A DNA stretch of 62,144 nucleotides, counting the filler, from Porpidia crustulata (lineage: Eukaryota): assembly GCA_964255105.1 (NCBI GenBank). It is 15 parts of 15 records of this genome, joined end to end, with 100 filler letters (N's around TTAATTAATTAA, not from the genome) between each part and the next. Parts side by side here need not be neighbours in the genome. Positions count along the whole stretch, not along the records: positions 20,856 to 24,913 come from CAXUWE010002161.1; 14 more parts are not named here. One strand, given 5' to 3'. The translations under genes and the position numbers were made by a program. Below the pieces are notes generated by a model. That model ran no database searches. It was not told where the DNA came from and saw only the letters and a program-made list of their open reading frames with translations. Below, in pieces: positions 1-62,144 of this stretch. Positions within the stretch are counted from its first letter, which is position 1; each line of letters starts with the position of its first letter.

Positions 1-2732
1 TTCTTCATCCAACGGCCCAGCACCGCGCCCTGCATATTCCCCTCCTTGGCCTGCACCAACTGCTCCCTTAACCCCAGCACCAGTTTCCTGCGTCTGGCCA
101 GGGCGATCGTCTTGGAAGCTTTGTTTCGTTTCTCGGTATTACGGGCCAGGGTTTCCGAGACCTGCTGGGCGATTTCGATGACGCGCGGGGGCAGGCCGAC
201 GACTTTGGCGAGGGCGATGCCGTAGTGCTGTTCCTGGACGCAGCCATTGGAGATTTTGTAGAGCATGGTCATTCTGTTGGCTTGGGACATGTCGACGGCG
301 AGATGGAGGTTCACCACACCGTTGCGCTCGGCGAGGATGCGCGCCAGGTCGCGGAAGTGGGTTGCGAACCAGACGAGGGCGTGGCTGTCGACGAGGGCTT
401 CGGCGATGGCGATAGCGATGGCGAGGCCGTCGCGGGTGCTGGTGCCGCGACCGAGCTCGTCGATGATGACCATGCTGCGCTTATCGACGTTGCGGAGGAT
501 GAATGCCGTTTCGCGCATTTCCGACGCGAAGGTGGAGACGTTGGCTTCGATGTTGTCATCCATGGAAACTCGAGCGAAGAGTTGGTGGAAAATGGGAAAG
601 GAGGCGTAGGATGCGGGGACAAAGCATCCGACTTGGGTCATTATTGCTGTTAGAGCAAGAGAGCGGATATATGTGCTCTTTCCGCTCATGTTGCATCCAG
701 TGATGATTTGAAATCTTGATTGTTGTGTGGCATATGCGTCATTAGGTACAAACTTCTCAGATAATTTCTCCCGGATTGGGTGTCTACCAGCCTTGATAGC
801 TAGCGTCTGAGTTAATTCCGGCCTGCAATAGTCTTGTGTAGTGGCTAGTTGAGCGAAAGCAGAGATCATATCAAGCAGTGCAATGGCTTCGGCAATTTTG
901 AATAAAGGCGCTATATCCTCACGGACATTGTCAATAAGATTTTGGATACTTTGATCGCTCATCTGCAACACTTCATGGTGAGAGTCGGCAATCTTTTGAT
1001 TCAATTTCAGAAGATCGAGGGTCTGGCACTCGACCAAGTTTTTCTTTCTGAAGGAGTTGATAAAGACTTCAGGCAAATTCCTTTTTTCGAGTTCCGATGC
1101 AGAAATGCGAATATAGTATTGCCTCGCAGTGTCGTACTTCATCTCTAGAGCTAGCTCATGAGCCTCTACTATGATTTAGCATAATGTACATTCATAATAT
1201 AGGTAGATCTCTTACGCCCTAGATCCGTCACCAATTGATATGCATCAGCATTTGCCTCTTTGTATGTTTGTCTTGCAACGTCGAGAAGGCCATTGACTCC
1301 AGACTAAGCAGGATCAGTTTCGCAGTCGAAGATATCCTTGCATTCTTAAAATTACCGACCTTAACGGCATAGGTCCTTTGGTTTCGTAGGTCGAGTGGCT
1401 GACTTTGATACGTAATATCCTCATTGATAGTCTCATCTATGAGCTCTTGAAAGTCTGCAATCTTTTCCGGCGCGCACAACTGTAAAGCTATCAGTGACGG
1501 GGGTGCACTCAAACTAAGTGATATACATCATGAATATCCAGCAAAAGCCTAGTCCTTGCAGCTGCCAGTGCATCGAATATCGGTGGTATAGACTTCACAT
1601 ACTGCTTGAGCATTATGACATTATTGATCGATTGTTCCCAGTATTGGATTGACGGTTTTGTGGGGATTACAGTAATCTGTTAGATTCAGCTAATGAGTTT
1701 CTCAGAGGATGAATACTGACAGCAGTCAAGATTCGATCTGCATCAACAAAAGCTTTGAGAGCTATCCACCTCGTTATTGGATTTCATACTCATGCCACAT
1801 CTAGATATAGATACCTTGGCGAACTGCAAAGAATACTTCTTCCTTTGTGGCAAGTTCTTCCAAAGCATCATAGCGCCTCTCCAGCGTGTTGACATCAGTC
1901 AGTGGCTGCAGCACATTACTCTTAAGAAGTCTTGCTCCCATGGGTGTCAAAGTCTGATTAATAAGGCCATAAAGACAGTCTTTCGACTTTGCATTCTGCA
2001 GATTTTGGATTAGCTCCAGGGAATGTATGGTGGAGAGATCGACCATCATAGATCCCTGGGAGGGTTCATATTTGATACGAAGAGAGTGGTATGTAAAATA
2101 AGATCCAAGCCCAAGTTCGATATACTTGAGTACCTAGGGAAATTTAGTCGACAAAGGAAATAGGAAACGACAATGAAACAGACAGCAGCGAAGCAACATG
2201 TTGCATAAAAGTTCCCTTCCACAGAAACCTTTACTGCCTCCACATCTTGTTTGAGGGCCAACTGTTGAATGTAGTCAATCCCGGCCGTCTCAGACCAGTA
2301 CTTCCTGTCAATGACGGTCATACGAAGCTGCGGGAGGTTAGTCTCGACAATGGAGAATAGTTTTGATTTTGGTTGAGCAGCGGTGGTCATGAATAAAACT
2401 TCCGTGGGATCAAACACCCAGAGCTTATGTACTGTGCGCGGAAAAGTTTGGCTATCTGAGATTTGGCAGAGTACTACTTCTGCTGTGGCAAGATTCACAA
2501 AAGCCAGCCCAACGATTGGTGAAATTCCTCTCGATTCGCTGATGGCACAGATGATCTGCTGGTCTCTACTACCTGCAGTGGTCGAGGCAGCCGTTCTTGC
2601 CTTCGTTCGAGACCTTCCTGTACTTGTTCCACTGGTATTTAGTCGGGGGGTATTACTAGTAGTATCGACATATGTGGGACATGAAGTTGAGGCCGAGCTG
2701 TACGATGTCGACGGACGAATGCTTGCTGCCAT
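1..2732 (-). CDS. MSH4: MutS homolog 4, meiotic crossover protein (multi-exon, 3' partial)
   Basis: N-terminal exon ICAISESRGISPIVGLAFVNL. Manual minus-strand translation of ~100-720 gives Walker A ITGCNMSGKSTYIR, STFASEMRETAFIL, IIDELGRGTST and WFATHF. Several GT-AG introns. Confidence 0.93.
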
Positions 2733-2964
2733 GGCTATGTGGATTGACTTTTAGTCTGGCAAGATTGCCTGGATGACTTGAACAAGCTGAGCTCTGCCTG
2801 GAAGCATAGCTTAGTAGCTGTCCATCGGAGCTCTAGGGAGTCTGATTAAAGTTGAAGCCATCCACACCTGATCACAAGCGCACTCCCGCTCGCGTAGCCC
2901 TAAATGACATGAATCGCAACATTTTCAATTTACAGTTTTGGAGCCCAAAAAATTACGAGTAAAG

Positions 2965-4087
2965 ATGGCTACAGTGATACCTCCTCCAAGCAAACGAATT
3001 CGTACGGCCACGGCGGAGAAGACTCGGGAACAGCAAGATATCCAAACTATACCAGATAATCTAGGCAGTGTTCGAGTACAATTCGTTGACCAAGCCACGG
3101 GACGATCCACTGCAGCACCAGTCTCAATTCCTGTAGCCGATGCAACAACTAAAAACCTCGAACTTCTCCTCAATACCCTACAAGGGAATGTAGGTGTGCC
3201 CTGATCACAAGTTGCTCCCCCTTTCGAAAAAGGCCAGGCTCGTACTAACTTCTCCAGGATGCATCCGAACGAGTACCATATCGATTTGCCTACCTATCGA
3301 AAACTTCTGGAGACGCTGAGTTTGAAAATGTCCTCGACATCTCTAGCGATCTCTACCAATCTTTGTTACGACCCGGCATAAAAACCACCGAAGACTCAAT
3401 AACACTCCAATATACCCCTCAAGCTATCTTTCGCGTTCGCGCCGTTTCCCGATGCTCATCCTCGATCCCCGGCCATAGTGAAGCTATACTAGCAACGCAA
3501 TTTTCCCCAATATCATCCTCTCAAATGGTCACTGGCAGCGGTGATGGCACAGGACGAACATGGGACTGCGATACTGGCACGCCATTACACACCCTCAAAG
3601 GCCACACAAGTTGGGTTCTCGTTGTCAGCTACTCCCCGGACGGCAGCATGATAGCTACAGGGAGTATGGATAATACTGTTCGACTGTGGGATCCCAAAAC
3701 CGGCCTACCCCTCGGAAGCCCGTTGAAAGGCCATTCCAAATGGATCACCAGCCTTAGCTGGGAACCCTACCACCTTCAAACTCCTGGCCGCCCTCGCCTC
3801 GCCTCCGCTTCCAAAGACTCCACGGTCCGCATTTGGGATGCCGTCTCAAAGCGTATAGAGATTGTCCTATCGGGCCACAAAGGTTCCGTCTCCTGCGTCC
3901 GTTGGGGCGGTACGGGAAATATTTACACCTCCTCCCACGACAAGACCATCAAAATCTGGTCCTCGGCCAACGGCACCCTCAGCCACACCCTCTCAGCCCA
4001 CGCCCACTGGGTCAACCACCTCGCCCTCTCCACCGACTTCGTCCTGCGCACCGCCTACCACGACCACACAGGCCAAATTCCCGCCAC
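2965..4087 (+). CDS. RSA4: Ribosome assembly protein 4 / Notchless (NLE domain + WD40), 3' partial
   Basis: MATVIPPPSKR N-terminus, NLE domain, then WD40 repeats (GHTSWVLVVSYSPDG, HAHWVNHLALSTDFVLRT). Intron 3190-3257. Cut by the contig end. Confidence 0.95.
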
Positions 4088-4187
4088 NNNNNNNNNNNNN
4101 NNNNNNNNNNNNNNNNNNNNNNNNNNNNNNNTTAATTAATTAANNNNNNNNNNNNNNNNNNNNNNNNNNNNNNNNNNNNNNNNNNNN
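4088..4187. other. Artificial contig linker (44 N + TTAATTAATTAA + 44 N), first of 14
   Basis: Identical 100-nt linkers at 4088-4187, 8259-8358, 12426-12525, 16592-16691, 20756-20855, 24914-25013, 29069-29168, 33212-33311, 37353-37452, 41492-41591, 45630-45729, 49761-49860, 53890-53989 and 58018-58117. The core puts stop codons in all six frames. Confidence 0.99.
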
Positions 4188-4759
4188 GGGGCTTGGGGGA
4201 CAAGCATTGGGGAGGGGCTGACATTCGACGCTTGAGGTTTTCGGCTGAGAGGATTGAGTGAATGGATCAACCTTGGGGATCAGTACGGCTGCGCCGAATG
4301 ATGAATAATTGGACGTAGCTATCTATGGTGGTATATAGTTGATTTTTCAACGATGACACTGAATGTATGAAATTTCAATACTACTGAGGAGTCGGGGCAA
4401 CAAGACTTATCGTAACGTCTTTTCTTAACGAAGGAGTCCGTCAGGTCCAAGTGCTTTCCTCATAGTCTGTCGATCGTTTGAGTTATCCATTGTTTGGTGC
4501 AATCCTGATCTTACACTTTTCAACTCGGGCTCCTACGAAACCTCGATTTTGGTGATTTATTTGAATCTTGATGAAAAATTGTCGTTGGTCTTTGACTCGC
4601 GAAAAGAGATCGTCTAGTCTTTCAGTCATCCATCTACGACAATACAACATTCTGGCCACCCAATTTGAATATGATATCTTAATTCAAAGATGTATTAAAA
4701 GGATCAGGTCATATATGAATTTCGCATCTGTAATAGGCTGAATAGGCTCAGAATTCAAC

Positions 4760-7700
4760 ATGGATTCTGAACTTCGATTACGGCCTTGCGCGCGCAAAGC
4801 ATGCGACGCTCGCCGTCGCCAATCTTCTACCGGGTCGTGCTGCGATGGTGAATTAATCATCTTTCTCGTTCGAAAGATTTGCGACTGATGATACTCAGAG
4901 CAGTGTCTTGATATCATCGCACAGGCTTCGACCAGCCAGGTCATCCACAATGATAGTAATGAGAACCAATCATCTCCCCACTCTGGACTCCAACATTCTC
5001 TGGCACAATGGAAAGCCGCTCTCGAGCGAGCAGAATGTCTCTGTGCAGAAATGCTCAACATGGGCCTACCTTCCTGCTGTACTACCCAGGTTTCGGAGCC
5101 GAATATGGCTGTGCCTCAGAAAAGGTTCTCGACCGCTACGGTTGAAAGCACCAAAACACAGAGGCCGGATGTCGTTCCTGGCCAGCAAAAACCATGTTGC
5201 AGCACAAGTGTAAACCGCAATGAATACCGCTCTCCTGACACCGCAGAAACAGGATGCTCCTCCGCACCTGACCCGAAGACCTGTTGCTCTTCCGCACGCG
5301 ATGCCAAGAGTCCGTGTCACGACAACCCAACGCCTACCCTGAGCATGGGTTGCGCTTCTACCCCGAGCATTCGAGCTTCCCAAGTGCATGGTGTCCAGTA
5401 CAGCCATCTTTCTAAAGATGGTAATCTCCTCGACGGCCACCAGAGCATCCCAACCCCTGCCATGGATCTTGAGAAAGGCTCTGCAACGGAACATGCTGTG
5501 ACTCAAATTTCAGGCATGACATGCTCTGGTTGCGAAAGAAAGCTGGAGCGTGTGCTCTCCAGCATTGCTGGCGTGCAAAATGTCAAAACTAGCCTTGTTC
5601 TGGGTAGAGCTGAATTTGATGTTGGTGCTGGATTTTCCGTTAAGGAAATCGCCTCATTATTGGAGAGACAGACCGAGTTCAAATGTACAGCATACCAAGA
5701 GGGTCACCAGCTCGAGGTACTTGTACCAAGCCTTCCATCGACTCAAGAGCCGAGACTTGGACCCACGGCGAGCTCCGAGAAAGACACGGCATTGCTTCAT
5801 CGAAATCTTACAGCTCCTAATTATCCACCTGGCGTGCAAGACGTTCAATTTGTTGACATTAATGGTCGAGAGTGGAAGTCCACCATCGCCAGAACTAGCA
5901 ACTGGCGTCATTCTCTCAGAACGTTTGCAGCCAAGCCTGAGAAGTACAGCGCGAGGATTACTTATGATCCTCGTATTGTGGGTGCTCGGGATTTGATGGA
6001 GAAAAGCTTTGGTGTTCCACTATCGCTCACGCCCCTCAGCTCAGATCACGCAAGTGCCACTGACGTTAGCCACCTTCGTGAGACTCTTTATATGACGTTG
6101 ATATCGGCATGCCTTACAATACCTGTTCTTGTCATGTCTTGGGCGCCATTACCGCCTCATACGGTAGCTTATGGATCTGCTTCGCTTGCACTGGCGACCC
6201 TAGTACAATTCATAGTTGCAGGCCCATTCTACCCCAAGGCCCTAAAGGCATTGGTATTTTCTCGGATGATTGAAATGGACCTCTTGATTGTGATCAGTAC
6301 TACTACAGCTTACGTCTATTCGGTGGTGGCTTTCGTCTGTGAGACCAAAGGCAAGCCATTATCTACAGGTGGCTTTTTCCAAACTAGCACTCTTTTAGTC
6401 ACGTTGATTATGTTTGGTCGTCTTGCAAGTGCGTATGCTCGTCGGAAAGCAGCAGAGTCGATTTCTATTCAGGCCTTACAATCGTCCACGGCCGTTCTGC
6501 TAGAAGGAACAAAAGAACGAATAATTGATGTACGCGAATTTCAGTACGGTGATCTCTTCAAGGTCCTGCCGGACTGTATCGTTCCTACAGATGGAATCAT
6601 AATGTCAGGGGAGACCGAGATTGATGAATCCATGATTACAGGTGAGGCAAACCCAGTACCCAAATTCTCCGACTCGAAGATTATAGCTGGCTCTGTCAAC
6701 GGGCCTGGCCCGATAGTAGCTCAATTATCTAAATTACCTATCGACAACACCCTCGGCAGGATCGCAAGCATGGTTGATGAAGCCAAGTTGTCGAAGCCGA
6801 AGGTCCAAGATACTGCTGATCGAGTCGCGTCTTACTTTGTGCCCTTTATCCTGGCTCTCACCGTTGTTGTTTTCTCTATCTGGATTGCAGTAGGGATTGC
6901 AGTAAGAAAAAAATCCCATGTAGATGCCATAGTCACTGCCATAACTTACGCACTCGCGGCACTGGTCGTGTCTTGTCCTTGTGCTATAGGACTAGCCGTG
7001 CCCATGGTCATGGTCATTGCAGGTGGAGTCGGGGCCAAACATGGCGTGATTTTCAAATCGCCTGGTGCTATCGAGAATGCTAGAAAGGCTACTCATGTTG
7101 TTTTTGATAAGACAGGTACTCTTACGCAGGGCAAATTCGTTGTGGTAGAGGAGGTATATCGCGAAGGGGGTCACACCAAAGCAATTTTCATAGCCAGACA
7201 ATTGGCCTCTAGTAGTAAGCATCCCGTCTCGCAGGCCCTGACGACGCACCTTGGTCTCTCTGAGAACAGTCCATTCAAAATAGAAGGCATCACTTCAGTA
7301 ATTGGGAAAGGCATGTGTGCCACGCTAGACGGACAGCTGATCAAAGGGGGTAACCCACTCTACATCGAGGCTGCCGCCGACCCCGATGTTCAACGTCTCC
7401 TATCTCAAGGACTGACAGTATTCTGCCTCCGTCTCGGCCCCGCTCTCCTAGCCATTTACGGCCTCCGCGACGCCCTCCGTCCCGACACCCCCTCCGTCAT
7501 TTCTAAACTGCAAGCCCAAGGCATCCTCGTCTCCGTCCTCAGCGGCGACTCCTCCACCGCAGTCGAAACCCTAGCAAACGACCTCGGCATCCCGCTCGCC
7601 CGCGCCAAAGGCCACTGCAGCCCAGAAGCCAAAGCGCGCTATCTCGCCTCGCTCTCTCGCGGCGTCCCAGGGCGCAAAAGTAAAGGGGCCGCGACTACAA

Positions 7701-8050
7701 CTTTGTTCTGCGGCGATGGCAGTAATGATGCCGTGGCCCTCGCTCAAGCGGACGTTGGCGTACATATGGCCGTAGGCACCGATGTAGCTAAGAGCGCTGC
7801 CGATGTCGTGCTCACGCATCCGTCGTTGACCGGGATCCTGGTGCTCCTGGATCTCTCCGCTGCGTCTATGCGCCGGGTGTACGTCAATTTCGTCTGGTCG
7901 TTTGTTTACAATCTTTTTGCCATTCTGCTGGCCGCGGGTGCTTTTGTGAAGGCGAGGGTTCCGCCGGCGTATGCGGGGCTTGGGGAGCTTGTCAGTGTGC
8001 TGCCGGTTGTTGGGGTGGCGATGCAGTTGCGGTGGATAAAGTTTCGTTGA
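4760..8050 (+). CDS. PCA1: Heavy-metal P1B-type ATPase, Pca1-like (Cd/Cu exporter); exons 4760-4847 and 4899-8050
   Basis: Cys-pair-rich N-terminus, HMA motif GMTCSGC, TGE, CPC, DKTGT, HP, GDGSND and C-terminal YAGLGELVSVLPV (Pca1-type). An upstream ATG at 4760 plus a 51-nt GT-AG intron restores frame into the 999-aa ORF. Confidence 0.9.
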
Positions 8051-8597
8051 GGAATTTGAGTGATGATTAATGATTTCTGATATCCTTCTGTCGATGTTTA
8101 TTCTTCTAAACACAACTCAACTCCCAATTTCCACAATTAATCTAAAATCAACTCTCCATTTCCCTCACCTCCCCACCTCCACCTCTCCATCCTCTCCACC
8201 TCTCCACCATATCAAATCTCAAACACATGAAAACACATGAAACCCCACACCCCACACCNNNNNNNNNNNNNNNNNNNNNNNNNNNNNNNNNNNNNNNNNN
8301 NNTTAATTAATTAANNNNNNNNNNNNNNNNNNNNNNNNNNNNNNNNNNNNNNNNNNNNGGTGAGAGTGGAGTCATACTGGCGGGGATTGGGATGGAGGTG
8401 TGGAAGGGTGGTGGGAAGTGAACCAGTTTCAATTTACCTTGCAATCATAAAAGAGAGGAACGCCCGAAGATCTGTCGACCATAAAGTTCAACCTCAATTC
8501 CTCAATCTAGTCAAAGTTATGGTACGATCTCCAGCTGCTTGCCCTTTCGAAAGTCTGGTATAAAGGTTTAGAAATCGTGATGGGATTTGCCGTGCCA

Positions 8598-8638
8598 TCA
8601 CGTGATCGTCGCGATAAAAAGAACACCTACCAACGCGT
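8598..8638 (+). promoter_or_regulatory. TCACGTGA E-box and ACGCGT (MCB-like) sites upstream of RAD2
   Basis: CACGTG at 8599-8604 and ACGCGT at 8633-8638, within 125 nt of the ATG. Short motifs, so function is unproven. Confidence 0.3.
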
Positions 8639-8721
8639 CATTATGCACGACAGCTAACAGAAGGTGAAATGTTGCGTGCTGGCTCTTTGCCTATACCAAG
8701 GGTGTATCAGCACCTTCTGAT

Positions 8722-11700
8722 ATGGGTGTTACAGGTCTTTGGACTGTTGTTCAGCCCTGCGCTCGTCCCATCAAACTCGAGACTCTGAACAAGAAGCGTC
8801 TGGCCATCGATGCCTCCATCTGGATATATCAGTTCCTCAAAGCTGTACGCGACAAAGAGGGCAATGCTCTTCGTAATTCTCATGTCGTAGGATTCTTCCG
8901 CCGTATCTGCAAGTTGCTTTTCTTCGGAATTAAGCCAGTCTTTGTGTTTGATGGTGGAGCACCAGTACTGAAGAGACAGACAGTCAGTGCAAGGAAGTCA
9001 AGAAGAGAAGGAAGGAGAGAAGATGCCGTTCGAACAGCTGGAAAGCTATTGGCGCTACAGATGCAGAGAAGAGCAGAAGAAGATGATCGGAAGAGGAGGG
9101 ACGAAAGGGATCGGCCTCCAGTTGAGGCAGCAGAGGAAGAGGTCCCAGATGATCTTGTTTACGTCGATGAGCTGCAAATGACCGCGCAGGAGCGGCAGCA
9201 GAATCGGAGATTCAAGAAGAAGGATGCGTACCATCTTCCACAGCTGGACGTTAGTCTAGAGGAGATGGGAGCACCGAACGATCCACGAATAATGAGTCAC
9301 GAAGAGCTAGAAGAATATGCAAGACAATTCCACACTGGTGAAGATGTTAACGTCTATGATTTCAGCAAGATTGACTTTAACAGTCCTTTCTTTTTAAGTC
9401 TACCTGCAAGTGACCGTTATAATATCCTCAATGCTGCGAGATTAAGGAGCCGGCTAAGGATGGGACATAGCAAGGAGCAATTGGATACTATGTTTCCTGA
9501 TAGGATGGCTTTCTCCAGGTTCCAGATTCAAAGGGTCGCTGAGAGGAACGAGCTTACACAAAGACTCATGAATCTTAACGGCATGAACGGAGAAGACGCG
9601 ATGTTTGGCGTGAACGGAGGGGGACGGATTGCAGGGGAGAAGGGAAGGGAATACGTCCTGGTCAAAAATGACGGTGTAGAAGGTGGATGGGCATTAGGTG
9701 TCGTAAGCAACAACGGTGAGGGAGGTAGAAATAAGCCTATCGATGTTGAAGGCCCAGGAAAGGACGACCTTACACAGGTAATTGAAGGTGATGAGTCAGA
9801 TGATGGTTTTGAAGATGTTCCAATTGAGGGCCTCAATAGATTACCAAAACGCTCCGCAGTCGGCACTGCTGGCCTCGATTTCGAAGATGATACCGGATCT
9901 CTAGACCTCATGGAGCGAAGGCGAGCCTTGTACGAAGCACGACAGGCAGCAGTAGGCATCGAAGTGCCGGGAAAGGCACTAGAAGTCAGCAATGCCAACG
10001 ATGAACGCGATTCGCTCTTTGTGCCCCAGGTTCTCGATGAAGTATCCGGTCAACAAGATGAAGAAGAAATGGATGGCTTATTCGAGGATGTTCCAACTGC
10101 AGCACCTGACGAGGACGAATATCTCAGTCGAGCCGTTGCTATGTCATTGGAACAACCTGAGCAAGATGACGATATGGGCGATGTGGCTTCAAGCGCCGCA
10201 AAGCCTAATAATGCAGCCCTGAAAACTCATAAGCGGCTGGAATTCAATCAGCGAAGTGCTCAGGCTGGCAGAGATGTCGCTCATCAATTTAATGCACGAG
10301 CGCATCGGGTCGCCCCTAAACCGTTTCTAGAGGACAGCGAGGATGAAGATGACCTCAACCTTCAAGCATCATTGGAAGACTCGAGATCTACCATGCATAA
10401 GTCTCAAGGGCCTCGAGGTTTCAGTCCACAGGTGATGAGTCCTAGAAAGCCTTCTCCCCTGCAAATTACCCCAATGCAGAAGACAACATTCAGTGGGCCA
10501 CTACCGTTCGAGTCGATCAATTTCGGCAAATCGGTACTAGGTAGGAAGAAGACCAAAGCAAAGGAGGAGGGAGAAGGGGGCTTCGAGAAAGAGCCGTCGC
10601 AGGCGGAGAAAGAACCTCAGCCGTTACCTCCTTGGTTCTCTAAAGACGTGCTTGAAGGCAATGCTTCTCAAAAGGCCTTCGAGGAGAAAGAATTGGAAAG
10701 CGTTGTTCCCAATTATAGCGCTCAGATGATCGAATATCAACACATCCTCAAGAGGCAGCAAACAGGAGAGATAATTGACCTCGACGTACCCGCTAGAACA
10801 ATCGATGATGTTATTGAAGTTGCCACCTCTAGCGATGAGCACGAGGATGATGATATTATAGAACAAAAAAAGCCAACTGACTCGGAGGTGAGGATGGGCG
10901 ATATCGCGGATCAAGTTCGCGCTGAACCCCCAATATCTGGATCACCTAACCATAATGATTGTCCATTAAAGGATAGCCGGGCCAACTTTCAAGTGACCTC
11001 CGTGGAGAGTCAACAAAGTAGCGAGGAGTCCATTGAATGGGAGGAGAGCGACCTGGAAAACGACCAAGCAAAGTACAATCCTATACTTAATACCCAGCAC
11101 CCCGCTGGCGGTATCATGCAGGCTCCACCATCGAAATCTCCCTCACCCGAGTTCGAGAACGTTGGAAATCTAGACTCGCCACTTCAACTTCCTATTAATG
11201 GTCCATCTCTCGATAGCCCAGAACGACCACCCCCACCGCTTCCTCAAGCAGTGTCGCTTGATCTGCCAGCCGAGGATTCTGACGCCTACTCTGATCCCGA
11301 AGATGAATATCTCATGCGTCAACTCGCCGCCGAAGCCTCTGAACATGCTCGTTTCGCCTCCACACTCTCGAATAATTCCCATCTCCACTCTGCTCAAGAT
11401 TACGAAACCGAACTTCGTCAACTCCGCAACCAACAGAAGAAGGATCGCCGTGATGCTGACGAGGTCTCACACATCATGATCACGGAATGCCAGCAGCTGC
11501 TCAAACTGTTCGGACTGCCCTACATCACAGCACCCATGGAGGCGGAGGCACAATGTGCGGAACTGGTGAATTTGGGCTTAGTAGATGGTATTATAACGGA
11601 CGATAGCGATATCTTCCTATTTGGAGGGACTAGGGTGTACAAGAATATGTTCAACCAAGCCAAATATGTTGAATGCTACCTTTCTTCCGATCTCGAGAAG

Positions 11701-12425
11701 GAGTACTCGCTGGACCGCCAAGCTCTCATCCGTATTGCACACCTGCTTGGGTCAGACTACACCGAAGGACTACCATCCGTCGGTCCTGTCACTGCTCTAG
11801 AAATACTATCCGAGTTTGGCTCTCTGGAGTCCTTTGCGGAATGGTGGTCCTCTGTCCAACTCAATCCCAAACTGTCCCTTGAAGATGCCGCCAACCCCTT
11901 CCGCCGCAAATTCCGTAAGAACGCATCAAAACTCTTTCTACCCACCATTTTCCCGGATACCCGAGTCGACGAAGCGTACTTGCAACCTGAAGTCGACAAA
12001 GATACCAGCCCCTTCCAGTGGGGGGTACCAGACCTTGACGCACTTCGCCAATTCCTAATGGCCACAATCGGCTGGAATCAAGAGCGTGCAGACGAGATCC
12101 TCGTCCCTGTGATCAAAGACATGAACCGCCGAGAAAACGAGGGTACCCAGGCAAATATCACGCAGTTCTTCGGCGGCGGCGTCGGCGTTGGAGGAAGACA
12201 AAATGGTGCAACTGGCGCTAGTGTAAGCGCAGGACACTTCGCACCTCGGAGAAGAGCCGAGGGAAAAAGCAAGCGCATGGAAACCGCTTTGACTCGACTG
12301 CATACACAGGCGCGAAATAGGACCGTAGGTGAAGGAGAATCGATAGCTGCCAACGGGGAAAATGTTGAGAATGGGAATGAGGTATCCACGGCTAGGGAAG
12401 CCGCAGGGCAATCATCTTCGAAGGG
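8722..12425 (+). CDS. RAD2: XPG/Rad2 (Rad13) nucleotide excision repair endonuclease, 3' partial
   Basis: XPG-N MGVTGLW...LAIDASIWIYQF; XPG-I LFGLPYITAPMEAEAQCA, TDDSD, LLGSDY; long acidic spacer; intronless. Confidence 0.96.
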
Positions 12426-12525
12426 NNNNNNNNNNNNNNNNNNNNNNNNNNNNNNNNNNNNNNNNNNNNTTAATTAATTAANNNNNNNNNNNNNNNNNNN
12501 NNNNNNNNNNNNNNNNNNNNNNNNN

Positions 12526-13738
12526 GTGGAAGCCTGGGGTGTTTGGGGCGGATTGAGAGCGGAGTTGGGCGAGGTAGAGGTCCGAGCGGGCGCGGTCGCG
12601 GAGGTCCATTGACTTGTGGAGTTTGCGTTTGGAGTGAAAGCGGTAGAAGACGATGGCGTAGATGGTAATGGTGATGACTTCGACGACGATTTCGATGATG
12701 GCGCAGACCAGTGACCAGGACTAGTATATATTAGTTTAGGGTTTCTCAATGGATGTCAGCGGAGGATGATGTGCTTACCTGCAGTCTACATATCAGATTG
12801 TAGTCGATTTCGTCTTGAAAGAGTGTTTGACGTTTGCCGCCATGGCAAGCCCATCCCCACATATCCTTGCCCCCGCCGGCTGCTTTACTTTGGTGCAGAG
12901 CGACAGCGCCGATAATCCACATGATTGTACTGAAGACAAAGAATCCGACGGCAAAGATTGTGTAGTATGCTGCAGCTTTTTGAGCTCGCTTGTGGCCGCC
13001 CCTTCGATATGCCACGAGGATAGCGATGGTGAAGAGGAGTGAGACGCAGGCAATGCAAAGAAGAAGAATCTGCGGCCATGTCTTGGTATTTTGAGCCCAG
13101 GGCGGGAGATTGCTCCTTGGTGGTATCGCTTTTGAGGCGTTAAAGATTGTTAGGGATGTAGAAAGCATGGATAGAACAATAAGACTGCAGCTAAAGTTGA
13201 CGCCTCGGAGAGCAAACTTTGCGACCCGTACTCGGGTCTTGACTTTTAGATCTTTTGCATTCTGCTTGTCCGTGTGTTCTTCTTGCTTCTCCAATATCTG
13301 TTCTTCTTTGAAAGTAGGACTCAAAGGATTCATGAAGCGTCCTGGCGTTCCCGGAGGTTTCAAGGCGCTTTTCAGAGGTGACGCGGGGGTAAGAGGAACT
13401 TCGACACCGGCGTAGGAAGAATGTTTCGAGGCTTGGTTGTCCGCGACGTAGCCGAAGCCCACGTCTGAAGGTTGAGGTTGAGGCATGAGATATGTTGTTC
13501 GAGGACGGTCGGCAAAGGGAGATCGGCCGTTCGTGCTTGGGTCGATGGGCGAGTTGACAGACGTTGCTTCAGTGAAGCGGGCCGCTTTGATTGGTTTCAA
13601 TGAAAGCCCCGACGACGCACTCGATGATGTCCGTGACCGGACAATCACTTGTGGAATTTTGGTTTCCTTGTCCTCGGCGGGATGGTCGAGATCGACAGGT
13701 GATACTGGCTGGTAAGTATGAGGTTTTTCGTCCGACAT
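12526..13738 (-). CDS. Four-TM MARVEL-like membrane protein, hyphal anastomosis HAM-8-like (3' partial)
   Basis: KVKTRVRVAKFALRGVNFSCSLIVLSML...DMWGWAC...ICRLQ. After intron 12721-12778 it continues SWSLVCAIIEIVVEVITITIYAIVFYRFHSKRKLHKSMDLRDRARSDLYLAQLRSQSAPNTPGF. Confidence 0.75.
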
Positions 13739-15941
13739 AACTTAGTTTCCGTCTAACGTGAGATGACAACGGCTAGCTGTCAGATCTTGTAGCTTCGATC
13801 TTCTTGGTAGCTTGCAGTCTTCTTCTCGGTTACTTCTTTCCACGATCCTTAAAGAAAGAAACCAGCTTTCGAGAAGATCACAGGTAATGTCTGCTGCAGA
13901 GAAGTCGAGAAATCGAGTGTCAATGTGAAAGTCCGAAAAGGGTGGATAGGCTGGGGATTTTGTTCAAGCGCCGAGGTTCATCAGAGATGCAAGGTTAAGA
14001 ACGGAACCATTGTTGCAGAGTTTCGCATTAGAGTGCTATAACGGACAGCGTCAAAAGATGCTCGAATTGTTATGGAAAGGCGTACCTAATATCTAGATTT
14101 GGGCGCGAAGCACCTGGGAGGGTACCTGCGGGGCAAGACGATGATAGGTCAAAGGCTAGACTAGGCCAATCCCCAGAAATAGACGCTCGGGAAGAGGTCG
14201 ATAGCGTTGTACGAGTCAATCCTGGGAACTGCTTGCAGCCGTTCGTATTAACATCCAGTGGGAGAGATATGTTGTGCTCAGGCTTCCATCAGAAGAATCG
14301 TACACCGATCTACTGCTTCATCCTTCTGTCAATCCTTATCATCTTAACTTCTCTCGACTCTGAGAAAAATTGCTCTCGGGTAAAATAATGTATTGTACCT
14401 CCGGAGCCCCAAGCCCTTCCTATGATGGGGCACTTCGGAAGGTCCATTGAGATCAAGGCGGCAAAGGATTCCTTATGTAGCTGCAAGTGATTGGAGAGAA
14501 ACGACCTCACCCCTGCACCTTTATGCAGGTGGTGGAACGGGCGTGAGCAAACGAATGGCTGGGAGCCGCCCAAGCTAGCACACAAGTTTTTCCTCTGACG
14601 ATCACGAAACTTCTCAACTCGAGCAACGAAACACATTCGACGCACATGATGGCGAAGCGCTATGAAGAGGATCGCTGGGGAAGTGGTGATTGTATGTCGC
14701 GGTGTCACCTCGCTGCCGTACCACATTGGTGTTGTTTCCAAGTATCATGCTTCCTCTCTGTGCTCTTCGCTGCCTACCCAACTACCATAAACTTAGTGGA
14801 TCGGCTGTAGATGCTTGACAAGTGCTTACCTTAATTGCTAGACTTTGTTGTTAACTTTTGACGTGGCCGAGAAGCATAGGCGGTGTCTAGAATTAGCAGC
14901 AATTGATCCATAAAGAGTTTAATCAGTATTTCCGTATATGGGTATTAGCTACTTTTTACAACGATCCGTCAACCTCAACAGTTTCTTCCTACTCTTCATG
15001 CTCGCCCTCAAGTATAGTTGAATCGTCCGTCAATTTAGGAATCAAGTAAACTTTTTGTCCATGAATATACATTCTTGTGAGCTTCTCGGCCATTGTGTCA
15101 ATATGGCAGGACTACCGCTTACCATGCCTGGCAGATCCTCCATTGTTTGGCCCAAGCTCAACATGGCACCTTTCTTCTAATCAATATTCGAGATTTTCTA
15201 ATGTGTTGCACAGTAAATGCATGCTACTCTCGAATCAGCTTCACTACAACTCTATGCTTCCCATAGCCTCTAGCCTTAATGTCTCTCGTGCACCTGCGCT
15301 GGGAACAACCCAAAACTTGAGCCAGTATCTCAACTCATTGATGGTCTGTTGACACCTTCGCATTTATATGCATGAATCGGGCACATTAATTGTGTAACGA
15401 CTACTCGTTTCTCTCTTTGAGCCGATGCAGTGTCTCCGCTGCGTCCCAGTGTTCGGGTTGTGGCGGACTTTGATCCACAATCAGATACTGCAAAACCTGC
15501 ATCATGTACACTGCCTCCTTCAAAGACGGAGGGGGGGACGTAGATAGTGATGCAGTAAGACCCGTGCCTCGACTGAGGTACTACCTGCACAGCAGCGCAC
15601 ATGCGATTTGGGTGAAACAATACATCGATTGATCCGAATGGTTGGCTTTTGCGAAACTAATGTGAATATTCGACGCGATTCTGCAGATCTCGATGGTGGT
15701 ATTCTCGATTTAACACAAGAGCCTCAAGACCTCCTCGAATGATGGAACCCATTCTTTCCACATTCAATCCTTGGATTAACGTAACTCTCTACAGTAGGTG
15801 AAAGAAATGAGAAGACAATGAACAATGGACGCAAGGCGTAGGGCTGCCGGGATGGGCCGAGCGGGGCTCAGAGTCTCTTCCACATACACCTGTGACCTGA
15901 TCTGAACTTGAACATATCACTATCACCAGCAAATGATAAAG

Positions 15942-16591
15942 ATGCCGCCGGCGACATCACCAATTCCACGCTTCCTGCTACCCCAGCTGACATGGAAGGT
16001 CGCTTTCCCAAAATCTATGGCCCTCACGACCCAAAAAATCGCGCGTGCGCAACATCCTGCTATCCAACACCGAGAATTCCATCGAGCGGCATCCCACCGA
16101 GCAGAAATCTCGCATCATGACAATTACAAGCCGTATAGGCCCAACAGCTCGCGGTCCATATATCGATCTCCCCTTGGACCTTCCGCAACCTCAAGCTTGC
16201 TCCCCACCCTCTTCTGCAGACTCACCTTCCACAAACCTTTCTCCACCACGATCCCTCGCTCCCGGGACCACCACTTCGACACCCTGAAATTCGTGCAACG
16301 CCTCAAAGACGAAGGATTCTCCGAAGAGCAATCAAAAGCCATGATGCTCGTCCTCTCCGACGTCATCGAAGAGTCGATCCAAAACCTCACCCGCACCATG
16401 GTCTTGCGCGAAGGTCTCCTCCCCTCCCCACCTCCCCAAAGATTATCCACACACCCAGCTAACATCCCTCGCCCCTCCCCCTACAGACGCCGACCGCTCC
16501 ACCTACACCCAAAAAGTCGACTTCACCAAACTCCGCTCCGAGCTCCTCGCCCTTGACTCCTCCGACACCACCACCACCCTCGCCTCCCACC
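15942..16591 (+). CDS. FMP32: Mitochondrial DUF1640 / CCDC90-like protein (Fmp32-like), 3' partial
   Basis: Basic presequence-like N-terminus, then HHFDTLKFVQRLKDEGFSEEQSKAMM. Intron 16414-16486, then TYTQKVDFTKLRSELL. Confidence 0.82.
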
Positions 16592-18332
16592 NNNNNNNNN
16601 NNNNNNNNNNNNNNNNNNNNNNNNNNNNNNNNNNNTTAATTAATTAANNNNNNNNNNNNNNNNNNNNNNNNNNNNNNNNNNNNNNNNNNNNGGGGGATAG
16701 GTAGGCGGGTGTGATTTAGATACCGCGTTGAGATCGATCGTATGGCTTTTTCCTTTGGCGATGATATCCCGATGAAGAGCATAGGGTACGAAATAGATCT
16801 AGGTGATTTTTATTTTCCAGATCTTGCATTTCATTTCTACATACATCCTCCTACGTCTGGGCTATCTACCATACCCGAACCGAAACGCGCTCCCTGGCTC
16901 CCAACTTCCTAATGGCTATGGCTACATGTCAGATTGCAGCAACTTCGCCACCTAGCATCTAAAATACCAGTCTCACCTGCGGAAGGAATCGTTGCAAGTC
17001 GACGTCCACTCCACCATTTCTCCCCCCTCACGCACGACGCCCGCATCACTGAAGTCGGTGTAGACAGTACGATTTGGTTTTTGAACTTGCTCTGCGAAAT
17101 GTCGTCGGCTAGGCTAGGGGGTCTAAATATCGGCATCGTATAAGCCTCACCGGTGTAGTGGTTCTTGGGAAACGTGCTCTCGGGGAATGTGACGCTAAGG
17201 TCCTGGGATGTCTTGGATAATGTGCCCCGACGAAATTCTGGGGAGGTGCGATCTGTTTCGCGTGCGGATGGTTGGTCTTGCCGTAGAGGAAAAGTGACTC
17301 TCTGTTCACACTTCGACATCTCATGCACGTGCTCGGGTCTGTAGGCTTCCTACAGCAAGATAGGTTGGACTTTGCCATCGCTGATGTCAAAATCATTGGA
17401 GGCACGCTGCAGTCTTCAGCATTGGAGGAAACCTGAAGACCATTAGTCTCAAAGGCAGATAGGAATTGGACGCGGAGATATCGAGTGACAGAGATTTACA
17501 AGGTGCTAGAGCTATCACTTCGGGGATATAGTAGAGCTAGCAAGGGCGAATAGTGATCAGTGTTTGCTTGTCACGAAAGAGTAGTTCGCATCACAGTGGA
17601 TGAAGATAGAATCGAAGGGAGAAATCTGGAAGCTCTATCAAATCACTCAAGACGCGAATCGAGAACCTTTAAGAGGAGCGGCCTTCGTGCGGCACGAAGA
17701 GCAGTCTGAGTTGGCGGCATGAGCCCACCATTCATCGCATTATCGAGGCCAATGCCATTGGTCTGCTATACTTTGAAAGAAAGATAAGGACTAAATTGAA
17801 TAGATGCCGATGGAGTTTAGAGATGATCGGGACTACCAAGCACTCCTCCCTTACAGTCGAGCGAGACAGTTATCCTCTTTTGAAGAAAACCACTCACCGC
17901 CCTTGAGTATCAGCATAAGATAGACGCAGGGAAGGCGCGTGGATGCGCATCGAAGCCCTAGACCGAGTGTGACTTGCCATCAAGTAAGATTTCTCACGCT
18001 GGTGTTATGTCTTGTACATTCTAATATAATCAAGATGGGATCAGCTGATGAAGAAATAGTTCATCATTTGGGCGATCAGCAAACTTATGGACCCGGATTT
18101 GTGTTAGGCGCTCCAAGCGCTGCTCTGCGGCTCTAACATGTACGGGCAATTCAATGAAACAAGCCCATCGAAATGCTCATTAAAGCCATCGCAAATGCGC
18201 AAGCCACAAGTTTCGGATAGGATGCGGGATGGTTGCAGACAATCTCGGATGGAGGCCTTGGGCTTGTTCAAGCCAGGCTATATAAGTTACAAGTTCCTAT
18301 GAGTTCTTTCGGCTTGGGAACGAAATTTGAGC

Positions 18333-19417
18333 ATGATATATACCAGGCAGTTGCCAGCATTCATTCTGGTGTGTTTCTGTCTCCGCGTTTTCATTGGTGT
18401 GACGGGCCTGTCGGTGTCTCAAGCAATCAGGCCTTTCGATTCAAAACCGTCAGCATCACACATAAACTCATCTACTTCCATCATCAATTTACCAGCGTCG
18501 ATCAAATCCAATCTAGGAATTGTATGTGATTCGAGGCTAGGAAATCCAATCAACAAGAATAGTTGTATGAATGCTCTCCAAGAGATCGGGGCAGACCCAA
18601 GACAACGTAGCTACGGATGGCGTGATGAGGGACAATTCGATATCACTCTTCCTTATAGGTTCCAAAGCAGTGAGTTTCCCCTCCGTTTCTGATGTCAATA
18701 CGATCATATCAATATTGCTAGCTCACAACTGATCTTTCGTGGTAGCTGATGGGCTTTGTTTTTTCGAGCCAATCCTGGAGATGGGCGCCACCGAAGCAGA
18801 TGCATCGGGTTTAGATCTCGCGGAAGCAAGCTTGGCATTAATCACGCAATGTGCCAATAGGAATCCAGCAGAAGCTGGCGTTGCTGACAGCATAGGTGTG
18901 TACATGTAGAGAAATGCTGGTACATTCCGAGAGAGGATGGATTGGAGTTTTGTCATAACATACTAAACTTTACCAGGCGACGGTAGAAATCTTGCCCTAA
19001 CGATGGAACCATACCAGCCAACGGTGCATTGTATGGAGGCCACCGGGCCCCCCTATGATTCTTGTTTTGACACCTTCATGAGAATGCCTGTCTCAGACGG
19101 GGACACCCAATTTGGTGGTAATACCCCTCGACTCAGCAAAGTAGCGCTTCCTAAGAGAATGACGGACAGTAAGATTGATCAAAAATTCGACAATATTCTT
19201 GCACTAATAAAGGCATACAGGCTCTCACAGATGTCTCATCACCATTAGCAGCAGTAATGTTCAGGGTGACACTGAGTCATGGTATAAAATATGGGCGGCG
19301 GCACGGGCTGTACATGCTATGTGCGTCAGGCAGGGAAAGGCGGGTGTCCATCTAGCTGTTGGCCAGCGTCGAAACCTCTTTGTTGAGATTTCCGTAGAGA
19401 ATCCAATGGCCGCATAA
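18333..19417 (+). CDS. Secreted Cys-rich protein with two tandem related domains (4 exons), candidate effector
   Basis: Hydrophobic signal-like N-terminus MIYTRQLPAFILVCFCLRVFIGVTG. Three GT-AG introns (~18670-18745, ~18896-18976, ~19169-19220) join in frame to TAA at 19415-19417. Confidence 0.75.
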
Positions 19418-19728
19418 TGGAGCCACGTCAGATCACAAGACACTTCTGACACAGTTGATAAAATTCTTCAATGGTCAGTCCAACCATTGTTGTCATTGTC
19501 CTACGGATGGGATAGGTGAAAAGCCAGGTCAGTGACTCAGTGGAACTAGATATGATGATTGTGTCTTTTGGAACTCTCTTTCTGGGACAATATCAGAATC
19601 CGGTCACATGCGTAAGCGAGTATATGACGTAGAGTAATTGCACCCTCCTCGTACCCTTCGCGTCAGACCGTGACCGGCTTAATCACATTCTTAGGTATCC
19701 TCCAACATTCGGCGTTTTCATCAGCAAA

Positions 19729-20755
19729 ATGGCCAAGGACGGCATTACCAAACTCCCGAGCCGTGCAGCCAAAGAGATCGGGCTCGCGGCCCTCTACGAC
19801 GCTCCCAAAGATGCCAAACTCCTGATTCTTCAGCGTTTCGTCCGCCTATTCGCCTATGGCTTATCCACTCTCATACTCGCCCTCTACTTGTCCGCACTCG
19901 GCATATCTGATACCAAGATTGGACTCTTTATGACCTTGACGCTGGTCGGAGACATCCTTATAAGCTTCGTCTTGACGCTCACTTCTGACTGGCTAGGGAG
20001 AAGAAGAGTGCTTGCACTGGGTGCGCTGATGGTAATCTTTAGCGGGGTGGTATTCGGGACCGTTGGGAACTTTTGGGCATTGCTTGCTGGAGCAATCATC
20101 GGAGTTATCAGTCCAGCGTGAGCACAGATCACTTGTATTGTCATGAAAATCACCTGAACTTAATCTAATCAATCCTTCCTCAAGTAAAAATGAGATAGGC
20201 CCATTCCATGCTATTAAAGAATCCACGCTAGCACAGCTTATCCCTTTTGCATCTCGAAGCGATGTCTTTGCGTGATACAACCTCATCAAAACTACTAGAG
20301 GAGCGCTCGGTATGATAACATGCGGTTTTGTTACACAACATCTCAAGTCAAGAGAAGGATGGGATGAAGTCCGGTCCTACCGTGTTGTCTTCTTCGCCTA
20401 CGCGGTGCTTGGACTGGTCAAACTCTGCCTGACCTTCTTCATGAGCGTCAAATGTGAGGTGGTAAAGGAAGACAAGCAGGCAACGGATCAAGATGCATCT
20501 CACTCGGCCAACCCGTCAGAAACGTCTCCTTTGCTTGGGAGCGGGAGCGACGTCAAGAAGCCCGAAGCAGTGAGAAAGTCATGGATGCCGTCAATAAGCA
20601 AGGAATCGAGGGTCATTGTGACAAATCTGTGTTTGCTTTTTGCCATTGACTCATTGGCATCGGGCCTAGTCCCCTCGTAAGCTCTCCTTCAGAAAATCGC
20701 AAGCAGAACGGAGCTGACATCTTCGTGCAACAAGATCATGGGTGACCTATTTCTT
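19729..20755 (+). pseudogene. MFS transporter with an in-frame TGA at 20273-20275 (3' partial)
   Basis: QRFVRLFAYG, GLFMTLTLVGD, DWLGRRRVL (MFS motif A). Exon 2 reads KNEIGPFHAIKESTLAQLIPFASRSDVFA*YNLIKTTRGALGMITCG. Confidence 0.8.
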
Positions 20756-20855
20756 NNNNNNNNNNNNNNNNNNNNNNNNNNNNNNNNNNNNNNNNNNNNT
20801 TAATTAATTAANNNNNNNNNNNNNNNNNNNNNNNNNNNNNNNNNNNNNNNNNNNN

Positions 20856-21086
20856 GGGTAGGAGGGCTTTGTGGTCGAGGTGGTGGCGGACGAGGTGGGA
20901 TTGGAGGGTGGAGGCGTGGAGGTAGGGGGTTAGGCCTGGGAGATGGAGGTGGCGGAGGTGGTGGCGAGAGGAGTTTTGAAGAGGTCCCATGAAGGGGGCG
21001 CTGGAGCTTTGGAGTTGACGATTCTGATAGGGTGGCCCATCAAGACGTTGTCCCTCGTGGAGGGAACCGACATACGGCCTAAACAT
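20856..21086 (-). CDS. LIP2: Lipoyl(octanoyl)transferase LipB/Lip2, N-terminal fragment
   Basis: LRHLHLPGLTPYLHASTLQSHLVRHHLDHKA resembles the N-terminus of Pezizomycotina Lip2. Start at 21086 or 20990. Cut by the contig start. Confidence 0.6.
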
Positions 21087-21455
21087 AAGCCCGACGCGAC
21101 GAAGAACAGTGGACAACCGTGACAACCTAAGATCCCAGAAACACCGGGAAGCTTAGTGACGCTTTAGCTCCACGCTATCCTTACTCGTTACCACCCCTCA
21201 TCGGACCATTACACTTAGGGTTAGGGCTCAAAGCTAGTACAGCCCTAAACCTGCTACGTAGAGGTAGTGATCCGATGAGGGGTGGGAACGAGTAGCTATA
21301 AACAGTCGCTGCGTAAATAATTTCTCGGGCGCGGTATGAACCGAAGCTGCTCTCCGGACTCCATAGATACACTGGGTCAACGATTTTGCTCTTTCTTTCG
21401 TGAAACATGGTCTCCTATCTCAACAATTGGTTGACGGGCACCTAACTGCTATGTG

Positions 21456-22996
21456 ATGGCAGAAAATCTTCCTGTTGCCGACGTAGTCTCATGGGATGCA
21501 CAAAATGTTTTCGCTCGTTGTCCAATATGCGGCGGCCTTCACCGGCATGGAACAAGTGGCAGTTATTCCTCCACAAACACCAGGGCGGCACACTGCCCTC
21601 CAACCTTTGGCCTACCTCACCGGTACCAAATACGCTTCCCATTTGATACGACCACTCGAAGGGTGGCGTATTGGATCCATAAGGAAAGGAAGCGGTTCTT
21701 TACCGTTGGCGCAGAACCAGACCCGGAAGAAGTCTCTGAGCTGGCAGAACCACTAGAATCGCAACTTGATATCGGCAGTGGTGACGAATCCTTAATACTG
21801 CTGGAAAGTGGGATAGAAGAGAGGACGGTTTCGATCCAGATTGAGGGGAATGACCATATCTCTTGGACGGAAAAGACCATCGTTACAGCAGTAAGCAATA
21901 GTGTTCTTGGTGAAGAAAGAGAAATCAGAAGATTTCTTGCCACATCTGCCGACGCTGAAGTTCTGGTCATGGGAACACACTCCTGTCCATGGTGGCAGTG
22001 GAAAGGCATCCCTATATGGTAACCCTGTTTTTGGACCGCGGAGCCCGGATCAACAACCGAAACAACAAAGGGAGAACACCACTCATGGAGGCCGCCCTTT
22101 GGGGTAGGTTCGAAAACACTCAGATTCTCCTGGCGAGAGGGGCAGACAAGGAGGCCAAGGACAGAGAAGGCCGCAAGGCCATCGATTTTACATCGCAGAG
22201 CGATGTAAATGCCGAAGAGCGACATATACGCGCCGGTGGAGTTTACAAGGAAGATACATTTGTCGCGGACAAAGAACGAAAAACTATCGCTAGAGTGCTC
22301 CGCGGCACCGTGATATCCGCTCTTACGCTTGACCTCTCGACTCCGAAGAATTCGAGCTGCGAACATCATTCTTTCCACAACTCAAGTAGGACATCGGAGA
22401 TAGTTCTCTCTGCGCCTGTTGCCACTTTTCCTGTTCGAAGCCTGGCAAAAACGATTGCTCAACTTGTTCGTGGGAGTCCTTTCCCTCCAGTGGACGCGAT
22501 GAGTGGATGGGCCCATTATGACGAGCAGAACACCACTATCAGTGGCAAAAACTGGACGAATGAAGTCTTCGTCATATGCGAATCAATTGGGCACATCCTG
22601 GCGCCGGTTCCTGAGATCGATCAAGGGAGGCCGGGGAGGTGGCACGCATGTCATGCTGAGAAACAGTTGGTGGCGTTCTTCGTCGCTTACCATGTTTTTC
22701 TTAAGGATGAATTGCTGAATGAAGATGAGATCGAAGAAGAGAAAAGCAAGTACGAAGACGAGAATATCCTTCGTCCACTGAGAGGAGACATCACACAAGA
22801 ACAACACAATAGATGGCGGGAGCAAATGGAACGTAAAGAGGAGAGAAACTTGAAGGAACTCTACCTTGTCCGCCCACCAGTCACTCTACAGGAAGCAACA
22901 ATCCTAGTCAGTAGGGTGGTATGTGCTGACTGTGAGACTTTTGTCCGACAAGTAGAGTTAGTGCTTGGACTTTCATTTCGACTCCAGAGATGTTGA
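21456..22996 (+). pseudogene. Zn-finger + ankyrin repeat + DYW/SsdA-like deaminase, frameshifted at ~21966
   Basis: N-terminal CPICGGLHRHG...AAHC; ankyrin repeats GNTLLSMVAV and GRTPLMEAALWGRFENTQILLARGAD; deaminase motifs HACHAEKQL and SRVVCADC. Two overlapping ORFs (21453-22022, 21989-22996) in different frames. Confidence 0.8.
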
Positions 22997-23047
22997 ACTA
23001 AGCATTATTTAAAGGCATGAATTAATTTATCAAGTTCGCTTGATGCG

Positions 23048-23242
23048 ATGGACGGTGGAACAACCGGACTGCGGGAGCTGGCCATGGAGAGGAATCGATT
23101 GAGCGCAATGACGCCGATGCTGTATGAGGCCAATATCTTCCAATTCTCGTACACTGCAGCCGCGCTCGACTGGATGAGCGTTATTGGTGCAACTAACGCC
23201 GGATTCTTATGGAGTTTGAATATATGTGGAAGGAACGGATGA
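23048..23242 (+). pseudogene. Degenerate fragment of a fungal lineage-specific domain (LYxxNxFxF...IGxxN motif)
   Basis: TPMLYEANIFQFSYTAAALDWMSVIGATNAGFLWSLNI resembles a motif common in F-box-associated fungal hypothetical proteins. No intact gene model. Confidence 0.3.
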
Positions 23243-24339
23243 ACAGTCGTTACGAGATGCTGCGAACTGCCCAGGAAGCCGAAGCATGAGGCAAAAGGGC
23301 TACGGTGGACGGAACCGGTTGCTCTGGAATCCGAAACATCGGCCGACGAACTTGCCCAGGATATGAGCGAATGTCCCAGCCTTTCGCACGGGCATCTATA
23401 GAGACGACGAGACAAGCACCATTCCAGAACTAATTCGAAGAAACGCAAGAAGGGTTATTCAGGAGCTGATGGAAGGGTCTAACAGCAGCGCTCATTGCTC
23501 GCGGAACAAATAACACTGGTGATATAGGGCCGACCTGTGGGTCATTCTGGTCCATTGTGGCGATGAAGCACTCAACGTTGAGCAAAGTTCTACGGCCATT
23601 ACGCTATTGCCAATGAAAACGGTACATCGTTCGACCGCCATCTTAATCGATATTTGAACATGACTGATCAAGATGGCAGAGGTAGACAGACAGCGTACAA
23701 GTTCACAAGGCGACGTCTACGACATATTCGTTCCAACACGCCTCGGAGTATCTATACTGCAGTCTCCTATGAGTGAGCTGGTGTTCAAGAAGTCGAAGAG
23801 CAAGGAGACTGGTCTCGTTGGAAAGATGCAGGAAATGTACCTGACCTGCCTTATCTCTATTATTTGGGATTCGAAATCCGGCGACTATCGTTTCAGCCAA
23901 AGCAAGGCAGGAGATGATCGCGCCAATACGAAGATTTATTTCACAATGGCAGCAAGCTTGGTTGATGATAGTAAAATCTCTGACCATATGGTAGACATCC
24001 TTCTGAAATCGAAGCGTCTTTTGGGGTTCAGGCTTACATGAACGCAGAAAATTTAGAGGCAATCCACAGACTTACGACGCCACCTGCAAATTCGCGCATG
24101 TGACATTCTTCCCACAGATAGAGCCCTTGTAACGACTCTCCGGTCCTCAAAGCGCAAAGTATTCTGTATGTCTCGGGCGGCTAACTGTCAGAACCCACAG
24201 GCTTCATATGCTCAACGACATGATCGGAAGTGTTCTCTGACATTAGATTTGCCGTCCACAGACTGAGTGCAAAAGCTACAGCCCATAAAATCATTAGATT
24301 TGGGCACAAATCCGAGATTCGCTCGCATCTCTCACGTGT

Positions 24340-24650
24340 CACGTTCTTTCGTAAATCATTAAAATCGAATCTTAATTAATATAGAGAATATTCATGAACT
24401 TTTTTAAATTGTTATGAGTTTTTCTTTTGTTAACGAACGTAGTCATTAATAACTGACCTATTCTTAAAGTTCAATAAAAGATTATCGAATTTAAGGTCTT
24501 GTGTTTTACTGTTAGTCGATCTATCATTCAAGCATGTTTAAAAGTGCACTTATCAGTCAATATATATGACGTGACTTTCCGAGTAAAGAAAATTAAGATC
24601 ATTTAAAACAAGCTTTAAGAAAGCTTTAAGGATAGTCGATGACAGTATCT
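24340..24650. repeat. AT-rich, TpA-rich tract, probable RIP-degraded repeat remnant
   Basis: Abrupt AT enrichment with many TAA/TTA triplets relative to the flanks. No ORF. Confidence 0.4.
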
Positions 24651-25346
24651 CATTGTGGTCATAATGTAAGTGATCGGCTATTCTCGCCTTATAAAGCAGC
24701 CGCTGCTCACCTTTGAGGCTAGAAATGGAAGGGGGGGAAATTTCTCGTCTGGTGGTCGAGTCGTGATCATGTCTAGAGGGGCACGAGGGGTAGACACTCA
24801 AAGGAGACTTGATAAGGCTAGCCTTACGGCTCGTTTACAAACGGCTTCTTCTGATTGACAGATCACACCGATCCAACCATCATGGCTCCTACACCTCCCA
24901 CAGAATCCAAACCNNNNNNNNNNNNNNNNNNNNNNNNNNNNNNNNNNNNNNNNNNNNTTAATTAATTAANNNNNNNNNNNNNNNNNNNNNNNNNNNNNNN
25001 NNNNNNNNNNNNNGATCTAAAACGTTCTATATTTATCGTAACATTGGATGAAGTATGCGTATTCCCCCGTTATACATGTAATCGTAGCTTCTCTCCTCTC
25101 GAGCCGTAGACCCAAGGATGAACCAAATTACAAAGGAGTTAGATAGCTTATACACCGCCGATGCTAGAGAGCGCCATTGTAAATATGCTGCCAGATCTTT
25201 ATGTTGTTCCGTAGTTAAGCAGTACGTACCAGGCACTTCTCCGGACGAACACCTTCTCAATCTCATCGAGATCTTTTACATTCTCCGAAAATTAGTAGCG
25301 CTTGAGTTGAGCGATCCTGGTTTACCAAAATCAGCCGAGAGGAACC

Positions 25347-27400
25347 TCAGTCAATCCCCAAATCCTTCTGGAATGTGCCAGGATGCTTTTCAGAAGTTTG
25401 ACGCATCATCTTATCCATCGATGTTGATTGGACCGAGGACAACGACGCAACTTCACTATGTCTCATTCGAGGCTTTTCCGCAAACGTTGCTGGGCGGCGT
25501 GGGGTCACCAAATTTTTATTGACAGCATCATAAAGCTCGGCGCAATCTGTGGTCCATCAGCTACTTGTCCATCAAGCTTTCATTTCGTGAAAGGCTTATG
25601 TGCACTCGTAGGTCGCACTCACGGCTTGGTTTTTTGAAGTGCAATTCAACCTTCCTGATCGGCTTCTCCTCGGGGTCGTCAATGCTCATGGCCTTGATGG
25701 ATACTTTCTTGCCCTGCTGAGATGTAGTCACCTCTAAGCACAGTTGGTCAGGTCTCGGCTTTGTCATATTCGCGGCCGATTGTTTCACTAACAACACTGG
25801 GGTCAGTTTTATGTTATTGGGAGAAGATTATCATCAATGAATTTGCATTTGCGCCGAACAGTGATAATCCTTTGCCAACATTTTCAAAACAAATGCTTAC
25901 GAGAGATATTCAGCCAGGGGCGGGAGTGGCTATCCGGCAACCGCACCAGAAGCTGAAGATACACATTTCTTTCAATTGTCATACTCCATAGCATGATTTG
26001 AGCTTGTTCAATTGACCTGTGTAAGGAGAACTTCGAAGCGCTTTTGAAAAGGGCGATCTTCGACACATCCTCGAAATAAAGAAGTTTCCATGGAGTAAGT
26101 AGATCCATGAATGTCAAAGCCGTGAAATCTATATTTGATGTTAGTCTTGCCGACCCCGGATGCGTGGGCTAGAATGTACTGTAAGAATTCGAAAGCACTA
26201 GACCTACCTCCGAAATCTCCGAGCGGGAGATCCAGATTTTTCCCTACCATCCAAGCCTGCTGCTCTGGGCCGCCTTCCTGGTCCATTTTTTTTAACAGCT
26301 CTAGCTCGGCCGGCTTCTTCAGAGAGGATGTATAATCGAGGCAGCGGATGTCTCTGAAATCTGATGCGAGATCTTGGGCTTCGAAGAACAGTCTGGATAA
26401 TTTGGATCCATTCTCAAAGCAGCTTAGAATGGCGTATCCTGGATGCTGACCTATGCATTCATCAGGTGACTCTGTAGTATCGTTGTGCCGGTACACGATG
26501 TACGATTGAGTCTTCGACAATTCGACAGGATCCTTGCTCTGATGATAATGGTATCTCTCCAGTCTTGGATATAGGATAATGTCTTCAAGGATTTGTATCT
26601 CTGTTAGGTATTAGAACCTTGATATATTGTCCAGAACCTAGTGATAAACCTTCTACGGATTCAAAAATCAATTTCAATTCTTGGTCAGGCTTTTCTGGAT
26701 GATATTCCTAGAGATTCCATTAATGGAAGATGTGACGATGATGCATTTCACTCACGCATGAAAAACTTGTTCTGAGATCATGTTTAGCCGAACAGACGTG
26801 AGTACAACCAGACCATGTAAGATATATCACATTATCTTTGGCGTCAACACGAACATTGTCGGGAGGTATCCCTTATCCAATCGGTCAGTATATTCCACGT
26901 TGTCGTACTGCAAATGGGGGAGCGTTGGGTACATATGGGATCTTACAGAATGAAATGAAGACCTCCGAGTCCTCGCCATCCCGAATTACGAATCTCCTCG
27001 TCGGCATGAAATATTCTTTGCTCGCAAGCTCGAAGATCCTGCATTGACCTTGATATATGTTTATCGGAGGCAGGTTTTTTGAACTGTTGAATTCACATGA
27101 AACTTTACTTGACTTGGATTCGAATACCAAATCTTCCATTTCTCGTCCTTCCCAGTCGCACAATTTTTCCTTTTTGGAAGATGATGTTGACTGGCGAAGG
27201 AGTCTAGAGCTTTTAGGGCTCCATGGAGGTGACGGGTTTGTCTTTAGTGGTGGAGATGTTTCGGGCTGCTCCGTAGGCTTGTATTGGCTCTCTGGAAAAG
27301 GATGAGGCGTAGGTGAAGATAGAGGGACTACCATTCCGTCAGTCAAATTGCCGCGAAGTCCGCCTAAACTAAGTGCAACGGAATCTCGGGAGTTCTTCGT
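25347..27400 (-). CDS. Multi-exon hypothetical protein, possibly the C-terminal part of the PNP_UDP gene
   Basis: Co-oriented ORFs 26885-27346, 26008-26600 and 25561-25797, plus a terminal exon ending in TGA at 25347-25349. A CTAAC...AG acceptor is visible at ~26601. Some junctions are unresolved. Confidence 0.45.
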
Positions 27401-27635
27401 AAAATATTCAAGGTGTATTAGATTTCAAGGACTTGATGATTGCATTTGAAAGTAACGTGTATTTTTCTCGCCTACCACACTGGTTTGCCCAAAACCTATG
27501 GTGCGATTCATTACTTACAGGATATCTTTCGTGGTCGTGGTGGAAACGTCCAAGATTCACTTCGCGGATTGCCTATGACTGTTGAGGCGCCCGAAGATTG
27601 ACTAGGGTTCGTTGAGAGGGTACCGTCGAAGGAAT

Positions 27636-28875
27636 TTACTGGCAAAAGTGGCTCAGATCCAAATGAGGGGGTAGTTCTGCGGACTGTAATGATGCGTAAG
27701 CAGTGTTCGTCTCATGAAAATTGCAATCACGATGAAATATGCCACTATGAGGTATCCCGTGTGTCCGTAAAGCATATGTGAATTGGTGAATTGAACGGGT
27801 TTCTACGTTTGAGGGTGGTATACCTTCAGTAGTGCGAGACAGGGGTAACAGGGATAAATCCTCGACGCGAGCAACCATCATTGCGTGAATCAACTCTTTG
27901 GTGTATGCTGCAGCCTACACGGATTCTATAATCAGTATGGCATACTCATGGAGTCACAAGGGCTTTCAGATGCAGAATCCCTAACTTCAAAGAACTTACC
28001 GCGACTGCGGCGTAACTTTGCCACCGTTTATCCTTATGAGAGTCGGAGTAATCGCAGATTCCACGTATGACGAGACATGGAAACTCATTCATCAATCCAG
28101 CAGCCTCCATCTCAAAGCACATCACACCGTGTTGTTCTTTGAGTTGATCTCGTTTCGCTGCGTCTCTCATCACAACATTTCCAGAGGCAATGATCCCGTG
28201 AAAGACCACGGGCTCATCTTGCGTGCGGCTGTTCCGAGATATTACATGGCGAATATCACAAGCCTCACAAGAATTATCATCTCTCTGATGGATGTATTCG
28301 GGCTTGAATAAGCGGTCATGTGCTTGTCCAGGGTTGTCGAAAGACTCTTTCATCTTTGGATGCTCTCGATACATTGAGTGTAGATTATTTATGATGCTAC
28401 TACCATCCACTAGAGATCTTGCCGCCACTTCGTTTTTGAGGTTGAGGAGTTCCGTAGGAGGTGGGGCTAGAATCGAGGTTATCGAAATTTCCCCATTTTG
28501 CCTGCGTCGGCCTGAGTCGTACTGAATGACACTGTCGCTGACCACGATATCGCCTAGGCGAATGTCATTCCTTCTGCTGGGAACCCCCCCTCCAATGCCT
28601 ACCATGAAGCGGTATTTCACCTTCGGGAATGCATAGCTCATGTGTATCGCCGCTGCGGTGGCCGGAGTCGTCCCGGCACTTGACAGGCAGGTTATAACAA
28701 TATTGTGGCAGCCGATCCGTCCAAGAGTATATATGTTCTTGTCGAGTGGGTCCTTCTGCAAGCTACTACTATCGTATTTTTCGTCCAGCATCGCATGCGC
28801 CGCGGCCAGCTCAACTCGCAGAGCACAAATCCATCCCACCACGAAGTCTTTGGGATCCATTGCCGTACGAGACAT
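27636..28875 (-). CDS. PNP_UDP_1 (Pfs / purine nucleoside phosphorylase) domain protein of the fungal NLR-effector type
   Basis: VGWICALRVELAAAHAMLDE, MVGIGGGVP, DIRLGDIVVS, FEMEAAGLMNEFPCLVIRGICDYSDSHK. After an intron (~27915-28000) it reads AAAYTKELI. Confidence 0.88.
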
Positions 28876-30050
28876 GGATCCTCCAACGGTAGTCTAGCAG
28901 CTAGCATTAAAGTGACAGCGACTTAGGATATGTCGTCCCATTTCGTTGACAGTATAAATAGAGCGATTGTGACGAGGACCGTGGAACGCCATACATCGAT
29001 TATGAGGCCAACATGACAGAAAGGTAGCCGCTCAGTCGAGTTCTGTCTGACTCTCGGGGTGGGTGGAGNNNNNNNNNNNNNNNNNNNNNNNNNNNNNNNN
29101 NNNNNNNNNNNNTTAATTAATTAANNNNNNNNNNNNNNNNNNNNNNNNNNNNNNNNNNNNNNNNNNNNGTTTGGAGGGGTATATAGATTTTCTGTTTGAG
29201 TTTGGTGGGGCTGGCGAAGGAAAATCGTGAAATTTATCTTCCAATTTAATTCCTCCCACTCTCCGTAGACGCGAACCAAGAAATGCTTCGTTCGTTTTCG
29301 CCTCAAGCTCTAAGGATGAACCAATGCTGCTCTAAACTAAGCCGAAGATGGGCGTCTCGGAGTACTTTCTGGGCCGGCCCTGAGACACGTCAGCCGGTTC
29401 AGAGACGTTGTAGACGAGAGTCTGAAATGACTAAGATTAGAAGCCACGGTCGCATTCAATACAAAGCCATACAATAACCTTGTCATCAAGTTGACTATGA
29501 AGGAGGAACATTTCATGGAGCGTGTATGAAGCATGCAATGGAGTCTGTAGGACGTTTGGTAGGAGTCACCTAGGGGAGCCATGCAAGGCAGTAAAGTGTC
29601 CAACTTACGAACTCCACGCTCTTTAGTCAGACCTGACCCAGGGCCAGCGAATCCCGTCATCTACGATAGATCACTGAAAGCTTCCTGTTTTCATGCAAAG
29701 AATCGCGATCTCTCTGATGGGAGCCTTGAGAACAATGATTGGTTCATCTTCAGCCAGAGTGGCTGACCTTCAGCGTGATTGGAGACGATCCCCTGAAAGA
29801 TGGTTGTACAAGAATGGCGATATCCATATTGATAATCAATAATCAAACCGTATCTATTTGACTATCTTATCTTTCAAGATATCTCGCGAGATTATCCAGC
29901 CCAATTTAATCTGATGGAATGTCGAAACCTCAACTCTGAAAGAACACATCGACATCACTAGATCTTAAAGACAACAGTGACTATCAAGATTTTATCGGTC
30001 ATTAGCAGTTACCTTGCGACCACTAATTGACCTAGACTGAGATATTTGCT

Positions 30051-31704
30051 ATGTTTGGCTGTGGGGATAAGAAGTTCATCTGCAAACCCACACCACAAAG
30101 TCCCAACGCCCTTGTGCCAGCCGATCCTGACATAGCAGGTAAAGGTGTAAGTCTCTTTCATCGACATAGCTTAACCGTCACGTTGAATTAAGCGCACGAA
30201 GGTGCTCATAGCATTTTGTGCCACCTCATTGATCACACTCATTGCAATCGCCTCAGCCTATCTGCTTGATATCCTTCCGGAGAGAAATCATGCCAACCCT
30301 GCCGTCCAAGGTGACGATTTAAATGGCCTTCTGAATGATCTCGACAAATCTGTAATACGCCATTGCAGTCCTTTTCGACGATTGATCGGAAACGCCAGCC
30401 AAGAGACTAAGAACAAGCAATACAAGGCACTCCAGCGTTTCGTGCTGACTTTGAGTGATCAACAAATTGTCACCGGCTTGGCAATATTTATCATTGGTTA
30501 CTCTAAGCATTGCACCATGTTCACCTACCACTTCTTCATTATAGTGGCTTTGGGCTGGTTCTCTTCTACAACCCACCTCTCAACTTTGACTGTCCTTCAA
30601 GACTATTTCAAGGAGTCGCCTGGTTTGAAATACACTAGATTACTTAGAATGCTGGCAACCTTCATCCTACTCTTTATTAGATTGCTAGTGCTGTACACTA
30701 ACTATGCTTTCAGAGTTCCAGTGCAGTGCAGGTTTAATCGAATGTCCATATCCATGAAGGCATTGAATTATGTCTGCATGGTCGTGGTGCTATGCTACCT
30801 TATCATCATCTTTCTATCCAGATCTTTGGGATTCTGTTTCAACCGTCAAAGACCATTTTCTTCCATACAAGGAATTCTATCCTACTCTGTTCATCGAGAC
30901 AATAGTCGACTAACCTCACGAAAATAACATCACGAGGAAAGACTCAGAAGCATCTTGTCATCCCAATCCTCATGGTTGTCCCGCCACTTGGCAACATACT
31001 TCCTCGTGTTCAATTTTGTATACTCGGAGTTTCTGGATTCCTTTCTACTAGAAGTCTTGTGGCTATTCTTCAACACTCTGGGCTCGAGTATATGTAGCGA
31101 ACAGGGTCCGAATAACGGGGAATGAAAATGATTGGGGTTTTGGACAATTACTTACTCTCCTTCTCTTAGTATTGCCGGTCCTGGTGGCTGCAGAGGTTTA
31201 TCACGGTATGCGAGGATTCCATTTTATTGTGTACCGACGGCTCACTTTTTAATCAAACAAGATACCGGGTCCAATAAAATGCAAAGCTCGTTGGAACTTG
31301 GACCCATGTCTCAAGATCCCAGGAATTCAGAACGGGCCACAGAGTTTATCAGCTCCCGCAGTCGACTAATATCGCCGAATGATCCTCTAGAAGCCGTTCA
31401 AATTGACAATACAACCGGCGACGAACATCCCAGTCATTCAGCCCCACCGCGCAACAGCTCCGAGGCACCGTGGGTTCTTCAAAGTGACGACCCTTACGAT
31501 TCCCCCATATTCTGGATTATCTTTACAGGACTCCTTCTCTATACGGTAGCAGCTATGATCCTGGCAGCTTGGTATTTGGCCTGGCACATCGGGCCAGAAT
31601 TCTATTCAGGCATCAAGGCAAGCCTCATAATGGCTGGAATACTGCTAGTCGCGGCGGTTGGACCGTTCTACGAAGACTACCAACGACTGAAACATCCCTT
31701 ATGA
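30051..31704 (+). pseudogene. Uncharacterised fungal multi-pass membrane protein (DPDIAG / DQQxVTG / WGFGQ family), disrupted
   Basis: ADPDIAGKG, intron, VLIAF; LSDQQIVTGLAI; HLSTL; ENDWGFGQLLTLLLL. In-frame TAA at 30925-30927 and a frameshift near 31075. Confidence 0.7.
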
Positions 31705-31769
31705 CCTTAGATCAGATCGAAATCGAATCTTCACAGATAGTGTTCGATGATGTCTGAAGACGAGACTAA

Positions 31770-32070
31770 AAGAGCAATAAAAATTTACATGACATCGCAT
31801 TACTGCATGTGTGAAATCAATGATCGATCAATATAAGAAATTCTCACTAAAGCTCGTTCGAGTATTTTAACAAGTCAAATAGATTAAGTTTTTTCTTTTC
31901 ATGGATTTGACTGAAACGCTTAAATCTTGTATTGCGCAATTTCCTCGCGTTAAGAAGTTTAAACTTCTTTAAATAAAATGAATATAATTATGTTAAATGT
32001 TACGACATACATTTTACGACGTTTAATATTTCGCTTTTATAACGAATCATGATATATACTAGTCACGTAT
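31770..32070. repeat. AT-rich tract, probable RIP-degraded repeat remnant
   Basis: Strong local AT and TpA enrichment. No ORF. Confidence 0.4.
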
Positions 32071-33512
32071 GACTCAAGTACAAACCACGATCTCATCCGT
32101 CCTTCTGCTAAAGCGACGTTCATGATTAATACCATCTTGTTGACTTCACACTGAAGACATCGGCCCCTATCGGCTCCAGCGACCTCGCTACTTGGGATCA
32201 TTGGGGCCCAAACCCACATATATAGATATAGAATTCCGAGACGTAACAGTTGCACGTGGTCATTAGCTAACCCAGGTGCCGCTGCACGGTGTTGCGTTGC
32301 TATCGCACAAAGGCCCGATTTGTCGTCTTACTCCCTTATGCTCCATCTATGCTCCATCTATGCTATCCTGCAGCCCTCTGTTTCCTCCTTTGATTCTCCC
32401 AGTCTCAAGGCTCTGATCTCTTTCATTGTGGCGACAGCGTATAAGATCATGGTTCCTGCGGCTCAAAGGTAGTGTCATCACCCACTCCTTCATCATTCGC
32501 TTCCTACCTTCCTGTCTCACGGATCGCCGAATCGACCACTGATTGCGCTGGCGATTCCATCCCCTCTTCAAGTAGAAATTCTCGCTGTAGCACCATCGGG
32601 CAGAGATGATTAAGAAGATCTTTCACAACCCGCCTGGCGTCATCATTGAACGGATCTAGAAACTCACGGCATAGCCACCCCCCCCGATAGATTCCGGAAA
32701 GGCTTTGGAGAGCGGCCGTCATAGGGCCGTATCCGAAAGATAAAATGAAGACGTATCAGTTGGTTTCCGTTCCTGGTGAATCGATATTGCCGTACTTGTG
32801 TGTTCGTGGAGCGTAAAGAAACATTGGGAAAACGTCACGATTGATATTTGCTATTCATAGAGCCCCCCCTTTCTAAATGTCATTTCTCCTGTCTGCCCGT
32901 CATATCTGGATGCCGTCAATCCCGGATGTTGCAAATCAACGAACAACATGAACAATTGCTGCCAGTTTCAAAGACGCCACCATCTGGCCTCCTTCCAACA
33001 GAGCTCATTTCGAAAGCGTTTCCTCCATCGGCATGCAATTTTCCCACCCTCACTTCCTTCATCTTCGCTCCTACAACCATATCGTCTTCATGGTTCAACG
33101 ACTGCTCGTACCGGCCTTCCTACGTCCTCTCATACGTCCTCACCCATCCGTCTGGCTCTTGATCGTCGGGGGGGGGGGAAGCGGGGGGGGCGTCGCAAAA
33201 AATGGGGATCGNNNNNNNNNNNNNNNNNNNNNNNNNNNNNNNNNNNNNNNNNNNNTTAATTAATTAANNNNNNNNNNNNNNNNNNNNNNNNNNNNNNNNN
33301 NNNNNNNNNNNCTCCTGAACACTCAGCCATCATCCATCATCCATCCCACAAACCTCTTTCTTACTTCCTATTCAGAAGATACCCACTACATCCATAATTG
33401 CATCCACTACTGACGACTATTGAGTCAAGTAGCATTCTTCTCGCTGTGTACTCGTTTACTTGCATTTGATACCCCCGTTGGTTAGATTTCTTTACCAACA
33501 ACCTCAACCATC

Positions 33513-36500
33513 ATGGCAGCTGTCAACCGTCCTACAAACGTCAAGCAGAAGGAGCAAGATGTCAATCAGAAGTTGCAATTCTATGGCATCTACTCTGGTA
33601 AGTCATTCGAACGCATTGCCGCTTGGCTCACTCTCCGACCTCTTGCTGCGATCGTCGCCAAGAGTTTTCTGAGCTCACTGCTAATTTACTCAACTCATCA
33701 GCTTTCGCGAATGGCAAGATGCCATCGGTAAGCTTACCTATTCCATGTCGTTCATTTCTGACTTCATACTGATCTTCTGAACAGAATAAACAAATCGACG
33801 TCGCATTAAATTCCGCTATAGCTTCTAAGGCGCTCACAAGCCCATCAAGCAAGCTCTCGGTAGAAGGCCGGAAATTAGTCGCAGACCTACGAGATGTCAT
33901 TGAACAGGCCAAAATCTTGACGTTGACCAAGAACGAAGGCAATCTGCTACAAGACTTCATCTACCAGACAACCCATATTTCGGGTGGTGGAGCAAAGCTT
34001 CCGGGTGCCCCCATCGACAAGACCACAGCGCAGCAGCACGGTGATCAAGCTCTTGATGGTTTGAGAACCCTGGGAACCTTGTTGATTTCCAACGGCCAAT
34101 TCCGTAAACTACGTGAGTATCTTGCTAACTTAGAATTCTATTATCTGACAGTCTTCTAGTGAATGATGCGACTGTGCTACTTCGCGATATCGCCGGGGAT
34201 GCAGCTACAAATGCTGCGAGCCGTGTTAAGCCGTCGCAAGAAGCCTTGGCCCAGATTGACCGACCTGCGGAAGACAATACTTGGCACGATGTCCCCGACT
34301 TGTCCCGCGACAACCTGAGGAACCAGGCTAAGAATACCTTTAATACCCAGAAGCCCGTCTCTAAAGGTGATGTCAAGAACATAGCAGGCGATGCCACTCA
34401 GGCTGCTTCAGGCTCTCGCGACCCAACTGATGCTGCTGATCTTGCAGCACGTGATCAGCAGTACGGTACGGATTCCGTCGATCCAAACCAAGGTGCCAGA
34501 ACCGGCATCAGTAATTTGCGCGACCAAGGTTCTGCTAATGTTCCCGACGAGACCAAAGATCGTGCCCGGGAATATCGAGATCGGACGAAAAACTACATGT
34601 TAGACAAGGTTCCTCAAGAGCGACGCGACCAAGCCATCTTCCGCTTGAAGAAGATGATTATTGAAGTTCAAGGACACCAAGATTGTTCGCGGCCCCTCCT
34701 ATATCATTCATTGGACTGTGGCTAATGTCGCTTTAGATCAGCAAGCAATTGAAACTCTGTTAACCCTAGCTGAGGAATACGGTGGACACAGCAAGAACTT
34801 GACTACACAGGGCGCCGGCACCTTGAAAGGTGCTCATGAAGACACTGCTTTGACTGCGGCTGAGGCTGATTTGAGGGTTTGTCTCTAGGGTTCGCATCTG
34901 AGAACAGTTCTATGCTGACTCAGTTGAAGACATTGCTTGAGCGATTTGCAAACTCGACTTCTGCCGACGACCTCATTGAATCAATCAACGCAGTTTACCG
35001 TGACGCCGATAGAGACCCCGAGCTGAAAGGGTGGTTCCGTAGCATAGATAAATATGTACGGAAGTGCCTTCAGCAGCAAGGCTTTATTATGCAAGACGCT
35101 GCAACCACCGAGTGGAACCAGCTCCAAGATCAGGGACATTTCCTTCTACGCGAGCGTTACCGAGACCACACCAACCGCGTGTTTGATGAAGTCAAATTCT
35201 TTGCCTACCAATTTGATGAAGACGAACAAAACAAAAGGTTCGCCGCCTCAATGGAGAAGCTCTTCAATGAATTAGGTAACGATGAGAATGGTAAGCCGGT
35301 TTTCAAGAAACACTTGGTCAGTGACCTGAGCGACGTCATCGTCCCCGGTATCTTTGAAAGTGTACGCTACGTGCCCATTCCTCGCATTGAATACTCAGAT
35401 CCCATGATGGATGCCATCGTCGAAAATTTGGTCATTGAGAGCGACAACTTGGCACCCAACTCGTTTGAATTTGGAAATGACAATTATTTCCGCTGGGGGC
35501 GCAAGACTGTTACCAACAAGAACAAAAACAAATTCATGGTTTCGGTTTCTGGCATTCAAATGGACTTGAGAGACGTCAGCTACTATATTAACAAGAAAGA
35601 AGGTTTCCCATCAATCAAGGACACTGGTGTGATGGATATTTTCCTAGGCGGTTCCGGCTTTAGCTTCAAGATCGCCATGGAGACTGCGGATAAGTCTGAT
35701 CGCCAGCACTTTTTCAAGATCAACACGGTGACTATTGACATGAAGAACTTGAACATCAAGTTGAAGCAATCCAAGCATAAGCTACTGTTCAATATTTTCA
35801 AGCCTCTGTTGTTCTCCGTCGTCAAGCCCGCTCTCAACAAAGTCCTTGAGAAACTGATCCGAGATCAAATGCACGAACTCGATTCCAAGGCCTACGCAAT
35901 TCACCAGGAAGCCACTCGTGCCGCCGAGGCGGCTAAGAATGACCCTGAGAATGCGTCAAACATTTACAACCGCTACGTGACTGCCGCACAAAAGAAATTC
36001 GCCCAAGGCAAACAAAAGACGGACGAAGTTGCGGCGAACAAGAAGGTCAACGCAGCCATGACCCAGCATGATTCAATTTTCCCTCAAATTAAGTTGCCTG
36101 GTGGTATCTCCACTAAGGCTACCGAGTACAAGAACCTCGCTGCGTCAGGCGACAAATGGGAATCGCCCATCTTCACCATTGGAGCTGCTGGCGAGTCCAA
36201 GAGTATCCCTCGTATCCAACCAATTACTCGCAAACCGCACAATGCTGCTTCGGGTAGTGTCAGAGGACCCCAGAACCTCGAATCTGGCGGAACTGCTTTG
36301 GGTTCGGCTCAGCCGACGACCGGATCTGGATATGATTCTGCTGGCCCCGGATACGACTCGGGCTCTACCAGCGCTGGATATGGCACGACCAATGGCTCCG
36401 CTGGATTCAGCAACCAAGTGAATCAGGCTTTTGGCGGTGACGGTGCCGCAGACTACTCATTGAAGAACAACAACGCCGTCGGTGTTAACGGGGGTCTCAC

Positions 36501-36594
36501 CGATGGTACCACGCTCGGTCAAGGTCAGAGTACCGGCGGTACCCTACTTGGCATGAATAACCCCGTTCTGAGTGGTGTTGCTCGAGCCGAGTAG
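33513..36594 (+). CDS. HAM1-like (DUF4449/DUF5923, BPI-like fold) conserved fungal protein, multi-exon
   Basis: NQKLQFYGIYSAFANGKMPSNKQIDVALNS, LRTLGTLLISNGQFRKL, YVPIPRIEYSD, VENLVIESDN. Several GT-AG introns. Confidence 0.85.
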
Positions 36595-38185
36595 AGGTCA
36601 CGGGTCACTGTTTCGAAGGGTCTGATTGCTATCCTTTTATTTGATGATACCACTATCGCGAACGATACACTTGAACAGTGTGGCTTATTCAGTAATGGCA
36701 CGGTGGAAGGAGTGTGGTGAAGGAGGTAGCTTTTTTTTTGGTCCGTTAGAGGGCTTGTCTGTTTTGTTCGTGCAGTGTGTGTTATTATCGGCGAGTGCTC
36801 ATAAGCTCGAGGGTCATACATGCCGTTGGCGATGGAAACCTGAAAGTAGTTGGGCAGCTCGACCCTCATTAGTCCTATGTCCTCAGTTCGTCTCCTCGGT
36901 TCATACCCTGAGAAACCGATGACGCCACGGCAATCGTGTGAAGATCAAGACGGCAGTTTACTTTTCTTTTGTCCTACAGATAAAACAAATTTCGAGATCG
37001 CATTGAAACATGGCGTGCGTCCTGGTGATACAGATATGTGAATAATCGCTCCATCTGCGCGTAATCCAACATATTGTCCATACAACTCCATAGCCTGAGC
37101 AGTATTGAAAGGCTCAAGCGTTCAGAAACTTCTGGCAATCCTCCGAGTTTCGTGCCCTAAGCATCCACGTGGCCTAGAGATCTCTTCACTCCCCCTCCCT
37201 CCCATTCCAAAATCTAAAAATCCTCCTCTAACCATACCCAGCGTTCCTCAACTAGTCCCCCTCCAGACTCCGCCGCTCATGACGATCGCGTACAAGAGAT
37301 GGGAGATGGGGAGGGAGTGGAGGAAGCGAAAAAGACGGGGCAAGGAGAAGGGNNNNNNNNNNNNNNNNNNNNNNNNNNNNNNNNNNNNNNNNNNNNTTAA
37401 TTAATTAANNNNNNNNNNNNNNNNNNNNNNNNNNNNNNNNNNNNNNNNNNNNCATCAGCGAGTTCAAGTGCACCGCGATCGACCCGGCAGGGGTGGTGGT
37501 GGTGTTTCCAGTACGTTGGTTCCTTCGATCTCTAGGCGTACAATTTTAGAGTCGGTTGAGGGATAAACAATATGCTGGAAAAGAGACTTCGTTGAGAGAC
37601 GCGCGGAGATTAAGGGCGATTAGCGAGACGTTGTGCTGACGACGCGTTCATGCAGAACCTATTGCCAGGAAGGGGGGTTGTAGAGGAGGTCTGGAGGGGT
37701 ACGAGGGAATGCTTATATGGGCCGAAGAAGTAACTTTGAGGTCAAGCTCTGATCTGGTGATTATGCGGTATTCTAAGCAGGAAGCAACAGGATTAAATGA
37801 CGGTTTCTTTGGTGGATCATATCTAGAGATAAGGCATGGCCATAATTTAAAAAGCCCACATATCCTGGTTTTCAGCGTCTGAGTACGCGATCACCTGACG
37901 CGGCACTAAGCTTGCAGCGGAAGCTGGGAGCGATAAGTGGTACTGGGTAGCACTCGACAAAATACATACTGAGCTTGAGCGGTCCAGCATAGATTGTGTC
38001 CGTTGTTCATCTTGTGAAGCCGAGACTCCCAAATAAGTGGAGCATAAAAGCCTGAGCGCAGAAAATTCCCACGTTTAGGATTGCTCCAAGCATCTAAGGC
38101 GAAATTATGGAATCTGCCAATTATTTTCCATCGCAACCACACGAGCGAGTCAAGCCAAGGATAGATCACTCATTCCGGAAAGATT

Positions 38186-39913
38186 CTAGTGATAAACATT
38201 AGGCCGCGTTTCCTCCGATGCATGTGCAATAGAAAATTCTGAGACCGGATTATTTGCAATGGAGAATGGAGGTCTAGTAGTACTGAGGTAGGGTTGCGAT
38301 AAATCGTTGCGTCCAACGGCCGCGGCAGAGACATAATCCTGCCTCTCCGGAATCTGATCTTGCAACATCTTTCTGTTGGACTTGCCGGCATTTTCCCTCT
38401 CATCCTTAATGGCCTCCTGCATTAATGCCATATCCTTGAGGGCCTGGGCTTCGGTTAGTGGTGTCCCACCCTTCGCAAAATCTTCTACGACTTTGTTGGT
38501 CTTCTTGCCACCCGTTGAAGGAATTGCCGCCCTTCGACCAGCCATCTCGGTAAGAGTATCAACTGTACTAGAGTTCAGGCCCACTGTGCGGGTAGAGCGA
38601 GTTGCGTGGACGGAATTATTGGCTGTACGGTCCATCTCTGGAGCAGTAAGGAATATGTCTTCATCATCACTGTTGCCCTTATCGGCCGCGTCAATATCGT
38701 CCAGGGCCACATGTTCTTCTTCCTCCTCTACTTCCTCTTCCTCCGACTCATTATGGATGTACCCCTCGACATTAGCACTCTCCTGGCTCTCACCGTTGGT
38801 CTTGACACGCTTGTTAGAAAAGGAATTGATAGCCGCCAGCGTGGCCTTCTTTATGGTCAATTCCAAATCTTTGTCCGAGAAGAGGCGATCGACAGTATAA
38901 AGCGGGGCATTCTCATGAGCCTCGCGCGCATCTTGTACGTCTTTCCAGGCTTGCGGCATTTCAGTTTCAACGAGCCGGCCGTGCGGCCCAGGAGAGGCGT
39001 TGTCCGCGTCGGCAGGGGCTTTGCGCTTTCTCTTATTGCCCTCACCAACAGCAATAAGGTCATCGACATCTATTCTGTGTCGTGTATGCCTGGTTTTCCG
39101 GTTACTCAAAGGCCCTCCCGGGCTAGCGGGATTGGTGATGCTGAAATGGCTAGGATGGAAACGTAGAGCATTCGTGTCGCTGATATCCAATTTATCCTTC
39201 TCTTTGCTCAAGGCGTTTTTATTTACCGTGACTGAGTGGATAAGTCGCCTTTGGACGCTGGCCATGAGTTTACGATGTTCTTCATGTGCAACCTTGGTCA
39301 TGAATTTTTTGTCTTCTTGTAATTCATGGATCTTGTGGTTGTAACGATCCTAGCATAAAAGCATTAGCTGTAGACCTTTCGCTGAACAATACATTACCCG
39401 GTTAAAGTATCGACCGACTGAGACGAAAGAAAGGGGAAAGAGCATTATTCGTACCGCGAGCAGAACTAATTGTGCGTCCCGTTCCTCCATCGCAGCATTA
39501 ACTTCTTGAACAAAACCAGCAGCCCATTTACCTGCCCTTGGTGGAGCTTGAAACCTGGAATGCGATCCCGCTTGAGGGGGCCGCCCCCCTTGAGCACTAC
39601 TCGCAATCGTCTCATTAATCTTGTCAACAATTTCATCACCGAGATCGTCCAAGGGTTTGTTTTCGTAAGGGTTTGCTTCATTTATATAGCTCATATCGGC
39701 TTGGTATGTTTGGAGCTGTTGCCGGTAGTGCATATCACGATTATTGGCAAAGTTGGCGCTGATATCTCGAAGACGGTCAATCAAAGCATTTTTGCGCTTG
39801 TCTCGTTTCGAAAGTATTTGATTCGGGGGTGGAGTTACTGAGGTTCGAGGGATGTTTCTCGTGGCACCAGCAGCCGCCAGGGCCCCAGGTTGAGGTGAGG
39901 GCGAGTACGCCAT
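38186..39913 (-). CDS. SDS3: Sds3-like subunit of the Rpd3L histone deacetylase complex
   Basis: SKRDKRKNALIDRLRDISANFANNRDMHYRQQL; intron 39350-39454; LDISDTNALRFHPSHFSITNPASPGG...RKTRHTR. Confidence 0.78.
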
Positions 39914-41591
39914 TCTGCAACTTTACAAACGAGGGCGATCTGTATATCTAATAATCAGTCGTATTTTAGTACAGGAGAGCTCAGCCGGGCGGTACATTTT
40001 TGGTTCTGTCAGAACAACAAACTTAAAGATTGAGAAAGATCTTTTGATGCAATAAGGCACTGCAGCTCTGACTGATTGGATAAATGTTGGTGAGAACCTG
40101 CAAGAATTGTATGGTGTAATTCGAGTAATTATCAACAGCTTAGAAGTAAACAGCGGTGATAGTGGACTGTACAAGAACATGCAATGGTCACTGAAAAGTG
40201 AAAGTGGATGTGCAAGTGAGAGTGAGTTCGCGAGTAGATTTGAGTGAGTGTGAAAGGGTATGACGAGGGGGGCTGGACATGTGAGTGAGCTGAGCCACTA
40301 ATCTCTATTAAGCTAGAGTCGCGGCGCTACCTAGAAAGGCGCTTCACCTTTCCTCAGTCTCTCGTTCCTTGTTGTTATTGATCACTCTTTTTATCTTTCT
40401 TCGTTCATCTCACTTAAACAGTTGAACATGGATGACCCTTATTCTGCCTGCTAACCATTTGAAGGACCATCGTTTTAACGTAGTATATTCGGACGTTGTC
40501 TGGACATGCTACTCCGAGTAGATATCTGGAGCAGCTCTCAATCAAATTGGCTACGGCTTCTCGTTCGAAGCAGTACTTGTAATTTGTGTAAACATTACGA
40601 CATTATTTGGCCCGTGATACCTGTCATTGATCCTCCAACGTTGGTACGCATGCGAGGAAATCTCTACGTTAGCGGTACTTGTCATGAAAGTCTCAGTCTG
40701 TTCTCATACACTCCGTATTCAATTGAACCATCGAAGTCTCATGCTCTCAAGCTTGAAGTGAAATCCAAAAGTCATTTTATTTTCCCAAATAATGCTAGGG
40801 TAGATCGTTAGCGGAGCCATTGGCTTGACCTGTCACGTGAACGATCCATAGCATCAAGCATTGCAACTCCTATCATCTCCCAAAAATCACCTTCCCACAA
40901 TCGAGCCGGTCAAGGAACAGCTTCTGGGCAGTGTGAGGCAGTCCATTGCCGAAATCCCATCCGATATCGAGGTGGTATCAACGTTGCTGTACATAAGTTG
41001 ATGCTTAAAGATTAAGTTCGAGCGAATGTGGAGAATTGGAAAAGGGAAAATGGTAGGGGGGTGATGAGCTGGAAAGGTATTGATGAGTGGATGAGTGGGT
41101 AGGTGGGTGGGTGAATGGATCACGAAGGTGGGATTGGAACTAGATGGATGGATATATCGTCGGCTGTGTGGATATTGGAGAGTTGAACATTCGTACCTAG
41201 ATAGATACGCATGACGCCTTGGCAATTCTTCGCGTCCGTCATATCCAACCCCTTCCTTGCTTCCCTCCTTCCCTCCTTCTTTTCCTCCCATCCGAAAATC
41301 CTTCCCAGATATCGATTAGCTCCCACATCGTATGCGTATGCGTATACTATCTCACGAGCGTAATTAGACAGATAGACGATCAGTGCGTTATTTTCATCGA
41401 GTAGTTCGATTTATGTGCGAGTTTTTTTGGTTCCAAGATTTTATGGTGTATGTGTTGTTGGTTCCATCTCACCCATCCCTCTCCCTTATTCNNNNNNNNN
41501 NNNNNNNNNNNNNNNNNNNNNNNNNNNNNNNNNNNTTAATTAATTAANNNNNNNNNNNNNNNNNNNNNNNNNNNNNNNNNNNNNNNNNNNN

Positions 41592-42268
41592 GTTGTTTTG
41601 CTACATGGTGGAGGGTGGGGGGAGCAAGTTGTTAGTGCAGGTGAAGACGTGGCTTTATCGGTATCCTGAGGCAAGTAAGAGAATGTTAGAGAAGATTGCG
41701 GGCTTATGCGTCGAGTACCTGGCGCTGCAGGTCAAGGCTGGAGCGCAGATCGTCCAGGTGTTCGACTCGTGGGCGGGGGAGCTGAGCCCGAAAAGCTTCG
41801 GGGAGTTTAGCTTACCTTATCTGCGAAGCATTGCTAGGAGATTGCCGCAGAGACTGAGGGAGATGGGGTTGGAGGTAGTACCGATGGTGGTATTTGCGAA
41901 AGGGGCGTGGTACGCGTTGGATGAGCTGTGTGAGTCGGGATACCAGGTCGTTGGGTTGGATTGGCTGCACGATCCGGCGGAGGCGGTCAAGATTGCCAGA
42001 GGGAGGGTTGTACTGCAGGGAAATGCGGATCCGGGGGTGCTATACGGAGGGAGGGAAGCGATTACGGCTGTTGTGCAGGAGATGGTTACGGGATTTCGGG
42101 GTGGAAAGCAAGGGTGGATTGCCAATTTGGGTCATGGTCGGTATCTCATACACCGTGGGAAGGCAGTCGCTGACATGGTCGATAGGTATCACTCCGTTCG
42201 TTGACCCGGACGATTTGAAATTCTTTTTCCAGGAGATTCGTCGATTGACTGAGGCGAGTATACGATAA
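41592..42268 (+). CDS. HEM12: Uroporphyrinogen decarboxylase, 5' partial
   Basis: YMVEGGGSK, QVFDSWAGEL, VVFAKG, GLDW, LQGNADP, WIANLGHG, intron, ITPFVDP. Confidence 0.95.
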
Positions 42269-42352
42269 CTAATGAAATTATGGTGGTAATGCTTCATAGA
42301 TTATGACACAAAAATAGACGATATGTACAGCTTCGTACTCTAGATTTATATT

Positions 42353-42937
42353 TCATTCTCCGATATCCTCATTCCTACGATTTCGTTCTTGTTAGCAACA
42401 AAGTTTCTACACATAAAGGGCAGGAAATATTCTAATCCGACTCACCATACTTCTAGTTTCTCCTTCATAAACCTCTGCATCAAATCCATGCACTGAGAGT
42501 TCTCCAGCACCACAACCTCAATCCCTCTCTGCTTCAAATACGCCTCGCCCCCCACGAAATTCTTATTCTCCCCTATGACTACCCGGCCAACCTTGTACAG
42601 CACACAAGCGCCGGTGCACATGTCACAAGGCGAGAGCGTCGTGTACATCGTAGCACCCTTGTAAGCCGACGCTGGAAGTCTGCCAGTGTTCTCCAAGCAT
42701 GAGATCTCCGCCTGGACAAATTGTCAATGATGCAATACTGGCTCTATTTCCGTCCTTTGACGTGGCTCCAAATCCTACGTGAAGTGTTGCGCTGCCTTTC
42801 TGGACTCGCATGTTGTGCCCTCGACCTAAGATCTTGCCATCACCGGAGACCAGGCATGCACCGATTGGGACACCACCCTCTTCGAAACCCGCTTGGGCTT
42901 CTTCAACAGCTACGAGGAAGCCTGGGTCTTTCTCCAT
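42353..42937 (-). CDS. FCY1: Cytosine deaminase (3 exons)
   Basis: EGGVPIGACL, GHNMRVQKGSATLH, intron, AEISCLENTGRL, YTTLSPCDMCTGA, W, intron, NEDIGE*. Confidence 0.95.
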
Positions 42938-43638
42938 GTCCCAGAAATGTGCTGGAAGGAGAAGGTTAAAGTGATGACAGGAATTGATAACGGTATCACC
43001 TTAAAAAGGCTAGCGTTAATATATGGTACGATTCAATATTAGCCTATCTAAGCGGCTCTCCATGATTTCCACCATTTTGACCCAAATATTGTTGTAAATT
43101 ACTTATAATCTAGCCATTTCTCAGACAACTGCTGATCTCGTCACCGGGCTGTCGTCAACGCCCTGGGAAGCCGTGTCTTCAGTCTTGACAAATTGATCCA
43201 ATCTGAGCATAAATTCCACAAGGCTGATCGGAGTAGAATTCGTTAGAATCGCGGCGAAAACCTTAATTTTGCAAGCGAAGGGATCTTTTCTTAGATTTAC
43301 AACCTTCCACCGCCTACATCAACCAGCGACAGCCTTAGACACCACAACTTGCAGCACCGTTCATACCAAGAAACAGCTTCCCTCAGATAGCTCCAAGTCT
43401 CCCTAGGTAGCTTCACATTATTTAGATACTAAAGTCAGGTATGTTCATCCTGCTGAGTTTATCATGCAGGTAGCTCGGGCTCGTGAAGGGTATTTGAACA
43501 CCCAGAAGTTGCTAATTGTCTCTTGAAGTAGACTCTGCAAACACTCGACAGTAAAGAGAGGACTCGAAATTCTAGGACGTCCAACGCAAGAGACAGCCAT
43601 ACACCGTGGTGTTCACTTACCGATAGCGAGCCAGCAAG

Positions 43639-45060
43639 ATGGTCAAGGACAGCAAGTTTTACGATGTGCTGGGGGTGTGTTCTATTCCTTTCTCATGACC
43701 GCCGAAGATCCTGCCAAATCTGTTGCTGACATCACGTTTTCTGTAGGTGTCTTCGGATGCTTCTGAGTCACAGCTAAAATCGGCCTACAAAAAAGGAGCT
43801 CTCAAACACCACCCAGGTATTTCATGTGCTTTCGTGGTCCTCCCACAAACACTAAAATGAAATCGCTACAGACAAGAATGCCCATAATCCAGATGCGGCC
43901 GAGAAATTCAAGGACCTTTCACATGCATACGAAGTCCTCTCAGATCCCCAGAAACGTCAGCTATATGACCAATATGGTGAGGAAGGTTTAGAGCAAGGTG
44001 GAGGCGGTGGAGGTATGGCGGCCGAGGACCTATTTGCCCAATTCTTTGGCGGTGGCGGCGGAGCTTTCGGTGGGATGTTTGGTGGTGGAATGCGCGACCA
44101 AGGGCCAAAGAAGGCTAGGACGATCCACCATGTTCACAAAGTTTCACTCGAAGATATCTACCGAGGCAAAGTATCGAAGCTGGCTCTGCAGAAGTCAGTC
44201 ATTTGCCCTGGATGCGATGGTCGCGGAGGCAAGGATGGCGCCGTGAAGACTTGCAGTGGCTGTAACGGTGCTGGTATGAAGACAATGATGCGGCAGATGG
44301 GACCTATGATCCAGCGATTCCAGACCGTCTGCCCGGACTGTCAGGGAGAGGGCGAGATCATCCGGGACAAGGATCGTTGTAAGCGCTGTGGTGGGAAGAA
44401 GACGGTCATTGAGCGGAAGGTGCTTCACGTCCATGTCGACAAGGGGGTCAAGAGTGGTTTCAAAATTGATTTTCCTGGTGAGGGAGACCAGTCGCCAGGG
44501 GTTCTACCAGGTGATGTTCAATTCGAGATTGAGCAGAAGCCGCATGCACGTTTCCAACGCAAGGATGACGACCTATTCTACCACGCGGAAATCGACCTTT
44601 TGACCGCTTTGGCTGGCGGCACTGTCAACATCGAGCATTTGGACGACCGTTGGCTGACTGTGACAGTCGTACCTGGGGAGGTTATTAGTCCAGGTATGGC
44701 ATTCTATTAAAAATTGAATTGTTCGAAATACTGACAAGTGTAGGTGAGATCAAGATGATTCGTGGCCAAGGAATGCCTTCCATGAGACATCACGACTACG
44801 GAAATCTATACATTCAATTTGATGTAAAATTCCCGACTGAGAATTTCAACTCTCCAGAAAAAATCGCTATGCTCGAAGGAATCCTCCCACCTCGAAAGCT
44901 AGCCGCACAACCTCCAGTTGATGCGATGGTCGATGATTTCGTTTTGGAACAAGTTGACCAGAGCGGACAACGAAGAGCGCAAGGCGCCACAAGTATGGAA
45001 GAAGACGAGGAAGATGGTGTGCCGCATGGTGCTGAGCGGATGCAATGCGCTTCGCAGTAA
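43639..45060 (+). CDS. YDJ1: Type I Hsp40 co-chaperone Ydj1/Mas5
   Basis: J-domain with HPD split by introns, G/F region, CxxCxGxG zinc repeats, CaaX end CASQ. Probable 5'UTR intron ~43439-43531. Confidence 0.96.
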
Positions 45061-45729
45061 TGGAAGTACGAAAATGGCTTGATGAAGAACGAATGGACGC
45101 AAGCATACCATGATGGCTCAAAGAAGGCTCATGCTTATTGGCTTCTACGTGGGTTTCCGGTTGACAACTTCGAAGGTTACCGCAAGATGACTATACCCGC
45201 ATAGATGTTTACCGCCTGCTCTACATCCTGCATCAACAAAGGAAGGCGTAACAGATCTCGTATTTCCCGCTTTAGCAATCCCATTTCCGTGCGAATCTGT
45301 TTACGGGAGCGTGCCTCCCTCGATACCAGAGTAGATAGATCTCTTGCCGGCCGTGTCATCTTCGCTTCTGTTCGCTAGAAGCATACATTTTTTCATATTC
45401 TTCTTTTTTCACGTGCATGGCGTTGTTAGAGAGTGTAATTCGGATTCGAACGAGGAGACTTTTCCAATCTCCAGATCGCTTTGAAGGGGGATGGATGACT
45501 AAATCGGCTCAAGGTCGAAACGAACAAACATCCATTCTTCCTCAACGGATACATCTAACGAGAAGCTAACTGTCGAATTACTCGATGTATCTCAAGTTCT
45601 GTAGGCACACAAGCGACATTGACCTGGGGNNNNNNNNNNNNNNNNNNNNNNNNNNNNNNNNNNNNNNNNNNNNTTAATTAATTAANNNNNNNNNNNNNNN
45701 NNNNNNNNNNNNNNNNNNNNNNNNNNNNN

Positions 45730-46879
45730 GGAAGTCGGCGGCGTGCTCGGGGGCGTAGGCGGCTTTTTCGAAGGCGATGCTGGAATAGCGGTAGCCGGCG
45801 GCGCAGTACTGGGCCATGTAGGCGAAGCCGAAGCGGGGGAGGGAGAAGCTGGCGGCGGCGTATTGGGTGGTGTGTTTGGCTTCGTGCACGAGGGTCTGGA
45901 TGAATTGGGTGTAGGCGAAGGTGGGAAAGGCGGCGGGGGCGGAGATTTGGCGGTCGTCGGGCCCGTAGATGTCGCGGTTGAAGGTGATGGCGTGGTATTG
46001 GCCGAGGTTGAGGAATTTGCGGAGGTTGTAGTGTACGCGTAGGTTTTGGTCGAGGGGGAAGGTGCCGTAGATGGGGTGGAGGAAGAACATTTGGTCGGGC
46101 GAGATGCTGAGGCCGGGGGATGGGTTGCGTTCGTGTACGGAGGCTGCGGTGGTCAGGTAGCCGCCGACGGTGTTGTAGGCGAAGATGGAACAGAGTTGGT
46201 CGGTGGTTGCTTTGGCGAGCTTGTCGATGACCGGGGCGGACCCAGGAATGATTTTCTTCACCACATTGACGGCGTCCTTTATGCCGATACCGTTGAAGCA
46301 GCAGCCGCGCTTTGAGAGAGTGGTCTCATCGGAGGCGGTGGTGTTGGATTCCGCAAAGGAGGCAGTGGTTAGATCATCCCCTACGCTGTCGGATCGATTA
46401 AAGACGAGAAGGACGGCATCACTGAAGGCGGAAGACGTTTGTTCGATAGTGGAAGTGATGTTTTCTGGCGGAACATCTAATTGCTTCAGCACGGAAGGCT
46501 GGGCCAACGCGATACCATCAACGTTGGCGGTCGAAAGGTCCGTCGGGAGGCTGACAGGAACGTTAATGGCAATAGCCACATCACCAACCGAGCTGTTGTC
46601 CTTGATCTGGTACGTGTTGGGCTCTGACAAGTTCTGCAAAGTAGGAAGATACGACGTGCTGTTGTAAGTCGTGATGATACTGTCCAGAGTCTCTGTCAAA
46701 TTACTCCGAGAGGGCGCGAAAGAGGAAGATAATTGAGGTGGGCTACAGGAGAGGTCGGTCACAGTGACTGTAACGGTTACTGGCGAGTTGCTCGGTAGAG
46801 CAGCTGTTAGAGAGAAACTAATAAGTGCAAAGACAGCGGGTAGGAACCAAGCATGATTGATGAATCGAGGAGAAGCCAT
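45730..46879 (-). CDS. Secreted preproprotein with C-terminal HExxH (DUF4157-like) metallopeptidase-like domain, 3' partial
   Basis: Signal peptide MASPRFINHAWFLPAVFALISFSLTAALP, S/T-rich pro-region, Kex2-type LSKR, then HAITFNRDIY...LVHEAKHTTQY...FGFAY...IAFEKAAY. Intronless. Confidence 0.7.
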
Positions 46880-48880
46880 GACGAAAAGATGAGACTGAAA
46901 TCTATTCGAATGCAATGGTCTTGACTGATAAAGGAGACATGCTGTATATCAAGCATTCCAAGACGCTTGCGAAAGCAAGAATGAGCACGAGAGAAACGCT
47001 TTTGGCAGTAGTAAGGCCGAGCCACTCACTTGGACGATGAAATCAGCTCATTGTTTACCAAAGGCTTCATATGCCAAGTTGAGCTTCAACCGACAGAGTC
47101 TGGTGGGCTGCCCATGGGCACGGATTGGGACAAGTAAACGGCCCTAGCTGATTGGGCAGTTCTAAAAGCGAAGAACTTCCTTATGATGCCCTCTAGCGCC
47201 GAAGTCTCGGGTTCCCAAGGCTGAGGTCAGGAGCTCAGCCCTCGCTACCAAAGCTGGATACCAAGAAGTATTGAGACTTTATGCTTATTATCAAGCTTTG
47301 GTGAGAACTGAGACGCTAGACATAACCCGGAAGGATTTAGCGGAGGGGCTGGCATTATTTTTTTGGGACGAAGTAATTGCATTGCGTCTTTTCCTCATGT
47401 TCTGAACGTCCAAGACGAAGGCACTCGGATCTGTTGGTGTTGGCGCTTGTGTCTTGTGCTTGTTGCTTCAAGTGAATGGCGCTTTCTAGGTGAAGCATCT
47501 GCAACAGAGGGCCATAATGATGCCGCGGGTCAACTATAATATCAACAGAGCCCAAATGTTTGAATCGAGGATCGAAGAGTGACGAGGCATAGTACGAATA
47601 ATGCCAATCAAGACTATGATATTATTGCTCTGAAAATTGCAATGGCTATGCTGAACATGGGTATGGCTTGCTGAGAGCATGAGACTAAGCCTATACACAT
47701 TCAGAGAGGTTCGACAGAAAGAAGAATCATGATAGTATGACAGTCAGAGAGCTATGGGGTCAGTAAGTTGTGGAGGTCGAGGCCTGAAAATAGGAAATAA
47801 GGCTCCGCCAAGGGGACGCTAGTCCCGTTCAGGCTCAAGAATTTCATCCAGTTCAATTTCTCCGCTCTCCTCCCGTCCGCTGTGAGCTGCCAAGCATTCC
47901 TGTATGCAAATCCTAGAGCCGCCAAGTAATCAATAAGGCGCCCGTCTTGACAGTGAGAAGAAGAAAGCCCGGGCAAAGGAGACGGTAACCTCATTAGTCA
48001 TAACCCTTTCACTCTTTGGTGCTCCATACCTACTCACTCAGTCTACTGGGGCTGTGGGACTTGGCGACGCCATGAATTGGCAAACGAGGGCGCTTCTAGC
48101 TGGTCATCGCACCCGACAACCTCAACCTCCGCCCTACACACTGGGATACTGTTCCTCCCCACCTACCCGAGGCTCAAGGGCTAAGGGCTGGAAATGAGAT
48201 GAGTGGATGCACTTACATAGCGACAATACTGAGCAGTTGATACGAATCCCACATCCTCTCCGCCTGCCCTTTGCGACCCGTAACGAACCCAGAGATTTCA
48301 ATATCGTTACAGTTCTACGTAGATGCATGCTTATCCAAGGTCCAATATCTTTCATCGGTAAATCATCTTTGGAGCTTTCGATGGATTTTTTGTTGCCTTT
48401 TTCAACGCTTCTATCGGTGGAGTTGAGCAGACTCTGTTTTCTGTCTTTTCGTTCAAACGTTTTAGATGTTGGTACTTGAGATGAAACTAAGACCGTGGAT
48501 CCCTAACAACTATTTGCAAGATGGTATTCCTACTTCAGGCTGCTACTCACAATCGTGCCTAAATCGCCCCTTGACGTATTACAGTTCTTCATTATGCTTT
48601 TCTCGTAATACTTCTCGCACGACATGCATTGTTCGATCATGTGTAAAGTCATTGGTTAGGCATCGAATGCCGTTCCGTCGCGCATTGTCCTCACGCAGGT
48701 TTCCCCATTCTCCCGCATGCAAAATTATAAAGACCACATGTTCATAGGTAGGCGTTCAATGTTCACGATAATAATCTCCGAGAATGACCACATCATCGTC
48801 ATGTCGATGAATCCCAAGATTCCCCAACTCGCTGGTGAGAGCGGCAATCTCAAAATCATCGTTCAACTCAACCCTCCACC

Positions 48881-49760
48881 ATGAGAATCGCTCAAGTCTC
48901 TCCCCTCTTCGAGGCCGTCCCACCCAAATTCTACGGAGGAACAGAGCGAGTTGTATCCCATCTCACGGAAGCTCTGGTGGAGCTTGGTCATGATATTACC
49001 ATCTTTGCCAGCGGCGACAGCATCACCAAAGCCAATCTCATCGCTCCATGGCCACAAGCCACTCGGCTTGACCCTTCCATCAACGAAACCCTAACGCCGG
49101 AAATCATGCAATTGGAGATGCTCGCAGTCCATGCCAAGGAATTCGACATTATCCATCTCCACACCGGATTTTTAGCAATACCTCTGCTGAAACGACTGGG
49201 TATACCGTTACTTCTAACGCTACATTCCCCCATGAACCCCGCAGAAGTCCAGGGACTGCTGCAAATATTCCATGATGTACCTCTCGTCTCTATTTCAGAT
49301 TCTCAGCGGCAGCATAATCCAACCGCAAACTACATCAAGACAATCCCGCACGGACTTCCACCCGACCTCCTGCCTCTGGGAAGTGGCAGCGGCGACTATC
49401 TCGCATTCCTCGGCCGCATCTCCCCCGAAAAAGGCCCAGACGCCGCCATTTGTATCGCCGCGCGCGCCGGGAAGAAGCTCATCATCGCAGCAAAAATCGA
49501 TGCCTACGATCAAGCGTACTTTGACAAAACCATTAAACCCCTCCTGAGCCTGCCTCACGTCGACTACATCGGCGAGATCAACGACTCACAGAAAGCCTCC
49601 TTCCTCGGCAATGCCGCCGCGCTGCTGTTCCCGATCGCCTGGCCCGAGCCGTTCGGCCTCGTGATGATCGAAGCGATGATGTGCGGCACCCCCACGATCG
49701 CCATGGGTCTGGGCGCGGTGCCGGAGGTGATTGAGCATGGGGTCACGGGGTATGTGGTTC
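48881..49760 (+). CDS. GT4 (GT-B) glycosyltransferase of bacterial AviGT4-like type, 3' partial
   Basis: MRIAQVSPLFEAVPPKFYGGTERVV...LGHDITIFASGDS, YLAFLGRISPEKG, LLFPIAWPEPFGLVMIEAMMCGTP (EX7E motif). Intronless. Confidence 0.9.
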
Positions 49761-50359
49761 NNNNNNNNNNNNNNNNNNNNNNNNNNNNNNNNNNNNNNNN
49801 NNNNTTAATTAATTAANNNNNNNNNNNNNNNNNNNNNNNNNNNNNNNNNNNNNNNNNNNNTTCGTTTTCGCTAAATTCAAAAATCGGCCATACCAATTTG
49901 CACACAGCGATATATGCGCATATCAGAGTTCCGCTCCGCTGAAAAGTCTTGGCATTTGTTTCAGCAATGTCTATGTACGTGTAGGAGCAATTCAGAATGT
50001 CAAAAACGTGAACACTATTCCTGGGCACAATCACGATACTCTGAAGCCTATTGAATAGTTGTTCAAGCACAGCGCTGCGTCTGAGCACAGCCTTAAGCCG
50101 CATGGATATCTCAGTTGTCTCATTGTCATCCTCCCTCAGATAGCTGAAAGCGCTACGCCTTCGGTGACCTCGAACGCCAGATCTCAATATTCAACTATTT
50201 ACACTTGACTCATACTAAGTTCCTGGTCCAGCTCTTGAGAACCTTGCACTGGCGACTTGTGGAATACGAAGGTCGTGCTCTGTTTATTGATCGAGTCTCT
50301 GAGGGGTAGTTCTCCAATTGACTAATTTCAAATGGTCTACTTTCTCCCCTCACATTTCC

Positions 50360-50620
50360 TCAGATTGTAGACCGCGTTTCGACGTAGTAGCCCGGATCTG
50401 GTCTCCTCTTTTCCCGCATCTCAGCGTCTGTCATGGCGTGCTCAACTTCAGATACCGCAAGTAACTCTTTGACTTTCATGATTTGACCAGCGACTTGAGG
50501 ACTGACGGGGTGGAAGACCGTGCGCATTCGTTTTCGAAGGCCGAGTGCTGCGAGGACACCTTGCGTATTTTGGGGCAAGCCAATGGAAGATCGTATGAGA
50601 GTAATACGGAAGAAGGGCAT
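50360..50620 (-). CDS. MRPL33: Mitochondrial ribosomal protein uL30m
   Basis: [16 protein letters not shown]...[34 protein letters not shown]...[10 protein letters not shown]. Confidence 0.93.
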
Positions 50621-50993
50621 GCTGATGATGATGAGACAATTATTGACTGTAGCTACAAGCCCCGCACTCTAGAATAGCTATAGATAAGTATTGTAACCTA
50701 GGTTCAGATTTGAATTAACTTACAGGCCAGCGCTCAAGATAATTCAGAGGATTCTGACTCTGGATTTACCAATGGTGTGAAAGTTGAATTTAAAAAAGTT
50801 GAAAGTTGATGTGGGTGGACAAATCTATAGGTGGCCCGTGCGGACCTCGAACTTCATCAAACGATGACAGTGAAGTTTATACATCAAGGGCACAAGTATA
50901 TTCTACCTACGCCAGAAATGCTCCATGAAGTCCATTACGAATCTTTGGCCAGTCTATGCGGCAAAGATACTAATCTGACTCTCCATCATCATC

Positions 50994-53273
50994 ATGGCTG
51001 ACATTGACAGCACAACAGTTCGTCTTGCGGATTTACTGCGACATCCAGAAGATCTCGACAAAATTTCTTTCCTGAAGTCGGAATTTATACGCAAAAAAGC
51101 TGCCGTAGATGGCCAGCTTAAGCTTGGACTTAAGGAGCAGCTGGAAATAACACAGTCTGGAATGAATGCAATAGGAGATGGACAACGAACTGTCACCCAA
51201 ATCAAGGAGGAGATGATGAAGATCGATAAGCTATGCGCTGAAGCTCAAAACATGATCCGAGACTTTCCTAATATCAATCTTGTTTCTCAGGTCCACAGGA
51301 ATTTTTCACAGGTTGAAAATATGAAGTCAAATATAGAGACATTTGATGTCAGACTTAATGAGCTTGAACAATTGTTGCGGGAGGATGATCAGGACCTTGA
51401 GAATCAACCGAATATCCTTAAAATACACCATGAGCTCACACAGCTGCGGGATATCAGGGACGAAGCCATGTATCAGATCAAAAAGGCTTCTGATGCATCC
51501 CTTGAAGGCACGCTACAGGATCACTTCACGCGGCTTGATGATGTGGTGGACTGGTTCGATGATCATGTTGGCACCGCTTGTATGAATTTGATACCACTGG
51601 TCCAAGCTGACAACAATGCGATGGTAGTGCGATTAGCATTAATCATAGACGAGGAAGAGAAGAGCGATAAGAAGGTCAAGGCGCTCCAAGATGCGCAGCG
51701 AGAATACAAAGAATTGGCTTCGAGGTTCAAGTCAATCACAAGTGGGCCCAAACAGCTGCGAGGTTATAAGGAAAAGTTCATCAAAGCAATCGAATTCTAC
51801 GCGCAAACTCAATTCGAGGGCACATTACAGAGTTTTCTCGAACTGCCGGATAAACTATCGAACCTCATGAAGTGGTACTTTAACGATCTTCACGTGGTCA
51901 AAGTCGGAATGGTTAACCTAATGCCCAAGAAATGGAAGATCTTCAAGATTTACACCAACATTTACCACAAGCTTATGCACGATTGGCTTATCAAACTAGT
52001 CGATGACCCAACGCTCAGCCCTCAGCACATGCTAAGCATTATTGAATGGAGCGAAAAATACTATTCGAAGATGAACAAACTTGGCTGGAGCCAGATGGAG
52101 CTGAAGCCTCAGATCTTGGATGACAGAGAAGGCGAATTGGTTCGAGAATATAGACAGCTGATTGTTAAATCTGTTGATGAATGGATGGACCGTATGTTTA
52201 CTACTGATAGAAGGTCGTTCACCGATCGTAAACCAGATACACTTGATACCGACGAGCACGGGTATTTCCGCACGAAGACCATGGGTGACATGTGGCGAAT
52301 GCTTAGAGAACAAACGCTGGTAGCCGGTAATTCAGGCCGAACTGATGTCGCTGAGGGCGTAATCGATGCCATGTTTCGTACATTGAAGACTCGACAGAAT
52401 ATGTGGCAGAAGATGATAGACGAGGAATCTAGAATACATAAAGACCCATCGAGTGAACATGAAGGCTTGCAAATCCTGCAGGACTGGCTGGTTGCGGTAG
52501 CCAACGACCAAATTGCTTGTATCGATGATAATGAAGATGCAGGTCAACTCAGCTATTTGACACGATTCCGAAGGGACTTCGAGCCTCTGGTCACTCCTAA
52601 ATTCCTAAATCATGCTAGCGCAGAGCTTGATAGCCTACGTGACGGCTTTGTGGATCTCAGTACTCACTGCATCACCAGCTTCGTGTCCTTGATCTTCAAG
52701 GTCGACTTCCGATCCACCGTACCGGAGTTCTTCACCCAGAAATGGTACAATGGCCCCCAGATGAAGCTCATTACCATTACTTTCAGTGATTACATCAATG
52801 ACTATGCCAAGATGCTTCATCATAGTCTACTTGACATTTTTGTCGAAGAGCTTTCTGACGAGCTTCTTGTCCATTACTTATCCTCCGTGCGCAACAAAAG
52901 TGTCAAGTTTCGTCGATCTGATCCTTTTACCGAAAAATTCAAGGATGACGTCGTTACAGCTTTTGATTTCTTCAAGGGTTTGAATTCTAAAGAGGAATTG
53001 TCAAGTCTTATTTCGGTAGATTTCGCATCTATCAAGCAGAAATGGCGGGTTGTGGACTACCTTGTCCGGCTACTGGAGGCGGATAAGATAGGTGTGGTAG
53101 GTATATATGAAGCATTCAAGAGGGAATATTGGGATGTACAGATGACTTGGGTGGAAAGCGTGCTGAGAACGCGCGATGATTACGACCGCGGTCTGCTAGG
53201 CAGTGTGAAGACCAAAGCGAGTGAAGTCTATGTCGAACGAGGTCCAGAGACTATCATGAGCAAAGTCAAGTGA
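50994..53273 (+). CDS. SEC6: Exocyst complex component Sec6
   Basis: 759-aa intronless ORF: LADLLRHPEDLDKI...RKKAAVDGQLK, WLVAVANDQI, C-terminal RGPETIMSKVK. Confidence 0.95.
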   Translation: MADIDSTTVRLADLLRHPEDLDKISFLKSEFIRKKAAVDGQLKLGLKEQLEITQSGMNAIGDGQRTVTQIKEEMMKIDKLCAEAQNMIRDFPNINLVSQVHRNFSQVENMKSNIETFDVRLNELEQLLREDDQDLENQPNILKIHHELTQLRDIRDEAMYQIKKASDASLEGTLQDHFTRLDDVVDWFDDHVGTACMNLIPLVQADNNAMVVRLALIIDEEEKSDKKVKALQDAQREYKELASRFKSITSGPKQLRGYKEKFIKAIEFYAQTQFEGTLQSFLELPDKLSNLMKWYFNDLHVVKVGMVNLMPKKWKIFKIYTNIYHKLMHDWLIKLVDDPTLSPQHMLSIIEWSEKYYSKMNKLGWSQMELKPQILDDREGELVREYRQLIVKSVDEWMDRMFTTDRRSFTDRKPDTLDTDEHGYFRTKTMGDMWRMLREQTLVAGNSGRTDVAEGVIDAMFRTLKTRQNMWQKMIDEESRIHKDPSSEHEGLQILQDWLVAVANDQIACIDDNEDAGQLSYLTRFRRDFEPLVTPKFLNHASAELDSLRDGFVDLSTHCITSFVSLIFKVDFRSTVPEFFTQKWYNGPQMKLITITFSDYINDYAKMLHHSLLDIFVEELSDELLVHYLSSVRNKSVKFRRSDPFTEKFKDDVVTAFDFFKGLNSKEELSSLISVDFASIKQKWRVVDYLVRLLEADKIGVVGIYEAFKREYWDVQMTWVESVLRTRDDYDRGLLGSVKTKASEVYVERGPETIMSKVK

Positions 53274-53794
53274 GACATCCGCAAAGCATTTATAGCTCAC
53301 CCTTGGACAACGAAATAAGTTTCTGGGTCAGATCGTCTGGACCTAGAGAACCTTCGAACACCGGCGTCATCTATGAAACGGTCGACTGGTATGCCATCGT
53401 ACGGCGGTGCGACGTTCAGCGTCACAAAGTCCCTCATACGATGCGCACGATCAGGTCACGCCGTTTCCGCAGGTTGCGAGACCTTTGCGACCTTTCGAGG
53501 TACAAGATAGCGACGAAGGATAAAAAAAAAGTAATGAAGGTTGAAGAAGACGGTCGGGACGTATCCTTACTCGGTGCCTTTCGTGATTATGCGACTTAAG
53601 CGGGCCGTGCCAGTCTGACAGATCTCTCGATATTTCCGCAAGGGCCGCTTTACGCGACGACTTGGAGGCGTAGCAATTGTTATATACGCGAGAAGACATA
53701 AGAAGCCATTTTCGGACATGTCCGGAATCCATCATTGGCTATAGTGTTCTGCCAGCCTTCGTTGTTTGGCCCGAACGGTAACTACAAGCCAGCC

Positions 53795-53889
53795 ATGTGG
53801 TCTGCGGCATTCACCATCATATTTTTCTCGACTCAAATCCTCACAGCTCTCGCCCTGCCCTCCGACCTGCAGTCCGGCTCCTCATCCCC
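53795..53889 (+). CDS. N-terminus of a secreted protein (signal peptide only, 3' partial)
   Basis: GCCATG context; MWSAAFTIIFFSTQILTALALP has a typical ALA|LP cleavage site. Confidence 0.5.
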
Positions 53890-53989
53890 NNNNNNNNNNN
53901 NNNNNNNNNNNNNNNNNNNNNNNNNNNNNNNNNTTAATTAATTAANNNNNNNNNNNNNNNNNNNNNNNNNNNNNNNNNNNNNNNNNNNN

Positions 53990-54533
53990 CCACAAGCTTC
54001 TCTTGATACAAGCATGCGCCGCCCCCTTTTATGCAATTCAACTCCTCGTCGATCTCGTCTGCGCCGTCGAACGCCACGTCTATCAACACGCCCTTGGGTA
54101 AGGAGTCGAACCGGATGTCTTTCAGCCCGGCGTTCGTGATGACCTGCCGCGATTGGTAGCCGGTAGGGACGTAGCTGATCTCGGAGATTTCGGGATTGGT
54201 TTTGGCGAGGGCTTGGATTGCTTCGACGACGTAGACGATGGTGCTGCCGGAGCCGATGCCGACGTATCTATAGTGGGGGGAGAAGTGGTCGGCGACGGCG
54301 CGGCGGGCGGCGTTGCGTTTGGCGGTTTCGATGTCGACCATTTTTGGGGAAGAGGTGTGGATTACTGAGGTGAGTCGGACGTGGCCAAGGTGTAGGGTAG
54401 GCTGGTATATGGAGAGGGGGAGCTTAGGAGCTCCAATGCATCTTCCTGGTATTAGCGAGCGGGTTGAGGCGGAGGGATTCGTGGAGTACCTGAGTGATCC
54501 AGAGTTGGCGGTTGATAGTTTAGACCTTAGCAT
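53990..54533 (-). CDS. RKI1: Ribose-5-phosphate isomerase A (3' partial); in-frame ATGs at 54533 and 54341
   Basis: IETAKRNAA, VGIGSGSTIVYVV, PTGYQS, DVAFDGADEID, IKGGGACLYQEKLV. Confidence 0.95.
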
Positions 54534-54816
54534 TCAGGGACCGTTGGAGCAGAAGTGTAAGATTTACTCCATGTAATCAGCATGGGTGATAAGCTTAATT
54601 GAATAGACATTCATTGACCATAATTCTGTTCTTCTACCACAATTACCATACGAAAGAAGAGAGGTGAGAGGCGGGGTGTTATGGTGGGGTTCAATCAGCC
54701 TTACAAGGCGACAGCTCCTGCTGTTAAATAGCATTTGGACATGGTCACTATTCTGGTTGGTCTTCATCATCTTTGCCTAGGGAATCAAGCAGCACAGTAC
54801 CTACAAAAAGGGTGCC

Positions 54817-56614
54817 ATGTCCGCACGAGCGACGACGCCCCCAATACTACAGGGTCCTACCGCGAAAGAAAAGAAATATGACCGACAGCTCCGTCTATGG
54901 GCGGCCAGCGGCCAGCAGGCGCTCGAGGAGGCGCATGTGCTACTGCTGAACTCGGGTCCTGGCGTTGTCGGTATCGAGACTCTCAAGAACCTGATACTAC
55001 CAGGGATTGGCCAATTTACTATTGTTGACGGACGGGAAGTGAGAGAAAGCGATCTGGGTGTCAACTTTTTCCTCACAGACGAACGCCTTGGACGGTCGAG
55101 GGCGCAGGAGTGCTGCGCATATCTTAGTGAGCTCAATCCGGAAGTCAAAGGACACGCTATCAAGTCGGTGAGGAGATCATGTGCCTCGACACTTTCGAAA
55201 TGGCTAATGCTTTGCAGTCCATAGAACAGTTTGTTGCTGAGATAGAAAAGTGGACAGAATACACCCTAGTCCTTCTTGTAGGGCCTTCGAATTCGCCAAA
55301 AGTCCTCGAAAGGCTATCTGAACATGCCACGAACAAATCAATACCGCTCTTCTACATTCACTCTGTTGGCTTCTACTCTCAATTCTCCGTACAATTGCCC
55401 GCGAAATTTCCAATTGTTGATACCCACCCAGATCCTGTTTCCACGCAAGATCTCCATCTCCTAAACCCTTGGCCAGAGCTACTTGATTTCTTGAGAACGA
55501 AAACACAAGATCTTGATTCATTATCGCATCACGAGCACAGCCACGTTCCCTACCTTCTTCTACTACTATACTTTTTAGATAAATGGAAAGCTTCTCATGA
55601 TGGTAAACCACCTGCGTCTTATCAAGAGAAGAAGGCTTTCAAGATTATGGTCGAGGATGGAGCGCGGATGGATAATGCAGAAGGAGGAGAAGAGAATTTT
55701 GACGAGGCAGCAGCAGCTGTACTAAAGAGTCTAAACCCACCCTCAATATCCAGCGGGTTGAGAGAGGTCTTGGAGTCGGAAGACGCAAAGGATATCAACA
55801 AAGAGGTAAGGTATCCAAGAATGACGTTGGTCGCCGAGCTAACAAGGTGGAGAAGTCGCCCAATTTTTGGTTGATCACTCATGCTATTCATGAGTTTTTC
55901 TTAAAACATGGTGAGCTTCCATTACCTGGAGCGTTACCGGACATGAAGGCACAATCTGCAGACTATGTCAAATTGCAAAATATTTACAAAGCAAAAGCCA
56001 GAAAAGATATTGCCGAGATATCGGAGACAATCCGCTTGATTGAGAAACGACTGAACAGGAAAGCTGTAGAGGATAGAGAAATTGAAGCTTTCTGTAAAGG
56101 CGCCGCGTTCGTAAAGTTGATACATGGTCGGCCTATTCGAATTGCGAGCAAAAACTCTGGGAGATCGATGGACAGCTACCTACATCAGTGGAACGATAGA
56201 GCGAAATATATGTGCCAAGAGCTGCAAAGCGAGGAGTCTCTCATGCCGATATATATCGCATTCTTGAGTTACGACTGGGCTATAGAACAATTGGCTATCG
56301 CGGGAGGAGAAGACACCGATGAATCCCAGAAAGAATACGAAGATTCAACATCAGATTATCATCAAGAGCTCCTGGAATATGTTAGGACTTTGGCCAGTAG
56401 CGATCTCGACGGGTCCGCGACGCTCGTGCAGCTTGATGAAGCGGCTAAAGAGCTATTTCGAGCACGCGGTGCTGAACTTCACAACATTTCGGCGTTGACG
56501 GGCGGCATGGTGGCGCAAGAGGTCATCAAGGTCATCACGAAGCAATACATTCCCATAGACAACGTTTGTGTTTTCGACGGTGTCTCGAGTAAAACTGCGG
56601 TTTTCCGGATCTGA
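54817..56614 (+). CDS. ULA1: NEDD8-activating enzyme E1 regulatory subunit (APP-BP1), 3 exons
   Basis: KEKKYDRQLRLWAASGQ, ETLKNLILPGIG, HSHVPY, LPLPGALPDMKA, ELHNISALTGGMVAQEVIKVITKQYIPIDN. Introns ~55168-55217 and ~55806-55855. Confidence 0.95.
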
Positions 56615-59392
56615 AAATGCCACACAACTGGTATGTTCATCATCTTTGCTGAGTGGGCTCACTCGATTGATTATCTACACACATTGCGACAAGGCATCAT
56701 CCTGAGGTAAGAGGGCCAATTCTAGATCCCGAAAACTGAATCAATGCGCTGGCTGGCCTGATAGTAGAGATGAGGAGTTCGATCGTCTGTAGATCTGGCC
56801 AGGGTCATAGAAGATTCATGATGAGCATAGCGCCTGGAGTTCATTATCTGGGATATACGGTACTAAGATATGAAAAACATAAACGCACTACACATAGATA
56901 CCTCGGAGAAGTGTGCATCCTTTCACAAGGTAGACTTCAGAGGTTGATAGGAAAACCAGTTTACTATCCCTCACTATGCCTCTCTTGCCTGTGCAAGCTG
57001 TTCTATTTTCAAATTCATCATTTGTTAAATCTCCGTATCTTAATGCTAGACTTGTGTGTTGCTTCACACCGTGGAGTCGCTTGGCTGGGAGTTTCCGAAA
57101 TTCATATTGCCATTTATTCGTCGAATCACTTCCATGGAAATCCGTCAATACGCCTTCACAAAGAGACCACTCTCTCTTAAACCACTTCTTGCTCATCCTC
57201 CTACTTACAATGTTCCCAAAAACATCCACCATTCCAGCGCCACCGCTTCACCCATCACCCAACACCCCTCAGTCTCCACAACAGACAGTCTATGCAAACC
57301 TCCCATATTCATGCGAACTCACCACGACACGTGAACCAATGACCCACGATCCATCCCCGTCACCAAAATAACCGACCCACAAAGAACCCTCGGAGTCTCA
57401 GCATAGCTTCAAGTCTTCTCAATACCGCACTTCACACCCTTTTTACCACCACGAAACATAGTCGCGAATCCCGCGATCCCAACCAACCACCTACCAGGTT
57501 CCAACGTCTCGCTTTCCGAAAAAAAGGACAACGTCATAATCAATGTAACCACAATCACACCACCTATCTTCGCCACAGCAACACAGATAACGTGTCCTCA
57601 TTCACCAGACCCAACCCCGCAAGAAACAACGCAGGATTTAAACACCTGTCCACCGCATGTCGCAACAGCCCGCATCGGGACTAGCGTCCGGCCCAGCTCA
57701 GCCTCGTTTCACACCTCGACTCCAAACATTCCTACAACTATTTCGAAACAACAACCCACGTGTTGAAACCACGGCAAAAGTGGTTATGTTACCATTCCAC
57801 GGCGCGGATGTTTGTGTGTTAAACATAGTCGATACAATCGCGTTTGGTGGGTATATTGATAGATTGGGGATTCTTTTCTCTGTTGGGGTTTATGGGAAGG
57901 GGATTTGATGTGGTGTGACGTTTTGGAATTTAGGAACTTGGGTTCTGTGGGTTTGTGTGATATGTTCATGGATACGTGATCCGGTCCGCTGGGGGGGGAG
58001 TTGAAGATTATATAACCNNNNNNNNNNNNNNNNNNNNNNNNNNNNNNNNNNNNNNNNNNNNTTAATTAATTAANNNNNNNNNNNNNNNNNNNNNNNNNNN
58101 NNNNNNNNNNNNNNNNNGGGTAGTTTGTGTTTTGGGGTTCAGGATCGATGGTATTAGATATATAATAGAGGGGGTTGCTTCGGTTTGTTGTATAGGATAT
58201 CATCGTCATCGTCAAGAACTAGATAATTTCGGAGATGTTGGAAAGAAAGATGGAACGTGAGGATGCAAATTGCATTGAGTGAGTAGGATCTCATGACCAC
58301 ATGGATACTGAGTTTTGTTTCTTGGATTTTTAAAGATGATCATCTGGCTTGTCGCGCTCGTGCGGCTTGTAATCGTTCAAAGTACGACATCATTTCCTTT
58401 CAAGTCAATGATTTCTGTTAGGATTATCAGTCGGTGATGTTTTTAATGTCTTGCTTTTGGATATAGGATTTTTGAGGTTATTACAGTCTAAATGGACGAA
58501 AGGAGTTAGATACCTAGACTCTGGAGATTCCTCAAGGTCAAGGAGGTTGGATCCGATATTTGATATGATGCAGTATGCTTGCATATCGAGATCTAAGGGG
58601 GAGATACGCATATCCATATGCTGTCGGCGAATCAATCAGCTAGGTGATGCCAAAGGCGTCGTTCAGACCAAAGTGTCTCGTCGAGGCTCAACCAAAAATC
58701 GGTAATTGAAGTTGGTCATCCACCACTTCCAGCCTAATTCCCTCTTATCATTCTAATGCTTCTTCACACAAAGTTCGTAGCTTTGCACGGATTCAATTCC
58801 ACGCCTTGTAATCAGTCCGTAGATTGATAAGAGAATTGGTCATGGCGACGTGCATCGGTTTGTCGAATAAATGATTCATTGCTTACAGATCAATGCGATC
58901 GCGTGTAAGGGTAGGTGAGTAGCAAACGGTTGAGCGTTCACAAGCGTACGTATAAAAGTCTGACTAGAAGTTTTGAATGCATCACGGACAAGTCGCTCAA
59001 GCCAAAAGCGTAGACGGAATAGCGCTTCTCGGCGATACGTCTACCTTCTTCAAGGCTCTCCAATTCGTTGCAATCATAGATATCTGGAGTAAACCATGCT
59101 GACTGTTTTACAGTCTGTGCGCACTGTCTTTTTCAATGTTTTTGTTCACCAAAGTCTGTATCCTCGTGACTATATTAATCTGACCGCACTGCTGTTTCGG
59201 TCCTACCAAAGCTCTGAATCATGAATAGGGAGTTGCTAATTTGCATCAAGAAGAGCTGACAATGAAAACGTTGGATGTAGGATTTCGCTGTCCTGTTGAG
59301 AGCATATTCTGGAGCTATTACGCAGCAACGAGCCATAGAACGCCAAAACCCCCTTTAAGCCCTAACCCTAGCCTAGCGGGTGTAGATATCAG

Positions 59393-59430
59393 TATCTTAT
59401 CTCATCTTATCTTATCTAATCTTATCTAAT
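59393..59430 (-). promoter_or_regulatory. Tandem (TTATC)n GATA-site cluster upstream of the beta-lactamase-fold gene
   Basis: tatcttatctcatcttatcttatctaatcttatctaat contains four AGATAA sites on the minus strand, ~215 nt upstream of ATG 59646. Confidence 0.45.
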
Positions 59431-59645
59431 TAGGCAACAACACTTCTAATGAATACCTATTTCTTCAGAACAACTCCCACAAAGTGGTGGAGGAGGTTAG
59501 AAATTGATAATACGAGGGGCAAGACCACGAAACAAACCTCTCAAATGTCAGCATAAAGTAACGTTGGACTCCAAACCGTGTTTCGAGGCTGATCGAAGAG
59601 CTATCAACAATCGGGTCGCCTCCGTGAAGAGGCTCGCTTGCTGAG

Positions 59646-61557
59646 ATGCCGCTCCATCTCCTGCATACACTGTGGTGCTTGCTGTTTGTCTCTCAAACGC
59701 TTGCGGCGTGCTCTCAGCCGACTCCAGCGTTTCCATTGCCTGACTACACAAAGCACAAACCAATCGTTCTGAAAGCATTGCAGAAGATCCAGAATGAGCT
59801 TGAACTTATCATTGCAGACAAGGCGTATGACACGACGTCATTCTCCATCGAAGCAACTTCGTCGAAGCAAACATTATGGACAGGCTTTCATACGGCTAGA
59901 GAACGAGACCCAGTACGCCCAGGTACGGTGGAGGTCAATGGTAGCAGCGCATACCGAATTGCCAGTATCACCAAGACTTTCACCACCCTGGGCATACTCC
60001 AGCAACATGCTGCAGGTCACCTTAATCTAGACCACTCGATCGACACGTACCTGACTGAGCTCAGAGGCCCACAGAGCGGCAGCATCCCGTGGAAGGATAT
60101 TACGCTGAGATCGCTGGCCAGTCAGCTCAGTGGCCTACCTCGAGAATGTGAGAGGGGCCTCATATAATCCCGCTTTCCTAGCTAATCCCTCAAAAGGGCC
60201 ACGAGGCGATATTTTAAGAGGACCACTTGATCCCATCGAGCTGGGCTTGCCGCCTCCGAAAAATACCGCCTCCCTTCCACAATGCTACGCTGATGATGAG
60301 AACAAACCTTGCTCGGAAGCTGGTAACTCTCGGTCTTGCCTCATTTCTCCTCAGCTAATCTTGCAGACCTGATCACGGCTGTCAAAAAAATGAAACCTCT
60401 TTTCGCTCCTAATGCCAAATCTACATACTCGAATGTTGCCTTTGAGCTCCTCGGTCTCGTTCTCGCCAAAGTCACTGGGATGCCGTATGAAGAATTCATC
60501 GCGTCCTCCATTCTTGATCCCATCGGTATGAATGCCACGACTTTTGCCGCGCCGGCCGATTCTGTCGCAGTACTCCCAAAGGTAGGTTCATCATCTCGTC
60601 TGAACAAGCTTGCGATCCGGGCTGACGAGTCCCGTGCGCACTCAAACCCCTTCACCAAAGAGCCTTTCCTTTTTCATCTGTCTCTGATCCATTTCTAATC
60701 CTTTCTAGAACGAATCGTGGTACTTTTCCGTTGATGAAGGCGTGCAAAACCCCACCGGCGGTCTCTACTCCACCTCATCCGATCTCTCCCTCTACCTCCG
60801 CTACATCCTGACCCATTACAACGGCCTACATACAGGCTTCAACTGGCTGCAGCCAGCCTCCTTCTCCACCGGCTCGTCGTCCTACTACGGCATGCCATGG
60901 GAGATCTACCGTACCCCAGCCCTCTTTCCCCTTCGGTCACTCCCCGTAACATTCTTCACCAAAGGCGGCGCATTGCCCGGCTACGTCAGCATCATCGCAC
61001 TAGCGCCTGAGTACGATCTAGGCATCACGATCCTTGTTGGCGGGAACGCGACGCTATTGCCAAAGTTAGGCGAGACAGTGAGCGTACCGCTTATCGAAGC
61101 GGCCGATGAAATCGCCGGGCTAGAACTCAAGGACCGGTATACCGGCACGTACACCACGACCGAGCTGAATTCAACGCTCACCCTCGCTCACACACCGGCC
61201 AAGGGGCTGTACGTCGACAGATGGATCAGCAACGGCACGGACATCTTCTCCTCGCTGTCGCAAATCTTTCCGGGCCGGATGGACGGCGGGACGCGGCTGC
61301 AGCTCGTGCCGACGCTACTGTATGTGGATGAGGAAAGGCAGAGTGGGGAGCGGTGGCGAGTTCTGCTGGTCCCGGCCGAGCGGCGAGAGAGTATGGGTGT
61401 TTGGGATGATTTCTGCATGACGGATATGTCTATTGGGATGTATGATGGACAGCCGTTGATTGAATTCGTGTTTTGGGAGGAGGAGGTGGAGTTGATCGCG
61501 TTCAGGATTCGGTTGGCGAAGGTCAAGGTGGAAGGTTTGGTGGTGCAGCAGGTTTGA
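59646..61557 (+). CDS. Secreted beta-lactamase/transpeptidase-fold serine hydrolase (alkaline D-peptidase-like), 4 exons
   Basis: Signal peptide, SxxK (IASITK), LASQLSGLPR, YSNVAFELLG, NPTGGLYST, FTKGG. Confidence 0.9.
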
Positions 61558-62144
61558 AATGTGCGAACCCCCGGGCCGGAGGCGTAGTGCTGGATGGTGA
61601 AGCAGTAGGAATGGTTGATGTTTCTGTTCACTACTCATCAAGTTTATTTATGTTGATTGTGACGTTCTTATTTATTTCATTTTTTGGAATTAAACTCTGG
61701 CAACCTATTCTTTAAAAATATCCATCCATCTATCTATCCAGATACACTTGAAACGAATCACGGAATTCAAACCAAAAAAAACCACCAGCAGCAGTATGAC
61801 GAAGGTTGACAGAACCTGGGTTCAACCCCATATCTCAACATTACAGGTCCAAAGGGGGGACATCATATCCATCCCGCCGATGCAATCCACCTCTCTCTCT
61901 CTCTTTCTCTCGAGAGAGAACTCATCAACCTCGCGAGAATCCACGCAAGATTTTCTCACTTAGTTAGTTAGATATGATACAATAACTCATCTCTTTTTCT
62001 TTCCCTTCCTTTCCTTTCCTTTAGACAACGTGGGATCGTTACTTGGGAAGGATTAGGAAGAGAAAGTTTGTGGAGATGGTGAGGGGGATGAGGGGGGTTG
62101 GTGGTTGAAGTGTATAAGACGATGGATGTAAGTTGGAAGAGGGT

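What the first reader, a model, noticed from the sequence alone, without database searches (positions are those of the whole stretch)
21456..22996. Zn-finger/ankyrin/SsdA-DYW-like deaminase: candidate fungal mutator, editing or defence enzyme
Seen: an N-terminal CxxC-x3-H...HC metal-binding motif, 2-3 ankyrin repeats, and a C-terminal domain with HAEKQL and VCADC separated by an acidic, helical-looking insert. The gene is intronless. Established: HxE + CxxC defines zinc-dependent deaminases, and the HAEK signature marks the DYW-like clade, which includes plant organelle C-to-U editors and the bacterial ssDNA toxin SsdA. Ankyrin-fused ascomycete members are known computationally, but I know of no established function. 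Inference: a sensor (Zn finger/ANK) plus deaminase effector module acting in genome defence, allorecognition or anti-microbial conflict. This is the best candidate here for an uncharacterised system.
Basis: partly seen in the sequence, partly recalled or inferred. Interest (0 to 1): 0.78.

Follow-up and report, generated by a model that had tools for sequence, protein, structure and literature searches.

The report
Broken fungal ankyrin-SsdA-type deaminase gene
This is a recently broken copy of a fungal gene family that was predicted in 2011 but apparently never tested; it joins a bacterial-toxin-type cytosine deaminase to ankyrin repeats and an unnamed zinc-binding domain, and evolves like a gene used in conflict with viruses or other fungi.

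Summary
The motifs are real, but the gene is broken. It lies in two frames (21456-22022, 21959-22996); 16 bases are missing near 21964, inside the ankyrin domain. A ~93%-identical relative has those bases and no other indel in the coding stretch. The intact form is a ~520-aa ascomycete family (80 hits): unnamed Cys/His domain, four ankyrin repeats, deaminase (Pfam SsdA_C, E 1.8e-21). Iyer et al. 2011 listed it as the ankyrin-fused DYW-like clade; my searches found no experiment. It is closer to the ssDNA toxin SsdA (KT, SGW, HAEK, CxDC kept) than to plant editors (no PPR, DYW end or targeting leader). Family-level results: intact copies are under purifying selection (dN/dS 0.13-0.28); 11 of 28 independent relative loci are broken; no partner gene is shared; one relative has two allele classes differing around the substrate groove; one pair suggests transfer between fungal orders. 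Best reading: an intracellular, probably self-gated cytosine deaminase used in non-self or antiviral conflict, lost here recently. Activity, substrate and gating are inferred; zinc-site geometry was not measured. New member of a known, untested kind.

The parts
21182..21294 (.). MITE-like element: 31-nt terminal inverted repeats, TA at both ends, 161 bases upstream of the start codon
   Evidence: arms 21182-21212 / 21264-21294, 90% complementary; matches on 15 other contigs of the own genome; shared ends
21456..22022 (+). ORF A: 5' part of the gene (N-terminal domain, acidic linker, first ankyrin repeat), then an out-of-frame tail to a premature stop
   Evidence: (54 of 80 homologs match)
21465..21728 (+). 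Unnamed beta-rich Cys/His domain (CxxC-x3-HxH...RxxHC...EIDK-like), likely one zinc site; no Pfam, PHROG or PDB family
   Evidence: in the folded relative P0009 residues 11-90 have pLDDT 76-94 and seven strands
21864..22312 (+). Ankyrin domain, about four repeats, split by the frameshift between repeats 1 and 2
21960..21975 (+). Break: 16 bases missing relative to relatives, between two short direct repeats; changes the frame
   Evidence: residue count against P0004, P0074; run X2 has 16 extra bases at 21964; run X1 matches the window letter for letter
21959..22996 (+). ORF B: 3' part of the gene (ankyrin repeats 2-4, beta-meander, deaminase domain)
   Evidence: mean pLDDT 89.6, pTM 0.65
22448..22510 (+). 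KT pair and SGW motif (equivalents of SsdA K289/T290 and S300-G301-W302)
   Evidence: roles in SsdA from PMC12494967 passages
22652..22663 (+). HAEK: zinc histidine and catalytic glutamate
   Evidence: H and E in 78 of 78 motif-bearing homologs
22700..22882 (+). Acidic helical insert between helix 2 and strand 3; His-to-Cys spacing 90 residues against 20-21 in bacterial relatives
22922..22933 (+). CxDC zinc cysteines at the start of helix 3

Best explanation
This locus is a recently inactivated allele of the ascomycete ankyrin-fused, SsdA-type (DYW-like) deaminase family. Shown: the architecture, the 16-base loss, the catalytic motif set, purifying selection in intact relatives, frequent independent loss, no shared partner gene, no secretion or organelle leader. 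Inferred: (1) intact members are zinc-dependent C-to-U deaminases of single-stranded nucleic acid, ssDNA somewhat more likely than RNA (about 0.7 for polynucleotide C deamination); (2) lacking the bacterial immunity gene, they are kept off by their own N-terminal zinc domain and ankyrin repeats, or by tight expression, and are switched on when these sense a non-self or viral cue (about 0.35 for intramolecular gating); (3) the outcome is hypermutation of an invader or death of the affected hyphal cell, so the gene pays only while the enemy is present and is often lost (about 0.5). This copy yields at most the N-terminal fragment and is almost certainly not making the full enzyme (about 0.9).
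For: Break. Homology to SsdA: Pfam SsdA_C; family profile hits PDB 7jtu at E 1.4e-5; profile-profile with 10 bacterial-type relatives 99.3%, E 7e-21, aligning KT, SGW, HAEKQL and CxDC. In 78 of 80 homologs with the motif: H and E 78, SGW 76, KT 70, aromatic at the Y342 position 78 counting His; SsdA mutants K289A, S300A, W302A, Y342A lose activity (PMC12494967 passages). dN/dS 0.13-0.28 over the gene in 7 of 8 intact pairs (1 saturated); deaminase core 0.11-0.22. Birth and death: of 28 independent relative loci 11 broken, 11 intact, 1 mixed, 5 unclear; a second, more decayed paralog in the own genome. No neighbour shared between independent loci (25 loci, ORFs of 170 aa or more), whereas bacterial relatives have Imm5 or SUKH genes directly downstream (4 of 6 tested over the cut-off). 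Two allele classes at about 6:7 among 13 full-length members of the P0050 cluster, with 9 linked changes in 57 residues around the SGW and substrate loops and other blocks reassorting. Cryphonectria-Colletotrichum sojae 87% identity against a family median of 39%.
Against: No activity, expression or phenotype data for any fungal member was found. The zinc-site geometry was not measured: all four fold searches were filled by ankyrin matches. Fungal proteins usually end 19-34 residues after CxxC, with one strand, against 35-66 in bacterial relatives; removing SsdA's C-terminal strand kills it (PMC11789416 passage), so the sheet must be completed another way or the enzyme differs. SsdA's H332, Y334 and R336 are P, I and Q in this copy and vary in the family (Y334 aromatic in 25 of 78), though they also vary among bacterial relatives. 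No hypervariable repeats or NLR domain. The allele classes come from one cluster of unnamed assemblies (15 of 33 members listed) and could be paralogs or sister species; the F. oxysporum cluster's two classes run the whole gene, as lineage structure would give. Some broken loci may be assembly errors. Excess of derived changes in the window copy was not significant (16 vs 10, p 0.33).
Confidence: 0.5

Rival explanations
1. Organelle (mitochondrial) mRNA C-to-U editor, with ankyrin repeats in place of PPR repeats, as Iyer et al. 2011 raised.
For: DYW-like clade membership and repeat-plus-deaminase layout.
Against: 81 of 91 full-length relatives have at most 15 residues before the first strand, and only 4 have a long basic leader; none ends in DYW. 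No DYW_deaminase hit. SGW, which de Moraes et al. tie to DNA-acting toxins, is kept. A needed editor would not be broken in about half of the scorable loci.
Confidence: 0.07
2. Self-directed mutator or anti-transposon enzyme that deaminates the fungus's own exposed ssDNA (RIP-like genome defence or diversification).
For: SsdA chemistry works on chromosomal ssDNA in E. coli. Intracellular protein; purifying selection on the core.
Against: Patchy, often broken, usually one or two copies. Only 10 of 91 have a classical NLS-like motif. No chromatin domain. The gene itself shows no RIP signature. RIP depends on the RID methyltransferase (reference title seen; otherwise recalled).
Confidence: 0.15
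3. Selfish or hitch-hiking toxin-like gene (killer allele or mobile-element cargo) that spreads by transfer or drive and decays once fixed; little benefit to the host.
For: Derived from a toxin domain; varied insertion contexts; inter-order identity anomaly; high loss rate.
Against: No linked antidote or shared neighbour. No mobile-element gene recurs next to it (one DDE_1 hit among 68 neighbour ORFs). Reassorting allele blocks at middle frequency fit balancing selection better than sweeps.
Confidence: 0.15
4. Metabolic or tRNA-acting deaminase, or a zinc-binding scaffold without deaminase activity.
For: Short C-terminus and a large acidic insert could change the substrate; weak profile hit to cytidine deaminase (E 0.3).
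Against: Residues that bind the DNA backbone in SsdA (K289, S300, W302) are nearly invariant. Housekeeping enzymes are not lost this often.
Confidence: 0.08
5. The split is functional or an artefact: ORF B is made on its own from a Met that abuts ORF A's stop, or the 16-base gap is an assembly error.
For: ORF B keeps all catalytic residues and breaks only 6 of 88 strongly conserved columns, like intact relatives. A Met lies just before ORF A's stop. Run X1 is probably the source, at depth 8.7, so it is not independent.
Against: The deletion sits between short direct repeats, as slippage gives; a contig of the run has the same letters. The break cuts a folded ankyrin stack, and breaks in relatives fall at many different places.
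Confidence: 0.05

Closest known systems
Ascomycete ankyrin-fused DYW-like deaminases (Iyer, Zhang, Rogozin, Aravind 2011, PMC3239186; passages read)
   Same: Same clade and layout: HxEK, conserved K, ankyrin fusion, large fungal insert; proposed independent transfer from bacteria. In my tree the 41 long-insert or other rows and the 13 short-insert bacterial-type rows fall on two sides of one branch, 100/99 (midpoint root only).
   Different: This copy is frameshifted. The passages I read do not mention the N-terminal Cys/His domain. In the model the insert lies between helix 2 and strand 3, not between strand 3 and helix 3 as their table says. Their suggested role (organelle editing) fits poorly.
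SsdA / BaDTF2 interbacterial ssDNA cytosine deaminase toxin (PMC7901873, PMC12494967; PDB 7JTU, 9C63; Pfam PF24120)
   Same: KT, SGW, D-x-G-x-x-G-x-aromatic loop, HAEKQ, CxDC. SGW was described as unique to the bacterial toxin members; it is in 76 of 78 fungal-type homologs.
   Different: No PAAR/RHS or other delivery domain, no adjacent immunity gene, His-Cys spacing 43-173 instead of 20-21, a shorter C-terminus without strands 5-6, an added beta-meander, ankyrin repeats and an N-terminal Cys/His domain.
Plant and Naegleria PPR-DYW organelle RNA editors
   Same: Same deaminase clade; repeat domain followed by a C-terminal deaminase.
   Different: No PPR, no DYW end (0 of 91), no PF14432 hit, no targeting leader; SGW present.
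Fungal het / NLR non-self recognition genes (PMC11138114, abstract only) and the fungal OTT_1508 deaminases proposed for that role (PMC3239186 passage)
   Same: Works like them in its evolution: birth and death, possible locally confined allele classes, intracellular effector domain of bacterial toxin origin.
   Different: No nucleotide-binding domain, no HET domain, short non-hypervariable ankyrin array, low copy number; a different deaminase clade from OTT_1508; no incompatibility phenotype known.

Membership tests
Ascomycete ankyrin-fused DYW-like clade (Iyer 2011) | HxEK motif in helix 2 and CxxC at helix 3 | tested here: met
   HAEK at 22652, CADC at 22922; both start helices in the model
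Ascomycete ankyrin-fused DYW-like clade (Iyer 2011) | Conserved K before strand 1 | tested here: met
   KT aligns with bacterial KTV; 70 of 78 homologs
Ascomycete ankyrin-fused DYW-like clade (Iyer 2011) | Fusion to ankyrin repeats | tested here: met
   Pfam Ank; fold matches Z 15-16, rmsd under 2; split by the frameshift here
Ascomycete ankyrin-fused DYW-like clade (Iyer 2011) | Large fungal insert between the His and Cys motifs | tested here: met
   Spacing 90 here, 43-173 in 72 of 92 scorable relatives; placed before strand 3 in the model, after it in the paper's table
DYW-like clade as a whole (Iyer 2011) | Basic residue in the strand 2-helix 2 insert; D at the end of strand 4; strand 4/5 C-terminal hairpin | tested here: inconclusive
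   R336 position is Q here (R in 18, K in 4 of 78). This copy has no D there and only one strand after helix 3, like most of its fungal relatives. Whether the upstream beta-meander completes the sheet could not be checked without coordinates.
BaDTF2 / SsdA toxins | SGW, HAE and CxDC motifs; no DYW end | tested here: met
BaDTF2 / SsdA toxins | Delivery domain (PAAR/RHS/secretion) on the same protein | tested here: not met
   Only Ank and SsdA_C by Pfam; 0 of 46 with a hydrophobic N-terminus
BaDTF2 / SsdA toxins | Adjacent immunity gene | tested here: not met
   No family hit in the two downstream ORFs scanned, no shared neighbour among 25 fungal-type loci, no Imm5/SUKH among 68 neighbour ORFs; ORFs under 170 aa were not compared. 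Bacterial relatives do have them.
BaDTF2 / SsdA toxins | Aromatic cluster H332, Y334, Y342, F343 that shapes ssDNA | tested here: inconclusive
   P, I, W, H in this copy; variable in the family and in bacterial relatives
BaDTF2 / SsdA toxins | Deaminates cytosine in ssDNA | not testable with these tools
   needs an assay
Zinc deaminase fold | His, Glu and two Cys meet in one zinc site in 3D | tested here: inconclusive
   Confident model with the expected order of strands and helices, but no coordinates were available and the fold searches listed only ankyrin matches
PPR-DYW organelle editors | PPR array, C-terminal DYW, PF14432 match | tested here: not met
PPR-DYW organelle editors | Organelle targeting leader | tested here: not met
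   leader of at most 15 residues in 81 of 91 (crude count, no dedicated predictor)
PPR-DYW organelle editors | PG box | not tested
   no plant sequence was aligned
Fungal NLR / het genes | NACHT, NB-ARC or HET domain | tested here: not met
   no such Pfam hit in either ORF or in the listed domains of 80 homologs
Fungal NLR / het genes | Balanced allele classes | tested here: inconclusive
   seen in one distant cluster, 13 proteins, no DNA or species check
Fungal NLR / het genes | Cell death on non-self fusion | not testable with these tools
   needs crosses or expression

The most novel reading that the evidence does not exclude
Filamentous ascomycetes have an APOBEC-like innate immune enzyme, built by domesticating the SsdA bacterial toxin domain. 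A new Cys/His zinc domain and ankyrin repeats replace the bacterial antitoxin as a built-in switch; the enzyme hypermutates mycovirus, plasmid or non-self nucleic acid, or kills the fused cell; and its substrate/inhibitor face is held polymorphic by balancing selection while the gene moves between fungal orders.
Probability: 0.3. Interest if true: 0.78.

Novelty: new member of a known kind. Interest (0 to 1): 0.4.

Why it matters
This copy matters little: it is a null allele. The family matters more. I recall no established APOBEC-type antiviral or non-self deaminase in fungi, and my searches found only a 2011 prediction and one passing sentence for this family. It keeps the SsdA DNA-binding motifs, exists intact in a saprotroph with a public genome (Aspergillus wentii, P0012), and has natural intact and null alleles, so the question can be tested directly. 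It is also an untapped set of eukaryotic SsdA-like enzymes (203 clusters at E<=1e-30, 896 at E<=1e-3 including bacterial-type ones), possibly self-restrained, for base-editor mining.

Tried and rejected
Intron at the break: rejected, no room. A single-sequence PDB search with the deaminase part found only chance hits; the family profile was needed. N-terminal domain: no Pfam family (best E 0.0014, scattered zinc ribbons), no PDB match, no PHROG. The 8 short proteins found look like fragments of the same fungal family. The ESM Atlas gave the same two small phage/bacterial hypothetical clusters for two queries (0.93 with low recognition; 0.75): a lead only. Complex prediction of N-terminal half against deaminase domain gave no verdict, so gating is untested. 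No RNA holder listed. Imm5 search of the own genome found nothing, but neither did its controls. Relaxed selection in this copy: pN/pS 0.73 over the first 132 codons against run X2 (9 synonymous and 21 non-synonymous changes, sorted by eye from the 30 listed; not different from neutral, p 0.27), polarised changes not significant. RIP indices of the gene are ordinary. Longer fusions: 2 found, one probably two merged genes. Papers: nothing for the Cryphonectria gene id, no Starship-deaminase link in the listing, no fungal names in the text-held supplements of PMC11789416 and PMC12494967; figures are not held and Iyer's supplement was not opened, so a fungal member may appear there. Earlier scan findings: none. 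Genes on other contigs of the window are not neighbours.

Full report
1. What is there. The window is a chain of ~4-kb contigs joined by 100-base N linkers; the gene lies on G000:C2161, window 20856-24913, in a fungal assembly of 22.9 Mb in 2,447 contigs. Two overlapping + strand frames make up the gene: ORF A, 21456-22022, and ORF B, 21959-22996. ORF B has ankyrin repeats and Pfam SsdA_C (E 1.8e-21); ORF A has no Pfam hit. A search with the C-terminal 261 residues gave 80 homologs; the named ones are filamentous ascomycetes and most are 460-600 aa. Of the 80, 54 also match ORF A. A profile search found 896 clusters at E<=1e-3 and 203 at E<=1e-30. The ESM Atlas holds a 127-member, all-eukaryote cluster with this layout.

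2. The break. Against P0004 and P0074, ORF A's homology ends and ORF B's begins at the same bases, and the residue count implies 16 missing bases, so there is no intron. Laying public contigs settled it. Run X1, probably the source and so not independent, matches the whole stretch. Run X2 has one contig (depth 21.6) over 21361-23304 with 132 differences and 42 gap letters: 16 at 21964, the other 26 after the stop codon. The gap lies between two short direct repeats, as replication slippage gives (inference). None of the 30 listed X2 differences in the first 132 codons makes a stop (by eye); the rest were not shown. ORF B breaks only 6 of 88 strongly conserved columns, as intact relatives do, so the loss is recent. 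A 113-base MITE-like element sits 161 bases upstream of the start. The genome also holds a second, older relic with two in-frame stops and no SGW; no intact paralog was found, in an incomplete assembly.

3. Anatomy of the intact form. The folded relative P0009 (mean pLDDT 83.8, pTM 0.72) shows a seven-strand N-terminal domain, a disordered acidic linker, about four ankyrin repeats (fold matches over residues 128-304), a beta-meander and the deaminase. The N-terminal domain has invariant Cys, His, Arg and Cys and no known family; a single CCHC-type zinc site is my inference. The window's ORF B folds with mean pLDDT 89.6 and the expected order: strand, SGW loop, HAEK helix, helical insert, strand, CxDC helix, strand. 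I could not measure the zinc site, and fold searches were swamped by ankyrin.

4. SsdA, not plant DYW. The family profile hits SsdA (7jtu, E 1.4e-5), and aligns to ten bacterial-type relatives at 99.3% probability across KT, SGW, HAEKQL and CxDC. Among the 78 of 80 homologs with the motif, SGW is in 76 and KT in 70; the Y342 position is Y, F, W or H in all 78. Yin et al. show K289, S300, W302 and Y342 are needed for ssDNA deamination (PMC12494967, passages). De Moraes et al. call SGW unique to the bacterial toxin members (PMC7901873, passages); it is not. Against a simple equivalence: H332, Y334 and R336 are P, I and Q in this copy and vary in the family, as they do in bacterial relatives; the His-Cys spacing is 43-173 against 20-21; the tail after CxxC is mostly 19-34 residues against 35-66, lacking a strand that SsdA needs (PMC11789416, passage). 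None of 91 full-length relatives ends in DYW, 81 of 91 have no room for a targeting leader, and 0 of 46 have a hydrophobic N-terminus. In a tree of 54 cores with the insert left out, the 13 short-insert bacterial-type rows separate from the other 41 at 100/99 (no outgroup, four long branches).

5. How the family evolves. Eight intact pairs give dN/dS 0.13-0.28 over the gene (7 computable), 0.17-0.31 in the N-terminal domain and 0.11-0.22 in the deaminase core. Of the 45 fungal-type loci (L002-L046; the 22 weaker, mostly bacterial-type loci were left out), grouped at 90% identity into 28, 11 are broken, 11 intact, 1 mixed and 5 unclear. The search needed an intact A[CS]HAEKQL, so older relics are missed; several breaks recur in separate assemblies. 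No neighbour recurs among 25 loci other than between near-identical loci, and neighbours are mostly ordinary genes; bacterial relatives have Imm5 or SUKH genes just downstream. The Cryphonectria parasitica protein is 87% identical to that of Colletotrichum sojae, more than C. sojae to C. sublineola (83%), against a median of 39% over 285 named pairs; transfer between orders is my inference and lacks a housekeeping control. In the P0050 cluster (35% identical to the window; 13 full-length of 15 listed, of 33), two allele classes at about 6:7 differ at 9 linked sites within 57 residues around SGW and the substrate loop, with no site passing the same count between residues 202 and 373, and with the N-terminal and ankyrin blocks reassorting. 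Locally confined balanced alleles are reported for het genes (PMC11138114, abstract only). Linked sites are one event, so the Fisher tests overstate this; paralogs or sister species are not excluded, and the F. oxysporum cluster's classes span the whole gene.

6. Mechanism. Most likely, intact members are intracellular cytosine deaminases of single-stranded nucleic acid, restrained by their own N-terminal half or by expression in place of an antitoxin, and deployed against viruses, mobile elements or non-self nuclei. Catalysis is inferred from conserved residues and selection; restraint from the absence of an immunity gene; the conflict role from loss, transfer and allele patterns. None of these is shown by experiment. 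Rivals: self-mutator (0.15), selfish cargo (0.15), metabolic or inactive (0.08), organelle editor (0.07), functional split or artefact (0.05).

7. What is known. Iyer et al. 2011 describe the ascomycete ankyrin-fused DYW-like proteins with a large insert as an independent transfer from bacteria and ask whether they edit organelle RNA (PMC3239186, passages). Databases already name relatives after SsdA_C or DYW. Eight searches showed no experiment on a fungal member; the library lacks most subscription papers, figures are not held, and Iyer's supplement was not read.

8. Verdict. Observation confirmed; a broken new member of a known but untested family. The copy is ordinary, the family question is real and testable with natural intact homologs. 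Interest 0.40; the fungal APOBEC-like immunity reading has probability about 0.3 and would deserve about 0.78.

Noticed in passing
window 21182-21294: MITE-like element with 31-nt inverted ends flanked by TA and a TTAGGG-containing interior; related copies on 15 other contigs of the own genome at 71-95% identity.
   Followed up: partly
L070:856-1707 (G000:C368, about 10830-11680): Second, decayed paralog: N-terminal-domain-like stretch running into a deaminase with HVEK and CxxC, two in-frame stops, no SGW and no recognisable ankyrin.
   Followed up: partly
window 27946-28893 (-): Stand-alone-looking PNP_UDP_1 phosphorylase ORF (E 2e-12), a domain I recall as a fungal NLR effector; it is on another contig, so not a neighbour.
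   Followed up: no
window 23300-23600: Several contigs of run X2 match this downstream stretch separately, suggesting a repeat or decayed gene; ORF 23664-24041 has no Pfam hit.
   Followed up: no
P0079, P0172, P0195, P0217: Other fusions of the deaminase: to protein kinases (P0079 lacks CxxC; P0172 lacks SGW), to a long N-terminus without ankyrins (P0195), and to a fungal transcription factor (P0217); some may be merged gene models.
   Followed up: no
L034, L036-L039, L043-L046, L029: A divergent subfamily in which SGW is replaced by SGY and the N-terminal cysteine spacing differs; still under purifying selection.
   Followed up: partly
L047, L048: Long-branch HAEKQL proteins without ankyrins that group with the fungal side of the tree; source lineage not determined.
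   Followed up: no
P0002, P0003: The two closest protein hits (89% and 60%) start inside or after the ankyrin domain, which may mean further broken alleles or miscalled starts.
   Followed up: no
window 21456-21860: Two independent queries with the N-terminal domain gave the same small phage/bacterial hypothetical-protein clusters in the ESM Atlas; weak lead to its origin.
   Followed up: partly

Follow-up and report, generated by a model that had tools for sequence, protein, structure and literature searches.

Does an intron-free gene of bacterial appearance, found in the genome assembly of Porpidia crustulata, belong to the fungus, and was it acquired from a bacterium? The window, as the whole stretch of DNA analysed here is called, has 62,144 bases and is not one molecule: it consists of 15 contigs with sizes from 4,087 down to 4,027 bp, joined by artificial spacers of the form N...TTAATTAATTAA...N. 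The gene occupies the end of the contig at positions 45730-49760 (4,031 bp, GC content 0.517). The original prediction was a transfer from a bacterium followed by amelioration. The fungal setting, the bacterial nearest relatives, the phylogenetic trees and the pattern of selection all support it: the gene is very probably a bacterial family 4 glycosyltransferase (GT4) gained by the fungus through horizontal transfer.

The ATG at position 48881 opens a plus-strand reading frame with MRIAQVSPLFEAVPPKFYGGTERVV, and no stop codon occurs through the last base of the contig. Thus the 5' part of the gene (48881..49760, 293 codons) is visible. The end of the ORF listed at position 49816 is an artefact, as the reading frame there runs on into the non-biological contig spacer at 49761..49860 (an N run, TTAATTAATTAA and a second N run). 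About 50 codons at the 3' end are absent because the contig ends there; the estimate comes from relatives of 342 aa. The window protein, as the translation of this frame is called below, aligns with bacterial proteins without gaps over residues 1-293, and hence this part of the gene contains no intron, as originally proposed. The start context ctccaccATGaga (ctccaccATG) is of the eukaryotic CACC-ATG type, and no AGGAGG-like Shine-Dalgarno site is present in the 20 bases upstream of the ATG; these two features had also been noted originally.

Two Pfam domains score above the curated gathering cut-offs, which were used as the threshold for accepting domain calls. Glyco_transf_4 (PF13439) covers residues 18-119 (E = 6.3e-14, 52.8 bits, cut-off 28.5), and Glycos_transf_1 (PF00534) covers residues 173-293, where it is cut by the contig end (E = 3.3e-20, 72.8 bits, cut-off 26.4). 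The E-x7-E motif in the C-terminal domain is a GT4 motif. Here it is intact (E256-PFGLVMI-E264) within WPEPFGLVMIEAM at residues 254-266, and both glutamates are invariant in two alignments with relatives. By its two domains and this motif, the predicted protein is a GT4 glycosyltransferase, as the homologues and a match to solved structures, both considered below, also indicate.

Upstream of the gene lies a spacer of 2,001 bp between two divergent ATGs (46880..48880, including the CACC-ATG context). Its GC content is 0.473 and all ORFs in it are at most 93 aa long, in agreement with the approximately 2 kb of non-coding DNA noted originally. Scans of the contig revealed no tRNA genes in the spacer, no long repeats in the contig and nothing else notable by the repeat scan in the spacer. 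Presumably, the spacer holds putative promoters of both divergent genes. The neighbour, P0002, is encoded on the minus strand (45730..46879); 383 aa are visible, the 3' end of the gene being cut by the contig start. The protein starts with a signal-peptide-like stretch, has numerous N-x-S/T sites and contains an HEAKH motif. No family or relative of it was found in Pfam, NCBIfam or PDB, and among 5.8 billion proteins it has a single homologous cluster (P0142, 74%). P0002 is lineage-restricted and resembles no bacterial family; together with the long spacer, it speaks for a fungal contig. For P0142 and for P0136, a close relative of the window protein described below, the longest contig listed is 12,798 bp. 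The two may lie on one contig, a hint of a conserved adjacency of the GT4 gene and its neighbour.

A switch of the GC skew had also been put forward as a feature common to this contig and the fungal ones. Indeed, going along the contig, the plus-strand skew changes from +0.2 to -0.16. The cause is an excess of C on the coding strand of each of the two divergent genes (-0.18 and -0.35). However, the coding-strand skew of the other 14 long ORFs of the window ranges from -0.42 to +0.19, and thus the switch is not a general signature of the assembly. As an argument for fungal residence the skew is weak.

The closest relatives of the window protein form two protein clusters, P0003 (78% identity) and P0004 (75% identity, 29 members, contigs up to 618 kb). 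One member of the latter, P0136, is only 91.8% identical to the other members, and thus the fungal-type versions number at least four (the window copy, P0003, P0136 and the P0004 group). Identity to the window protein is 74-78% for the fungal copies and does not exceed 67% for anything else. More than 100 further proteins of the bacterial type, at 61-67% identity, complete the best 120 of the 8,000 scored. As far as these best 120 hits indicate, the homologues are not broadly distributed in fungi: only two clusters among them stand above the bacterial mass.

Prokaryotes were scanned at one genome per species, covering 185,579 species. The scan produced 602 pattern matches, 597 of which encode relatives; the best identity is 63%, and no relative among these species approaches 75%. 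All 80 loci that were kept are bacterial, mostly from Alpha- and Betaproteobacteria, and include uncultured Alphaproteobacteria, Rhodospirillales, Stellaceae, Burkholderiaceae (Caballeronia, Paraburkholderia) and Nevskiaceae. When the proteins are clustered at 50% identity, no cluster is represented by a fungal copy; the highest-scoring representative, at 63% identity, stands for a cluster that includes a Steroidobacteraceae protein. A search of the ESM Atlas with the window protein returned generic bacterial GT4 clusters only and was uninformative on the origin of the gene.

The position of the fungal copies among the bacterial ones was analysed in three trees. The rows are mostly metagenome proteins, whose bacterial origin is assumed. 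The quick maximum likelihood tree included 75 rows: 4 were fungal and 36 came from named bacterial loci, the remainder being 16 top hits without a name and 19 sequences that represent the 50% clusters. It places the fungal rows in a single clade (SH-aLRT 96); the sister of this clade is P0146, a singleton with a long branch (93), and the two together fall inside a proteobacterial group of 54 rows (94). In the first AU test, performed on the quick tree including the long-branch rows, the 31 named Pseudomonadota were constrained to stand together, apart from the fungi and the deep representatives, and the constrained tree was not rejected (p = 0.165). The careful maximum likelihood tree had 68 rows: seven of the ten long rows flagged by the quick tree were left out, and P0146 and four other flagged rows were retained. 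Here the support is 98/95 for the fungal clade, 99/95 for the fungal clade with P0146, and 99/87 for a set of 31 rows uniting the fungi with Alpha-, Beta- and Gammaproteobacteria. The second AU test, on the careful tree, rejected a tree in which all 31 named Pseudomonadota form a group separate from the fungi (p = 0.017). However, the group tested was named only after a tree had been seen, and thus the nesting is counted as moderate rather than decisive evidence. With this reservation, the originally expected nesting of the fungal clade, here within the sampled proteobacteria, is moderately supported by the trees. In the third tree, built by FastTree from 293 family rows of suitable length, the fungal clade consists of the window protein and two cluster representatives only, with the singleton as the sister. 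The fungal copies have in common the derived residues A267M/I and V272T/S in columns that are 96-97% conserved elsewhere, a pattern that would fit one acquisition.

One could also imagine an old fungal, or more generally eukaryotic, gene that descended vertically and was lost in most lineages, with no transfer from bacteria. The fungal copies do form one clade, with mutual identities of 74-84% and dS above 1. This divergence is comparable to that of Sec6 among lichen fungi (70-78%), and thus the gene is not recent in fungi. However, the fungal proteins are 63-67% identical to one subgroup of proteobacterial proteins, whereas this subgroup itself is 40-56% identical to other bacterial branches; the 99/87 branch unites the fungal copies with a part of the proteobacteria against the rest; no other fungal-type sequence exists among the 293 family rows; and the gene has no intron. 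Vertical descent is very unlikely in view of these observations, and an acquisition from bacteria remains the preferred explanation.

The other contigs of the window carry fungal-type content: genes for Sec6, XPG, a PCA1-type ATPase and HAM1-like proteins, and a MutS gene split over ORFs. Sec6 is 70-78% identical to its counterparts in named lichen-forming Lecanoromycetes. On the contig with the GT4 gene, neither a universal fungal marker nor a gene proven to contain an intron is present, and the tie of this contig to the rest of the assembly is through composition and relatives. In tetranucleotide composition the contig lies 0.0195 from the centroid of the other 14, inside their leave-one-out range (0.0164-0.0224), and 0.0645 from the centroid of the 80 bacterial loci; even the bacterial locus closest to the window centroid is 0.0392 away from it. 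By this k-mer check, which had been suggested with the original prediction, the contig does not bin with bacteria. At third codon positions the GC content (GC3) of the window copy is 0.64 and that of the metagenome copies described below 0.54; the 80 bacterial genes span 0.59-0.94, and the other long ORFs of the window 0.44-0.74. The gene has drifted to host values in GC3, in line with the predicted amelioration.

These data bear on the possibility that the contig is bacterial contamination, or a chimera of a bacterial gene and fungal DNA. Some circumstances make it worth considering: the assembly is highly fragmented, with contigs of 4 kb, and the sole sequencing run with the sequence has 111 million letters; the GC content of this contig is the highest among the 15; and Alphaproteobacteria are abundant in lichen and rock samples. 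However, both GC3 and the tetranucleotide profile are host-like and differ from those of the bacterial homologues. A contig produced by a second assembler from the same run, and thus from the same data set as the assembly, spans positions 46203-49750 without a single difference. It covers the 5' end of the neighbour, the spacer and the GT4 gene, which argues against a chimera made by the assembler. Further, the best bacterial identity is only 63-67%, yet the identity at the DNA level to the gene in fungal contigs is 75%, and no contaminant genome is so distant from all 185,579 reference species. Together with the related copies at one syntenic fungal locus in six independent assemblies, this leaves contamination or a chimera hardly credible, and the gene is treated below as a resident of the fungal genome.

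The syntenic copies were found in a metagenome scan with patterns specific to the group at 75-78% identity. It yielded six loci, L081-L086, at 74-75% identity, the next-best locus being at 38%; the six encode near-identical relatives of the closest protein cluster. Their six assemblies come from rock-dwelling Antarctic communities (PMC7171226). The loci are syntenic on both sides of the GT4 gene, and the flanks are 93-98% identical. One of them, L084, has an additional 2.5 kb of short tandem repeats directly upstream of the GT4 gene. It sits on a contig of 232 kb with eukaryotic, intron-split genes. On either side of the GT4 gene there are genes for an aspartyl protease of eukaryotic type, a zinc dehydrogenase and a kynurenine-3-monooxygenase-type protein, as well as for a TLC-domain protein and a methionine aminopeptidase (MetAP), the latter two each split over two ORFs. 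Thus the closest relatives of the window gene lie in fungal chromosomes. Embedding in fungal chromosomal DNA is seen for these relatives, at six syntenic loci of which one is on the large contig with eukaryotic genes, and for the window contig it is supported by the gene architecture, the tetranucleotide profile and the spanning contig of the second assembler.

The neighbourhood of the window gene differs from that of L081-L086, as no homologue of P0002 occurs within 10 kb of these loci. The distribution also looks patchy: the best 120 hits, with the clusters behind them, contain only four versions of the fungal type, whereas Sec6 matches dozens of named lichen fungi from the Lecanoromycetes. 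Both would be expected if, after a single acquisition from a bacterium, the gene had spread from fungus to fungus and the lineage of the window had received it from another fungus. On the other hand, dS between the window copy and the metagenome copies is 1.1-1.2, and the protein identity of 75% is about the divergence of housekeeping genes within the class, which fits descent with losses. Besides, no flanking mobile element was seen. A secondary passage between fungi is thus unlikely, although it deserves more weight than either contamination or vertical descent from an ancient eukaryotic gene; descent from one acquisition by a fungal ancestor, with subsequent losses, is preferred.

The ratio dN/dS between the window and metagenome copies is 0.13-0.14, and hence the gene has been retained under selection since these fungi diverged. 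Of 83 alignment columns with at least 90% conservation across 290 non-fungal relatives, the window protein preserves 78. One segment is unusual: residues 115-120 are HSPMNP, whereas the relatives have HGR(V/L)DL. A compensated frameshift was considered as the cause of this change and ruled out, since there are nine base substitutions across five codons and the length of the segment is unchanged. The five changed residues might mean that the window copy is a decaying relic without an active enzyme, the more so as two of the losses concern Arg117, a residue of the acceptor cavity in the characterised homologue TeGSS considered below, and Asp119, present in 92% of relatives. However, the 293 codons contain neither a stop nor a frameshift, dN/dS is 0.14, the number of conserved columns is close to that in the other two fungal proteins (79 of 83 in each), and the residues for UDP binding and catalysis are intact. 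Decay is accordingly quite improbable, and the copy is regarded as probably intact in what follows.

The history that would account for these observations is the following. An ancestor of a few lichen-type ascomycetes would have acquired a bacterial GT4 gene horizontally, the donor likely being a proteobacterium or a close relative. After the transfer, the gene would have resided in fungal chromosomes, with no intron, a eukaryotic start context, composition resembling that of the host and purifying selection. This is an ordinary but well-supported case of bacterial gene uptake by a fungus, and the gene looks intact. Since transfers from bacteria to fungi are numerous and have already been catalogued, the event itself is unsurprising. 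However, the case is unusually clean, as it combines a high identity to bacterial proteins, syntenic copies in several assemblies and clear purifying selection.

The nearest solved structures (7FG9, 7FGA, 8X3Q and 8X3U) are those of TeGSS, the glucosylsucrose synthase of Thermosynechococcus elongatus. The match is full-length: residues 1-292 of the window protein pair with residues 4-295 of the 7fg9/8x3q chain (E = 1.8e-78), and a count from the alignment puts the identity at about 48%. The full-length relative P0004 matches TeGSS over residues 1-339 (E = 9e-91). The proteins belong to one length class (342-345 aa) and have in common the N-terminus MRIAQV..PL.E.VPP..YGG and the E-x7-E motif. 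In TeGSS, Tyr18, Arg179, Lys184 and Glu256 hold the UDP diphosphate, and the Y18F and R179A mutants are nearly inactive (PMC9909042). All four residues occupy the same positions in the window protein and are invariant in the alignment of relatives. The acceptor side is different. Trp10, which in TeGSS contacts sucrose by stacking on its fructose unit, is Phe in the window protein, and most of the ring around the cavity is replaced: Tyr70 by Thr, Tyr97 by Phe, Arg117 by Pro and Thr119 by Asn, with Asn122 aligned to Val; Glu74 and Trp254 are kept. Because of these changes the acceptor may differ from sucrose.

By homology, the window enzyme would be a retaining UDP-sugar-dependent alpha-glucosyltransferase with a GT-B fold, a candidate member of the TeGSS family. 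Such an enzyme would move glucose from UDP-glucose onto a soluble sugar or a sugar-like acceptor, and what it makes may be an oligosaccharide with a protective role under drying or cold. The donor sugar, acceptor, product and physiological role of the fungal enzyme are thus predictions from its relatives. That the window protein is specifically a retaining alpha-glucosyltransferase using UDP-glucose and acting on a soluble acceptor has, in our estimate, about an even chance of being right. Judging from the cavity residues, sucrose itself is a less likely acceptor.

The genomic context of the bacterial relatives points in a similar direction. Within 4 kb of the GT4 gene, a GDE_N_bis/MGH1-like glycoside hydrolase is encoded at 23 of the 80 bacterial loci and a fused ABC exporter at 38; seven loci have both and 26 have neither. 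Two relatives that are only 34-35% identical to P0004 (35-38% to the window protein) are also adjacent to such a hydrolase. Ten bacterial loci were inspected by ORF, and 16 neighbouring ORFs were scanned against Pfam; what these encode is the hydrolase or the ABC exporter instead of sucrose-phosphate synthase. The pairing of GT4 with the hydrolase suggests that one oligosaccharide is made and broken. Neither the hydrolase nor the exporter accompanies the GT4 gene at the fungal loci. No gene for sucrose-phosphate synthase was seen on the window contig or among the ORFs of at least 120 aa within 10 kb in L084; this result comes from ORF listings and a Pfam scan of six L084 ORFs and is weaker than a dedicated search would give.

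The only characterised member of the family makes stress-protective sugars in cyanobacteria. If the fungal product were comparable, lichen fungi would have borrowed a way to tolerate desiccation or cold, and the enzyme would be an alpha-glucosyltransferase adapted to a eukaryote that may be of use for the synthesis of rare oligosaccharides. A bolder reading is that a small group of rock- and lichen-dwelling ascomycetes possesses the first eukaryotic members of the glucosylsucrose synthase family and makes alpha-glucoside oligosaccharides as protectants, so that the transfer was one of an adaptive stress trait. This is conceivable but doubtful. In its details, the acceptor would be sucrose or a fungal or algal sugar alcohol, the product would protect against drying and freezing, the gene would be retained under selection in Antarctic endolithic fungi, and the trait would have passed between partners of the lichen community.

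Among known systems, TeGSS is the closest characterised enzyme, given the full-length match, the common UDP-binding residues and Trp254. The differences, apart from the acceptor cavity, are in the host, a cyanobacterium rather than a fungus, and in the gene neighbourhood: tll1591 adjoins tll1590, encoding sucrose-phosphate synthase, whereas no such neighbour was seen on the window contig or among the L084 ORFs mentioned above.

The nearest non-fungal relatives are the GT4 proteins of proteobacteria (Rhodospirillales, Stellaceae, Caballeronia, Paraburkholderia and Nevskiaceae), with a full-length gapless alignment and identities of 57-63% where the genome is named, reaching 67% among metagenome proteins. 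These proteins are uncharacterised and annotated only as 'glycosyltransferase family 4 protein'. Their genes, with GC3 in the range 0.59-0.94, are part of densely packed arrays and may adjoin the hydrolase and the exporter, whereas the fungal copies have neither partner and differ from the bacterial ones in A267M/I, V272T/S and a shorter C-terminus. In this respect the original description of the protein as of the AviGT4-like proteobacterial type holds in its second half. AviGT4 of Streptomyces viridochromogenes (PDB 2IUY, 342 aa) belongs to the same GT4 superfamily and matches residues 10-285. However, it is a distant relative, with E = 3.6e-16 compared to 1.8e-78 for TeGSS. 'AviGT4-like' is presumably a label from a domain database; it should be replaced by 'TeGSS-like'.

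The last comparison is with the known set of bacterial genes in fungi. A survey of 829 fungal genomes reported 20,093 prokaryote-derived genes under purifying selection; the median is 13 such genes per Lecanoromycetes genome, 56% of them are intronless, and the mean identity to the donor is 46% (PMC11708051). In the part of its gene table covered here, the present gene does not occur, and only two entries have 'glycosyltransferase family 4' best hits, to Hassallia and Yersinia, at 22.6% and 41% identity; neither of these two belongs to the present family (PMC11708051). A literature search on horizontal transfer of GT4 or glucosylsucrose enzymes in fungi and lichens found no paper describing this transfer. 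Like the catalogued genes, the window gene encodes a metabolic enzyme and evolves under purifying selection, and it shares the lack of introns with 56% of them; it differs from them in its identity to bacterial proteins, which at 63-67% is well above the mean of 46% (PMC11708051). Measured against the catalogue, the window gene fits the general pattern and is better preserved than the average.

The window consists of 15 assembly contigs arranged with the longest first (from 4,087 down to 4,027 bp) and separated by artificial spacers. The open reading frame end listed at position 49816 is therefore an artefact, as is any other feature that seems to span a spacer. Within the glycosyltransferase (GT4) gene itself, codons 115-120 (positions 49223-49240) encode HSPMNP, whereas all close relatives have HGR(V/L)DL. 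The change comprises nine base substitutions within five adjacent codons and leaves the length unaltered. This segment may be a sign of an altered acceptor pocket.

The sister of the fungal GT4 clade is a 345-aa singleton, P0146, encoded on a single Logan contig of 2,174 bp. It sits on a long branch and is 54% identical to the window protein, and the motifs MMCGTP and RFSS are common to it and the fungal clade. It could belong to a further eukaryotic holder of the gene, or else to a relative of the donor.

The divergent neighbour gene (45730-46879, minus strand) is lineage-restricted and encodes a protein without a known family, which carries an HExxH-like motif, HEAKH, and is probably secreted. 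The 3' half of the gene is strongly G+C-rich, and depth is low there in the contigs of the second assembler. The only homolog of this gene is P0142. The longest contig listed for P0142 is 12,798 bp, and the same length and the same source are listed for P0136, the most divergent member of the GT4 cluster that shows 75% identity to the window protein. P0136 and P0142 may reside on a single contig, in which case the pair formed by the GT4 gene and its neighbour would be conserved in another fungus.

In L084, one of the six syntenic metagenome loci with fungal-type GT4 genes, short tandem repeats fill 2.5 kb directly upstream of GT4 (6980-9514 of that locus) and give rise to long repetitive open reading frames in several frames. 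This block is missing from all five other syntenic loci.

Another fungal-type contig of the window contains a 335-aa open reading frame (21989-22996, plus strand) that combines ankyrin repeats with the SsdA_C domain (PF24120, E-value 1.8e-21). SsdA_C is the domain found at the C-terminus of a bacterial toxin that deaminates single-strand DNA, and its presence in a fungal gene may represent a second inter-domain acquisition.

Among the 80 bacterial loci with GT4 homologs (L001-L080), the homolog is adjoined within 4 kb by a GDE_N_bis/MGH1-like glycoside hydrolase in 23 and by a fused ABC exporter in 38; both genes are present in seven loci and neither in 26. The hydrolase also adjoins the distant GT4 relatives in two further loci, L087 and L088. 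Taken together, the bacterial GT4, hydrolase and exporter genes look like an uncharacterised module for the synthesis, breakdown and export of an oligosaccharide.
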